Part shown: positions 1-38,938 of the stretch, piece by piece
Layout: every line of letters begins with the position of its first letter
Position numbering within the stretch: the stretch's first letter is position 1
Source: a virus
Strand: one strand, 5' to 3'
Virus record (IMG/VR): IMGVR_UViG_3300022542_000148
DNA: 38,938 bases
The notes under the pieces: generated by a model
The model's database searches: none
What the model was told of the DNA's origin: nothing
Seen by the model: only the letters and a program-made list of their open reading frames with translations
Made by a program: the position numbers and the translations under genes

Positions 1-141
1 GATTCGTCTACGCAACGATTTCATACCTCCAGATGCTACGTTGGATTCTAATGGTGAGGAATTGGCGGCGCAGTGGGAGGACGCGGGAACTCCGCCCAAC
101 AAAGTGGGGTGGACTAGTGGGGTGGAATGGTTCACCGGCAA
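1..141. repeat. Terminal overlap copy 1 (identical to 38798-38938); marks circular closure or terminal redundancy of a 38,797-bp genome
   Basis: Base-by-base identity of the first 141 and last 141 bases of the window. Confidence 0.95.
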
Positions 142-682
142 TGAAAGTTTTGCTACTTTCTATCCTACGACTACGGAATTAATAGACGCCAAGATTGCGT
201 CATTCCTAGACGCTGCGGCCGGCTCAGTTACTGGGCAATATTGGGTAACTGGAAATTACACTGATGGTGGGCTTTACCACGTAGATTTTTCTGGGGACCC
301 CTCGCTTACGGAGTTTGCTACCAGCTCGCGAGCATGTACTCCAGGAAGCGGCACGAGCTGCCCAATCTCCGCACCTACGGAAACCCAATGGCCAGTCGAT
401 GATAAGTATGTACTTAAGTTGGATGGGGGACAATTTGTATCTAGTGAATTTGATACTGAGGTCCCAACCAACTTAAAGAATGCATCCTCTAAGGTGAACT
501 TCTGTTTTGGTGCCGGAGGAAGTCGTACAGGGACAATTGAGACTACTAAGGATAATGGGCATATGATATATGAAACTAGTGGAGGAGCTCCCACCGGAAT
601 CATAAGAGCTTACGACTCCAGTGGTAACCTTGTAGCAGCCTTCGACAATCAGTCAGGCTGGATTGATTCGTATAGACCGTGA
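2..682 (+). CDS. Tail fibre-like virion protein, C-terminal part of a gene that starts at 38364 and reads across the junction (371 aa in total)
   Basis: Frame of ATG 38364 maps onto frame 2 after subtracting 38,797; no stop until TGA 680-682; last gene of the tail module. Confidence 0.7.
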   Translation: MRLRNDFIPPDATLDSNGEELAAQWEDAGTPPNKVGWTSGVEWFTGNESFATFYPTTTELIDAKIASFLDAAAGSVTGQYWVTGNYTDGGLYHVDFSGDPSLTEFATSSRACTPGSGTSCPISAPTETQWPVDDKYVLKLDGGQFVSSEFDTEVPTNLKNASSKVNFCFGAGGSRTGTIETTKDNGHMIYETSGGAPTGIIRAYDSSGNLVAAFDNQSGWIDSYRP

Positions 683-2287
683 TTAGATTCTATACTGACC
701 TCCGAGGATATGTATAAGAGTACGTCCACCGTTTGGGTAGATGATACAATGGCTATGCAAATGAGACGAATACCCTTGGGTATACGACTGATTTTTATAC
801 GCTGTCTTACCTACTTGGTAGATGTGCTTATGTATCCCGGGAGTGTGTGAGTGGCCAATGACCATAGGACTGTTAGTACGTGACAGAGCTGTAATACTCC
901 CCCTCGAACCGTTAGGCCCCTTGTCTCCGTGTTGGCTCAACTCGATGCCGCTCACCGTATGAGATTCATTCCTACTTAGGAACTCTACATCTGCCGCGGA
1001 GTCGCCTCCTACCAGCTCAAGTGCCATACGCAGCACATTATCATTCGATAAAGTCAATTGCTGCTCATCTAATACAACCTCTTCCATTATCTTCTTCATA
1101 AGGCATATATAGAAGTAGGCGTTATCTGCCTCCATATATTTAAAATTACATTCGTTAATCCATTTAGTTATATGGTCGTGGTGATTACTATCTACTATCT
1201 TTACTGATGCCCTATCTGTTAAGTCTAGGATGAATTGCGCCACCTGTTTTATAGCTGCACTAACAATGTCCTTACCGTGTTTATTCAACATATACTTCAT
1301 AATGACATTCTTACGGTTGTGATGATTCTGACCTATGAAATCCAGCACATCCTCTAAATAATGGCAGTCCACGTTACACCTATCCGACAACTCCTTTGAA
1401 ACTCTAACCACAACTTTATCAGCCACTTCGGCATGAACATCTCCCCAAACCATCTTAGATGTTCCATAATCTGAGATATCCATCACATCGGTGTGGGTAT
1501 AAACTTTATCCAAGTCGCATACCACGCCCCTCTTATATTCCAACTGACGTAAATGAAATATGTCTCCTGACAACTCCACAACCAATGCGCACCGAGTTGC
1601 AAACCCTTTAGCCTTACCTCCAGCATTAGTCTTACTAAAGTTATCTAATTTACACGCCGTACCCGTAGTCTGCATGATGTGGGGAATCTTATCTTGACTC
1701 TCCGGTATAACCTTCATCATGAGGTGGGAGTTGGAGTATATAGCTGAGTACTTACCTCCGATAGATTCTAATCCACTCAAAGGATTGATGGCTGTGACGC
1801 TGATGCGATGCTCGGGCATTAGTTTTAAGTGGGGCCCTAGGTTCATATTCTTGGTAACATACTTCCCAGGGAAGTTATCATCCCACCAATATTCCTTCTC
1901 TATCCTATTGCTTTCTGTGATGTTAGTAGGGTTACGGTAGTACATAGGCAACGCGAGTATCTCTGCTTTGTTGTGCTTCGCGTACTGCACCAAACACTTC
2001 ATCAATCCTTGGTCGATGTAGGTATTGTTCTGCACTCCTATGATTACATACTTCTTTTGATTCTTCTTAAACTTAGATACCGTATTCTCTTTAGGAGCCT
2101 CTAGATAAGCTGAAGCCATCTCTTCTTCTACTACCTTCTGTAGATTAGACTTAGTCTTAAAATTCTGTCTGACCACCTCACGAGTGATACCATTCTCGTG
2201 CAAGTCACTAAGCGTGGGAAACCTAGCTTTCAATTTATAGAACTCTTTGCAGAAATTTATTATCTCATTATGAATTGATTTACTCAT
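683..2287 (-). CDS. Metallophosphoesterase-domain protein (calcineurin-like phosphoesterase/nuclease fold in the C-terminal half; N-terminal ~270 aa unassigned)
   Basis: 534-aa ORF; ordered motifs WGDVHAE, GQNHHN, SNHHDH, GHSHTPG; last gene of the leftward operon. Confidence 0.6.
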   Translation of the reverse strand: MSKSIHNEIINFCKEFYKLKARFPTLSDLHENGITREVVRQNFKTKSNLQKVVEEEMASAYLEAPKENTVSKFKKNQKKYVIIGVQNNTYIDQGLMKCLVQYAKHNKAEILALPMYYRNPTNITESNRIEKEYWWDDNFPGKYVTKNMNLGPHLKLMPEHRISVTAINPLSGLESIGGKYSAIYSNSHLMMKVIPESQDKIPHIMQTTGTACKLDNFSKTNAGGKAKGFATRCALVVELSGDIFHLRQLEYKRGVVCDLDKVYTHTDVMDISDYGTSKMVWGDVHAEVADKVVVRVSKELSDRCNVDCHYLEDVLDFIGQNHHNRKNVIMKYMLNKHGKDIVSAAIKQVAQFILDLTDRASVKIVDSNHHDHITKWINECNFKYMEADNAYFYICLMKKIMEEVVLDEQQLTLSNDNVLRMALELVGGDSAADVEFLSRNESHTVSGIELSQHGDKGPNGSRGSITALSRTNSPMVIGHSHTPGIHKHIYQVGKTAYKNQSYTQGYSSHLHSHCIIYPNGGRTLIHILGGQYRI

Positions 2288-2450
2288 CGTCGTCTCCTGT
2301 AGGCTCGTCAGCGTAGGCTAAAAATGCTTGTATACTTGCACCTCTGAATTCCAGATTAACATAATAACCTGCGGGGTCGTGTGGAGTACCTTGACTCCAA
2401 ATTAGTCGGGAAACTTTCACCTCATCTGGCGAACACTCCTTCCACTTCAT
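2280..2450 (-). CDS. Hypothetical small protein (56 aa)
   Basis: ORF below the 60-aa track cut-off fills the 2288-2455 gap; its TAA overlaps the ATG of 683..2287 (GATGAGTAA); weak SD. Confidence 0.45.
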   Translation of the reverse strand: MKWKECSPDEVKVSRLIWSQGTPHDPAGYYVNLEFRGASIQAFLAYADEPTGDDDE

Positions 2451-2455
2451 AGTCA

Positions 2456-2713
2456 TTACTCATCCTCCTTAAGTTCGTTTAATAATACATTTACTGCTAC
2501 TCCAACCTGGTCCTTAACTAGATCTGGGTGCTCTTTATAGAATCTTATAGGCACGTATCTCAAACCGAGTATAATTTCTACCCGGCAAAATGGGCGCGCC
2601 ATGAAACCTACGACGTACTCAATTGTAAAATTAAACTCTGATGGTATAGTGTCCGCCACAACAGTTTCTATTTCCGCTACAACAGCTTCTCTTTCCGCTT
2701 TAGTTAACATCAT
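2456..2713 (-). CDS. Hypothetical protein (85 aa)
   Basis: ATGA start/stop overlap with the upstream gene; operon context. Confidence 0.7.
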   Translation of the reverse strand: MMLTKAEREAVVAEIETVVADTIPSEFNFTIEYVVGFMARPFCRVEIILGLRYVPIRFYKEHPDLVKDQVGVAVNVLLNELKEDE

Positions 2714-2988
2714 TTGTTATCCTTTGGTTTGCGGAAGTGTAGGCAATTATAAACATCGTCCTCATCCCTCTCATCAAGTATATACTTAGAATATTCATCC
2801 CCATACCGTACTGCGTCATCAATGATGTCATACACTTCTTGTCGAAATAGCTCTTCCATCTTAGCAGGGTTATCTTGTACTATCTCGAGGTATATAGCGG
2901 ACCAGTATTTAAAGTCGTGATCATATACCCACTCTACCAGAGCGTGCTCTTCCATCTTACGGGGCGGTGTCTTAATATTCATTAGCAT
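2710..2988 (-). CDS. Hypothetical acidic protein (92 aa)
   Basis: AAGGAG upstream; overlaps neighbours in the operon. Confidence 0.7.
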   Translation of the reverse strand: MLMNIKTPPRKMEEHALVEWVYDHDFKYWSAIYLEIVQDNPAKMEELFRQEVYDIIDDAVRYGDEYSKYILDERDEDDVYNCLHFRKPKDNK

Positions 2989-3226
2989 TAATCTCCTTAA
3001 ACGCCTCTATTTGTTCTAAAAACCACCAAAATTTACTATCTCCTTCGATTGCTCTAGTAAAATAAAGTATCTGCATTTCCAAGTTTAGGTCGTAAAATTG
3101 ATTGCCTATCTCATCTAAAACGTCTGCTTGCCAAGAATCACAATTACCAATAAAGTAATCTGCAAATTCTTTTGGGGTAATGTCGTTAATTACAAGGTCC
3201 TCCTGAGTTCTTTTAATCGGCTTCAT
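2972..3226 (-). CDS. Hypothetical protein (84 aa)
   Basis: AGGAGG upstream; ATGA overlap with 3223..3657. Confidence 0.7.
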   Translation of the reverse strand: MKPIKRTQEDLVINDITPKEFADYFIGNCDSWQADVLDEIGNQFYDLNLEMQILYFTRAIEGDSKFWWFLEQIEAFKEINANEY

Positions 3227-3657
3227 CGTTTCCTCCTACTCATCAGTTCAGTAATAAAAGTGTTAGCTATCTTACCTAAGTTAATCTGCTTAGCTATCTT
3301 ATCTATCGTTCGGGCAGGGTAACCTACCAGGACAATGGTATTCATCACATCAAACATACCAGCTATGACGGGAGGCATAGGGCCTAATAGCGCCTGTGGT
3401 ACATACCCAAAGGCGAAGGCTATAAAGAACATGGTGTAGATGAACGGTATCAGAGGTCTGTACGTACGAGTTAACCAGGACTCTGATTGAGTTTCAGCTA
3501 TGGCCATCTGGAAGGCTGCCACTCCTGCCTTCGCATCCTCACTCTTTATCTGGCTAGCTAACTTAATACCGTCCTGTAGAAGGTCCGCCTTCCTGTTCTT
3601 GAGACCGAAGATGCCACCTGTTATAACATTTAACAATCCTATCGCTGCTCCCCACAT
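3223..3657 (-). CDS. Membrane protein, 3-TM holin-like (pattern reminiscent of the GTA-type 3TM holin family)
   Basis: 144 aa; glycine-rich hydrophobic N-terminal segment, amphipathic linker (AAFQMAIAETQSESW), two further hydrophobic helices, basic C-terminus RRKR. Confidence 0.45.
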   Translation of the reverse strand: MWGAAIGLLNVITGGIFGLKNRKADLLQDGIKLASQIKSEDAKAGVAAFQMAIAETQSESWLTRTYRPLIPFIYTMFFIAFAFGYVPQALLGPMPPVIAGMFDVMNTIVLVGYPARTIDKIAKQINLGKIANTFITELMSRRKR

Positions 3658-3659
3658 AA

Positions 3660-3980
3660 TTATTCTCCCCCATGTCGGCGAAGTAATTTAGCTCTATTGC
3701 AAGCAATGACACGCTTCAACGAGATACCGTTATGGTTTGCTAATCTAGTAAGATACCAAAGCACGTCCCCAAGTTCATTAATTAACTCCACATTGTTAAT
3801 AAATACATCAACTTTTTTATCCTTGCGTATAGCCTTTTGTAATAACTCTAACACTTCTCCTGTCTCGGCTGCAAGCCCTGTGGCGTAATGCATTAAACAT
3901 ACAGCATCGGTGCACGGAGAGTTATATGTCTCATCTACACTCAGACAAAATTCTTCATACTCTATCAATATATCACTCAT
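3660..3980 (-). CDS. mazG: MazG-like nucleoside triphosphate pyrophosphohydrolase
   Basis: 106 aa all-alpha NTP-PPase pattern: LAAETGEVLE ... ELGDVLWYL ... NRAKLLRR. Confidence 0.8.
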   Translation of the reverse strand: MSDILIEYEEFCLSVDETYNSPCTDAVCLMHYATGLAAETGEVLELLQKAIRKDKKVDVFINNVELINELGDVLWYLTRLANHNGISLKRVIACNRAKLLRRHGGE

Positions 3981-4809
3981 CTTTGTTCTCCCGTATGTCG
4001 TCAGTTATATAATCAAACTTCCTATCTATCGGATGCACCCAGAGCTCCCCTTGTTCCCTACGTAACCACAGCAGTTGTCCTATCTCAAGGATGCGGTCTA
4101 TGCCGTGCTTACTTATTTGGCCCCACTCCTTGTAGATACCGTACACATGCTGCCACATACTCAATTCATCGGTTAGCTCAGATAAATCTTTAATTAATTT
4201 TGATTTATATCTACTGTACCTAAACTTGTATGCAGCCTCCCCATCCTCATCTATAAGCAGTTGGTGATACAGCCCTGGGATGTTATCCACACTATCCCCA
4301 GTGACCAGCTGTACATAGAAGTTTCTAAGTGCTTGATATCTATCAACCTCATAACTCTTTCCTGTTCTGTAATTGTAGTGCACTCCTGCTAACATGTCAA
4401 GGTCTTTATCTATATGGCAGATAACAAAGTCATCGAAGTTATCGAACTCATATGAACGGATACCTACTACATCCTCAGCCTCCTGGCCCACACACAATAC
4501 CGCTCCCCGTTGCTTTACTAAGTACGCACGTAGCTCCCTATAGAACTGTGGACGGTTTGATGTCTCCCTGTTGCCTTTGTAAGGCTTCATCGTAGCTATA
4601 GAATCTCTGTAGTTGGTGTCCGTACCCAAATACAATTCTAACATTGAACATTCTGCACCATCAAGAATGTTATCTACGGATTGCCTCAACAATTTGACAG
4701 CGAATACTCTGTCCTCTTCTAGCTTATCTGTCTGGTAGCCTATAGAGTAGATAAGACTATCAGCATCCACCAAAGCAACCCTCTCTGTTATACTGTGCTG
4801 CTCTTTCAT
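3973..4809 (-). CDS. 5'-3' exonuclease / flap endonuclease (FEN, PIN + H3TH)
   Basis: Motifs VDADSLIY, YKGNRE, GQEAEDVVG, HIDKDLDML, GDSVDNIPG. Confidence 0.85.
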   Translation of the reverse strand: MKEQHSITERVALVDADSLIYSIGYQTDKLEEDRVFAVKLLRQSVDNILDGAECSMLELYLGTDTNYRDSIATMKPYKGNRETSNRPQFYRELRAYLVKQRGAVLCVGQEAEDVVGIRSYEFDNFDDFVICHIDKDLDMLAGVHYNYRTGKSYEVDRYQALRNFYVQLVTGDSVDNIPGLYHQLLIDEDGEAAYKFRYSRYKSKLIKDLSELTDELSMWQHVYGIYKEWGQISKHGIDRILEIGQLLWLRREQGELWVHPIDRKFDYITDDIRENKDE

Positions 4810-5984
4810 TCGTCTTCTCCTATAGTTAATAGTAGTTTCTTCGTTATCATCAACGGTCTATCTAATTCGTTTGAGGGTAGATGAAAGAGTAGGGGTCGTA
4901 GGGATTGTTGGCATACACTCTTCAACCCTCGCGCACCAAGCTTAAGTTCTAGAGCTTGATCTACAATATGGTTTACAGCATCCTCGGTGAAGTATGCCTC
5001 CACTCCATATGATTTGAACTCATTCACTACTTGGGACATGATACAACGTTCCGGAAGAGTGAAGATTTTATAGATCATATCTCTATCTAAGTTTTTTAGT
5101 ACGGCGATGATGGGGAGCCGACCCATTAACTCGGGTATCATACCGTTCGCTGTAAAATCAGATATGGAAGCCTTGTTCAATAGATTAGATTTCTCAGCCT
5201 TAGATAAGAGTGGGGCAGAGAATCCAATACTCTTACCGTCCAAGCGTTTAGAGATGATTTGGTCCAGTCCCGAGAAAGCTCCGCCAAAGATAAACAACAT
5301 GTTGGATGTGTCCACGGTGCCACAATATGTGACACTCTTTATGGTACACTCTGTACCTTCCACTAGTTTTAGGAAGGCTTCTTGTACGCTGCGCCCATTA
5401 ACATCTTTACCATTACTATTACTGGTACGTATCTTATCTGCCTCATCTACATATATGATTCCGTACTCAGCTATTTTCTTAATTAAGTCCGACTTATCGT
5501 AACGACTCATGTAGAGGGTATCGTAATTTTTTTCGACCAACGTACGAGCATTTTCAAATAAATCAATGATGCATTCATCTACATCCCTGCCCACATACCC
5601 AGCAGAGGTGAAGCCGGTGGCATCTTGTATAGTCACAGGCAAAGACACAGCCTCTGCCAACGCCTTGATGAGATGTGTTTTACCACAACCTGTGTTGCCT
5701 ACTAACAGTATGTTATTCTTTTCAAAATAATAATCATCATCTCTTTCGAGTTCTTTATTCTTCATAGACAATAATCTATTCCACGCTGCGATAGCTACTA
5801 ACTCCTTAGCTTTGTCCTGTCCGATCACCGTCCTATTTAATTCCTCCACTATTTGCTTGGGGGTCATCAACTCCACCTCAAAAACATCCTCTCCCGGCGG
5901 ACCTTCTCCCGAACCGTAATTATTCTCGTATTCTTGTATGATAGTTGCCCATGCATTTACATCATTAGCTTTTCTTCTGGACAT
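4806..5984 (-). CDS. clpX: ClpX-like AAA+ unfoldase without an N-terminal zinc-binding domain
   Basis: Collinear with ClpX by eye: VIGQDKAK, Walker A GNTGCGKT, pore loop GYVG, Walker B IIYVDEADK, IGF loop (KSIGFSA), GMIPELMGRLP, GARGLKS; no Cys in the first 44 aa. Confidence 0.85.
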   Translation of the reverse strand: MSRRKANDVNAWATIIQEYENNYGSGEGPPGEDVFEVELMTPKQIVEELNRTVIGQDKAKELVAIAAWNRLLSMKNKELERDDDYYFEKNNILLVGNTGCGKTHLIKALAEAVSLPVTIQDATGFTSAGYVGRDVDECIIDLFENARTLVEKNYDTLYMSRYDKSDLIKKIAEYGIIYVDEADKIRTSNSNGKDVNGRSVQEAFLKLVEGTECTIKSVTYCGTVDTSNMLFIFGGAFSGLDQIISKRLDGKSIGFSAPLLSKAEKSNLLNKASISDFTANGMIPELMGRLPIIAVLKNLDRDMIYKIFTLPERCIMSQVVNEFKSYGVEAYFTEDAVNHIVDQALELKLGARGLKSVCQQSLRPLLFHLPSNELDRPLMITKKLLLTIGEDE

Positions 5985-5998
5985 AGTAATCTCCTAAA

Positions 5999-6415
5999 TT
6001 ATGGTTTGATTATTAAGGGAAGGTTGGCATACTCTTCTCCGCAAATAGATTTAGCAAAATTATTCAATGCTTCTAGAGGCAACTTCACTCGTTCATCTGC
6101 CGCTAAACCCGCAGCCTCAGCGTCCCTTAATACAGATAGTCCGCTAATGATATGAGCTATATGATATCTTCCGCTATCCCTAGCATAGTCCTCGCCTGCG
6201 AGATACAATAATAAATGTCTTTGTGCAGCGTTAACATAAACTAAGTTATCTAGTGGCTCGTCTACCGAGAGCCAATTAAACTTTCCATACTTAGGTACAC
6301 CGTCGATCATCCCATCTGACAAATCGACCCAAGCGGTTAATGGGATATGATCGAACCTCATCTTAACGCTTCCCGCTGCTGCTTTGGGGTCAGTGACTTT
6401 CTTTTTATTTGGCAT
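5999..6415 (-). CDS. DUF5664-like protein (family remembered as the dATP/dGTP diphosphohydrolase N-terminal domain)
   Basis: 138 aa; pattern K.RFDHIP ... PKYGKFNW ... AAQRHLLLYLAGEDYARDSGRYHIAHI. Confidence 0.45.
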   Translation of the reverse strand: MPNKKKVTDPKAAAGSVKMRFDHIPLTAWVDLSDGMIDGVPKYGKFNWLSVDEPLDNLVYVNAAQRHLLLYLAGEDYARDSGRYHIAHIISGLSVLRDAEAAGLAADERVKLPLEALNNFAKSICGEEYANLPLIIKP

Positions 6416-6701
6416 AATCTTTACCCTCCAACATTTCAGTTAACTTTTTAACGTGCACCTTATTGAACACTCGCCGCCAGACATAACTTCTAGCCATGCT
6501 TACAAACGTGAGTACCACAGTCATAAATAGATTACTTCCTGCTCCCACATTCCACTCAAACCCTGTCCAGATATACATACGTATCTCAGGAGCGCAGTAA
6601 GAAGCTAACTGAGATAATGTGAATGCTATAAACATCCCGCTACCTATATTAACTACGGCCTCCAGTCCTGCGTGTTTCTTAGATTGCCCTAAATGTTTCA
6701 T
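6405..6701 (-). CDS. Small membrane protein (98 aa)
   Basis: Start moved to ATG 6701 (TGATG overlap with the polymerase stop; GGGAGG ~10 nt upstream); hydrophobic helices. Confidence 0.7.
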   Translation of the reverse strand: MKHLGQSKKHAGLEAVVNIGSGMFIAFTLSQLASYCAPEIRMYIWTGFEWNVGAGSNLFMTVVLTFVSMARSYVWRRVFNKVHVKKLTEMLEGKDYAK

Positions 6702-8800
6702 CACTTTGCCTCCCGCCAATTAACCCCATGACCACTATCAACTTTGATTGGAGCGTTGAATTTTAAACCGAACAAGGTCTTAAAGGATGTTTCTACATCT
6801 TCTAATATCCTTTTGACCTCCGCTGTAATCTCTTCTACGTATTCGTTCTTAACATCTAATACGTTACTATCATGAATTTCGTTAACCATCAACCCTTTAT
6901 CTCTTTGGTTTAACATGTAACGGAAGACTCTACCTGTCTGCATGGATACGATGTCAGCCGCTGTCCCTTGGATAGGGTAGTTCATGATATTAGGTCCAGG
7001 CCAATATTCAAACACGCCTCTCTTAGTTTGTACAGCCTTCTTGTAGAATGTGTACCGCTTACCTGTGAGTGTTTGGTACTTACCCGTAATCTGTTTCATT
7101 TTATAGTTCGTCTCATATACACCGTTAACTCTGACATCCAAAGGTCTATCCGTATACTCGTGATTAGAATCTAAATAATCAGTCATGCCATCATAGTAGG
7201 CATTGATCTCTGGGTAGCGTTCACTCTCTTTGTCGAAGATGCCTGTGACGGTAGCTTCAGGTAACCCTACCTCGTTTGCGATCTTACTTGGGTGAGCGCC
7301 GTACGCCTTCTGGAAAGATATAATCTTAGCTGCTTTACGTTTTAACTTCCAGTCTGCGTCTGTTTGGCAGAGGTCATACACTTCCTCATACGGCCTGTCT
7401 TCTGCATAACTGAGACGTAGACAATGGAAGTCTACACCATCCTCTATGTCCTGTAACATCTGCGGGCATTGTGTGATATATGCCTGCACCACAATCTCTA
7501 GCTGGCTGAAATCTAATTCTACAATGCTACCCTTTGGGCCGTACCTAGACTCAAACAACTCCGTCACAAATGGCGGTACGTTTTGCAGGTTAGGGTTGCG
7601 GCTAGATAATCTCCCAGTCTCAGTATAAGTTGTTTCATATTCTGAGTGTAAACAGTCATCTATATGTGCTAATGGAACCAGTCCAGATTCTCCATCTGGT
7701 TTTCGTTTATATAAATACGTGGAAAGTATTTTAGCGTGCGTCCTATATTTTAACAAGAGATTAATTACGTCAGGAGTTAAATCGTTTGTTGCTATTTCTT
7801 TTAATGCTAGTAAAACATCTTCTCCAGTCCCGCGACCACCTTTATCTGTCGTCCACTCATTACGAAAAGGTTCGTTTAGACCTGGGATTAACACTTCCAC
7901 TACTTCATTGCGTGTTCGCAGTTCGCCCTCACGGGGCCCACTCTTAAATCTAACTTGTTGGCCATCCTTCCCTAGAAGGGGAGCCTTCTGTTTAACTTTG
8001 AGAGAGCCTCCAAAGAATAAATTACCCATATGCCTGTAGCTCTTTATATTAAAGTCTACCATCTGCTGAGGCCAGAGTTCGTTGTCTACCAGTAACGACA
8101 CTAAGTCCCTACTAAGTTTTTCTAACTTCCTCTCCAGCTTCGCAGCATACACCTTAGCCTTCTCTTTATTGAAGTACATCCCATTAAATTCCATCTCAGT
8201 CACAGCCAATAGATGCTCGTTGTACGTAGTGATGATAGGAATCATGCCTAGTTTCGTAGCCTTCTTTATCTGCGCCACTAGGACTATCTCTGTATTGATT
8301 ACATCATATACTGCGTACTCTATTAATTGATCTTTCGGGATATCTAAAACTGTGCCGCCGTTAGACCACACATCTTTAACTTCTTCATCCTTAAGAGTAC
8401 CACCATACTTAACAGACAAAGCATCCAAGCTCAGGCTATCAGCGCCCCGTCCGCCATGTACGACTCCTTGTTGTCCTCTAAGAAGGTACTCGGCTTGTAG
8501 GGTACACCAGATGCGTCCCCCACACCTCAACCAATCCTGTAGTATCTTACTTGGCCACAGATAGAGTAGATCGAACTTCGCATTGTGAGCAATGATCACA
8601 TCTACAGTACTGAGGTCTATGTTCTTAAAGGCGTCGTCAGGTGAGATACCATCGTAGTTGTAATCGACTTGGGCCTCTTGTCCTTTGAACTTATACGCCA
8701 CAGCCACTATGTAGTGCTCAGGGTCGAGTGGGTTACAGAACCTCTTATAAGTCTTATGTCCGTATGTTTCTAAATCGATTACAACGTAATTGGTGCTCAT
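6701..8800 (-). CDS. Family A DNA polymerase with 3'-5' exonuclease domain
   Basis: Exo motifs VIDLETYG, IAHNAKFDL, YAVYDV; pol motif A DFSQLEIVV, motif B RKAAKIISFQKAYG, motif C EIHDS; AGGAGG SD. Confidence 0.95.
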   Translation of the reverse strand: MSTNYVVIDLETYGHKTYKRFCNPLDPEHYIVAVAYKFKGQEAQVDYNYDGISPDDAFKNIDLSTVDVIIAHNAKFDLLYLWPSKILQDWLRCGGRIWCTLQAEYLLRGQQGVVHGGRGADSLSLDALSVKYGGTLKDEEVKDVWSNGGTVLDIPKDQLIEYAVYDVINTEIVLVAQIKKATKLGMIPIITTYNEHLLAVTEMEFNGMYFNKEKAKVYAAKLERKLEKLSRDLVSLLVDNELWPQQMVDFNIKSYRHMGNLFFGGSLKVKQKAPLLGKDGQQVRFKSGPREGELRTRNEVVEVLIPGLNEPFRNEWTTDKGGRGTGEDVLLALKEIATNDLTPDVINLLLKYRTHAKILSTYLYKRKPDGESGLVPLAHIDDCLHSEYETTYTETGRLSSRNPNLQNVPPFVTELFESRYGPKGSIVELDFSQLEIVVQAYITQCPQMLQDIEDGVDFHCLRLSYAEDRPYEEVYDLCQTDADWKLKRKAAKIISFQKAYGAHPSKIANEVGLPEATVTGIFDKESERYPEINAYYDGMTDYLDSNHEYTDRPLDVRVNGVYETNYKMKQITGKYQTLTGKRYTFYKKAVQTKRGVFEYWPGPNIMNYPIQGTAADIVSMQTGRVFRYMLNQRDKGLMVNEIHDSNVLDVKNEYVEEITAEVKRILEDVETSFKTLFGLKFNAPIKVDSGHGVNWREAK

Positions 8801-8811
8801 CTTAAATCCTC

Positions 8812-9345
8812 CTAGAAGTCTAAGTCGTCATCATCAATGTCGTCCAAACTCTCACTAGACTTAGTCGATGAGTTGGTAGCTTCGAAGCCGTCTTCATCTT
8901 CAAACTCTTCTAAGCTCTCATAAGATACTAAATCGATCACCTGGACTTTTCTTAGCTTCGCAGCAATCTTAATCTTACCGTCATCCCTATCATCTTCCCA
9001 TTCCTTAGCAGCGAACACAACGTTTACTTTAGAGCCGTTACCTACGATGCCATTAAAGGGTTTCCTCTTGGCGTCGACCACCTCTGGGCCTTCTAAGTCC
9101 TTACCTTCGTACTCGGCCCGCTTACTGATGTTAACGAAAGGCTTACCAATATAATCCTGCATCAACTCGTTATCCGTCTCCTTAACTTTCTTGATATTGA
9201 AGCCTTTAGCTTTCAATTTCTTGGCTGTCTTAATATCTAAGATTAAGTCTAGAGTGTATGACGAAGGTATAATTTTTTTCTTATACTTGGACGCCGGCTT
9301 CGGTCTATTTAGGTATGGCCACAGTGCGATTCCTGATAATATCAT
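8812..9345 (-). CDS. ssDNA-binding protein, T7 gp2.5-like
   Basis: 177 aa; acidic C-terminal tail ending DDIDDDDLDF (terminal Phe as in gp2.5); position between primase-helicase and polymerase. Confidence 0.7.
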   Translation of the reverse strand: MILSGIALWPYLNRPKPASKYKKKIIPSSYTLDLILDIKTAKKLKAKGFNIKKVKETDNELMQDYIGKPFVNISKRAEYEGKDLEGPEVVDAKRKPFNGIVGNGSKVNVVFAAKEWEDDRDDGKIKIAAKLRKVQVIDLVSYESLEEFEDEDGFEATNSSTKSSESLDDIDDDDLDF

Positions 9346-9373
9346 AATAATACTCCTAGTTGTTGTTTAATTA

Positions 9374-9401
9374 ACTATAGCACATTAGATAAGAATGTCA
9401 A
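9374..9401 (-). promoter_or_regulatory. Sigma70-type internal promoter upstream of the SSB/polymerase genes
   Basis: Minus strand reads TTGACA-16 nt-TATAGT, followed by AGGAG and ATG 9345. Confidence 0.6.
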
Positions 9402-9402
9402 G

Positions 9403-11043
9403 CTAATCTTCATCTAATTCGTTGCTGCATATAACAGACAATCTTCCTGTCTCATGCGAATACTCTAAGGTATCAGCATACCCTACCCTACCGCCCCTGC
9501 GGCACTTAAGTACTTTCAATTTGATTTGATCTTCTGTCCCGCTCCCAAATTGGTTACGCTCTAGGGCGATAACGTAATCGCTTATCTGCTCCAATGAGGC
9601 GCTACCACGTAAAGCACTTAAAGTTACTTTGCCTCCATTATTATAATCTCTAGCATCACTTGGGGGCCGCTTCAGATGGCTGATAGCTATGACACTTTTA
9701 CCGGTGGCTTGTATCACTGTCCGCAGGTTGGTCATCAGTATGTCGATATCCTTACGTTCCCCTTGGCTAGACGTTGTGCCTGAGATGGCCATGGATATGT
9801 GATCAAGTATCACGAAGTCGCAATCACAACCTACCATCATATACTCAATCTTTGATATGAGGGTTGCAGAATCCAACGACCCGAAGTGCTTGTAAAATAC
9901 TCCTGTCTCGGCCAATTTATCACGGGACTCTGTCCTCTTAGGCAAGTCTATAAGGTCAGGGTTCATGTTAAAGTCTTCACACTCTACGTTCGAATCCATG
10001 GCTATGTAATCTTTCATAGCTTCCTTATCGCCTTGCTCTAAGAAGATACACCCGACCTTAATACCCTTGTTGAACATAAGGTCGTACGCTATCTCTTTGG
10101 CTACCGTACTTTTACCTAACCCTGAACCAGCACAGAACATATACAAGGCTGAGTGCTTTAACCCACGTAGTAAGTGGTTCAGCTTGGGGAAGGGTAACTC
10201 GATACCTCTACCCTCTACTTCGTAAAGCTGCTCATCAGTGTAGTCCTCTACAGTAACGATATCCTTGGGCCTGTGTCCAACCGCGCGTATCTCTAGTTGG
10301 GATACCTCTCCACCCCTACCCTTCTGGTACATGCTACACACATCCTCTCCGTCAGGCATCTGTGCAATCTTCGCCTTGGGACCTAACAACTCGACAGCAG
10401 CCTCAGCAGCAGCTCTACCAGCCTCATCCCCATCAAACATTAATACTATCCGCTTAAATCCTAATAGGTATTCTTTGGCTTTAGCTAGGCCCTTCAGGGA
10501 TTGCTTACCGGCCCCATCTAATAGGCTTAGCACTGGCCACTGGTCATCATTCAATGTGCTCCTACATAAAAGGTCGGGTTCGCCTTCACAAATAGTGACG
10601 CCCAGCTTAGGGTTAGGTTCCCATAAGTCCATACCCCATAACGGAGGCACCTGAGACTTATCTCCTAACCACATACACTTAGGCTTATTCAGGTTGTTGG
10701 GGTCCTTCTTGAGCTTAAGCTTCTGTGCGACCACAGCGCCACCCTTGTAGTAAGACATGCACATGGCTGACTCACCGTTGTATTGAGCTATGGTGCATTT
10801 AAACTTACGGGCTGTCTCTAAACTGATACCTCTAGAGGGAATGGCTTTGTACTCACCTATCGGTATCATGGGACGGGTCTTCTTCTGAACTGTACGTACA
10901 AAATCTTCACTCATAACACCTTCCCCTAATTCGTGGTGACCGCACTCGTGGCAGTAGACCCCATTCTCATACACAGCTAGACTCTTACCCTCACCAGTGC
11001 GGCTACACTTGGGGCATGCTTTGTTCTCAAGTAGGTTACTCAT
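9403..11043 (-). CDS. Bifunctional primase-helicase, T7 gp4-like
   Basis: Zn finger CPKC...CHEC, TOPRIM EGEPD / DGDEAG, Walker A GSGLGKST, Walker B VILDH; start moved to ATG 11043 (GGAG 7 nt upstream). Confidence 0.9.
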   Translation of the reverse strand: MSNLLENKACPKCSRTGEGKSLAVYENGVYCHECGHHELGEGVMSEDFVRTVQKKTRPMIPIGEYKAIPSRGISLETARKFKCTIAQYNGESAMCMSYYKGGAVVAQKLKLKKDPNNLNKPKCMWLGDKSQVPPLWGMDLWEPNPKLGVTICEGEPDLLCRSTLNDDQWPVLSLLDGAGKQSLKGLAKAKEYLLGFKRIVLMFDGDEAGRAAAEAAVELLGPKAKIAQMPDGEDVCSMYQKGRGGEVSQLEIRAVGHRPKDIVTVEDYTDEQLYEVEGRGIELPFPKLNHLLRGLKHSALYMFCAGSGLGKSTVAKEIAYDLMFNKGIKVGCIFLEQGDKEAMKDYIAMDSNVECEDFNMNPDLIDLPKRTESRDKLAETGVFYKHFGSLDSATLISKIEYMMVGCDCDFVILDHISMAISGTTSSQGERKDIDILMTNLRTVIQATGKSVIAISHLKRPPSDARDYNNGGKVTLSALRGSASLEQISDYVIALERNQFGSGTEDQIKLKVLKCRRGGRVGYADTLEYSHETGRLSVICSNELDED

Positions 11044-11218
11044 CGCTAATCTCCACAAAGTCCTCGACGTAGCCGACTGTTTTCTGGTATACATCAGTAT
11101 TAATCCAACCCCTTCGATAATATATCTCAACCGTGCGGAGAATTTCTTTAGCTTTTCCTGACTTCTCTATACCCTCCAGAGCCTCCAGCTCCATCACGAG
11201 ATACACGAGCCCCTTCAT
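11036..11218 (-). CDS. Hypothetical protein (60 aa)
   Basis: ATGA overlap with the upstream small ORF; 8-nt overlap with the primase start. Confidence 0.65.
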   Translation of the reverse strand: MKGLVYLVMELEALEGIEKSGKAKEILRTVEIYYRRGWINTDVYQKTVGYVEDFVEISDE

Positions 11219-11394
11219 TTCTCACCCACTAAGATTAGAATCACCATAAAAATAAGTAAACCACAGATAAGACCCAAAGGAAACAAGATAGGTAAGAACA
11301 CTAACCACCACGAGGCAGTGATAACACCTGATACCTTCAACACTATAAGTAATAGAGTGGCCAACATAGCCGCATTATTTACTAAAGTTTTCAT
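11215..11394 (-). CDS. Small membrane protein (59 aa, two hydrophobic helices)
   Basis: Not in the ORF track (<60 aa); ATGA start/stop overlaps at both ends. Confidence 0.7.
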   Translation of the reverse strand: MKTLVNNAAMLATLLLIVLKVSGVITASWWLVFLPILFPLGLICGLLIFMVILILVGEK

Positions 11395-11963
11395 GTCATT
11401 AATCCTCCACGAAGTAGATGTCGCACAGCAAAATCATCTATATTATCTAAATATAATTTATACCTTGTACCAGATAAATTGACAATTACCCCCTCTGCAG
11501 GATGAAATCCGTTAACCTTACTGCCATGATCTCTTAGGCCTACTAAGATGCCATGAATAGAATCCAAGTTGAACGGTCCCTTATAGAGTAGGGGAACTGG
11601 CTCAACCAAATGTTTTAATCCCTCGAGCACTTCCAAGAACGGGTCAAAACTAAAAAATTTACGTTCTCGTAACCCTTCAGAGTTCTGAATCCCAGGCCCA
11701 CACCACTCGCCGTAGTGTCTACCTGGACCCAGTACATCATACAAAGCTTGTAGATTCTCCCCAGCCCATTTATAGAACCCAAAGTTATCATGTAGTGCGC
11801 ATAGTTTCCTGTTGCGGGACCCGGCGAACCATTGTATGCAGCCAGAAGAATCCTCCCGAAACGTTATCTGAGCATTTGTACCTTCCATCTTCTGGGTAAT
11901 AATCATGTCTGCGTCCATAAAACGTTTAATCTTAGGCCACCGTTTAAATTCTAAGTCCCGCAT
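11391..11963 (-). CDS. Minimal RNA ligase-like nucleotidyltransferase (Rnl2 / RNA_ligase family, adenylyltransferase domain only)
   Basis: 190 aa; motif I QKMEGTN (T4 Rnl2 has EKIHGTN), YGEWCGPGIQ, AEGVIV, YKLYL; GGAGG SD. Confidence 0.55.
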   Translation of the reverse strand: MRDLEFKRWPKIKRFMDADMIITQKMEGTNAQITFREDSSGCIQWFAGSRNRKLCALHDNFGFYKWAGENLQALYDVLGPGRHYGEWCGPGIQNSEGLRERKFFSFDPFLEVLEGLKHLVEPVPLLYKGPFNLDSIHGILVGLRDHGSKVNGFHPAEGVIVNLSGTRYKLYLDNIDDFAVRHLLRGGLMT

Positions 11964-11967
11964 ATCA

Positions 11968-12162
11968 TTAGTCCTCCAATATGTTACTCTCTAAATAATT
12001 GATAATAAAATCCACTGCCTCAGCCTTAGTCTTAAATGTGCCCACATCATAATTATAATCATTACCTTGTTCGTATACCACGAAACAATATTCAATATCG
12101 CTGCACCTAAAACAACTCAGAGACGTCACCATTGAGATAGAATACCCCCTAATTTTACTCAT
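11968..12162 (-). CDS. Hypothetical protein (64 aa)
   Basis: ATGA overlap with 12159..12581. Confidence 0.65.
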   Translation of the reverse strand: MSKIRGYSISMVTSLSCFRCSDIEYCFVVYEQGNDYNYDVGTFKTKAEAVDFIINYLESNILED

Positions 12163-12581
12163 CTTATTCTCCTTAAATACGTTGCCGCACGCAGCAATGT
12201 TTTAGTGCTATCTCTGCTAAATCCTAACATGCTATTACAATGTCGGCATAATAATCCACGAACAGCGTTGGTCTTGTGGCAATGATCTACGAACAACTTA
12301 ACGTCAGAGCAATCCGATTTATGTGTATCGCATATCATGCATCTATGTTCACACTTATCTAGCATAACTTGATACTCCTGCAAAGTTATATTATATGCAC
12401 TACGCAGACCTTCACCACGCCTTCTCCGCGCTTTGTGGTATTCATTAAACTTCCCTCGGCGCTTATCCCGATATACTTTCGCACAGCTTCGACACCTATA
12501 GGACAAGCCGTCCCCTCTAGTGCAGTCACTGTAGAACGATTTAGGTTCTTTCAGCTCTTTACATACAGTACATTTCTTCAT
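12159..12581 (-). CDS. Recombination endonuclease VII (T4 gp49-like junction resolvase)
   Basis: Cys-rich N-terminus; FVDHCHKTNAVRGLLCRHCNSMLG. Confidence 0.85.
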   Translation of the reverse strand: MKKCTVCKELKEPKSFYSDCTRGDGLSYRCRSCAKVYRDKRRGKFNEYHKARRRRGEGLRSAYNITLQEYQVMLDKCEHRCMICDTHKSDCSDVKLFVDHCHKTNAVRGLLCRHCNSMLGFSRDSTKTLLRAATYLRRIR

Positions 12582-12778
12582 AACCAGTCATGCTTATGTT
12601 TACAGCCCGTAATTATCTCTATTGCATGAGCTATCGGATTCACTCCCCATATCCAAACCACTACCGACACGATGTTAGTTGTTTTTGTTTCTAAAATTAA
12701 TAACATAACCACCAAAGTAGTGACAATAACTTTCGCTATTGTGTGTGCCAATTTATATCTTCGCTGCCCAATAGTCAT
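12578..12778 (-). CDS. Small membrane protein (66 aa)
   Basis: Start moved from 12871 to ATG 12778, which forms an ATGA overlap with the upstream 57-aa ORF. Confidence 0.6.
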   Translation of the reverse strand: MTIGQRRYKLAHTIAKVIVTTLVVMLLILETKTTNIVSVVVWIWGVNPIAHAIEIITGCKHKHDWL

Positions 12779-12948
12779 AGCCATTTCGCTCCCAAAATAG
12801 TGCAGATAAATATAAGGGCGAGGCATAAGCCGGTTGCCCCTACGGCCACGAAGCCTAGTATGACTAGGCAATCAGCGACAAAAGGCTTGCGGCGCTCAAA
12901 GTCTACCATTTCATCGCGAACTAACCTGTCTTTCTCTTGTTTACGCAT
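12775..12948 (-). CDS. Small membrane protein (57 aa)
   Basis: Not in the track; GGAGG 8 nt upstream of ATG 12948; hydrophobic C-terminal half. Confidence 0.65.
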   Translation of the reverse strand: MRKQEKDRLVRDEMVDFERRKPFVADCLVILGFVAVGATGLCLALIFICTILGAKWL

Positions 12949-12951
12949 TAT

Positions 12952-13287
12952 TTATTCCTCCCCCACATTAAGATAAATAACACAAGGACAATCTAAATCC
13001 GACCAATGTCCCAAGGCATACGACGGCTTGAAATACGATAGTTCATCCACGTAAAAGGAGTGCTTATCTATCCTCGGATAGAACCGTAAACAATTGTCCA
13101 GATCACCTACTGATTGACGCTTCTCAGCGGAATAACCTACCGCATCAAGTTTGTCAAGTGCTTGAATATACTCAATGTCTAACATAATATGCCCACTAGA
13201 CTGAGTCAACCGCTCAGTAATCAAGGTCAAAGCCTCTGTCTCTGTAAGTAACTGCTCGTTGTATTTGTATACTGTGGGTGTGTTCAT
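12952..13287 (-). CDS. Hypothetical protein (111 aa)
   Basis: Operon context, SD upstream. Confidence 0.7.
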   Translation of the reverse strand: MNTPTVYKYNEQLLTETEALTLITERLTQSSGHIMLDIEYIQALDKLDAVGYSAEKRQSVGDLDNCLRFYPRIDKHSFYVDELSYFKPSYALGHWSDLDCPCVIYLNVGEE

Positions 13288-13310
13288 AACATGTTCTCCT
13301 TTGGTCTTAT

Positions 13311-13601
13311 CTAAAGTATAGTCTTCTTGATACGTTTTGTCAAGAGAATAATGTTAGATATTACTCGATCATTTGGCACGACATGTGCATACCACTGATA
13401 TATGATGGGAGCAGCGTTCTCCATACCAAGTGAGAGCTCTTTACCTTCAGCCCAGGAGTATGTAATAGGCTTGAGTTGCCCTATCGTTATAGTGTTCAGA
13501 TGTCCTGCAGCCTCGTGGGTAGCCTGATGTCCACCAACTTCATGTGTAGCCCATGGCGCCACCTTTCGGAGTTCCAGCAAGGCTTCATCAAAGGATATCA
13601 T
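13311..13601 (-). CDS. Hypothetical protein (96 aa)
   Basis: ATGA overlap with 13598..13912. Confidence 0.65.
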   Translation of the reverse strand: MISFDEALLELRKVAPWATHEVGGHQATHEAAGHLNTITIGQLKPITYSWAEGKELSLGMENAAPIIYQWYAHVVPNDRVISNIILLTKRIKKTIL

Positions 13602-13912
13602 AAGTACCTACCAGACTCATCAGCCATACCGTTAAGGCTCACAGTATTCTTACGCAACTGCTCCCTCTCCGTCTGAAGTATGCGCAACATTGCATACAAC
13701 TTATCCCTAGAACGTGTGTGAATCCAAAGACTTAGCTCACATTCCGCCGGGTTGAATGTCGTATATTTGCTGATTATTTCCTCCCAACAGGATTGGGATA
13801 GGTCCTGTAATTCCTCATCGGGGAGCCTCCAAAGGAACTTACGACACTGGTTGGTCACAGGTGTGTGGTACTCTGGGTACAGATCGTCTCGGTGTGGCTT
13901 ATCTGCTGTCAT
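13598..13912 (-). CDS. Hypothetical protein (104 aa)
   Basis: Operon context, overlaps the upstream gene. Confidence 0.65.
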   Translation of the reverse strand: MTADKPHRDDLYPEYHTPVTNQCRKFLWRLPDEELQDLSQSCWEEIISKYTTFNPAECELSLWIHTRSRDKLYAMLRILQTEREQLRKNTVSLNGMADESGRYL

Positions 13913-14141
13913 GGCGTACTCCTTGGAAATGTGCGGCGCACTTAGCGCTTAACTCTCTGATTAATAGCTTCTGCTCCTCAGATAAGCTCTTCTTCCTATC
14001 GTAAGATAACAGAATATCGCAAACCTTACGCAGACAGTCGTGGTAATACTTACCATTAACAGCCGCCAGACATGCTAGATCATGCTGCTCTACTGATTCT
14101 AATTCTGGGTCATGCTCTAATACTATACTCACAGTCTTCAT
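13899..14141 (-). CDS. Hypothetical protein (80 aa)
   Basis: AGGAGG 5 nt upstream of ATG 14141. Confidence 0.65.
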   Translation of the reverse strand: MKTVSIVLEHDPELESVEQHDLACLAAVNGKYYHDCLRKVCDILLSYDRKKSLSEEQKLLIRELSAKCAAHFQGVRHDSR

Positions 14142-14150
14142 CACGACCTC

Positions 14151-14339
14151 CTATTTATTCTTTGAATACCTATACTTAGCTACCTTAACACCGAACTCTT
14201 TGACCACGCGTCTCAGAATCCCCTCGAGCTCTATATAGGTATTATCTGTTTGGCCCTGTTTAGATATGTAGGTATCTATTCGTTTAAGTATAGCTTCCGC
14301 CATCTTCCTTTCTCTACTTAACGGTTTCCGAGTTTTCAT
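14151..14339 (-). CDS. Hypothetical basic protein (62 aa)
   Basis: GGGAGGG SD and ATGA overlap. Confidence 0.65.
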   Translation of the reverse strand: MKTRKPLSRERKMAEAILKRIDTYISKQGQTDNTYIELEGILRRVVKEFGVKVAKYRYSKNK

Positions 14340-14542
14340 ACTACCCTCCCCTTATAATTTAATCTTTCATTACAATCACGGCAGTGATAAGTGGGGCGGT
14401 ACGACCGTCCTTCCCCAACCCAGCAGTTGAATTTCTGATCTTTATGTTTACATTTACTAAGTTTGTACCAAGCCCGTATGCTCTTATTAACGACTGTCTG
14501 ATACCGTTTAGGCAACGATGCATACATATCTAACACTTTCAT
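14336..14542 (-). CDS. Hypothetical Cys-containing protein (68 aa)
   Basis: GGGAGGG SD and ATGA overlap; CKHK...C...CRDC. Confidence 0.65.
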   Translation of the reverse strand: MKVLDMYASLPKRYQTVVNKSIRAWYKLSKCKHKDQKFNCWVGEGRSYRPTYHCRDCNERLNYKGRVV

Positions 14543-14712
14543 ATTACCCTCCCAGAGGCCCGTAGCTCCCTCTCTCGCGCTTCTTTGCCCAACTCGAAGG
14601 CTGAGGTCAGATACAGTAGAATAAGGCTGCTAGCAGCTCCTGATGAACCCTCAGCTACATCTTTAACTAACTGGTTACGCATCATTTCGATATCAATTAA
14701 ACTTGTATTCAT
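14539..14712 (-). CDS. Early small protein, paralogue B (57 aa)
   Basis: Start set at ATG 14712 (ATGA overlap); shares AEGS...ILxYLTSAFELGxEARERxLR with the upstream gene. Confidence 0.7.
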   Translation of the reverse strand: MNTSLIDIEMMRNQLVKDVAEGSSGAASSLILLYLTSAFELGKEARERELRASGRVI

Positions 14713-14888
14713 AAGTCTCTCACCCTCCATTCGGACCTAAGATCTCTCTCACGAGCTTCTTCACCTAATTCAAAGGCTGAGGTCAGATACATTAGAATAA
14801 TGCCGCCGATGGCCTCTGTGGAACCCTCAGCCATATCTTTCATAAGTTTCTCATACAGTATGTCGACATCTTGTAAGCTTTTACTCAT
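14709..14888 (-). CDS. Early small protein, paralogue A (59 aa)
   Basis: AGGAG 9 nt upstream of ATG 14888; paralogous to 14539..14712. Confidence 0.7.
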   Translation of the reverse strand: MSKSLQDVDILYEKLMKDMAEGSTEAIGGIILMYLTSAFELGEEARERDLRSEWRVRDL

Positions 14889-14900
14889 AATCATCCACTC

Positions 14901-15053
14901 CTATAAAGCGCTTAAGGCGCTGATACCATAAACACAAAGAGCGAATACGAAGAATCTACCTGCTGTGATATTAATCCCACCAACAGCCTTCATCAACTTA
15001 CCGCCCAACAGTAACACTAACAAAATAATAATAATCGTAAGTAATATCAACAT
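14901..15053 (-). CDS. Small hydrophobic protein (50 aa), first ORF of the leftward operon
   Basis: Not in the track; AAGGAG 6 nt upstream of ATG 15053; lies just downstream of the leftward promoter. Confidence 0.6.
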   Translation of the reverse strand: MLILLTIIIILLVLLLGGKLMKAVGGINITAGRFFVFALCVYGISALSAL

Positions 15054-15084
15054 GTGTTTCTCCTTAATTTCACTCTATACAACA

Positions 15085-15112
15085 AGTATATCACAGTTAT
15101 CACCATTGTCAA
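15085..15112 (-). promoter_or_regulatory. Leftward sigma70-type promoter
   Basis: Minus strand reads TTGACA-16 nt-TATACT, ~20 nt upstream of the first SD. Confidence 0.7.
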
Positions 15113-15164
15113 GGAGAACTTCAACATATTTCAATGTGCTCGCACATAAACATAAGAGCTTTAA

Positions 15165-15212
15165 TTAGGGCCGTTAAGCCTCGTATTAGGGCCTAAGAGC
15201 CTGTTTTAGGGC
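15165..15212. repeat. Three TTAGGGC iteron-like sites spaced 21 and 20 bp apart
   Basis: TTAGGGC at 15165, 15186 and 15206. Confidence 0.7.
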
Positions 15213-15226
15213 TGTTATGTTGGTCA

Positions 15227-15385
15227 CACAGAGAGATCTTGTCAATAATCTTTGAAGATATCTCTCTAGGATACCACAGAGAGATCTTGTCAATAATCTT
15301 TGAAGATATCTCTCTAGGATACCACACAAATTACCACGAAGATTACCAGCTGGTAATTTCTCTAGGATACCACACAAATTACCAA
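15227..15385. repeat. 48-bp-period repeat array: two identical units, one variant unit and a partial fourth
   Basis: 15227-15274 is identical to 15275-15322. TCTCTAGGATACCACA recurs every 48 bp. 15343-15358 is the perfect palindrome ATTACCAGCTGGTAAT. The array is bracketed by GTCACACA (15223) and TGTGTGAC (15407). Confidence 0.9.
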
Positions 15386-15473
15386 GCCTAAAAGTTGTTA
15401 GTAATTTGTGTGACAATTCATACACTTACATACAATATTTACATGTTATTCGGGGCGCGAAGCAGTGAGAGGG

Positions 15474-15673
15474 GATTAACCTTATGCGTCATGATAGCAA
15501 TACTCTGCTTAGCATACTACATACTTATAATAGATATTATTATATATACATGTATATATTATTACAATATATAAACATATTACTATAATATGTATACATA
15601 ATTAGATTATATATACATATCTACTACAGTAGTATTACTAAACAGTGTATATGCTACATAAGGTATTAACCTT
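15474..15673. promoter_or_regulatory. AT-rich unwinding-element-like core flanked by direct repeats (candidate replication origin)
   Basis: ATTAACCTT at 15475 and 15665 flanks 15521-15646, which is almost pure A/T with palindromes TATATACATGTATATA, ATGTATACAT and TACTACAGTAGTA. Confidence 0.45.
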
Positions 15674-15734
15674 GATGCTACGATACTTTCAGGGTATGGT
15701 ATAAGCCATACACCAGAGCTTAAAGAAGATCATC

Positions 15735-15910
15735 GTAATTAAGTCATGTCTCCTACCAGCATCACGCTCTTACAATACTCCCCCGGTTTACTCACTCGGG
15801 GCCATGTCGTGCTGGTCACATACTCCACAGGTGCTATCCCAGAGTATGACAAGAAAGTCTCCCTTCTCACTTAACCCTAAGACGGTGTGCAATACAGCCG
15901 ACTTAATTAC
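15735..15910. other. Structured ~176-nt non-coding element closed by an 11-bp perfect helix
   Basis: GTAATTAAGTC (15735-45) pairs with GACTTAATTAC (15900-10). Internal stems: ACCAGCA/TGCTGGT, CCCCG/CGGGG and CATACTC/GAGTATG. Confidence 0.4.
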
Positions 15911-15919
15911 TTAAAGCAT

Positions 15920-15948
15920 TTGACTTCTCTGCCGATACGCCCTATACT
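15920..15948 (+). promoter_or_regulatory. Rightward sigma70-type promoter
   Basis: TTGACT-17 nt-TATACT, then AAGGAG and ATG 15969. Confidence 0.7.
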
Positions 15949-15968
15949 AGATAACAAAGGAGAAAAAT

Positions 15969-16532
15969 ATGACTGATAAACATAACATACTCAAGTACAA
16001 AGGTATATTATTCAAACATATTAGAAATCACGGCGACTATGCTATTAGTCAATGCGGCCTTATCCTAGACAGGAACGGACTGCTGAAACCGTCTGTAGGC
16101 GCCTATGGGCGACTATTAGTACCATACCTAGAGGCTGACCCAGAGTGGCTTGATATTGTCGTGTGGCGGGCCTGGGTGGGCCTCCTAGGTAACAATCCAC
16201 GAAACATGAGGCATAAGTTGTGTCATGTGGACGGAGATATAAGTAATAACCACTTAAATAACCTTCACCTCATTGATAAAGATGGGAATATAACACCCGC
16301 ACCAGCTATTATAGCTACCGAGGATGTTATCTTCAAGGAACCTGACCTAACTACCTACAGCCCTAAACCCACCAAAAGGGATAAACTTACTGCTGATGAT
16401 GTTAGAGATATTAGACAGTTAGCAATTAGCAACGCAGGCTTTAGGAAGGGAGAGTTAGCTAAGAAGCTCGGCATAGATGTTAGGACTTTACGTAGAGTAT
16501 TGAGACTAGAGTCATGGAAAGACGTTAAGTGA
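15969..16532 (+). CDS. HNH homing-endonuclease-like protein with a C-terminal helix-turn-helix
   Basis: NUMOD4-like N-terminus (GDYAISQCG), HNH core CHVDGDISNNHLNNLHL, C-terminal HTH (GELAKKLGIDVRTLRRV). Confidence 0.7.
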   Translation: MTDKHNILKYKGILFKHIRNHGDYAISQCGLILDRNGLLKPSVGAYGRLLVPYLEADPEWLDIVVWRAWVGLLGNNPRNMRHKLCHVDGDISNNHLNNLHLIDKDGNITPAPAIIATEDVIFKEPDLTTYSPKPTKRDKLTADDVRDIRQLAISNAGFRKGELAKKLGIDVRTLRRVLRLESWKDVK

Positions 16533-16722
16533 TTGATAATATAGGTGATTGGTGTTAGACTTCTTAATCGGCTGTATCACGCACCCTCTTGGGTTTAAGT
16601 GAAGGGATAGAAAATTAACTCATCGCGTTAATGGAGTGCTGACAGCCTAGCGAAGCCGACGACAACGATGTCAACCATTGAACGCCTAACTATCCTATAC
16701 ATTAGACACAGAGGTTACGTAC

Positions 16723-16977
16723 ATGTTAGAATTAACCAGTGAACATGTCTTAGCCCTACTGACGCCAATATTAAGCGCATTGCTGGGATTAGGATTATTT
16801 ATGATTAAGAGACTCGTGGAAAGAATAACGAAGTTAGAAGACAAACAACATAGTAATGCAACAAGACATGAAACTAGAACTATGATTGACGACAAAGTAG
16901 AACCAGTGAATAAGCGTATTGATAACATAGATGCTAAGCTAGACAAGATTATAGATATACTGATACAAGATAAATAA
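16723..16977 (+). CDS. Single-pass membrane protein with a coiled-coil tail (holin or spanin-like candidate)
   Basis: 84 aa; TM segment ~residues 9-27, then a charged heptad-like region; upstream of the endolysin. Confidence 0.45.
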   Translation: MLELTSEHVLALLTPILSALLGLGLFMIKRLVERITKLEDKQHSNATRHETRTMIDDKVEPVNKRIDNIDAKLDKIIDILIQDK

Positions 16978-16978
16978 C

Positions 16979-17052
16979 GGGGCTGAGAAGGGTTCGACAG
17001 GTGTTAAAGTTAAGTCTGCATCTGGACTACGGTTCGATTCCGTACAGCTCCA
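16979..17052 (+). ncRNA. tmRNA tRNA-like-domain-only RNA (mini-tmRNA without an mRNA-like domain)
   Basis: GGGGCUG/CAGCUCC acceptor stem with a G3:U70 wobble and an A discriminator. D-loop analogue GGUUCGAC. GGAC followed by T arm UACGG-UUCGAUU-CCGUA. Only a 6-bp helix and a 15-nt loop sit where the tag ORF and pseudoknots would be. Confidence 0.65.
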
Positions 17053-17080
17053 ATCAAAACCCAGCCAAGAAATAATATGT

Positions 17081-17145
17081 TTAAGGGGTATCTGTGACAC
17101 AACTTTAGGTCACACAGGCTGCGAGTCCTGTCAGATACCTCTTAA
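17081..17145 (+). ncRNA. Y-shaped structured RNA/DNA element (14-bp closing stem plus two 5-bp hairpins)
   Basis: 17081-17094 pairs with 17132-17145 (one G:U). Internal hairpins GUGAC/GUCAC and ACAGG/CCUGU. Confidence 0.4.
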
Positions 17146-17168
17146 GCGTATTAACAGATAGGTAACAC

Positions 17169-17642
17169 ATGAAATTTATAGAGATGAACGCAACAAGTTT
17201 TAAGAGACCCGACCGATGGGTTAACAAGTTCTATATACATTGTAGTGCAGCAGATAATACTACTGTTGGCTTCAAAGGTACTAAGCTGGCTGCCACAATA
17301 GACAGATGGCACAAAGAGAACGGTTGGTCAGGCATAGGTTACCACTTCGTAATAGACAAGAAAGGTAAGCTTGTAACAGGGCGCAACATGGAACGTGTAC
17401 CAGCAGCACAAGGTGGACATAACAAAGGCACATTAGCAGTATGCTTACACGGCCTTAAAGAAGAGAAGTTTACAGAGGCACAATTCGATACATTGAGAGA
17501 GTTATGCAAGACTGCATACAAGGCTTACGGGGGCAATATTACATTCCATGGTCATACAGAGGTATCAGCTAAGACATGTCCTGTATTCGACTATAAAGAT
17601 GTACTTAAGCTAGATAAGCATGGTAGATTGGGATTACTATAG
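17169..17642 (+). CDS. N-acetylmuramoyl-L-alanine amidase endolysin (T7 lysozyme / Amidase_2 type)
   Basis: IHCSAAD, GWSGIGYHFVI, GHNKGTLAVCLHG, HGHTEVSAKTCPVFDY. Confidence 0.9.
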   Translation: MKFIEMNATSFKRPDRWVNKFYIHCSAADNTTVGFKGTKLAATIDRWHKENGWSGIGYHFVIDKKGKLVTGRNMERVPAAQGGHNKGTLAVCLHGLKEEKFTEAQFDTLRELCKTAYKAYGGNITFHGHTEVSAKTCPVFDYKDVLKLDKHGRLGLL

Positions 17643-17651
17643 GAGATTGTT

Positions 17652-17810
17652 ATGTGGAATGATTTACAAGATTTGATAAGACAGGCTAAGAATAAGATGC
17701 CTGTACCGCAACTCAATAGAGAGGACGAAGACACAAAGCCTACTATACGACCTATTCATTTTATTGTATTTATCATAATAACTTGGCTCGGTCTATGGAT
17801 GTTATTATGA
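17652..17810 (+). CDS. Small tail-anchored membrane protein (52 aa), lysis-associated candidate
   Basis: Not in the track; AGGAG 6 nt upstream; C-terminal helix IHFIVFIIITWLGLWMLL; TGA overlaps the next ATG. Confidence 0.6.
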   Translation: MWNDLQDLIRQAKNKMPVPQLNREDEDTKPTIRPIHFIVFIIITWLGLWMLL

Positions 17811-17977
17811 GCAGAAGTGAGAAATACGAGAGCATACTATACCTAAGAGGTAGAATAGCCAAGGCTCAAGCTAAACAAGTCGAGGCATCTGATGTTCAGG
17901 AGATTATACACTGGAACTACATCAGGGAAGTATATTGCAGAAGGCTTCGGGAGCAATTAGATGAGCAGAAGCTATAG
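17807..17977 (+). CDS. Hypothetical protein (56 aa)
   Basis: Start set at ATG 17807 (ATGA overlap). Confidence 0.6.
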   Translation: MSRSEKYESILYLRGRIAKAQAKQVEASDVQEIIHWNYIREVYCRRLREQLDEQKL

Positions 17978-17986
17978 GAGATTGTT

Positions 17987-18148
17987 ATGGATATTGTATA
18001 CGACAATTTTAAGACTTTAGAAATGAAAATCGCCCATTATCAAGATATGCAGGCACAAGCAGAAGACTCTTGGGAGCGGCATACCTGGTACTCATTAGAA
18101 CAAGAGGCACGGACGGAATTAGACCGTAGTAGGTATGAGTTATTATGA
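17987..18148 (+). CDS. Hypothetical protein (53 aa)
   Basis: Not in the track; same AGGAGATTGTTATG initiation region as 17652; ATGA overlap with 18145. Confidence 0.6.
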   Translation: MDIVYDNFKTLEMKIAHYQDMQAQAEDSWERHTWYSLEQEARTELDRSRYELL

Positions 18149-18453
18149 GCAGAAGCCGTAAGAAGACACCTATATCAGGTTGGGGATGCTCTCGTTCCAA
18201 TAAGAAGTTCAAGCAACAGGAACACAGACGCGAGCGTCGAGCTGTCGAGGTTTCCTTGTTAGTTGGTGAAGAGGAAATGCCTCACCCTAAGAGGTACGGC
18301 AACGAGTGGGCATCACCTAGAGACGGTAAGATGTGGTTCGGTGACTATAAGCATGGAAGACCTATATACTGGTCCTTCTGGTCTAACCAGGAGGCTATTG
18401 ATGCATTAAGACAGACGTACATAGACGATTTTAAACGTTGGATGAGGAAATGA
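18145..18453 (+). CDS. Hypothetical basic protein (102 aa)
   Basis: ATGA overlaps at both ends. Confidence 0.7.
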   Translation: MSRSRKKTPISGWGCSRSNKKFKQQEHRRERRAVEVSLLVGEEEMPHPKRYGNEWASPRDGKMWFGDYKHGRPIYWSFWSNQEAIDALRQTYIDDFKRWMRK

Positions 18454-18656
18454 TCATGACTAGAAAATCAACGGATTCAAAAGTATTACGTCCTTACGCA
18501 GAAGGAACAGTCTCGAGAGAGAGCATAATTAGAGCGATTAAAATCGTTAATTTACAGAAAGAGATAGATAAGCTACGAGTAGAGATTACACCGCCTATTA
18601 GAGTAGACGGCCCAGATGCTGATACCAGTATGCGGATACTAAACAAGGAGAACTGA
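18450..18656 (+). CDS. Hypothetical protein (68 aa)
   Basis: Start set at ATG 18450 (ATGA overlap). Confidence 0.6.
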   Translation: MIMTRKSTDSKVLRPYAEGTVSRESIIRAIKIVNLQKEIDKLRVEITPPIRVDGPDADTSMRILNKEN

Positions 18657-18658
18657 TT

Positions 18659-19009
18659 GTGTCAGTAACCCACAAACCAACAACAGAGAATCGAGCTAAG
18701 GTAGCAGCCTTATCCTCATTCGGTATTACACAGCTTAAGATATGTGCTTATCTAGGCATCAGTGAGCCCACACTACGTAAGTACTACGGCCCTGAGCTAA
18801 TCAATGCACGCATAGATAAGATAGTACAGGTAGCTAACGCATTATACCATAACGCTGTATCTAATAACAATGTAACAGCGCAGATATTCTTCTTGAAGAC
18901 ACAAGGCGAATGGAGAGAGACCAATAGAGATGAGACGGCAGAGAAGCCTGACATAGGTAAGATACAAATCGAGGTACTCAACGGTAAAGCGGAGGTCAAA
19001 GATGGATAA
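18659..19009 (+). CDS. Helix-turn-helix DNA-binding protein (small-terminase-like or regulator)
   Basis: GTG start 8 nt after AAGGAG; HTH ITQLKICAYLGISEPTLRKY; AQIFFLKTQGEWRE motif remembered from HTH-type small terminases. Confidence 0.4.
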   Translation: MSVTHKPTTENRAKVAALSSFGITQLKICAYLGISEPTLRKYYGPELINARIDKIVQVANALYHNAVSNNNVTAQIFFLKTQGEWRETNRDETAEKPDIGKIQIEVLNGKAEVKDG

Positions 19010-19190
19010 TACATTCTCATATAAAGGATATACCAGTACCCTAAACTGTGCCGTAGGTGCATATTATGGACAAATCAGGTCTATTGATGCTCTTGTTAGA
19101 TATTGGGGCGGAACGAAAGAATCAGCGAGACGTGACTTCGAGCGCGCTGTTGATTATCATCTCACAACTCTGGAGGTCAAAGATGGATAA
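19002..19190 (+). CDS. HicB antitoxin N-terminal-domain-like protein, copy 1 (62 aa, no DNA-binding domain)
   Basis: FSYKGY...YYGQIRSIDALVRYWGGTKESARRDFERAVDYHL fits the remembered HicB-like pattern YKGY..S......F.G.V.GI.D...F.G.T..E....F...VD.YL. Confidence 0.55.
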   Translation: MDNTFSYKGYTSTLNCAVGAYYGQIRSIDALVRYWGGTKESARRDFERAVDYHLTTLEVKDG

Positions 19191-19377
19191 TACATTCTCA
19201 TATAAAGGGTATATCGGTTCAACACATTATGCCGCGGAGTCTGGTGTATATTACGGACAAATTAGGTCTATCAGTGCTCTTACTATCTATTACGGCTCGA
19301 CAAGAGAATTTGCGAGGCTTGACTTTGAACGCTATGTTGATTATCATCTTACAACTCTGGAGGTCAAAGATGGATAA
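19183..19377 (+). CDS. HicB antitoxin N-terminal-domain-like protein, copy 2 (64 aa)
   Basis: Tandem paralogue of 19002..19190; same start (MDNTFSYKGY) and end (HLTTLEVKDG). Confidence 0.55.
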   Translation: MDNTFSYKGYIGSTHYAAESGVYYGQIRSISALTIYYGSTREFARLDFERYVDYHLTTLEVKDG

Positions 19378-19741
19378 CCAAACTAGATTCAGTTTCAGCT
19401 TCGTACAAGGTGATATAGACATGCAGATGAGCGTTGCTGGTGACATAGAAGCTAACACCGTAGTACAACAGTTCGCTCAGTTCCTATCAGCTGCAGGATA
19501 CGACCATGAGGTCATCCTAGAGGGTATGGAGACATACCTAGACCCATATACACCAGATGTTGACGGCGATGATACTAAGTATGAGTTGACTGAATTAGGT
19601 AAGATGAATACTGATGGCTGGATTAAGGCCTCAGAAGCTAGTAAGCTTGAAGCAGAGGCCGAGGCAGCACTTACACGTCTAGATGATGATGTACGTCAAC
19701 AATGTATGAACAGTACAGTAGACCAGAATTGGTCGTTATAG
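19370..19741 (+). CDS. Hypothetical acidic protein (123 aa)
   Basis: Starts in the third copy of the GGAGGTCAAAGATGGATAA junction. Confidence 0.65.
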   Translation: MDNQTRFSFSFVQGDIDMQMSVAGDIEANTVVQQFAQFLSAAGYDHEVILEGMETYLDPYTPDVDGDDTKYELTELGKMNTDGWIKASEASKLEAEAEAALTRLDDDVRQQCMNSTVDQNWSL

Positions 19742-20036
19742 ACCAGCAACAGGAGCTTAGGGGGGTAAGTCTGACTTATCCTGGGAACTGTGATCGGGGA
19801 CCTTCGGGCGCGTAGCAGGAGTTGGTAGGGTTAGGCCAACACTAAACTAGTACAATACTCGGCTGTTCGAGATGCGGTAGCCTTCAAGGCTTTACTAGAT
19901 ATGCCTAGACAGCCGACCTATTTATCGGCGTGTGTTTTATTACCATACGGTACTATTACGCACATTTTCACACAAAAGTAATCGTTTTTCACATGTACGG
20001 TACAATTATGAACGTTTTGAAACAGTCTGCTTAAGT

Positions 20037-20108
20037 GTGGTCATAGCTTAACGGTAAAGCACCTGAATGTGACTTAGGTAGATGTGGATTCGAATTCCAC
20101 TGGCCACC
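20037..20108 (+). tRNA. tRNA-His (anticodon GUG)
   Basis: Hand-folded cloverleaf: acceptor GUGGUCA/UGGCCAC, D stem GCUU/AAGC, anticodon stem CCUGA/UUAGG with loop AUGUGAC, T arm GUGGA-UUCGAAU-UCCAC, discriminator C. No encoded G-1 (U at -1). Confidence 0.8.
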
Positions 20109-20270
20109 CCTAAGCGGATTGATAACGTAAGGTGATGCTCGACGAGTTTGGGGGTAAACCAAGGCAGGTGGACGGACGAAGCTATCACTGTCGTATACTG
20201 ATACAATTAAATATTGTAAATGTATACGCCCCCTAATCTATCGATTGGATTGATGACATAAGGTGAGACT

Positions 20271-20453
20271 ATGATGAACATAACAGAGGAACAATATGAC
20301 GTATTAACTGCGCAGTATGTAGATGAGTATGATAAATTATACGAAATGAATAGAGATAGTAGAGGAATACTTTTGACTGCCACTTTAGCGATGGATATAT
20401 TACATCACGTGATCAATGATCGATATCGGGAAAAGAACAAGTATCTAACATAA
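20271..20453 (+). CDS. Hypothetical protein (60 aa)
   Basis: AAGGTGAGACT-ATG initiation region identical to that of the next gene. Confidence 0.6.
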   Translation: MMNITEEQYDVLTAQYVDEYDKLYEMNRDSRGILLTATLAMDILHHVINDRYREKNKYLT

Positions 20454-20462
20454 GGTGAGACT

Positions 20463-20882
20463 ATGGCAATCAAGAACGCTGGCAAATATAGAGCACTATA
20501 CGAGAGGTTAGGAGTACGTTCCAAATTGGAACTAACTATACAAGAAGAACTTAAGGAGAAGGGTATAGACTTCGGCTATGAGACAGAGAAGCTCCAATAC
20601 ACCCCTAACCCTAAGACGAGAACATACACACCTGATATACTGCTAACCAAGCAAGATGGCACTACATTATACGTAGAGATTAAGGGTTACTTCAAGCCTG
20701 CTGATAGAATGAAGCATTTGGATGTACGTAGATGTAATCCAGACTTAGATATACGATTCGTATTCCAGAATCCTAAGACTAAGATAACTAAGACAAGTAA
20801 GACGACGTATGCGATGTGGTCAGAGAAGAATAACTTCAAATGGGCCGCTAAGACTATACCTGATGAATGGTTGAATGAATAG
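20463..20882 (+). CDS. T7 endonuclease I (gp3)-like Holliday junction resolvase
   Basis: Collinear with remembered T7 gp3 motifs: YTPDILL, YVEIKGY, DRMKHL, PDLDIRFVF, TTYAMWSEK, IPDEWL. Confidence 0.8.
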   Translation: MAIKNAGKYRALYERLGVRSKLELTIQEELKEKGIDFGYETEKLQYTPNPKTRTYTPDILLTKQDGTTLYVEIKGYFKPADRMKHLDVRRCNPDLDIRFVFQNPKTKITKTSKTTYAMWSEKNNFKWAAKTIPDEWLNE

Positions 20883-20890
20883 GAGTTGAT

Positions 20891-21037
20891 ATGACTACAA
20901 ACAAAGCTATTATACTAGAACTTCTAGATGAGCATGAGAGATTATACGAGAATGGTAGAGGTTCTGAAGTACCTTATCCTATACCTGGGTTGCTAGAGTT
21001 GCAGAGAGAGATTGTTATGCGGCTTATGAATGAGTAG
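20891..21037 (+). CDS. Hypothetical small protein (48 aa)
   Basis: Not in the track; AGGAG 5 nt upstream. Confidence 0.5.
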   Translation: MTTNKAIILELLDEHERLYENGRGSEVPYPIPGLLELQREIVMRLMNE

Positions 21038-21045
21038 GAGTTGGT

Positions 21046-21168
21046 ATGAGACTAAGACGACGTTTAAAGATTATGAAAGCAGCGATAGGGTTTAGGCTTA
21101 GGTCCATACCAATCCAATTAATCAACATAGTAGGGTTCGCAGCTATCATCGTACTCCTTATGAGGTAA
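21046..21168 (+). CDS. Hypothetical small basic/hydrophobic protein (40 aa)
   Basis: Not in the track; near-identical AGGAGTTGGTATG initiation region. Confidence 0.4.
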   Translation: MRLRRRLKIMKAAIGFRLRSIPIQLINIVGFAAIIVLLMR

Positions 21169-21172
21169 CATT

Positions 21173-22441
21173 ATGAGTCGTACTATAATCATGAAGGCTA
21201 CAGAGCCCCAAGCAGAGTTCTACGCCTTAGTAGCTAAGTATCCCTTATTCGTTGGAGGCTTCGGCTCAGGTAAGACATACGCATTACTACAATCGGCTAT
21301 TATGGACGCCAGCTTATCGTCTAAAGCAGTTATTGCATTATATGCACCAACGTATGACTTAGTAAAGCTTATCTTACTACCTAGACTACAAGAGATGCTC
21401 ACAGAGTACGGTATTGAGTACGAGACACACAAGTCAGACTTGATAATAAGCTGTACATCACCAGGCTTCGGTAAGTTCATACTGAGAACATTGGATAAGC
21501 CTGAACGAATCATCGGTTACGAGTCGCATAGGGCGCATGTGGATGAGTTAGATACTCTACCAGCCATGAAGGCAGCGGAAGCATGGAATAAGATTATAGC
21601 GCGTAACAGACAGACACTAGATAGCAATAAAGACTCACTGAATAGAGTATCAGCTTATACGACTCCTGAAGGATTCGCATTCGTGTATGATAGATGGTCT
21701 AAGAAGGGCGGAAGTGATTATAAGAAGGTGCATGCATCATCACATAGTAATCCCTTCTTGCCAGAGGACTATATTCAATCGCTGATTGATACATATCCAG
21801 CTGAGTTGGTGAAGGCATACATTGATGGGCAGTTTGTTAACCTTGTAGGCGGTAACGTATATAGCTCATATAACAGGCACTCACATAACAGCACAGAGAC
21901 CATCAGACCTAATGAGGCTCTCTATATAGGCTGTGACTTCAACGTCACGCAACAAGCAGCTACTGTATATGTCAGACGGAGTGGTGGAAGTGAGTGGCAC
22001 GCGGTGTATGAACTAGTAGATATGTACGATACACCTGAGATGGTGAAGATTATACAAGAGAAGTGGTCAGGACATAAGATAACTATGTATCCTGATGCAT
22101 CCGGAGGTAGTAGGAAGACTGTTAATGCATCCATAAGCGATATAGCGCTCCTTGAGCAGGCCGGATTCGCTGTTAGGGCTCCTAGGAAGAACCCTATGGT
22201 TAAAGACCGTGTGATGGCTATGAATGGAGCTCTGAGTAAAGGTAAGGTGTATGTCAACCATAATGCTTGTCCTACAGTGGCTAGTTGCTTAGAGCAGCAG
22301 GCGTATGATAAGAATGGAGAGCCTGATAAGAAGTCGGGCAATGATCACCAGAACGACGCGACTACGTATCTAGTAGCATACGAGATGCCTATCAGGAAGC
22401 CTGTAGCGCATATACCGATTAACTTCTACACGCATACTTAA
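21173..22441 (+). CDS. terL: Terminase large subunit
   Basis: Walker A GGFGSGKT; Walker B-like HVDELD; C-terminal nuclease-like region; precedes the portal. Confidence 0.9.
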   Translation: MSRTIIMKATEPQAEFYALVAKYPLFVGGFGSGKTYALLQSAIMDASLSSKAVIALYAPTYDLVKLILLPRLQEMLTEYGIEYETHKSDLIISCTSPGFGKFILRTLDKPERIIGYESHRAHVDELDTLPAMKAAEAWNKIIARNRQTLDSNKDSLNRVSAYTTPEGFAFVYDRWSKKGGSDYKKVHASSHSNPFLPEDYIQSLIDTYPAELVKAYIDGQFVNLVGGNVYSSYNRHSHNSTETIRPNEALYIGCDFNVTQQAATVYVRRSGGSEWHAVYELVDMYDTPEMVKIIQEKWSGHKITMYPDASGGSRKTVNASISDIALLEQAGFAVRAPRKNPMVKDRVMAMNGALSKGKVYVNHNACPTVASCLEQQAYDKNGEPDKKSGNDHQNDATTYLVAYEMPIRKPVAHIPINFYTHT

Positions 22442-22450
22442 GGAGATATC

Positions 22451-22732
22451 ATGGATATAGGACCAAGAGTAGAATGCTTACATTGTGGAGATATATTACA
22501 ATCGATGTCTCAACATGACCTCAAGTTGTGTAGATGTAGTAGCGAGAGTTCGGAGAGAGTCGAACGCTGTGCCGCAATACTGAATGAGAAGTTAGGCTTA
22601 GATGGGAGTCAATATCATTTGGCAAGATGTTACCTCGCTGATGAGTTCGGGACCGGGATATCAGTAGACGGCGGAGCGTATCTAGGTATGTCATTCAGTA
22701 GAAAGACTGGATATAAGGTATTAGACGACTAG
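22451..22732 (+). CDS. Hypothetical Cys-containing protein (93 aa)
   Basis: CLHCG...CRC; SD GGAG upstream. Confidence 0.65.
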   Translation: MDIGPRVECLHCGDILQSMSQHDLKLCRCSSESSERVERCAAILNEKLGLDGSQYHLARCYLADEFGTGISVDGGAYLGMSFSRKTGYKVLDD

Positions 22733-22740
22733 GAGTGTGT

Positions 22741-22935
22741 ATGTGGCCACTAATAGAATACGATGATGGGACTTGTGACCACGTCAAGATATACAACGAA
22801 GAAGCATTGTTCGCAGAGAAGCCTAGGGCTGAATGGCAGTGTCTTAAGTGTGACCTTGTGGGGAGCGGACCGAATGTAAGCGAGATTGCTTATAAGTATG
22901 ACCATATAAAGAGGATAAACCATGAGCGCAGTTAA
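22741..22935 (+). CDS. Hypothetical protein (64 aa)
   Basis: Start set at ATG 22741, 5 nt after AGGAG. Confidence 0.6.
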   Translation: MWPLIEYDDGTCDHVKIYNEEALFAEKPRAEWQCLKCDLVGSGPNVSEIAYKYDHIKRINHERS

Positions 22936-24304
22936 ATCAACTCACCCAAGCTATGACAAGAATGTAGTACGCTGGCAGCTCGTTAGGGATGTCATTAATA
23001 GCGACGTCAAGCAATATATAAAGGCAATAGACCCTACAGACGTGCTTAGGTCAGAGAGATATAGAGATGACGCTAGATTAACCAACTTCACTGCACGTAC
23101 GAAGAACGGGCTTGTGGGCGCGGTATTCAGCAAGGACATAGAGACAGACTTACCATTAACTATTGAATACTTAAACGTAGATGCTACAGGCAACAAGCTT
23201 AGCATCCAGAGCCTAGCTCAAGAGATTACAGGAGAGGTACTGCAAGCGGGTCGTTATGGCCTACTAGTGGACTTTCCAGCCTCTGAGGATGGCCTAACAG
23301 CTGCTGAAGTAGAGAACATGAATCTCAGAGCACGTATCAATAGGTACAAGGCTGAGAACATCATCAACTGGCAGAATACAATCATTAACGGACAACATAC
23401 ACTCACATTAGTAGTGTTAGAAGAGCATGTGAGCCGTATAGGCTTTGACGGCTTTACTTGGGAGTCTGTAGCACAGTTTAGAGTGCTTAGGCTTGTTAAC
23501 GGGGTATACGTACAACAACTGTTCGACGAAGAGAGTAACCTTATACATGAATACCAGCCTAGAGACTTTAGTGGGACATCTTGGGACTTCATTCCCTTCG
23601 TGTTCGTAGGCGCGGACAACAATGATTCAGAGATTGACCCCGCACCTCTATATGACTTATCTGAATTGAACATAGGCCATCTACGTAACAGTGCTGACTA
23701 CGAGGAATCTATTCACGTTACTGGTCAACCTACGTTGATCATCTCGACAGATATGTCAGCTGAGCAGTTCGCCGACGCTAACCCGAATGGGGTGCTAATA
23801 GGAGCTCGTAGAGGGCATAACCTAGGTGCAGGCGGTTCAGCTATGTTATTACAAGCTGACCCTAACCAACTCGCCGATGTCGCTATGCAGCGCAAAGAAG
23901 AGCAGGCGGTAATGGTAGGAGCTAGGTTGGTAATGCCGGCAGGCACTAACGAAACAGCCGAAGCCGCTCGTATTAAGCATAGCGGAGAGAATAGCGTACT
24001 ATCAACCATTACACACAATGTGAATGAGGGTTTATTGACATGCTTGGATTGGGTATTGAAGTTCATGACCAACGAGGAAGCTGGGGATGATTTAGTATTC
24101 CTAATTAACGATCAATTCTTCGATGTGACGTTAGACCCACAAATGATTATGGCACAACTACAACTATTCAACAACGGTATCATAGCAGCAGCAGATATAC
24201 GTGATACGTTACGTAAGACTGGTACTATCAAAGCTGATAGGACTGATGATGACATTGATGTAGAGGTGTTGGACATTAACCCAATAGATGGCGGAACTGA
24301 GTAA
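22922..24304 (+). CDS. Portal protein
   Basis: 460 aa, position after TerL and before the MuF-like gene. Confidence 0.75.
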   Translation: MSAVKSTHPSYDKNVVRWQLVRDVINSDVKQYIKAIDPTDVLRSERYRDDARLTNFTARTKNGLVGAVFSKDIETDLPLTIEYLNVDATGNKLSIQSLAQEITGEVLQAGRYGLLVDFPASEDGLTAAEVENMNLRARINRYKAENIINWQNTIINGQHTLTLVVLEEHVSRIGFDGFTWESVAQFRVLRLVNGVYVQQLFDEESNLIHEYQPRDFSGTSWDFIPFVFVGADNNDSEIDPAPLYDLSELNIGHLRNSADYEESIHVTGQPTLIISTDMSAEQFADANPNGVLIGARRGHNLGAGGSAMLLQADPNQLADVAMQRKEEQAVMVGARLVMPAGTNETAEAARIKHSGENSVLSTITHNVNEGLLTCLDWVLKFMTNEEAGDDLVFLINDQFFDVTLDPQMIMAQLQLFNNGIIAAADIRDTLRKTGTIKADRTDDDIDVEVLDINPIDGGTE

Positions 24305-25350
24305 TGGCTACGACCAGAACCTTCTTACAGAACGCCTCAACGAGGCATGCTATCTTCATAGGACGCTTTGCTGGCTCACAATTGAAAGAGATGTTACCTT
24401 TCATTGAGCGTATCAGACGTACTACGTTAGCTCGGTTATCTCAGGAGAATGTGACCGAGCTTAATAAGCGTAAGTTCACTGCTTTACTGAAAGAGCTAGA
24501 TGGAACGATGGCTGAGATATACGATAAGATGGGTAAGAAGCTGTCTAAGAATATGAAGGACTTTGCTGACTATGAGGCTGACTTCAGTGCCCGGATGTTT
24601 ACTAAAGCGACTAATACTGACTTCACTACGCCGGCATCGGCAACCATAGAGGCTGCTGTATTCAGTCGCCCAATAGAGTTCACTACAGGGACCGTAAGCA
24701 TAGAGGCGGCATTACGTGAGTTCAGTAAGAAGAAGCGTAAGCAGATGATTAACGTTATTAAGGATGGGGTAGTAGCAGGACGTACTAGCGATGAGATTAT
24801 TCGCGATGTTAACTTTGTCAATAAGAGGATACAACGTAACCATACAGCGGCTCTTGTACGTACGGTGACTAATCAGATTAGTACAGCAGCAAGACAAGTA
24901 ACATTGGATGATAATGAAGATATTATCGAAGGTGTTGAATGGGTATCTACCTTAGACGGTAGAACTACTCATACATGCCAAGCATTAGATGGTCAGAAGT
25001 TTCCTGAGAAGTCGGGACCTAGACCCCCAGTACATTGGGGCTGTAGGAGCACTGTGATACCTACTGTGAAGGAAGAGTTTAGCGTTAAAAAGGATATAGA
25101 TACTGAGAGGCCAGCAGTCGGGGACGACGGGGCTGAGACAGTCAAAGGTACTACAACATATAATAGCTGGCTTAAGAAGCAGCCATCAAGCTTTCAGGAT
25201 GAAGTATTAGGAGTAGATAAAGGGAAGTTATATAGAGAGGGTGGATTATCTGTTCGTCAATTCGTTGATAAGAACTTTGAACCACTTACATTAGAGCAGC
25301 TTAAACGTAAAGAGCCATTAGCCTTTGAACGGGCTGGACTCGACGATTAA
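24304..25350 (+). CDS. Head morphogenesis protein (Mu F / SPP1 gp7-like minor capsid protein)
   Basis: WVSTLDGRTTHTCQALDGQKF ... HWGCRSTVIP. Confidence 0.8.
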   Translation: MATTRTFLQNASTRHAIFIGRFAGSQLKEMLPFIERIRRTTLARLSQENVTELNKRKFTALLKELDGTMAEIYDKMGKKLSKNMKDFADYEADFSARMFTKATNTDFTTPASATIEAAVFSRPIEFTTGTVSIEAALREFSKKKRKQMINVIKDGVVAGRTSDEIIRDVNFVNKRIQRNHTAALVRTVTNQISTAARQVTLDDNEDIIEGVEWVSTLDGRTTHTCQALDGQKFPEKSGPRPPVHWGCRSTVIPTVKEEFSVKKDIDTERPAVGDDGAETVKGTTTYNSWLKKQPSSFQDEVLGVDKGKLYREGGLSVRQFVDKNFEPLTLEQLKRKEPLAFERAGLDD

Positions 25351-25392
25351 TAATCTGTGATTATTTAACATCAATCTTGTGGAGAGATGACA

Positions 25393-26049
25393 ATGAGTGA
25401 GCAACAAAACGAAGAAGTGAATATTGAAGATTTACAAAAGCAATTGGCAGATAAGGATACTATGTTGAAAGACATACAATCGCAATTCGACGCGGTTAAA
25501 GGGAAGGCGGACCAGTTGTTAGATGAAACAAAGAAAGCTAAGGCCGTAGCGCGCGAGAAGGCGGATGCTGCTGAGTTAGCTAATATGGAGAAGGCTAAGA
25601 AGAACGGAGACTTTGAGCAACTTCTCAAATCTTCCGAACAACAACGGAAGGACTTAGAGGATAGATTAACAGCATTGAATAGTAGGGTAGGTTCTGAGAG
25701 GACCCGCACAGAGTCCATGAAGCTGGCCGCAGAGTTAGCCGATGGAACGAATGCTGAATTATTAAGTGAATTCATCAGTAAACGTATTAAGTATACTGAT
25801 GACGGTATAAAGGTTTTAGATTCTAATGGTGACTTGACTGTGTCGAGTTTAGAGGACCTAAAGCGTGAGTTCGAATCCAATGATAGATTTAAATCATTGC
25901 TTCGAGGAAACAAATCAAGCGGGGGCGGTGCTTCCGGAGATGGAGGCGGTGCTTCCGGAAAAATGACAATTGAACGATCATCTTTCGATAAAATGGATAC
26001 TACACAACGTGCGGAATTCATGAAGAAAGGTGGAACCCTTACAGATTAA
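25393..26049 (+). CDS. Scaffolding protein
   Basis: Charged coiled-coil sequence directly upstream of the capsid gene; ATG 25393 is 8 nt after GGAG (ATG 25387 is an alternative). Confidence 0.7.
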   Translation: MSEQQNEEVNIEDLQKQLADKDTMLKDIQSQFDAVKGKADQLLDETKKAKAVAREKADAAELANMEKAKKNGDFEQLLKSSEQQRKDLEDRLTALNSRVGSERTRTESMKLAAELADGTNAELLSEFISKRIKYTDDGIKVLDSNGDLTVSSLEDLKREFESNDRFKSLLRGNKSSGGGASGDGGGASGKMTIERSSFDKMDTTQRAEFMKKGGTLTD

Positions 26050-26075
26050 TTTTACAAAAAAAAGGATATTAAATT

Positions 26076-27236
26076 ATGGCTAATACGCTAACTAATTTAA
26101 CCCCCGATTTATTTGCTGCATTAGATACTGTGTCGCGCGAACTTACAGGTTTCATTCCTGCTGTGTCTCGTGATAGTGGTATGGAACGTGCATCAAAAGA
26201 TCAAACGGTACGAAGCTTTGTTGCACCTGCATCAACTGCTTCTGATTTAACGGCTGGACAACTGCCAGCAGATAATGGCGATCAAACTATTGGTAATAAA
26301 ACTATTACTATTAGTAAAGTACGTTATGTGCCTGTTCGTTGGAACGGCGAAGAGCAGATGGGTATGAATACTGGCCCTGGGTACAATGCAATCTTACGAG
26401 ATCAATTTGCTCAAGCCATGCGTACTCTTACTAACGAAATCGAAGCTGATTTAGCTGGTTTGTATGTTAAAGCATCTCGTGCAGTTGTGCCATCAGGTAC
26501 TACGTTGTTTGATGCAGCTAACTACAATGATGTTGCTAACGTGCGCAGAATCTTAGTTGACAATGGCGCTCCTATCAGTGATATGCATCTTATTTTGAAT
26601 ACGACTGCTGGCGCTGCCCTTCGTGGTAATGCTCAGTATGCTGGTGCTAATACAGCTGGTCGTGAAGACATCCTACGACAGGGCGTCTTGTTAGATGTTC
26701 ATGGCATGTCTATTCGTGAGTCTGCGCAGGTTGTTACTCATACTAATGGTACTTATGACGGTGCTGCTGATTTCGATGCTGTTGAACCTATCGGCGAAAC
26801 TTCTTTATCTGTAGGCATTACTGGAACAGGTGGAGTACTTCCTGGTGACGTCATCCATAGTGATGCTGTCAGTAATGTTGGTATTTATTACGTTGTCTCT
26901 ACTGCTAATGCAGATGTTGATAGTGGTAATATTGATATCACTGCACCTGGCTTACTCGAAGCTACTGTTGGTACTGGTGAAACTGTTCTTTTGAATGCTT
27001 CACTCGACCGTAACATGGCTTTCAGCCGTAGCGCAATCCACTTGGTAACTCGTGCTCCTGCTCTACCTGCTGAAGGTGATAGCGCAGTTGATCGTATGGT
27101 TATCCAAGACCCACGTTCTGGACTTGCTTTTGAAGTTAGTAAGTACTTAGAACATCGTCAAGTTAAGTATGAAATTGCTGCTGCTTGGGGTTTTGAAATG
27201 ATTAAACCTGAGCATTGTGCTTTGTTGATTGACTAG
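26076..27236 (+). CDS. Major capsid protein
   Basis: 386 aa after the scaffold gene, followed by a strong terminator; AAGGA SD. Confidence 0.8.
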   Translation: MANTLTNLTPDLFAALDTVSRELTGFIPAVSRDSGMERASKDQTVRSFVAPASTASDLTAGQLPADNGDQTIGNKTITISKVRYVPVRWNGEEQMGMNTGPGYNAILRDQFAQAMRTLTNEIEADLAGLYVKASRAVVPSGTTLFDAANYNDVANVRRILVDNGAPISDMHLILNTTAGAALRGNAQYAGANTAGREDILRQGVLLDVHGMSIRESAQVVTHTNGTYDGAADFDAVEPIGETSLSVGITGTGGVLPGDVIHSDAVSNVGIYYVVSTANADVDSGNIDITAPGLLEATVGTGETVLLNASLDRNMAFSRSAIHLVTRAPALPAEGDSAVDRMVIQDPRSGLAFEVSKYLEHRQVKYEIAAAWGFEMIKPEHCALLID

Positions 27237-27244
27237 TCTTAACC

Positions 27245-27276
27245 ACTCCCCTGCATTGGTGGGGGAGTACTTTTTT
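27245..27276 (+). terminator. Rho-independent terminator after the capsid gene
   Basis: ACUCCCC-10 nt-GGGGAGU stem followed by ACUUUUUU. Confidence 0.8.
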
Positions 27277-27294
27277 AACTTTAGGAGTTAACCA

Positions 27295-28074
27295 ATGACT
27301 AGGTCCACGTATTTTGTAGATGTTGTTTCAGGTAATGCGCCTTCTGGGGCGAAAGTAGTACATAAGTTCGGCAGAAATGATGCCGTAGGTACTACTTTCG
27401 CTTCCGTGGCGATGGGCGGAATATGGAGAACACCTCAAGTTGCCGGCGCTACTACTCTTAGAGTGAAGGCGGGCGGAGACGTCGCCGACACAGCTGCTGG
27501 CGCAGGGGCTAGGTCTATTGTCTTAGAGGGAATAGATTCAACAGGCGCCTACGCTACTGAGACTTTAGTGACTGCTGGAGTCAGCGCTAGTGCGAGTACT
27601 TCTACTAGCTGGTTAAGAATATTCAGAGCGTACGTAGGGACTAGTGGAACCTATAGTGTTGTAGTTGCTAATTCACATGCGGATGTAATTACAATAGAGA
27701 ATACGGCAGGAACAGAGGATTGGGTTATAATAGATGCCAATGGTGTAGCAAGAGCGCAGAGTGAGATTGCTGCCTACACTGTACCTACAGGTAAGACGGC
27801 TTATTTAATGGATATCCACTACGCGGTAGATACTACTAAAACGACTGGTATTATTCTATTTCAAAGAGCTGGGATACTACGAGCTTCAGCCCCATATACT
27901 GCTGCTAGAGAATTACTTGTGTTGAGTGGAATAGCATCTTCAGGCACACAAACATTTGAAATACCTTTAGGGCCTTTCAAAGAACATACTGACATATGGG
28001 TAATGGCTAATGTATCAGCTACTACTAGTGAGATAGGTGTAGGTTTTGAGATACTACTTAAAGATAAAGAATAA
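27295..28074 (+). CDS. Virion structural protein of unknown role, paralogue 1 (259 aa)
   Basis: Aligns along its full length with 28084..28866 (HKFG.N.AV.TT, RTPQV.GAT.L..KAG, DTAAG.GA.S, VTAG, SAPY). Confidence 0.6.
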   Translation: MTRSTYFVDVVSGNAPSGAKVVHKFGRNDAVGTTFASVAMGGIWRTPQVAGATTLRVKAGGDVADTAAGAGARSIVLEGIDSTGAYATETLVTAGVSASASTSTSWLRIFRAYVGTSGTYSVVVANSHADVITIENTAGTEDWVIIDANGVARAQSEIAAYTVPTGKTAYLMDIHYAVDTTKTTGIILFQRAGILRASAPYTAARELLVLSGIASSGTQTFEIPLGPFKEHTDIWVMANVSATTSEIGVGFEILLKDKE

Positions 28075-28083
28075 GGAGACGGG

Positions 28084-28866
28084 ATGTCAGCATACCCACC
28101 ATACTATTTAGAAGCGTTGATGGGTAATACCCATTCAGGGGAATCTATAATTCATAAGTTCGGACAGAATAAAGCTGTCGATACTACGTTAGTACCTGTA
28201 TCAGAAGGAGGTATTTACAGAACGCCTCAAGTATCAGGAGCTACAAAACTAAGAATTAAGGCGGGTAACACAAACGACACCGCCGCAGGTTCGGGAGCAC
28301 AGTCGGTATACATCGAAGGTTTAGATGCCTCCGGAGACCCTATAAACGAAGTACTAGTTACAGCAGGCACGAGTGCTGGTGCAGATAGTGTCTATACATA
28401 TTTGAGACTAACTCGTGCCTACGTGTTGGACTCAGGAACATATGCTACAACAGGTGCAGGCTCTCATGCTGCAAACGTAGTAATAGAGAAAGCAGCAGGC
28501 TCAGAAGACTGGGCTACTATATCTTTAAATGGGTATCCAGATAGCCAAACTGAAATAGGTTGGTATACGATACCCAGAGGGAAAACAGGTTTCATAATCA
28601 CACTTGATTATAGTGTGGATTCAACAAAGATAACTACATTACAACTCGTTAAAAGGGCCGGCATACTAGATACATCTGCTCCTTATAAAGCGATGAGGAA
28701 AGTATTAGGTGTAGCTGCAATTATCAGAGATGGACAAAAAGAGTTTCACTCACCTTTAGGACCTATAGAAGAACTATCAGATGTAGGTTTCTTGGCTAAG
28801 ATAGCGTCAGCGCCTACCGCTGCGGTAGAAGTACATTTTGGAATACTATTAAGAGATAACGAATAA
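28084..28866 (+). CDS. Virion structural protein of unknown role, paralogue 2 (260 aa)
   Basis: Tandem paralogue of 27295..28074. Confidence 0.6.
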   Translation: MSAYPPYYLEALMGNTHSGESIIHKFGQNKAVDTTLVPVSEGGIYRTPQVSGATKLRIKAGNTNDTAAGSGAQSVYIEGLDASGDPINEVLVTAGTSAGADSVYTYLRLTRAYVLDSGTYATTGAGSHAANVVIEKAAGSEDWATISLNGYPDSQTEIGWYTIPRGKTGFIITLDYSVDSTKITTLQLVKRAGILDTSAPYKAMRKVLGVAAIIRDGQKEFHSPLGPIEELSDVGFLAKIASAPTAAVEVHFGILLRDNE

Positions 28867-28878
28867 GAGGAAATAACA

Positions 28879-29388
28879 ATGGCAGAAACATTCAACGGCA
28901 CAGTAAAGGTAATAGTAGATGCTCTATTAGAGGGCGGACTTGATATCGGTACTGGTCGACATAAAATAGATAGTAACTATTCCACCACACTGGCTAACGG
29001 TACAGGTGCGAATCAGGCTAATCAAATGTGGGCAGATACTCGCACCATCTCTGCATCGTCTAATGATGATTTAGATTTAGCTGGCGTATTAACTAATGCA
29101 TTTGGAGCAACACTTACATTCACATCGATCAAAGCTATTGTCGTAACTGCGGCCTCAGCTAATACAAATGATGTAATCATAGGCGGCTCAGCAACCAATC
29201 CTTTTGAGACTTTCCTAGGTGGAACTAGTCCTAGTGTGACTGTGGTTCCCGGAGGCAGTTTCGCGATTGTTAATCCAGAAGCAACTGGTTATGTAGTGAC
29301 TGCTGCTACAGGAGATATCCTAAGACTGACTAATTCCGCAGGCGGAACAACGGTTGATTATGATATAATCATCATCGGAGAAGAATAA
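28879..29388 (+). CDS. Hypothetical structural-module protein (169 aa)
   Basis: Operon context; GAGG SD. Confidence 0.65.
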   Translation: MAETFNGTVKVIVDALLEGGLDIGTGRHKIDSNYSTTLANGTGANQANQMWADTRTISASSNDDLDLAGVLTNAFGATLTFTSIKAIVVTAASANTNDVIIGGSATNPFETFLGGTSPSVTVVPGGSFAIVNPEATGYVVTAATGDILRLTNSAGGTTVDYDIIIIGEE

Positions 29389-29870
29389 TGGCGATAGTAG
29401 TAGAAGACGGAACAATAGTAGCTGGGGCTAATAGTTATGTCACCGAAGCAGAGCTTACGACTTATGCTACTGCGCGCGGAATTACTTTAACCACTGATAC
29501 AGAGCAGCTCTTAATACGAGCTATGGATTACGTTGAGAGCCTAGAGTATCAAGGACTCAAGCTTACGGAAGGCCAACCATTACAGTGGCCTCGGGCTGGA
29601 GTTGTAGTCGACGGTTACCTCATCGATACTGATGATATACCTGAGTTACTTAAGAATGGCGAGATGGAAACGGCTATGTCAATCGATAATGGCGAAGACC
29701 CGTTAGCTGATATAGGCCGAGTTAAGAACAAGGCAACGGTTGGCCCTATCTCAGTAGAGTATGCGGCAGGCCAGGCCACGACGATAGTACGTAAGATTAC
29801 AGCCCAGCTGAGGAAACTATTAGCTGGCGGCGGAAGTAATGGAACATCGTTCACTGTTAATAGGGGTTAG
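29388..29870 (+). CDS. Head-tail connector/adaptor (gp6-like, DnaT-like domain pattern)
   Basis: N-terminus VEDGTIVAGANSYVTEAELTTYATARG typical of adaptor proteins; position. Confidence 0.6.
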   Translation: MAIVVEDGTIVAGANSYVTEAELTTYATARGITLTTDTEQLLIRAMDYVESLEYQGLKLTEGQPLQWPRAGVVVDGYLIDTDDIPELLKNGEMETAMSIDNGEDPLADIGRVKNKATVGPISVEYAAGQATTIVRKITAQLRKLLAGGGSNGTSFTVNRG

Positions 29871-29872
29871 AT

Positions 29873-30232
29873 ATGAGTGCATTCAGCGACGAGATGGATG
29901 CTGTGGCTCTAGAACTCTTAACTGAGTTCGGAGAGGCTGTATCATTCACCAGGACCACAGAGGGAGCCTACAACACTGCTACAGGCGCGACAGCCGCAGG
30001 CAGTGACTCAGTGTTTACCGGGTTCGGGACTCCTATAGATTACGATGATAACGAGATAGATGGTACCGTCATCCAGCAAGGAGACGTCAGGTTATACACC
30101 AACGCGGTCTCTACGGCCCCCCTACCGGGCGATAAAGTCACGTTAGACTCTAGGGTATACCGGGTTATGAACACCAGGAAATACACCATCAACAGTGAGA
30201 ACGTGTTGTATGAGCTACAGATAAGGGTATAG
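29873..30232 (+). CDS. Head closure / head-tail joining protein
   Basis: 119 aa, GDVRLYT...GDKV...YRV pattern; position. Confidence 0.55.
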   Translation: MSAFSDEMDAVALELLTEFGEAVSFTRTTEGAYNTATGATAAGSDSVFTGFGTPIDYDDNEIDGTVIQQGDVRLYTNAVSTAPLPGDKVTLDSRVYRVMNTRKYTINSENVLYELQIRV

Positions 30233-30233
30233 T

Positions 30234-30680
30234 ATGGCAACATTCGATAGAGAGCTCAACGGAGCTATGAAGCAAATCAATACTGCTGTAGAGAAGGCTA
30301 TACGCGGGGCGGCCATAGAGCTGTTCTCAGAGATAGTAAAGCGTACCCCAGTAGGTAACCCTACCTTATGGGCAGGACCAGCTGCTGCTGGATACACTGG
30401 AGGCTCCCTGAGAGGGAATTGGCAGACCTCCTTACGGTCCCCGAACTATGGGGAATTAGCTGCTAAGGATGCAGCTGGTGGACAGGCTATAGCGAAAGGG
30501 GCCGGTAAGATTAAGAAATTCAAGTTAAAAGATAAGAGTATCTTCTTTACTAATAACTTACCGTATGCGGACCGTGTTGAGCATGGTTGGTCTAAACAAC
30601 GTCCAGAGGGGATGGTGAGGGTTACTGTAAAGCAGTTCAAACCCATCATAGAGAAGATAGCGAGGATTCATAAAGTATGA
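30234..30680 (+). CDS. HK97 gp10-like neck/tail completion protein
   Basis: NNLPYADRVEHGWS motif; position. Confidence 0.6.
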   Translation: MATFDRELNGAMKQINTAVEKAIRGAAIELFSEIVKRTPVGNPTLWAGPAAAGYTGGSLRGNWQTSLRSPNYGELAAKDAAGGQAIAKGAGKIKKFKLKDKSIFFTNNLPYADRVEHGWSKQRPEGMVRVTVKQFKPIIEKIARIHKV

Positions 30681-31081
30681 GCTTTTTTCAAGATGTGCAA
30701 GCCGCCCTAGACACAAGACTAGATGCACTGACAGGCGGCACCCCTATAGTTTGGGAGAATGTAGAATACACTCCCGTGCGAGGAACAGCTTACCTGAGAC
30801 CCACGTTATTGATGGCTCCCTCAGAGTTAATGGATTTAGATGACTTACAAATGAATTCAGGGATATATCAGATCGATGTATTCTATCCGCTAGGTAATGG
30901 TAATGGGGCAGCCCTAGCCAAAGCTGATGCGATATACGACCACTTCAAGGGAGATATAACATTAGTCTCTGGCGGGGTGACCGTACACGTAAAACAGATT
31001 AGTAGAAGGCCTACAGTGTCTAGAGAAGATGCTTGGCTTATGACTAGTGTAGAAGTAAATATAAAATTATATAACAATTAA
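30677..31081 (+). CDS. Tail terminator-like protein (DUF4128-like)
   Basis: 134 aa immediately upstream of the tail tube gene; ATGA overlap. Confidence 0.5.
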   Translation: MSFFQDVQAALDTRLDALTGGTPIVWENVEYTPVRGTAYLRPTLLMAPSELMDLDDLQMNSGIYQIDVFYPLGNGNGAALAKADAIYDHFKGDITLVSGGVTVHVKQISRRPTVSREDAWLMTSVEVNIKLYNN

Positions 31082-31095
31082 CAGGAGATAGCACA

Positions 31096-31506
31096 ATGGC
31101 AACAGCAATTGATGCACAAGGTACAACCTTTACAATTAACTCCCAGACAGTCGGTGGTATCTTATCATTCTCCGGCTTTGACGGGGAAGCGTCTGATATT
31201 GATATCACGACACTAGATAGTACAGCTAAAGAGTATAGACAAGGTCTACAAGACTTCGGTAACTTTACCATAGAATTAAATAGAGACCCAAATGATGCAG
31301 GACAAGATGAGATGCTGACACAGAAAGCAGCGCAGACTACGAGCACCTGCGTACTTACATTCCCAGATGATGTCGCCTTAAATGTAGCTACATTCACAGC
31401 TTATGTTAAAAGCGTCTCTACCTCTGGTGGAGTAGATGATGTGGCACGAGGCACAGCTAATCTTAAGATTACTGGTAGCGTCGTATGGTCTGATGAGACT
31501 CCGTAG
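31096..31506 (+). CDS. Major tail tube protein
   Basis: 136 aa upstream of the G/G-T chaperone pair; GGAG SD. Confidence 0.65.
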   Translation: MATAIDAQGTTFTINSQTVGGILSFSGFDGEASDIDITTLDSTAKEYRQGLQDFGNFTIELNRDPNDAGQDEMLTQKAAQTTSTCVLTFPDDVALNVATFTAYVKSVSTSGGVDDVARGTANLKITGSVVWSDETP

Positions 31507-31682
31507 TGGTAGATAAAATACCTATCAAAGTCGTGGCGAGCAGAGAGACTCGTCGCGCACGAATTTCTGAGTGTATACAGTGTCCGTCTAGCAAACTACA
31601 GATTCTGTGTACTGAGTGTGGATGCTATCTCCCAACGAAGATAGCGCTCACGAGAAGTAAATGTCCGTTAAACAAGTGGTGA
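31506..31682 (+). CDS. Possible Cys-rich zinc-ribbon protein (58 aa, GTG start)
   Basis: Open frame fills the tube-chaperone gap; ECIQCP...CTECGC...KCP; no ATG and weak SD. Confidence 0.3.
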   Translation: MVDKIPIKVVASRETRRARISECIQCPSSKLQILCTECGCYLPTKIALTRSKCPLNKW

Positions 31683-31689
31683 GGTTGAT

Positions 31690-32040
31690 ATGGCTATTCT
31701 AAGTAAAGATGAAATTCTTAAACAAGATGATGTAAAAACAAAACAGATTGAAGTACCTGAATGGGGTGGAGATGTTATCATCTCTACTATGTCCGGGTTC
31801 GCTAGAGATAGATTCGAGACATCTATCTTAGGTAAGAACGGAAGCATGAACACTGCTAACATTCGTGCCAAACTAGTAGCGTCCTGCTTAGTGGATGACA
31901 AAGGTAATCTATTATTCACAGAGAGTGATATTGTGAAATTAGGTAAGAAATCATGTACAGCGTTAGATAGAATCTTTGAGGAAGCACAAAAATTAAATCA
32001 TATAGGTGAGAACGAGATTGACGAATTAGCAAAAAACTAA
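31690..32040 (+). CDS. Tail assembly chaperone (G-like)
   Basis: 116 aa acidic protein before the tape measure; ends at the slippery site. Confidence 0.75.
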   Translation: MAILSKDEILKQDDVKTKQIEVPEWGGDVIISTMSGFARDRFETSILGKNGSMNTANIRAKLVASCLVDDKGNLLFTESDIVKLGKKSCTALDRIFEEAQKLNHIGENEIDELAKN

Positions 32041-32273
32041 TGGGCCATCCATTTAGGCGGTACTGCTTCTATCTAGCTGAGAAGTTAGGTAAGCATGTAC
32101 ATGAGATCATGCAAATAAGTAGTGCCGAGATTTGTGAATGGATGGCGTATGATTTATCACATGATGAAAAGTGGTGCGATAAATTCAAAAAAGAAGAAGA
32201 ATTAGAAAGACAAAGAAGTATGTCCAACGAAGAACGGGCAAAACTTTTGAAACGATTATTGGGCGGTGGATGA
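31690..32273 (+). CDS. Tail assembly chaperone G-T fusion by programmed -1 frameshift
   Basis: Zero-frame heptamer A_AAA_AAC at 32031-32037, just before the TAA stop; the -1 frame is open from 32022 to 32273. Confidence 0.6.
32031..32037 (+). promoter_or_regulatory. -1 ribosomal frameshift slippery heptamer A AAA AAC
   Basis: X XXY YYZ pattern in the G frame, canonical position for G/G-T. Confidence 0.6.
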
Positions 32274-33616
32274 TGGCAACAATAGCAGAACTATTAGTTA
32301 AGATTACTGCGAAAGACGCAGGCCTTCGTAGAGGGTTAAGGAAGGCGAAGAATCAAGTGGCGAAGTTTGCCAAAGCTATAAAGAAGAAGTTATTAATATT
32401 AGTAGGAGCGGCGGTAGCATTCGCAGCTGCCTTAGCAACAGTTAAGATTGCGAATATGATTAAACGTACAGCTAAAGAAATAGATGTTCTAGCTAAGACA
32501 TCTAAGAAGCTTGGCATAACAGTAGAGAAATTACAAGAGCTACAATTCGCAGCTAGATTATCTGGCGTCTCTGTAGAGACATTTAATATGGCTATACAAC
32601 GGATGGTGCGTAGGGTAGCAGAAGCTGGACTAGGTACCGGAGAAGCTGTTAACGCCCTGAAGGAGTTAGGGCTAAATGCTAAAGAGCTTTCGAGACTATC
32701 CCCTGACCAACAATTCTTAAAGATATCCAGAGCTATGAGGGCCATAGGAAACCAGGGAGACAAGGTACGACTTGCTATGAAGTTGTTTGATTCTGAAGGT
32801 GTGGCATTAGTGAATACATTAGGTCTGAACTTAGAGAAAGTAAGTGCAGAATTCAGATCATTAGGTATTGCTATCAGCTCGCAGCAAGCTAAAGCAGTAG
32901 AAGCATTTAATGATTCCTCTTTAAAGCTGAGCGTTATATGGGAAGGACTGTTAAAACAGGTTACCGCCGGCGTGGCTCCTGCGTTGCAGAGCTTAGTTGA
33001 TAAGGTTGTCCAATTTATAAAGGAAGCGGGAGGAGTGGGGCCCGTCGCCCAGAGAATGGCCTCGGCTGTGATCTCAGGTGTATCAGGTATGATTAAAGCT
33101 TTCTCAATATTGATTAACGTACTAAACGTGCTTATAGGAACGTTTAACAGATTTGTGGCAGCAGCACAAGGTGTGAAAGTCGTGGCTCAATCTGTAGCGA
33201 TACTATCTAAAAAATTAAATCCCTTCGCGTCTAAAAAAGATGTCGAGGAAAAAGAAAGAAATCTAGGTGAAACCTTCGCTAGTATTAGTAAGGGTAGTAG
33301 TGTCTTACCTACAATTGATACTGAAGCTATTACAGCAGGTTTACTTAAATTGTCTCAGAGCTTAGATAAACAGGCTACTATCATTTCAGAAGTATCCAAA
33401 CCTTCTGTTAAGAAATCAATGAGTGGTTTCGGTTCTATTACGGATGCTACAGGACGAAGATTAGAGATAGGCAAGCCTCAGAAAGTGGAAGTAACTGTGA
33501 CAGCAGATAAAGAAGGAATAATTAATGCTGTAGTTACTAATCAATCTTTCAAAGATAGCGTAGTTCAACAAGTTAATACTGCAACTAACGACGCAGCAAG
33601 AGCAACCAGGAGATAG
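32270..33616 (+). CDS. Tape measure protein (short, 448 aa)
   Basis: Alpha-helical, Ala/Lys-rich, hydrophobic segments; follows G/G-T; ATGA overlap. Confidence 0.8.
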   Translation: MMATIAELLVKITAKDAGLRRGLRKAKNQVAKFAKAIKKKLLILVGAAVAFAAALATVKIANMIKRTAKEIDVLAKTSKKLGITVEKLQELQFAARLSGVSVETFNMAIQRMVRRVAEAGLGTGEAVNALKELGLNAKELSRLSPDQQFLKISRAMRAIGNQGDKVRLAMKLFDSEGVALVNTLGLNLEKVSAEFRSLGIAISSQQAKAVEAFNDSSLKLSVIWEGLLKQVTAGVAPALQSLVDKVVQFIKEAGGVGPVAQRMASAVISGVSGMIKAFSILINVLNVLIGTFNRFVAAAQGVKVVAQSVAILSKKLNPFASKKDVEEKERNLGETFASISKGSSVLPTIDTEAITAGLLKLSQSLDKQATIISEVSKPSVKKSMSGFGSITDATGRRLEIGKPQKVEVTVTADKEGIINAVVTNQSFKDSVVQQVNTATNDAARATRR

Positions 33617-33620
33617 TACG

Positions 33621-34238
33621 ATGGCATTAGCTGATTTAAGTTTTGCATTTTTCACTGATACGGCATTGACTGCGTCCTTCAACGGGCTCTTTCAATTAAC
33701 GCATGAAACCGATTTGAGTGATAACCCACAGGATTCTACTCTATACTTCGGGAGCCCTACAGCCGCGAGGCAACTAGAAGCTAATTCTAATCCTGGCGTA
33801 GACGACATAGTACTCACTCCTACCAACACGTTGGATGAATGGGTTACAGTGACCGCGTATACTGTGGGACAATTGATCGAACCTACAACTCCTAATACAT
33901 ACGTATATCGGTGTACTACTGCGGGCACGTCTGACTCAGGGGAGCCTACGTTTCCTACAGCTGCTATCGGGGACACGGTTGCTGATGGTACCGTTGTGTG
34001 GACATTGGTAGGCAAGAGACATGAAATTACAGAGATTACGTTAGCCTTAACTGAGGCTGCTTTAGATACCAACAATCCTGGAGACCCTTTGGTTATTGGG
34101 ACTACTTTAACCAGCCTATCTGCTAATAGGGTAGACGTCTGGGTGAGAGTAACTAATGCTGTGACAACAGTACAGAGCAATACGGGATACCCTAACGTGG
34201 GTGTATTTATTAATACCGTAGTGGAGACAGAAGTATGA
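33621..34238 (+). CDS. Tail/fibre-associated protein (205 aa)
   Basis: AGGAG SD; motif YTVGQLIEP...YVYRCTTAGTSDSGEPTFP...DGTVVW, common in phage fibre proteins. Confidence 0.55.
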   Translation: MALADLSFAFFTDTALTASFNGLFQLTHETDLSDNPQDSTLYFGSPTAARQLEANSNPGVDDIVLTPTNTLDEWVTVTAYTVGQLIEPTTPNTYVYRCTTAGTSDSGEPTFPTAAIGDTVADGTVVWTLVGKRHEITEITLALTEAALDTNNPGDPLVIGTTLTSLSANRVDVWVRVTNAVTTVQSNTGYPNVGVFINTVVETEV

Positions 34239-36100
34239 CCAGACAATACACAAATAATTATACCACGACCCTCAATGGGGCTATTGATAATAGTACTACA
34301 ACCATCATTGTAACCTCTGTCGCTGACCTACCTACTGTGGGCGGGGGAGATACGTGTAGACTTACCCTCGATGACGGCACTAACATAGAGATTGTACAAG
34401 TAACTAGCAATAGTACAACTACTCTTACGGTGGTACGTGCACAAGAAGGTACGTCAGGTACTGCCTTCGCAGATGCAGCAACTATAGAATTACGCTCTAC
34501 GGCAGCAAGTTTCATTGACCCTGCTGGGGTTATTGATTTCGGTGGAGCCACAAGCCTAGAGATACCAAACAGCGCGACACCTACCGTAGACGCTGATGGC
34601 GAGGTGGCTATAGATACCACAGTGGCAGACTTCTCTATGGGTATCATGAAATACTACGGCGGCGAAGAGGTGGGCGTAGTGGGCATGCCTATAGCTGAAT
34701 TTACTACTCCTACAGATGGTCACGTAGTGTCATATAATGCCACTAATGATGAATTTGAATTAGTAGCGGCAGCTGGGGGAGGTACTCCTGGCGGCGCCGA
34801 TACGCAAGTACAATATAACAATGCTGGGGCTTTCGGTGGAAGCTCTACCTTTACTTTTGATGGTTCAGGTAATGCAACTATTACTGCATCCTTAACTGTG
34901 GGCGGCAACGCAACAGCGGCAGGTTTCATTGATCTGTTGGAGGACAGTGATAGTGGAACAAATAAAGTAACTCTTAAATGTCCTGCTGCATTGTCGGCTG
35001 ATTACGATCTCGAGTTTCCTACAGTAGGGCCAACAGCTTCAGGCGAGATGATGGTTTTCGACGGCACCAGACTAGACTTTAAGACTGTGGCGGACTTCTC
35101 AGCCACGGCCGCGCCCGCGATCACAGATAAATTTCTGATTGAATCCGGAGCCTTTGGTATGCGGCACTTGGAATTCCAGAATTTCCCAGCTGCTACCGTA
35201 ACTGTTAAAGGGATAGCTTCTTTTGCTGATGCTGATTTCACAGTCACGGCAGGTTCAGTGACTATAGATGATAAGTTTTTATTACATACTGGTGATATTG
35301 GTACTGGTGTGTTCGACTTCGGGGGAGCTACAAGCTTCGAAATACCTAACGGAGCTGCTCCTACTGTCAACGCTGATGGTGAGGTAGCTATAGATACAAC
35401 TATTACAGATTTCTCAACGGGTTTAATTAAGTATTATAGTGGCGAGGAAATGGCTGTCGTTGCAATGCCGATAGCGGAATTGACCTCACCCACCGACACC
35501 CATGTCGTCACTTATAATGCTACCACAGATGAATTTGAATTAGCTGCGGGAGGGGGTGGGGGCGCATTGGATTACGAGCTAATAGCTACGGCGACAGCCA
35601 GCGCTAGTGCCTCCATAGCGTTCACCGGTCTCACGAGTACCTACAATACTTACGTGTTAAAGTTCACCGATGTAGTTCCTGCAACTGATGATGCGGAACT
35701 GTGGTTAAGAACAAGTACAGATAATGGGTCTAGTTATGATAGTACCGCAGGAAACTATAGATATGTAAATCTTAGAAGCTCTGATACAGGGTCCTTAGCC
35801 ACTTCGGGGTCCGCATCAAGCACGCACATACTACTATCTATAGGCGTTGGTACTGTAGATTTAGGAAATGCTGCGGGAGAGTCATGTTCTGGGCAGGTAG
35901 TACTTCAAAACCCATCCTCTACAAAAAATACATTGATAACTAGTGATGTAAGTTATATAGCGGCCTTTGGAGGCAGTTGTAAAGTAACGGCGACGGGGGT
36001 TCGAATGTCAGCTGCGGATGTGGATGCCGTCCAAATCTTGATGGATAGTGGTAATATAACTAGTGGTGAATTTAGATTATACGGAGTGAAAAATGCCTAA
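34235..36100 (+). CDS. Tail fibre protein with an internal 85-aa duplication
   Basis: N-terminus typical of fibre/minor tail proteins (TTLNGAI..TTIIVTS...EIVQVT...TVVRAQEGT); repeats at aa 99-183 and 359-443. Confidence 0.7.
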   Translation: MTRQYTNNYTTTLNGAIDNSTTTIIVTSVADLPTVGGGDTCRLTLDDGTNIEIVQVTSNSTTTLTVVRAQEGTSGTAFADAATIELRSTAASFIDPAGVIDFGGATSLEIPNSATPTVDADGEVAIDTTVADFSMGIMKYYGGEEVGVVGMPIAEFTTPTDGHVVSYNATNDEFELVAAAGGGTPGGADTQVQYNNAGAFGGSSTFTFDGSGNATITASLTVGGNATAAGFIDLLEDSDSGTNKVTLKCPAALSADYDLEFPTVGPTASGEMMVFDGTRLDFKTVADFSATAAPAITDKFLIESGAFGMRHLEFQNFPAATVTVKGIASFADADFTVTAGSVTIDDKFLLHTGDIGTGVFDFGGATSFEIPNGAAPTVNADGEVAIDTTITDFSTGLIKYYSGEEMAVVAMPIAELTSPTDTHVVTYNATTDEFELAAGGGGGALDYELIATATASASASIAFTGLTSTYNTYVLKFTDVVPATDDAELWLRTSTDNGSSYDSTAGNYRYVNLRSSDTGSLATSGSASSTHILLSIGVGTVDLGNAAGESCSGQVVLQNPSSTKNTLITSDVSYIAAFGGSCKVTATGVRMSAADVDAVQILMDSGNITSGEFRLYGVKNA

Positions 36101-36347
36101 TAAAATAGTGAACGGAGTAGAGATACAGCTAACAGAAGAGGAAATTGCGGCCCGAACCCAAGAAGAAGATGTGGCAGCTGTTAGATATGCTCAAAAGTTA
36201 AGTGAGTTCTATAAACATCAACGCGAGGAAGAGTACCCATCCATAGGAGATCAGTTAGATATGCTTTATTGGGATAAGATGAACGGAACTAGCACTTGGC
36301 AAGATATGGTAACCAGCATCAAAGCACAGTACCCAAAACCAGAATAA
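36093..36347 (+). CDS. Hypothetical protein (84 aa), possible fibre accessory
   Basis: Overlaps the fibre gene end; position. Confidence 0.55.
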   Translation: MPNKIVNGVEIQLTEEEIAARTQEEDVAAVRYAQKLSEFYKHQREEEYPSIGDQLDMLYWDKMNGTSTWQDMVTSIKAQYPKPE

Positions 36348-36358
36348 GTAGGTGAGAT

Positions 36359-38362
36359 ATGGCGATCAATAGTGGAGCTTTAAATACCCATGTAGTCAAT
36401 GGCTTCTCAGCTGATGTCATTGGCGTGGGTGTCGGGGAATTAATCTCCTTCGAACAAGTAGTGGCTATCATAGGTGCCGGAGAAGAAATCTCTTTCGAGC
36501 AAGTGATACAGCTACGTCTATCATCCTCTGTGGCCGAAGCAACTATTTCCTTCGAGCAGATAGTAGAAGCACAGTATACAGGTGTGACTATATCTATGGA
36601 GCAGCAAGTACAAGATGCTGTTGCGCAATTACATGTTACTAGGACTGGCTGGGATTTAACTCTAGTTATTGGGGGTTATGAGATACCTAAAGAACAAATC
36701 TACGGTATAATCGATATCGACAGGACAGAGGGTGATGCAGCTCTTATGGTTGTAACATTGATCCCACCTACTGGTGTACAGGATATGAGCCTTTACCAGG
36801 GGCAGAGCGTAACGGCGGATATCCAAACAGCTTCTGGGAACCAGCGTATCTATACAGGAGTAGTCGATATACCTGAGATAGATTTAATAGAGGAAAAAAT
36901 TACATTACGTTGTACAGACAGGCGTACGGAACTGATTAACGGACAGCTGCCTGGTGTAGTTGATACTATAGGTGTATACTCTACACATGTATTCGCGGAA
37001 CCAAGAGATGTCGCAGAAGAAGTAGAACAACGATTAACTACGACCCCGCAGGCTGTTGATTTTGATGCGGCCGGTAACTATACTATTACTGCGTGGGCAC
37101 CTAAAGTAACTCCAGACTTTACGTTAACTGACTCAGATGTATACAGAGATAAGCCTACGATAGAACTTACTAACAGGGGTAGAGTGTTTAACCAAGTAAA
37201 TATCAATCTCCAGTATAGATACGAAAGATTCCATCACGGAACACGTTCCTGGACTTGGGAGTCCCCTATCAAAAATTCGATATGTTTATTATTAACAGAC
37301 GGATTATCATTGACGGCTAAACCTATGGTACAATCAGCAGTCGATGCAGCGGGATGGCCTGTAAAAGGGGCAATAACTTTTGATGAAATACATCCTGCTG
37401 GTTGGTATAGATGTTCTGGGGTCACTGTGGGATGGAGTACTTCCCAACTCAGAGGAATCGGTATCCCTATAGTGGATGCTAACGGAGTACAATTGAAGGA
37501 TACTGACGGCAATTTATTGTTTGAGTCGAGAATATCTGGCTCCACCGATTACACCGAACTGTATTGTATGGGCGCCTCATGGCAAGGCACTCTACAGTGG
37601 AGCCAGAGCGTTACCGAAGCTTATACATTAACTCTAAACGCAACGCAATCTCAGGCACAATTCGGGACCATAACATCCGACCTCTCGTATGCGTTAGATG
37701 AAGAGGCGGATGTGCGTGATTGGGAAGATTATACATCCTTCAGGTCAACGCAGGCTGGTAATAATTATTCTATTGATCAAGATTTAAAGAGAAATGAATT
37801 CAACACAGTCGTCGACGTGGCCTTGAAACAAGGTAAGAATGTGATACTGGGTAGCCACAGAGATACACGGGTTATGGTAGATACTTTTATCTGGCCGGCA
37901 GTCGATTTAAAGCATACTGTGTTGGTGGATACTGATGAAGTACAGGCACAAGGTAAAGTATTTAATCTTAGACATAGACTTAATGTTGGTACTGGAGAGG
38001 CAGTTACGTCCACCACGTTGATATTGTCTAAGTCTGAAGGCTCTGCGAGTGATAGCACTTTGTCTATACCGACACAACCTTCTGATAACATTACTTACCC
38101 GAGCGGTGTGATAACTTTGGACAATCATTTCGGAGAAGACCCGGCCCAAGCTGCCGCTGCGGGATGGACTGGCATGGTTGGGAATAAGTGGTTGACGGAA
38201 AATAATAATACGTTCAGGACTACATACCAAGAACAATTTATTGTTGACACACCAGCTATACCAGATTCGCTGAGGAACTCTAAAGATTTAGCTACAACTT
38301 CTAGCTACACTGTAGAAATTCCAAACGATACCTTAGTAATAACCTTTGATGGGAAATCTTGA
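36359..38362 (+). CDS. Large tail protein (667 aa) with N-terminal ISFEQ repeats
   Basis: Tail-module position; four I-S-[FM]-E-Q repeats in the first ~85 aa. Confidence 0.6.
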   Translation: MAINSGALNTHVVNGFSADVIGVGVGELISFEQVVAIIGAGEEISFEQVIQLRLSSSVAEATISFEQIVEAQYTGVTISMEQQVQDAVAQLHVTRTGWDLTLVIGGYEIPKEQIYGIIDIDRTEGDAALMVVTLIPPTGVQDMSLYQGQSVTADIQTASGNQRIYTGVVDIPEIDLIEEKITLRCTDRRTELINGQLPGVVDTIGVYSTHVFAEPRDVAEEVEQRLTTTPQAVDFDAAGNYTITAWAPKVTPDFTLTDSDVYRDKPTIELTNRGRVFNQVNINLQYRYERFHHGTRSWTWESPIKNSICLLLTDGLSLTAKPMVQSAVDAAGWPVKGAITFDEIHPAGWYRCSGVTVGWSTSQLRGIGIPIVDANGVQLKDTDGNLLFESRISGSTDYTELYCMGASWQGTLQWSQSVTEAYTLTLNATQSQAQFGTITSDLSYALDEEADVRDWEDYTSFRSTQAGNNYSIDQDLKRNEFNTVVDVALKQGKNVILGSHRDTRVMVDTFIWPAVDLKHTVLVDTDEVQAQGKVFNLRHRLNVGTGEAVTSTTLILSKSEGSASDSTLSIPTQPSDNITYPSGVITLDNHFGEDPAQAAAAGWTGMVGNKWLTENNNTFRTTYQEQFIVDTPAIPDSLRNSKDLATTSSYTVEIPNDTLVITFDGKS

Positions 38363-38363
38363 T

Positions 38364-38938
38364 ATGGGAAATAGATACGCAGACGATATTAAACGCATTG
38401 TGGGCATAGACCCTAACCAAAGTATCCTAGACGCTGCCTTACAGAAGGCGGCCATAGCTGCGCGTAGAGGTATAGGATACTTTAATCCTACTACGGGAGG
38501 CTCTGAGTCTATATCAGGTACTCCTAACCAGACTCAACTACCTGCTACAAAAGGGATAGGGGATTCTAAGACGGGAGCTAATACGGCAGGAGAAGAGGGT
38601 CTAGACCCCGCAGACCCACAGAATGGTGTCATCAACACAACCACTGGGCAAGCATCTGCTGAGGATGTGATAGATGGTATAAACGCTGCGGCCAAGTTGT
38701 CGCACCCACAAGTTACCGCAGCAGGATTAACCTACTCAAATAATAATTCTTTAAATTCTCTGACGGCGGTAGATTGTAATACTGGGGATGCTGTGGAGAT
38801 TCGTCTACGCAACGATTTCATACCTCCAGATGCTACGTTGGATTCTAATGGTGAGGAATTGGCGGCGCAGTGGGAGGACGCGGGAACTCCGCCCAACAAA
38901 GTGGGGTGGACTAGTGGGGTGGAATGGTTCACCGGCAA
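38364..38938 (+). CDS. Tail fibre-like virion protein, N-terminal part (continues at 2..682 across the junction)
   Basis: ATG 2 nt after the upstream TGA; open to the window end; in frame with 2..682. Confidence 0.7.
   Translation, partial: MGNRYADDIKRIVGIDPNQSILDAALQKAAIAARRGIGYFNPTTGGSESISGTPNQTQLPATKGIGDSKTGANTAGEEGLDPADPQNGVINTTTGQASAEDVIDGINAAAKLSHPQVTAAGLTYSNNNSLNSLTAVDCNTGDAVEIRLRNDFIPPDATLDSNGEELAAQWEDAGTPPNKVGWTSGVEWFTG
38798..38938. repeat. Terminal overlap copy 2 (identical to 1-141)
   Basis: Base-by-base identity. Confidence 0.95.

Follow-up and report, generated by a model that had tools for sequence, protein, structure and literature searches.

A small phage genome encodes a ClpX-type unfoldase with an IGF loop and without the zinc-binding domain and RKH motif of bacterial ClpX

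We found that a phage genome of 38,797 bp encodes a 392-aa ClpX-type AAA+ protein that keeps the motor motifs and the IGF loop of ClpX, and in which the N-terminal zinc-binding domain (ZBD) and the RKH motif are absent and the pore-2 loop is shortened. These traits are common to a diverged clade of phage proteins, and the genome holds no ClpP-family gene of its own. The reading that we prefer is that an active unfoldase is made with the replication genes, docks onto host ClpP and feeds it an altered set of substrates; judged from sequence, the case for this reading is, in our view, evenly poised.

Genome, gene and family

The window, that is, the whole stretch of DNA analysed, is a contig of 38,938 nt, the two ends of which overlap with 100% identity (Table 1), and it therefore represents a complete phage genome, circular or terminally redundant. 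The unfoldase gene sits within a T7-like replication and nucleotide module, and its neighbourhood is conserved in related loci. An AGGAG Shine-Dalgarno sequence lies 7 nt ahead of its ATG, and the stop-to-stop frame extends merely 3 codons further upstream. The gene appears to be translationally coupled to the exonuclease gene that follows it. The same order, unfoldase then exonuclease, was seen in loci L002-L006 and L101-L104, and a 77-aa gene intervenes in L105. Two ORFs of the plus strand (5107-5502 and 5566-5730) were rejected as shadows of the strongly supported minus-strand coding sequence.

The original prediction, made from the sequence alone, that the ORF at 4806-5984 encodes a ClpX homologue was borne out by Pfam, NCBIfam, PDB and Foldseek comparisons. 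HMM searches found the Pfam domains AAA_2 (1.8e-21) and ClpB_D2-small (1.4e-08), and the best NCBIfam matches were ClpX models, although both fell under their equivalog cut-offs (NF003745, 303.1 bits versus 359; TIGR00382, 271.4 bits versus 370.75); the second-best family, HslU (TIGR00390), reached 175 bits versus a cut-off of 362. ClpX chains were the top PDB sequence matches (7e-65), and the alignment with bacterial ClpX spans residues 38-384 at 36-42% identity. The AF2 monomer model (pLDDT 85, pTM 0.81) superposed in Foldseek on the ClpX chains of ClpXP complexes with a TM of 0.85, and a viral structure library contained one close match to it. ClpX is the best family both by sequence and by structure, and the protein is a ClpX-type AAA+ protein. 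Because its scores lie below the NCBIfam ClpX cut-offs, we assign it to a divergent subfamily of phage proteins and not to the ClpX equivalogs.

The clade to which the unfoldase belongs is metagenome-only and comprises 27 clusters at 90% identity (P0001-P0027, the protein studied here being identical to P0001), which come from related phage contigs of ~33-40 kb and diverge down to 42% identity. Every one of the 27 lacks the ZBD, has a spacing of 44-52 residues between GYVG and Walker B, has a short loop at the RKH position and carries [IMV]GF; P0001 shows all the traits of the clade, including the location in the replication module. Traits common to all 27 clusters are not due to chance. As comparison sets we used 93 cellular ClpX and 80 IMG/VR viral ClpX. 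When IMG/VR was scanned for clade members, only canonical viral ClpX of at most 41% identity were among the matches listed, and a scan of metagenomes gave two short clade fragments among the matches listed. Megablast of 25 kb against GenBank found no near-identical phage, and every tblastn match of the unfoldase was below 40% identity. Among the matches listed for GTDB representative genomes were only cellular ClpX (at most 39% identity) and no clade member, so that this search gave no prophage and no clue to the host. A literature search found no paper on phage ClpX without a ZBD.

Motor, docking loop and recognition elements

Motifs were checked on alignments A1 and A4, the latter with E. 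coli ClpX and HslU, and the clade consensus was taken from A3. Walker A and B, the GYVG pore-1 loop and the sensor-2 GARGL motif, all noted in the original prediction, are indeed kept, as is the arginine finger (Table 1), and the four pore-1 residues are conserved also versus ClpX and HslU. The unfoldase of this genome retains 59 of 59 clade-invariant and 84 of 85 near-invariant positions, and the gene thus shows no decay.

ClpX depends on its IGF loops to bind ClpP. The tripeptide I253-G-F255, which had been expected to serve as such a loop, survived realignment and pairs with E. coli I268-G-F270. Throughout the clade, G254 and F255 do not vary and position 253 is occupied by I, M or V (27 of 27 clusters), with variable flanks; [ILM]GF is retained in ~24 more distant representatives without the ZBD and with the insertion described below. 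The AF2 model has low pLDDT at residues 252-254, which fits a flexible loop.

Table 1. Positions of the features in the window (Arg, arginine; CDS, coding sequence)
Feature	Position (nt)	Strand	Details
Terminal overlap	1..141	.	Direct repeat D3, identical to 38798-38938
Exonuclease gene, 278 aa (phrog_107), downstream of unfoldase	3973..4809	-	Start overlaps unfoldase stop (ATGA)
ClpX-type AAA+ unfoldase CDS, 392 aa, identical to P0001	4806..5984	-	ORF, Pfam, NCBIfam, PDB, AF2 and Foldseek
Sensor-2 motif, G350-A-R352-G-L	4923..4937	-	G350, A351, R352, L354 invariant in clade
Arg finger, R289 (GRLP)	5118..5120	-	Invariant in clade
IGF loop, R247-D276	5157..5246	-	Tripeptide I253-G254-F255 at 5220-5228
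Loop at RKH position, E212-T223 (ECTIKSVTYCGT)	5316..5351	-	12 aa, without RKH
Pore-2 loop region	5388..5432	-	14 residues between DK and GVQ versus 17 in E. coli ClpX
Walker B strand, I176-K184 (IIYVDEADK)	5433..5459	-	D180, E181, D183, K184 invariant in clade
Clade-specific 19-aa insertion, N153-I171	5472..5528	-	Between post-pore-1 helix and Walker B strand; A4 alignment
Pore-1 loop, G129-Y-V-G132	5589..5600	-	G129, Y130, G132 invariant, V131 at least 90% conserved in clade
Walker A, G96-T103 (GNTGCGKT)	5676..5699	-	G96, T98, G99, G101, K102, T103 invariant in clade
N-terminal helix, residues 7-23 (NDVNAWATIIQEYENNY), in place of ZBD	5916..5966	-	DSSP, pLDDT 55-69
dATP/dGTP pyrophosphohydrolase-like gene, upstream of unfoldase	5999..6415	-	dGTP_diPhyd_N in relatives
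Empty slot of ~370 nt where closest relative L002 has a 198-aa ClpP-superfamily gene	12767..13137	-	Gene without counterpart here

The specificity of ClpXP is normally put down to the N-domain of ClpX together with its adaptors, as well as to the RKH and pore-2 loops. Both loops make contact with the ssrA degron (e.g. PDB 6WRF), and in E. coli the pore-2 loop touches ClpP as well. The phage protein was predicted to have no C4 ZBD, and we could find none: residues 1-44 contain zero Cys, Pfam zf-C4_ClpX (PF06689) gave no match in the protein, and the 3 extra upstream codons in frame make a hidden ZBD impossible. A separate or split ZBD gene was likewise rejected, since a six-frame search of the entire genome with an HMM of 89 ClpX ZBDs gave no match (best E 0.44, compared with 6.8e-29 for the E. 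coli control). The ZBD motif is present in 0 of 27 clade members versus 90 of 93 cellular and 74 of 80 IMG/VR viral ClpX. The helix that stands in its place has W12 and a hydrophobic pattern semi-conserved in the clade (A3 consensus W..I..xY); in the MAFFT alignment its counterpart is the final ZBD helix of E. coli ClpX, and it may be a vestige of that domain.

Between VEGT and VDTS the phage protein has 12 residues, versus 19 between IEGT and VDTS in E. coli (VAAVPPQGGRKHPQQEFLQ), exactly as had been predicted, and RKH occurs in 0 of 27 clade members versus 91 of 93 cellular and 48 of 80 IMG/VR viral ClpX. Compared with E. coli ClpX, the pore-2 loop lacks 3 aa, and in A4 it equals that of HslU in length.

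The predicted collinearity with ClpX from VIGQ to GARGL is not complete, being interrupted by the insertion N153-I171 and by the shorter pore-2 loop. The insertion is located exactly at the insertion site of the HslU I-domain (A4), and the spacing between GYVG and Walker B is 46 residues versus 27 in ClpX; 27 is the spacing in 91 of 93 cellular and 80 of 80 IMG/VR viral ClpX. AF2 models the region as an extended helix 137-153 and a helix 161-172 with pLDDT 86-96, and homology would place the insertion on the face of the ring where substrates enter. The insertion site of mitochondrial ClpX was considered as an equivalent and rejected: what we take to be the position of Walker A in human CLPX places the mitochondrial insertion before that motif, and the phage one comes after pore-1.

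Candidate roles of the unfoldase and ClpP-family genes

The preferred reading would run as follows. An active, soluble ClpX-type motor, specific to one phage lineage and produced together with the T7-like replication and nucleotide genes, would assemble into hexamers; it has lost the three elements with which bacterial ClpX chooses substrates, in that a short helix stands in for the ZBD, the loop at the RKH position is down from 19 to 12 aa and the pore-2 loop is shortened by 3 aa. Its IGF loops would dock it onto host ClpP, which would then be fed proteins other than those picked by host ClpX. Such an unfoldase would not respond to SspB-type adaptors or see N-domain-dependent substrates, its handling of ssrA tags would probably be poor, and its own N-terminal helix and insertion would serve to recognize its targets. 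We infer hexamer formation, ClpP docking, altered specificity and the timing of expression from these features.

We could not detect any ClpP-family gene in the genome by tblastn and phmmer with E. coli ClpP or with two phage-ClpP-like HMMs in six frames (best E ~0.2), and HslV was found neither in the genome nor in related loci. With no phage ClpP, the only ClpP available would be that of the host, which makes docking on host ClpP most likely. The original suggestion of ClpP being loaded with a changed range of substrates is, thus, partly supported: it fits the invariant [I/V/M]GF, the invariant ATPase and pore-1 residues and the lack of a ClpP gene in a complete genome. Against the docking on host ClpP speak the shortened pore-2 loop and the scores below both ClpX equivalog cut-offs. 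A bolder version, which we advance only tentatively, is that a small virulent phage supplies its own specificity subunit for host ClpP in the form of a ClpX/HslU-like hybrid (IGF docking, loops at the pore entrance that resemble those of HslU and, where HslU has its I-domain, a mini insertion), re-targeting proteolysis to host replication, nucleoid or defence proteins and ignoring host adaptors and ssrA tags.

ClpX is able to act alone on the Mu transpososome, and the phage protein could be a ClpP-independent remodelling ATPase of the replication or host-DNA-degradation module, stripping or unfolding DNA-bound proteins for the exonuclease and the replisome. The position of the gene between the dGTP pyrophosphohydrolase-like and exonuclease genes, its apparent ATGA coupling to the latter, the unfoldase-then-exonuclease order in 9 of 10 related loci (and in L105, bar the 77-aa gene) and the lack of a ClpP gene in the genome would all be consistent with this role. 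A ClpP-independent enzyme, however, would have no need for the IGF motif, which is invariant in the clade and in wider relatives, and the place of a gene within a phage module says little about its function; we consider this explanation unlikely. The remodelling and ClpP-dependent roles are not mutually exclusive.

Related phages carry proteases that bear on the choice of partner. In L002, the genes flanking the ClpP-like gene map to 13287-13138 and 12766-12587 of our genome, and the empty slot between them adjoins an Endonuclease_7 gene. A ClpP-superfamily protease gene, encoding 185-252 aa, was found in 10 of 10 related loci examined, across three genome organisations (L002-L005 and L101-L105; L006; L007), so that the partner in those phages need not be host ClpP. 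The IGF loop may serve a phage partner, and our genome may be a recent loser of the ClpP-like gene, both of which count against docking on the host enzyme. The unfoldase could, then, belong to a phage-owned ClpXP-like machine that has lost its protease here, leaving an orphan that is fading or working alone. Adjacent ClpP (gp257) and ClpX (gp258) genes in jumbo phage G (PMC12484599) provide a precedent for such a machine. All 10 of the relatives' proteins tested pass the Pfam CLP_protease gathering score, and their catalytic Ser and His columns are conserved; the matches are, however, weak and partial (21-48 bits). Moreover, 12 of 13 of these proteases have a hydrophobic segment behind a positively charged N-terminus (with one lipobox, LSAC, and one AHA-AE cleavage-type motif), which suggests that they are exported or membrane-anchored outside the cytoplasm, where an ATP-dependent partner would not be at hand. 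None of their genes borders the unfoldase gene, their location is not constant (L105), and the unfoldase of our genome shows no relaxed constraint (59 of 59 invariant positions). On balance, a phage-encoded partner is in our opinion quite unlikely.

Phage inhibitors of a host protease are known for Lon (T4 PinA and T7 Gp4.5), and a decoy that occupies host ClpP and blocks ClpXP/ClpAP proteolysis (for example, stabilizing antitoxins or phage proteins) while degrading nothing itself would fit the retention of the IGF loop and the loss of recognition modules, but it is highly doubtful, because a plug needs no intact GYVG, Walker B, Arg finger and sensor-2, and because the conservation of the new insertion and of the N-terminal helix suggests that recognition has been gained and not just lost.

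Implications and comparison with known systems

In this lineage, evolution has discarded or shortened all three specificity elements of ClpX, retained the motor and the docking loop and added a new surface element, an arrangement that is stable across a diverged clade. If docking on host ClpP is true, phages can reprogram a host protease via an alternative unfoldase rather than via an adaptor or inhibitor, and the swap of unfoldases on a host protease would be a strategy of host takeover that is so far uncharacterised. Degradation tools would then gain a compact, orthogonal partner of ClpP, and the protein would be a natural experiment on which parts of ClpX serve what. The sister phages, with their predicted-exported ClpP-superfamily protease, and this genome offer a direct comparative test.

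The best phage-family match of the unfoldase is PHROG phrog_4339 (2.7e-79), a family without assigned function, of whose 552-position profile only two stretches were matched. Precedent comes from the 'mitochondrial insertion' of mitochondrial ClpX (human residues 199-287), a short, substrate-facing element of the AAA+ domain that directs substrate choice (bioRxiv 10.64898/2026.02.23.707539); unlike it, the phage insertion lies between pore-1 and Walker B, and mitochondrial ClpX keeps its N-domain. The ClpX proteins of jumbo and mega-phages (Bacillus phage G gp258, Agrobacterium phage Atu_ph07 and Lak phages) and of IMG/VR viruses are also virus-encoded and are 35-41% identical to the unfoldase, but in the IMG/VR viral ClpX set the ZBD motif is kept in 74 of 80, the canonical spacing of 27 in 80 of 80 and RKH in 48 of 80. 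In phage G, ClpX has a ClpP gene next to it (PMC12484599), whereas the 39-kb genome studied here has no ClpP.

With bacterial ClpX the phage protein shares the large and small AAA+ domains, GYVG, the Arg finger, sensor-2, and an IGF loop of similar length in the same position, and it differs in having no C4 N-domain or RKH, a pore-2 loop shorter by 3 aa and an additional 19-aa insertion. ClpX from which the N-domain has been removed (ClpX-deltaN) still binds ClpP and degrades ssrA-tagged substrates, for the recognition of which it needs the RKH that it keeps, and does not degrade N-domain- or adaptor-dependent ones. The laboratory construct (residues 62-424; PDB 3HWS, 6PO1 and 8E7V), chains of which are among the best sequence and structure matches of the unfoldase, resembles it in lacking the N-domain and keeping the IGF loops; the phage protein, in contrast, is natural, lacks RKH, and carries an insertion as well as a conserved helix in place of the N-domain. 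HslU, too, has no N-terminal zinc domain, its loops at the RKH and pore-2 positions are similar in length to those of the phage protein, and its I-domain is inserted at the same point. The phage protein, however, has a 19-aa insertion instead of the ~130-aa I-domain, lacks the conserved HslU-type C-terminal docking tail, and carries the IGF loop that is absent in HslU.

Family assignment and clade of the unfoldase

The unfoldase gene of the window has a ribosome-binding site (AGGAG) 7 nt 5′ of its ATG, and it ends in an ATGA overlap with the start codon of the gene that follows. The protein matches the Pfam families AAA_2 and ClpB_D2-small, with no Pfam match to the ClpX zinc finger. Its top two NCBIfam models are ClpX equivalogs, both scoring below their curated cut-offs (303 versus 359 bits and 271 versus 370.75 bits), and HslU is the second-ranked family (175 bits). 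ClpX chains were the top solved-structure matches by sequence (7e-65), and an AlphaFold2 model derived from 53 homologues (pLDDT 85, pTM 0.81) fits ClpX subunits taken from cryo-EM structures of ClpXP, the target TM-score reaching 0.85-0.88; PHROGs places the protein in phrog_4339, of unknown function. Compared with ClpX, it has the motor, the pore-1 loop and the IGF loop, and lacks three things: the N-terminal zinc-binding domain (ZBD), the RKH loop and a sufficient equivalog score. We filed it as a divergent phage-specific subfamily within the ClpX/HslU group.

Alignment with E. coli ClpX bore out the original prediction of a ClpX homologue that retains its motor and ClpP-docking loop without the ZBD and RKH loop. 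Walker A (GNTGCGKT), Walker B (D180-E181), pore-1 (G129-YVG) and sensor-2 GARGL are all present, as is an Arg finger (R289), and the IGF tripeptide was not lost on realignment, I253-G-F255 aligning with E. coli I268-G-F270. Between VEGT and VDTS lie 12 aa, exactly as predicted, where E. coli has 19 aa including GGRKH. Residues 1-44 hold no Cys, the open frame reaches just three codons further upstream, and an HMM of 89 ClpX ZBDs, which scored E. coli ClpX at 6.8e-29, found no ZBD when run against all frames of the genome, the best E being 0.44.

Two features had been missed: a 19-aa insertion (N153-I171), widening the GYVG-to-Walker B spacing to 46 versus 27, and a pore-2 loop three residues shorter. 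With E. coli HslU added to the MAFFT alignment, the insertion falls exactly at the insertion point of the HslU I-domain, and the RKH-position and pore-2 loops, both shortened, have HslU-like lengths. The insertion was modelled with high confidence as a lengthened helix (137-153) and a new helix (161-172). Because the HslU I-domain projects from the ring face away from the peptidase, the insertion should, by homology, sit on the substrate-entry side.

A large protein search returned, besides the window protein itself, 26 further clusters at 42-66% identity (385-406 aa, many on 33-40 kb contigs). Beneath this clade comes a score gap, from 302 to 255 bits, and then zinc-finger cellular ClpX at 38-42% identity. 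The ZBD motif occurs in 0/27 clade members, 90/93 cellular and 74/80 IMG/VR viral ClpX, and RKH in 0/27, 91/93 and 48/80, respectively. The GYVG-to-Walker B spacing is 44-52 in all 27 and exactly 27 in 91/93 cellular and 80/80 viral proteins; [I/M/V]GF, a form scored in the clade only, is present in 27/27. Since the IMG/VR viral ClpX mostly have the ZBD and all 80 a spacing of 27, the clade traits are not simply the general look of phage ClpX. The predicted domain losses are thus confirmed and hold across a conserved clade. When 1.84 billion representatives were searched with a profile, the clade proper comprised only about six 50%-identity clusters; some 24 remoter representatives lacked the ZBD, had an insertion and, without exception, kept [ILM]GF. 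We found no clade members in GenBank phages and none among the matches listed for GTDB representative genomes or the IMG/VR scan. That phages can encode ClpX is already known; we found no literature on ZBD-less phage ClpX of the clade type.

Several further homologues were noted. The top-scoring representative in the profile search, P0125 (1238 aa), matched the clade profile in four stretches and may be a tandem fusion or mis-assembly of ClpX-like units. P0029, a remoter phage protein of 424 aa, has a hydrophobic, transmembrane-like N-terminal segment in place of the ZBD; its genome encodes three ClpP-like paralogues, one without a signal segment. Viral homologues from IMG/VR (L040, L048, L073) and metagenomes (L091-L093) keep the zinc-binding motif, have IGI, IGL or LGG replacing IGF, and also show short RKH-position loops; they are possible ClpP-independent variants, a pattern opposite to that of the window unfoldase.

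Genome context and ClpP-like proteases of relatives

The two ends of the window overlap perfectly over 141 nt, which marks it as the whole genome, 38,797 bp in length and either circular or terminally redundant, of a tailed phage. A T7-like replication/nucleotide module occupies the minus strand, in the order RNA ligase, primase-helicase, gp2.5-like SSB, family A DNA polymerase, dGTP pyrophosphohydrolase-like protein, unfoldase, exonuclease, MazG and holin. The plus strand carries Amidase_2 lysin, endonuclease I, terminase, portal, scaffold, capsid, tape measure and fibre genes. The unfoldase-then-exonuclease order is kept in nine related loci (L002-L006, L101-L104), and a 77-aa gene separates the two in L105. 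Elsewhere, tandem repeats lie in a gene-poor zone from which the minus-strand early module and the plus-strand genes run in opposite directions, and at which the sign of the GC skew switches; this is a candidate origin or regulatory region. Other repeats suggest tandem duplication of a small gene plus its ribosome-binding site. A 104-aa protein may be a minimal sigma-like factor, as relatives have small Sigma70_r2 proteins at the equivalent place.

Features of the window and of related loci
Feature	Coordinates	Strand	Remarks
Terminal overlap	1-141 = 38798-38938
Unfoldase ORF, 392 aa	4806..5984	-	ORF call
Endonuclease_7 gene (T4 endonuclease VII / HNH-like), 140 aa	12159-12581	-	adjoins empty slot
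Empty ClpP-like slot	12767-13137
Candidate sigma-like protein, 104 aa	13598-13912	-	weak Sigma70_r2 match (E 0.002)
Small tandem-duplicated genes, 63 aa and 61 aa	14539-14894	-	early region; 169-nt repeat, 70% identity
Two perfect tandem 48-nt repeats	15227-15322		second 48-nt pair (75% identity) follows, to 15403
Local direct repeats	18991-19377	+	63 nt at 84%, 135 nt at 81%; across overlapping small ORFs
tRNA-His (GTG), sole tRNA	20037-20110	+	upstream of endonuclease I and terminase genes
Adjacent paralogues, 259 aa and 260 aa	27295-28074; 28084-28866	+	both phrog_8198 (unknown function); directly 3′ of major capsid gene
259-nt internal repeat	34524-34782; 35304-35562	+	71% identity; in 621-aa tail-fibre-like gene 34235-36100
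P0029 gene	L007:8001-9275
ClpP-like gene	L002:2751-3347
ClpP-like gene	L004:969-1547
ClpP-like gene	L005:1788-2345
ClpP-like genes (two)	L006:2906-4110
ClpP-like genes (three)	L007:12889-14979
ClpP-like gene	L101:3172-3780
ClpP-like gene	L102:1593-2219
ClpP-like gene	L103:2012-2617
ClpP-like gene	L104:3877-4497
ClpP-like gene	L105:11484-12089

All ten related loci fetched, representing nine different unfoldase clusters and including two remoter phage types, encode a ClpP-superfamily protease of 185-252 aa in the early module. All ten proteins tested reach the gathering score of Pfam CLP_protease (PF00574), weakly (21-48 bits), with co-matches to NfeD1b_N and SDH_protease, and their alignment shows conserved columns for the catalytic Ser and His. 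Six-frame searches of the window with E. coli ClpP and two phage ClpP-like HMMs gave nothing better than E about 0.2, and no HslV was found there. L002 is the closest relative, its unfoldase being 66% identical; there the ClpP-like gene lies between two small genes whose window homologues are just ~370 nt apart, and the gene is therefore absent from the window. The neighbouring Endonuclease_7 gene has no counterpart in L002, so that a homing-endonuclease-associated replacement at this slot is possible.

Candidate partners and function

The unfoldase thus combines an intact motor and a strongly constrained IGF loop with a missing ZBD and RKH loop, a trimmed pore-2 loop and new conserved surface elements, in a co-transcriptional context with replication genes and in a complete genome without ClpP. 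Our proposals for its function draw on sequence and model. We consider the chances about even that it re-targets host ClpP: it would assemble as a ClpX-like hexamer, dock through its IGF loops onto host ClpP, and unfold and deliver substrates other than those of host ClpX. Loss of the N-domain in ClpX abolishes use of SspB-type adaptors and N-domain-dependent substrates. From established ClpX biochemistry, ssrA recognition should be weakened by the RKH loss and pore-2 change; candidate new recognition elements are the N-terminal helix and the I-site insertion. This altered-substrate proposal, already part of the original prediction, is plausible but only partly supported, and is complicated by the relatives' ClpP-like genes.

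It is unlikely that the protein is a ClpP-independent remodeller serving replication or host-DNA breakdown: its gene position and coupling to the exonuclease speak for this, the invariant IGF motif against it. Somewhat less probable still is a partnership with the relatives' ClpP-like protease. The two co-occur in related loci, but their genes are not adjacent, and in 12 of 13 ClpP-like proteins a positively charged N-terminus precedes a hydrophobic segment (with a lipobox, LSAC, in one from L006 and an AHA-AE motif in one from L007). They look like exported or membrane-bound phage proteases, and we infer export or anchoring to the external side of the membrane, which would keep them from a cytosolic ATPase. 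Moreover, the window's orphan unfoldase is intact: it retains 59/59 positions that do not vary among the 26 remaining members of the clade, along with 84/85 of those conserved at ≥90%, indicating that selection was not relaxed after the protease gene was lost. A passive plug of ClpP is improbable given the invariant ATPase and pore residues.

For the ClpX specialist the protein is noteworthy, and open to direct testing: all known specificity elements are naturally removed, IGF is kept and an insertion at the HslU site is gained. It would work in the manner of ClpX, most closely that of laboratory ClpX-deltaN. From HslU, an identity that we considered and rejected, it differs in lacking the I-domain and an HslV partner and in having the IGF loop.

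Follow-up and report, generated by a model that had tools for sequence, protein, structure and literature searches.

Bacteria rescue stalled ribosomes mainly by trans-translation, a pathway regarded as a possible target for antibiotics, and proteins that carry the ssrA tag are substrates for degradation by ClpXP. Among phages, a tmRNA reduced to its tRNA-like domain (TLD) is listed by Hudson, Lau and Williams 2014 as 'Mycobacterium phage DS6A (TLD only)' (PMC4131195). Citing Mao et al. 2009, that article states that in E. coli a DS6A-like molecule is a strong inhibitor of tmRNA whether or not it can be charged, and that titration of SmpB is perhaps the cause (PMC4131195); Nawrocki, Petrov and Williams 2025 repeat both the DS6A case and the inhibition (PMC11915505). 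The latter article also describes CDS-less plastid tmRNAs of about 65 bp in Mallomonadaceae and cites Jacob et al. 2004 for jakobid mitochondrial tmRNAs without the mRNA-like region (PMC11915505). In vitro, a truncated, TLD-only tmRNA accepts peptidyl transfer (Shimizu and Ueda 2006, cited in PMC3895274).

Here we describe a gene of the same kind in another phage. An earlier note on this DNA, made from the letters alone, had proposed the gene and knew of no described natural TLD-only tmRNA, a statement that the DS6A listing contradicts (PMC4131195). Our keyword searches of the literature returned no description of a widespread phage class of TLD-only RNAs, and neither the breadth reported below for the family nor its strictly conserved chargeability appears to have been published so far.

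A TLD-only tmRNA gene

The window, i.e. the stretch of DNA analyzed, is a whole JGI/IMG contig of 38,938 nt, the proteins of which form singleton clusters. The element and its parts are as follows.

16979–17052, plus strand: mini-tmRNA (TLD-only tmRNA) gene, from G1 to discriminator A73, identified with the Rfam tmRNA model and the family model R1
16979–16985 with 17045–17051, plus strand: acceptor stem GGGGCUG / CAGCUCC, 7 bp with G3:U70, read directly
16990–16998, plus strand: tmRNA-specific D-loop substitute GGGUUCGAC, aligned to the Rfam tmRNA consensus GGaUUCGAC
16998–17024, plus strand: P2 helix, C16998–G17024 followed by 16999–17004 paired with 17018–17023
17005–17017, plus strand: P2 loop UAAAGUUAAGUCU, 13 nt, standing in for the mRNA-like and pseudoknot body of about 300 nt
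17028–17044, plus strand: T arm UACGG-UUCGAUU-CCGUA, read directly and from the Rfam alignment
17052, plus strand: discriminator A73, read directly

The 74-nt sequence GGGGCTGAGAAGGGTTCGACAGGTGTTAAAGTTAAGTCTGCATCTGGACTACGGTTCGATTCCGTACAGCTCCA is read at these positions exactly as it had been quoted, and the features that had been pointed out in it, namely an acceptor stem with G3:U70 and a discriminator A, a D-loop substitute, GGAC and a T arm, are all present. The GGNUUCGAC D-loop substitute, the GGAC ahead of the T arm and the T loop UUCGANU mark the TLD of tmRNA and form invariant columns in the family alignments; the substitute as it stands here, GGGUUCGAC, does not vary in seed alignments of homologs, and the G-A of its GAC faces the G-A of GGAC at 17024–17027. 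The central helix had been described as 6 bp capped by a 15-nt loop. It is the same helix, but with the terminal U-G pair included it has 7 pairs (C20-G46 plus AGGUGU/GCAUCU) and a 13-nt loop.

The Rfam tmRNA model RF00023, proposed earlier as a check, matches the element with 60.4 bits (gathering score 47, E 2.3e-21). The alignment spans 16979–17053 and runs end to end (model positions 1–374), with 308 interior consensus positions replaced by 11 nt, which bears out the reading as a tmRNA TLD without an mRNA-like domain. The family covariance model R1 scores the element at 65.1 bits (E 3.8e-13), and the acceptor and P2 helices are both present in the ViennaRNA fold (−26.1 kcal/mol, z −2.7). 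Between the strands of P2 there are the 13 loop nucleotides alone; a resume codon, tag ORF and stop codon are absent, as are pseudoknots PK1–PK4, which no sequence within the element could form. CCA is not encoded at the 3' end, the next bases being AUCA.

Two other assignments were tried and rejected. The element had been held not to fold as a canonical tRNA-Ala; in accordance with this, it has neither D arm nor anticodon arm, the Rfam tRNA model is outscored by the tmRNA model of the same clan, and ARAGORN calls no tRNA, tmRNA or tag peptide there, its sole call in the window being a tRNA-His at 20037–20110. A permuted (two-piece) tmRNA is at odds with the standard gene order, and RF04321 reaches 16.1 bits against a gathering score of 47 (E 0.5); this sub-threshold match at 17023–17099 is accounted for by the downstream hairpin, which starts with GGGG.

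An independent Logan assembly (SRR7716470) is 100% identical across window positions 15297–19020, and the element is therefore no assembly artefact. The window gene is short, at 74 nt, and the contig also encodes terminase, portal, capsid, tail and endolysin proteins. We regard it as nearly certain that 16979–17052 belongs with DS6A among the TLD-only tmRNAs.

A large and mostly unannotated phage family

A pattern describing a TLD with a short interior matched 10 viral contigs and, when slightly relaxed, 111, compared to 12 contigs with the relaxed pattern in cellular genomes (one genome per species, 185,579 bacterial and archaeal species). The mini-tmRNA is thus associated with phages. With the acceptor stem left unspecified, at least 120 viral-contig matches were obtained, and the pooled searches yielded at least 151 unique mature sequences from viral and metagenome contigs, with lengths of 61–87 nt and a sharp peak at 77–80 nt. 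When 15 members representing all loop classes were compared with the Rfam tmRNA model, all 15 scored above threshold (57–91 bits), and in each case the match ran end to end with the interior deleted. R1, a covariance model built with explicit structure from ten natural, gap-free 79-nt members, gave exactly one match per source in 77 sources and matched none of their many tRNAs. Short-query BLAST with the element returned partial T-arm matches at most.

ARAGORN takes such RNAs for unusual tRNAs (Glu, Arg) or for tmRNAs, full or permuted, whose tag peptides are implausible (L044 1991–2081, L062 1899–1981, L045 5905–6228, L011 2187–2535). In L045 and L011, tmRNAs with a tag peptide are called across mini elements, and these calls look spurious. 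Given such miscalls, members of the family are probably mis-annotated in public phage records. For annotation, this means that genes missed or miscalled by ARAGORN can score above the Rfam tmRNA threshold, and that they should be labeled TLD-only rather than tmRNA or tRNA. Judged by its sequence, the element at 16979–17052 is a member of this large, conserved and mostly unannotated phage family; where DS6A stood as the single published example and was treated as a curiosity, there are now at least about 150 distinct variants, including that of the window.

The members fall into loop classes. In the majority class, a P2 of 7–9 bp is capped by an A-rich 'AAAGCC' motif and a covarying hairpin of 3–4 bp. 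A minimal class of about 15 members has a 6-bp P2 closed by a tetraloop or pentaloop (61–64 nt in all). The third class, to which the window belongs, has a hairpin-less loop of 12–13 nt with the consensus AAMRUUAAKUYW; a targeted scan found it in 10 viral and 48 metagenome contigs, which reduce to 19 unique sequences. Of the names of these contigs, at least two read 'marine metagenome' and the others name no sample type. Under the conserved loop, P2 of this class covaries (TAGGTG/CATCTA, AGCATG/CATGTT, ATGATG/CATCAT, CAGTAG/CTGCTG, AGAGCG/CGCTCT, GGTGAG/CTTACC). The third-class loops appear to resemble the stretch right after P2 of full-length tmRNAs such as that of E. coli; an origin of the class by internal deletion of a full-length tmRNA is only a lead.

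Covariation and conservation of the charging determinants

Pair counts were anchored on the invariant motifs, and two MAFFT alignments (A1 and A2) were set aside because their gaps were wrongly placed, both in the linker and along the 3' strand of P2. Counted in this way, acceptor pairs 4–6 are 100% canonical and occur as five or six pair types (41–76% canonical after shuffling). P2 pairs 2–7 are canonical in 98, 98, 92, 96, 89 and 79% of sequences, with all six pair types represented, and the fraction of P2 paired is 0.92 in register vs. 0.38–0.42 when one strand is slid by 1–3 nt. T-stem pairs 1–3 are canonical in 99–100% compared to 38–54% after shuffling. Taken together, the three stems are 92–100% paired, compared to about 40% in the shuffled or slid controls.

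The R1 alignment, which is fitted to the model and whose figures carry that caveat, has 96.4% of cells paired vs. 67.5 ± 0.8% in shuffled alignments (0 of 500 shuffles reach the value), both-sided changes in 17 of 23 pairs, 480 compensatory cells vs. 144 after shuffling, and a covariation score of 0.657 vs. 0.126; slid registers are 41–57% paired. Structural conservation among homologs, on which the earlier note had made its reading depend, is thus strong and family-wide (about 150 variants), the evidence being covariation across the family rather than at the window's own locus.

The sequences in the R1 alignment came from patterns that fix acceptor pairs 1–4, and the invariance of those pairs is informative solely in the set obtained with the acceptor left free. 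In that set, among the matches listed, 154 of 160 unique sequences form at least 6 of the 7 acceptor pairs. G3:U70 and A73 are both kept in 152 of these 154 and G1:C72 in all 154, again among the matches listed; CCA is encoded in 61. Because G3:U70 and A73 are kept although the search did not require them, while pairs 4–6 vary freely, charging matters, and the charging determinants are under selection across the family.

The phage and the surroundings of the gene

The genes around the element, and the main modules of the window, are as follows.

4806–5984, minus strand: ClpX homolog, 392 aa, E 7e-65 to solved ClpX structures, with weaker matches to HslU
11391–11963, minus strand: RNA_ligase (PF09414) protein
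16723–16977, plus strand: 84-aa ORF, holin- or spanin-like, with a single hydrophobic helix ahead of a coiled-coil-like tail; matches no family
about 17073–17153, plus strand: branched hairpin, located after the RNA gene and ahead of the start of the endolysin
17169–17642, plus strand: endolysin (N-acetylmuramoyl-L-alanine amidase), PHROG amidase 1.6e-36, Pfam Amidase_2
minus strand: T7-like replication module (exonuclease, DNA polymerase A, gp2.5-like SSB, primase-helicase)
minus strand: MazG, dGTP/dATP diphosphohydrolase, RNA_ligase-family protein, endonuclease VII and the ClpX homolog
plus strand: HNH protein, lysis region, tRNA-His and endonuclease I
plus strand: terminase, portal, capsid, tail tube, tape measure and fibres

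The capsid protein is 53% identical to its counterparts in an Acinetobacter phage and a Paraglaciecola virus, and the closest cultured relatives of this phage are, to judge from such comparisons, distant; a DNA search with window positions 15500–18500 against 50,697 phage records gave no match. The ORFs of the window include no integrase, as had been claimed, and neither an SmpB gene nor a release-factor-like gene was seen in the window.

The earlier placement of the element between a membrane-protein gene and the endolysin is confirmed by the 84-aa ORF with its hydrophobic segment upstream and the Amidase_2 protein downstream. The stop codon of the 84-aa ORF lies 1 nt ahead of the start of the RNA gene, which makes it likely that the two are co-transcribed. 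The hairpin at 17073–17153 is very stable (minimum free energy −40.7 kcal/mol, z −6.4; 0 of 200 shuffles fold equally well), lacks a U tract and matches no Rfam family; it may be processed in the manner of RNase III sites, or it may protect a 3' end. A hairpin of this type is missing downstream of the element in L009, a member of the same loop class. The sole relative found for the amidase (43% identity) is not accompanied by the element.

Other parts of the window are of interest in their own right. The divergent intergenic region at 15190–15625, which separates the replication module from the late one, contains many direct and inverted repeats, with 38-nt arms at 15545–15623 and 37-nt arms at 15323–15412; ORF translations over 15186–15425 contain a repeated peptide, and the best minus-strand match to a sigma-70-like promoter is at 15112–15085. 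This region is possibly an origin or a regulatory region. At 19002–19377 on the plus strand, two consecutive small ORFs have near-identical ends (MDNTFSYKGY...DYHLTTLEVKDG), indicating local tandem duplication. Directly after the major capsid gene, the plus-strand ORFs 27295–28074 and 28084–28866 (about 260 aa each) match the same PHROG family, phrog_8198, whose function is not known, with near-equal scores and have the look of tandem paralogs.

Since ClpXP degrades ssrA-tagged proteins, a ClpX homolog in the same phage as a TLD-only tmRNA is worth noting. The phage protein has no N-terminal zinc-binding domain. Inspected by eye against the motifs of E. coli ClpX, it retains what we take to be the Walker A motif, the GYVG pore loop and an IGF-like ClpP-docking loop (SIGF), and the RKH-loop region appears shortened. 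No match to ClpX was found in the flanks of the other loci that bear the element.

Genomic context across the family

The other element-bearing loci have almost no proteins in common with the window, so that similar RNAs occur in unrelated phages. In about 12 of 60 loci, the element lies within or directly beside a tRNA array, in one case an array of 22 tRNAs. It shares the strand of the upstream neighbor in 104 cases vs. 37 on the opposite strand, and that of the downstream neighbor in 92 vs. 38, with median gaps of 90 and 126 nt, respectively. The 266 flanking proteins belong most often to the prohead protease/major capsid, DnaB-type helicase-primase, terminase, portal and exonuclease families; integrase families are absent from the top 25 on either flank. 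Within the window's subclass, the neighbors are SSB and helicase (L009, L046) or an M15 endolysin-like protein (L135). Since the element may adjoin a replication, a head or a lysis module, its context says nothing about timing.

The flanks of the viral loci contain no SmpB gene. The sole locus with smpB nearby is a contig of a Candidatus Saccharibacteria metagenome-assembled genome (L015), where a 70-nt mini element (3324–3393, plus strand) lies about 600 nt from an smpB homolog (3996–4388, minus strand; 39% identity to E. coli SmpB, E 4e-27). Instead of a phage gene, this locus could hold a cellular CDS-less tmRNA.

Several loci carry further structured RNAs: a Pistol self-cleaving ribozyme about 100 nt upstream of the mini-tmRNA (L045 6093–6154, minus strand), a ROOL RNA (298 bits) adjoining the 22-tRNA array that holds a mini-tmRNA (L012 7248–7806, plus strand), and a RAGATH-24 RNA (L044 871–1073, plus strand).

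Proposed function and alternatives

The reading that we prefer, and regard as somewhat more probable than not, is that the mini-tmRNA acts as a host-charged, SmpB-binding competitor of host tmRNA whose net effect would be to inhibit or divert trans-translation. The RNA would be transcribed together with the lysis-cassette genes and excised in the manner of a tRNA, by RNase P at the 5' end and a nuclease at the 3' end. The host CCA-adding enzyme, a step taken from general tRNA biology, would then be required because CCA is not encoded. Host AlaRS would charge the RNA with alanine via G3:U70 and A73, host SmpB (and EF-Tu) would bind it via the tmRNA-specific elbow, and the RNA would in this way compete with host tmRNA for SmpB and, probably, also for EF-Tu and stalled ribosomes. 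Having no message, the RNA would give no ssrA degradation tag, and trans-translation would be inhibited or diverted during infection.

This mechanism is the most likely one by analogy with the published experiment on a similar molecule and in view of the conserved determinants: the features predicted to be recognized by AlaRS, SmpB and EF-Tu are present in the element and conserved in the family. The earlier note had likewise suggested an alanylated decoy for SmpB and EF-Tu, or an SmpB sponge, and this guess agrees with the published account of a similar molecule. The absence of SmpB from the window and from the flanks of the viral loci was counted in favor of dependence on the host; the existence of other phages with full-length tmRNAs was counted against a benefit of blocking ribosome rescue. 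Because the published inhibition does not depend on chargeability, a pure SmpB sponge leaves the near-invariant G3:U70 and A73 unexplained. Their conservation suggests a further step on the ribosome or with AlaRS and EF-Tu, and leaves room for a role at the level of the ribosome, in tag-less rescue or in a dead-end complex.

Productive rescue without a tag is the first alternative, one that we consider rather unlikely but the best placed of those that follow. The alanylated RNA, with SmpB and EF-Tu, would enter stalled ribosomes and accept the nascent chain, and a release pathway such as ArfA/RF2 or ArfB would then free the ribosome, such that ribosomes on cleaved mRNAs would be recycled and phage proteins would evade ssrA tagging and ClpXP. 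The near-invariance of G3:U70 and A73 argues for selection on charging and hence for a ribosomal step, peptidyl transfer to a TLD-only RNA is cited as occurring in vitro (PMC3895274), and the ClpX homolog is encoded by the same phage. However, in the absence of a resume or stop codon the ribosome would still be non-stop after translocation, the in vivo result given in the published accounts for a similar molecule is inhibition of tmRNA (PMC4131195, PMC11915505), and no gene for a release-factor-like protein was seen in the window.

In an extended and speculative form, which we likewise consider rather unlikely, mini-tmRNAs might be a widespread and for the most part overlooked class of alanine-charged phage RNAs that act on the ribosome, instead of passively sponging up SmpB, and uncouple rescue from ssrA tagging; in the window, the ClpX homolog (without the zinc-binding domain, apparently without the RKH loop, and with the IGF loop kept) would join in taking over the host tmRNA/ClpXP axis.

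An improbable alternative is that the RNA serves as a decoy or countermeasure against a host defence that senses or cuts tmRNA or tRNA, in parallel with phage tRNAs that replace or shield targeted host tRNAs. We know of no defence system that targets the TLD, which weighs against the idea. Nucleases would be candidate targets, as would OB-fold domains resembling SmpB; CoCoNuT type IV restriction systems are predicted to contain such SmpB-like domains, with tmRNA as the predicted ligand (PMC10542128). Many members lie in phage tRNA arrays, and the element has an RNA_ligase gene a few kb away at most, both in the window and in six other loci (L155, L141, L148, L161, L195, L073; 31–38% identity to the window's protein), while gp76 of DS6A is an RtcB-like RNA ligase. 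This co-occurrence suggests a possible link between RNA repair and mini-tmRNAs, but it is found mostly in one group of related contigs, and the case for a defence decoy is entirely circumstantial.

Distinctly improbable, too, is a cis-acting role, in which the tRNA-like fold would be a signal for RNase P and 3' processing to cut the polycistronic lysis transcript between the membrane-protein gene and the endolysin, the released RNA having no role of its own. The position of the element, 1 nt past a stop codon and ahead of a very stable hairpin and the endolysin, would suit such a signal, and the DS6A copy also adjoins lysis genes. Yet any tRNA would do for this purpose; AlaRS identity and the tmRNA elbow would not be needed but have been kept in about 150 variants, and other contexts of the element are unrelated to lysis.

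A very remote chance attaches to the element being a remnant, i.e. either a piece of host ssrA of the attP type, from an integrative element, or a tmRNA pseudogene that has lost its interior and is decaying. The ssrA gene is a common integration site, phage attP sites carry the ssrA 3' end, and one BLAST match of a family member lies on an annotated attR and another beside an integrase. Here, however, the 5' and 3' halves are both present and paired, unlike a 3'-only part of ssrA; the window has no integrase and there is none among the 25 commonest flank families; and the compensatory covariation together with the narrow size range rules out neutral decay. On these grounds, the remnant reading is effectively refuted. 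An aberrant tRNA-Ala used in ordinary decoding, to which the acceptor stem and T arm with alanine identity and the odd tRNA labels given by ARAGORN to two family members might point, is refuted by the structure, which has no D stem, anticodon stem or anticodon and for which ARAGORN is silent and tmRNA is the best Rfam family.

If the preferred reading, competition with host tmRNA, is correct, many unrelated phages have invented or maintained a natural RNA that blocks or diverts trans-translation, which would provide both a tool and a clue to ribosome rescue during infection. The near-absolute conservation of the alanine determinants, which titration independent of chargeability does not explain, opens the mechanism to direct tests. 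What merits further work is how broad the family is and how its stems covary, together with its conserved chargeability and the presence of a ClpX homolog in this phage.

Comparison with known systems

Like phage tRNAs, the element is small, frequently placed in tRNA arrays across the family and presumably subject to the same processing and CCA addition; unlike them, it has no anticodon arm and hence no decoding function. With bacterial tmRNA (SsrA) it shares the alanine-identity acceptor, the GGNUUCGAC/GGAC elbow, the T arm and the base of P2. It differs in having no resume codon, tag ORF, stop codon or PK1–PK4, which together make up about 300 nt of SsrA, and with these parts missing it cannot perform the mRNA half of trans-translation.

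The full-length and two-piece tmRNAs of other phages (Bxz1-like mycobacteriophages, Bacillus phage G, OM43 phage Melnitz) are likewise ssrA homologs that depend on host SmpB. They have kept the tag reading frame, however, and are thought to supply rescue capacity, whereas the mini form cannot tag. The CDS-less tmRNAs of organelles are, like the mini-tmRNA, natural tmRNA genes shrunk to little beyond the TLD, but they are the organelle's own rescue RNA, served by a nuclear SmpB and shaped by reductive evolution; the window element is an extra, virus-borne copy that must act beside an intact host tmRNA.

The closest system is DS6A (tmRNA Website entry 'Phage__Mycobacterium.9'), whose unannotated gene we located with a regular expression at about 28478–28562, after LysA (Amidase_2), LysB (cutinase) and two small ORFs. 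Both are phage genes of about 80 nt with a TLD, a P2 with a short loop, G3:U70 and A73, no tag ORF and an Amidase_2 endolysin gene nearby, and they score alike with R1 (65.1 bits for the window, 62.8 bits for DS6A at 28478–28557). They differ in that DS6A is a temperate actinobacteriophage with an integrase, whereas the window phage has none. The DS6A gene has GCAC for GGAC and the T loop GUUCGAUUC, and falls below the Rfam tmRNA gathering threshold that the window element passes. Its loop, GAAAACCGCACGCGGUAC, has the common motif of the family, of the form 'GAAAACC + small hairpin', in contrast to the hairpin-less loop of the window element, which belongs to the marine subclass. The window element is thus a divergent addition to a known, little-studied kind of phage RNA rather than the first of its type.

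Follow-up and report, generated by a model that had tools for sequence, protein, structure and literature searches.

Tandem HicB-like N-terminal domains encoded next to the small terminase gene of an apparently lytic phage

The gene pair and its junctions in the phage genome

We analysed a viral DNA of 38,938 nucleotides (IMG/VR record IMGVR_UViG_3300022542_000148), referred to as the window in this study. The window has an exact terminal overlap of 141 bp and therefore represents a closed genome approximately 38.8 kb long. Genes for a DNA polymerase, primase-helicase, large terminase (TerL), portal, major head protein, tape measure, amidase, endonuclease I, RNA ligase, and ClpX-like AAA+ protein were found, together with one tRNA-His. 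TerL was 57–59% identical to its counterparts in Kagunavirus/Jersey-type phages and Hafnia phage TS33, which are classified as Guernseyvirinae, a group of virulent phages. No integrase or repressor was found among the scanned window proteins, in agreement with the first-pass annotation, which had recognised no lysogeny genes.

Two small genes, designated g1 and g2, follow the small terminase-like gene terS (Table 1). The proteins share 73% identity, and the DNA of the two genes forms a tandem direct repeat with 81–84% identity. The description of the locus as two adjacent paralogous genes was thus upheld by both the open reading frame calls and the protein identity. Each protein consists of approximately 58 residues with the HicB fold followed by a six-residue tail (EVKDG), and both are unusually rich in tyrosine.

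Table 1 Features of the terS-proximal region of the window.
Feature	Position	Strand	Description
terS (small terminase-like HTH gene)	18659..19009	+	116 aa; PHROG 309 'terminase small subunit' E 2.6e-12; weak HTH_23
Junction copy 1	18991..19009	+	GGAGGTCAAAGATGGATAA; Shine-Dalgarno site, start codon (ATG) of the following gene, overlapping stop codon (TAA) of the preceding one
g1 (HicB N-domain paralog 1)	19002..19190	+	62 aa; net charge 0; pI 6.5
Junction copy 2	19172..19190	+	Exact 19-nt copy of GGAGGTCAAAGATGGATAA; end of g1
g2 (HicB N-domain paralog 2)	19183..19377	+	64 aa; net charge −2; pI 5.5
Junction copy 3	19359..19377	+	Exact 19-nt copy of GGAGGTCAAAGATGGATAA; end of g2
Acidic coupled gene	19370..19741	+	123 aa; net charge −18; pI 4.05; shortened homolog of a 225-aa gene of contig L256
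Terminator-like hairpin	19912..19929	+	Weak, from consensus scan only; follows the run of coupled genes, upstream of tRNA-His

The open reading frame listing extends g2 further 5' to a GTG at 19057. We preferred the ATG at 19183 as the start codon because a GGAGG precedes it by six bases, as is also the case for the start codon of g1. With this assignment, g1 and g2 each overlap the preceding gene by 8 nt, the last 8 nt of terS covering the start of g1. A g1-g2 fusion or frameshift product was ruled out, as a slippery sequence is missing from the junction between the genes and both genes come with a Shine-Dalgarno sequence and an ATG of their own.

The ends of terS, g1, and g2 coincide with three exact copies of the 19-nt sequence GGAGGTCAAAGATGGATAA, for which the chance expectation in the window is 0.00. 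No further copy was detected elsewhere in the window, even when up to three mismatches were allowed. The DNA that encodes EVKDG at the C termini of g1 and g2 duplicates the 3' end of terS, whose product ends with AEVKDG in this phage and with AEVKNA and AEVKPQE in two related loci (L256 and L176, respectively). L256 is a 40.4-kb contig (ENA contig ERZ25073595 NODE_184) with the same gene order as the window. It carries one gene for a HicB N-domain (HicB_N; P0100, 63 aa), which overlaps the end of terS by 8 nt and is bounded on both sides by a junction of the same type, GGAGGTGAAGAATG.

Since L256 has one copy between junctions of the same type, the ancestral state would have been a single HicB_N gene with a junction repeat on either side. 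Unequal crossover between the flanking 19-nt junctions is probably the simplest origin of the two copies and three junctions, as far as can be inferred from the repeats. After the duplication, g1 and g2 would have diverged under moderate purifying selection. Judging from their arrangement, the flanking 19-nt repeats would allow the copy number to change.

The pair is placed between terS and the remainder of the packaging operon, downstream of the lysis genes. In many relatives, terS homologs are located directly upstream of terL. In the window, the two genes are separated by approximately 2.2 kb containing g1, g2, the acidic 123-aa gene, tRNA-His, a 60-aa open reading frame, endonuclease I, and a 48-aa open reading frame. 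The terS product itself is 44% identical to that of L176. Because g1 and g2 are translationally coupled to terS and lie downstream of the lysis genes, their position suggests late expression. Promoter and terminator scans were uninformative about the timing; the terminator-like consensus, for example, occurred at two sites, compared with 3.3 expected.

Relationship of the two proteins to the HicB family

We compared g1 and g2 with known HicB antitoxins at the profile level. Both proteins matched PHROG 9151 'HicB-like antitoxin' (E 1.2e-7 and 2.7e-9) over profile positions 1–59 of 119. An hhalign comparison of g1 and g2 with 22 full-length relatives, of which those named in their source are called HicB family and nearly all carry PF05534, gave a probability of 98.6% and an E-value of 7.5e-16, with columns 1–60 aligned on 5–64 of 119. 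With a profile constructed without the window sequences, the scores were 77.5 bits (g2) and 71.6 bits (g1). When 1.84 billion representative proteins were searched exhaustively with a profile, 341 matches were obtained at E ≤ 1e-3, and a second profile search yielded 1379 proteins, mostly of 108–115 aa with PF05534. In the matches of 105–120 aa that were scanned, Pfam PF05534 'HicB' was located at residues 55–105, just past the part aligned with g1 and g2.

These comparisons, whose significance is far beyond chance, confirm that g1 and g2 are homologous to HicB and encode predicted stand-alone HicB N-domains. The first-pass annotation had matched both proteins to the toxin-neutralising N-terminal domain of HicB from the letters alone, and the profiles point to the same domain. 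By their sequence, g1 and g2 belong to the 'YKGY' subfamily of HicB.

Direct searches of Pfam, NCBIfam, PADLOC, and PDB sequences with g1 and g2 gave no match. In the full-length relatives, PF05534 covers the C-terminal half only, and no Pfam model scored above its cut-off on the N-domain, where sporadic sub-threshold hits to PF21748 were the only ones seen. The direct-search misses are thus attributable to gaps in the libraries and not to absent homology. A single-sequence word-index protein search retrieved the window's two proteins only, megablast of the locus against phages retrieved nothing, the contig index had no entry for the window's own protein, and profile searches of the PDB with the domain alignment and with the full-length alignment gave chance matches only.

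Two single matches were inspected and rejected as phage relatives. The sole INPHARED tblastn match proved to be a fragment of bacterial hicAB that had been filed under 'Bacteriophage sp.', and the sole IMG/VR match obtained with a single protein was a false positive, since an 835-aa protein happened to contain the seed 'MDNTFSYK'.

The AF2 model of g2 (pLDDT 89, pTM 0.75) comprises five beta strands and, after them, a long helix. When this model was compared with the PDB using Foldseek, no E-value was significant for so small a domain. Among the 50 matches listed, the highest TM-score belonged to 6g1c_B, the N-terminal domain of Burkholderia pseudomallei HicB (TMq 0.69, rmsd 1.9 Å, 54 columns), which ranked 41st by E-value (4.3, not significant). 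The dsRBDs of TRBP2 and Staufen were also among the fold matches (TMq 0.45–0.49). In a viral structure library, the best matches were small phage proteins (TMq 0.69–0.87), several of which are annotated 'nuclease of the RNase H fold, HicB family'. The direct searches that the first-pass annotation had proposed as a check on HicB membership were negative. PHROG 9151 and hhalign were positive, and the structural resemblance to HicB was found without a significant E-value.

We classified a collection of 270 family members including g1 and g2 (268 without them). A ribbon-helix-helix domain was present in 129 of the 270, whereas 52 were stand-alone domains (50 of 268 when the pair is left out), 8 contained two to three fused copies, and 81 had other architectures, many of them apparently truncated or frameshifted. 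Full-length relatives are encoded directly after a gene of approximately 84 aa, with a 4-nt overlap in the bacterial loci (L002-L008, L090). The product of this upstream gene scored 36.4 bits against Pfam HicA_toxin in L090 (cut-off 27) and 25.2 bits in L006, and in the IMG/VR loci a HicA-like open reading frame adjoins about half of the full-length copies. Thus, full-length members of the 'YKGY' subfamily are encoded directly after a predicted hicA.

The stand-alone members occur in several contexts: a bacterial hicA-hicB-hicB_N trio (L091), a phage gene adjoining the tape measure gene (L102), and, for some, tightly packed runs of small genes without HicA. In locus L257, the gene for P0110, a 62-aa member that is very common, is coupled to a gene of 84 aa other than hicA; a resolvase gene and two solitary PF15919 HicB-like genes lie next to it. 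Phages such as Seurat and Vid5, both probably virulent, repeatedly encode small proteins of HicB fold that have no obvious partner.

The first-pass annotation had noted that the DNA-binding half of HicB and a HicA partner were both missing, and our searches agreed on both points. g1 and g2 stop at family position ~60, at the boundary where the ribbon-helix-helix part covered by PF05534 starts. HicA_toxin was not found in a Pfam scan of 40 small open reading frame products at E ≤ 0.05, and a local HicA profile run against the six-frame translation (segments of at least 30 aa) gave a best E-value of 1.3. No hicA gene adjoins the pair, whose neighbours are terS and the acidic 123-aa gene. The pair accordingly has the setting of an orphan antitoxin, that is, a virulent-type phage in which no HicA, integrase, or repressor was found.

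The acidic downstream gene was considered as a toxin candidate and rejected, as a net charge of −18 is not toxin-like. We also considered that g1 and g2 could be the antitoxin of a phage-borne pair whose toxin has gone unrecognised, for example a neighbouring small gene. The tight coupling to the neighbouring genes and the pairing of P0110 with a non-HicA gene are in line with such an arrangement, but the immediate downstream gene does not qualify for the reason just given, the gene that follows HicB_N in L256 is a different one of 58 aa, and no toxin-family match was obtained in the window. We regard this explanation as very unlikely.

Conservation of the slot and divergence of the genes

The HicB_N slot after terS is conserved, by gene order, in at least two related phages, the one represented by the window and that of L256. 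We scanned 241 further terS/terL loci of relatives, which comprised 80 IMG/VR terL loci, 80 metagenome terL loci, Hafnia phage TS33, and 80 IMG/VR terS loci, and detected HicB_N in none of them.

The linkage to terS raises the question of a packaging or late-gene accessory, either a partner of the small terminase or a regulator of late mRNA. Translational coupling to terS in both carrier phages and the dsRBD-like fold seen in the comparison with TRBP2 and Staufen would fit this role. However, because HicB_N is absent from the 241 loci and terS often directly abuts terL in relatives, it cannot be a core packaging component, and we consider an accessory function of this type quite improbable.

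We compared the genes shared by the window and L256. Identity was 88% for endonuclease I, 80% for orf84, 77% for the amidase, 65% for orf187, 62% for orf102, 61% for TerL, 50% for TerS, 43–62% for the acidic gene (orf123), and 36–41% for HicB_N, the lowest among the shared genes. HicB_N is therefore, by these identities, the fastest-diverging gene shared by the two phages, yet it is kept in place. Its absence from the 241 loci, its presence in L256, its low identity, and the three flanking 19-nt repeats are together features of an accessory locus.

Between g1 and g2, dS was 0.44 and dN was 0.19, corresponding to a dN/dS of 0.43 over 62 codons. The excess of dS over dN was significant (Fisher p = 0.028), and the differences between the two copies cluster in codons 11–50. 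The fold-determining residues Y7, G9, G25, F48, and V52 are retained in both g1 and g2.

These data bear on the possibility that the pair is a functionless remnant, a captured 5' fragment of hicB whose open reading frame is kept only for downstream translational coupling. The truncation exactly at the domain boundary with a tail derived from the terS 3' end, the lack of a detected partner toxin, a dN/dS that is only moderately low over a short gene, and the status of HicB_N as the most diverged syntenic gene all agree with this possibility. On the other hand, phages with a TerL identity of just 61% have both kept the slot, dN is significantly below dS, every fold-core residue is kept in both copies of a fold predicted with high confidence, and stand-alone members of similar length are common in the family (50 of 268). 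Thus, a remnant without function is an unlikely explanation.

Possible functions of the pair

We consider an orphan antitoxin, or decoy, that neutralises a HicA-type toxin of the host to be the most likely function of g1 and g2, a plausible but unproven role that we put forward tentatively. Each protein would bind a host HicA-type RNase toxin, which has a dsRBD fold, through its beta-sheet/helix face. In solved HicAB complexes, the HicA active site is obstructed sterically by HicB's N-terminal region (PMC6159526), and the block exerted by the phage proteins would likewise be steric. After loss of the labile HicB made by the host itself, neutralisation would avert abortive infection. The autoregulatory DNA-binding half would be needless for the phage, and two diverged copies would broaden the range of toxins or increase the dosage. 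A counter-defence role fits the locus because the slot is conserved, the genes diverge rapidly, the amplification is repeat-flanked, and the lifestyle is apparently lytic. If expression is late, as the position of the pair suggests, the timing would be poor for a counter-defence protein.

We next consider the surface properties of the two proteins. In the N-domains of full-length members (n = 129), the net charge has a median of −7 (pI 4.4); the charge is −2 or lower in 126 of these ribbon-helix-helix-bearing proteins and −1 or above in the remaining 3. The L256 ortholog P0100 has a net charge of −10, whereas those of g1 and g2 are 0 and −2. In addition, both copies carry substitutions or deletions at six positions that are 85–99% conserved in full-length members (S17, D20, E37, D54, Y55, and C59), and two acidic-hairpin residues are missing from g1. 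In a solved complex, salt bridges link acidic residues of HicB with His and Lys residues of HicA (PMC6159526), and S17, D20, E37, D54, and Y55 would contact HicA in this subfamily. The HicA-decoy interpretation is thus weakened by the near-neutral charge and the six changed positions, and also by the coupling to terS.

The same changes would also fit a HicB fold that has been kept as a small protein- or RNA-binding scaffold directed not at HicA but at another host effector, such as a different toxin or defence protein, or at an RNA-binding factor. Such a retargeted binder would account for the charge shift and the loss of the six family-conserved positions, for the unusual richness in tyrosine, and for the fast divergence from the L256 ortholog. 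It also has parallels in the common P0110, coupled to its 84-aa non-HicA gene, and in the partnerless HicB-fold proteins of Seurat, Vid5, and other phages. In contrast, the nearest sequence homologs of g1 and g2 are HicA-linked antitoxins, the L256 ortholog is still canonically acidic, and no alternative partner has been identified. We therefore judge retargeting to be possible but rather unlikely.

A more elaborate version of this explanation combines the evolutionary and structural features. The locus may be a fast-evolving post-terS cassette in which the junctions act as a 'gene accordion' and the duplicates switched from acidic to neutral, becoming retargeted to a host effector other than a canonical HicA; g1 and g2 would then be domesticated, neofunctionalised anti-defence binders. 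We attach little confidence to this scenario.

Returning to the decoy function, phage T4 provides a precedent for toxin neutralisation by a phage protein, since its Dmd, which is not known to be a homolog of the host's antitoxin, counters RnlA/LsoA. A point against a decoy is that a type II antitoxin usually acts on its cognate toxin only. Dmd and the protein AdfN resemble the role proposed for g1 and g2 in that a protein neutralising a toxin is encoded by a lytic phage that lacks the toxin itself. They differ in that Dmd has no known homology to the host antitoxin and AdfN acts enzymatically, undoing the modification made by the toxin, whereas g1 and g2 are HicB homologs. AdfN, a DarG-like enzyme acting against DarTG1, was presented in 2025 as the first antitoxin homolog of a lytic phage shown in counter-defence (PMC11825919). 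In the literature on phage anti-toxin-antitoxin proteins, we found no type II antitoxin-domain homolog demonstrated as a phage decoy, although antitoxin genes are listed as presumed counter-defence in viral metagenome surveys (PMC10504277). An anti-phage role of HicA has been proposed only, and solitary hicB genes have been noted in defence islands (PMC10865869).

We compared g1 and g2 with three known groups of HicB proteins. The PF05534 (COG4226-type) antitoxins resemble them in the N-terminal 60 residues, as reflected in the hhalign probability, and in the predicted beta-sheet plus helix fold. Unlike these antitoxins, g1 and g2 lack the ribbon-helix-helix domain and an adjacent hicA, are near-neutral, and are changed at six near-invariant positions. 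The compact HicAB systems of Gerdes classes 1 and 2 have HicB antitoxins of 60–90 aa without a DNA-binding domain, paired with HicA, and a phage-borne example is found in Planktothrix phage PaV-LD (Gerdes 2024, PMC10865869). The absence of a DNA-binding domain is thus not disqualifying for these two classes. g1 and g2 share with them the size, the lack of that domain, and the gene overlap with translational coupling, but have no HicA, are duplicated in tandem, and are coupled to terS. The third group is represented by PHROG 9151 and by ORF24 of the lytic vibriophage R16F, an orphan HicB described in a descriptive report (PMC10152775). Here too a HicB-family gene occurs in a lytic phage without hicA. 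ORF24 is annotated as a HicB-family antitoxin. g1 and g2 consist of the N-domain only and are set apart by the presence of two diverged copies and by the terS-linked, repeat-flanked slot.

Based on these comparisons and their sequence features, g1 and g2 are best classed as putative orphan HicB-domain proteins without a DNA-binding domain; proteins of this kind have been annotated in phages before. What is new here is the conserved slot linked to terS, the tandem duplication that was probably mediated by the junctions, and the switch in charge.

The locus is a clean natural example of gene amplification, in which short repeats containing a ribosome site, a start codon, and a stop codon allow unequal crossover. 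Should g1 and g2 prove to neutralise a host toxin, no earlier case of type II antitoxin-domain homologs serving a virulent phage as decoys would be known to us, and the pair would provide indirect evidence for the function of HicAB in phage defence, which has so far only been proposed. If they do not bind HicA, the charge switch would offer a useful case of a repurposed antitoxin fold.

Genes between the terminase subunits

About 2.2 kb of inserted genes separate terS from terL (the small and large terminase genes) in the window phage, whereas terS directly abuts terL in many relatives. In L176, a relative whose TerL is 70% identical, a RusA-like resolvase is encoded at the position of the endonuclease I of the window phage. 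In L256, another related phage contig, a single-copy HicB_N gene occupies the same slot after terS as the pair of stand-alone HicB N-domain genes in the window. Its product is strongly acidic (net charge −10), and the gene is flanked on either side by the junction GGAGGTGAAGAATG, a short string of ribosome site, start and stop.

The acidic orf123 is linked to the two HicB_N genes by translational coupling, and no family match was found for it. Its homolog in L256 encodes 225 aa; orf123 is a shortened version in which both ends are kept and the middle is absent. In acidity, orf123 brings to mind the DNA-mimic anti-restriction proteins, a tentative analogy.

Features of the window and of related loci
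Feature	Sequence	Position	Strand	Description
ClpX/ClpB-like AAA+ protein	window	4806-5984	-	392 aa; AAA_2 + ClpB_D2-small
RNA-ligase-family protein	window	11391-11963	-	PF09414, E 3.5e-10
Small tandem paralog pair	window	14539-14730, 14709-14894	-	63 and 61 aa
terS-terL insert	window	19010-21172		HicB_N x2, acidic orf123, tRNA-His, orf60, endonuclease I, orf48
orf123	window	19370-19741	+	123 aa, net charge −18, pI 4.05
tRNA-His(GTG)	window	20037-20110	+	
Larger tandem paralog pair	window	27295-28074, 28084-28866	+	259 and 260 aa
HicB_N gene, single copy	L256 (ENA ERZ25073595 NODE_184, 40.4 kb)	4361-4552		slot after terS
orf123 homolog	L256	4919-5596		225 aa
P0110 gene and neighbours	L257	4750-6472		orphan HicB-like genes

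Stand-alone and fused HicB_N domains elsewhere

The stand-alone 62-aa HicB_N protein P0110 is very common: the index of the collection lists it in 2049 blocks. At locus L257 its gene is coupled to an 84-aa gene, which is not HicA, and lies beside a resolvase gene and a further two HicB-like genes, both solitary and of the PF15919 family; orphan HicB-like genes are thus clustered here on a mobile element. Two or three HicB_N domains are fused in one chain in P0003 (160 aa) and P0004 (182 aa), as well as in P0007, P0013, P0014, P0047, P0076, and P0120. These fusions are a protein-level parallel of the tandem gene pair in the window. The sole INPHARED record matched by tblastn, MT836442.1 ('Bacteriophage sp.'), looks like bacterial and not phage DNA; this fragment encodes SecA and a peptidase and has both genes of a hicA-hicB pair in full.

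Tandem duplication, genome ends, and RNA-related genes

Tandem duplication is a recurrent trait of this genome. The small paralogs, located near the beginning of the leftward gene block, are 56% identical and gave no family match, and the larger ones, directly 3' of the major head protein gene, are 49% identical. Positions 1-141 are exactly repeated at 38798-38938. This 141-bp terminal overlap shows the contig to be a complete and closed genome of approximately 38.8 kb, which either was assembled as a circle or has a terminal repeat.

The AAA+ gene is located in the replication arm; given the genome size of this phage, its presence seems unusual. We speculate that the RNA ligase, tRNA-His, and HicB domains may share a common theme, coping with host RNases.
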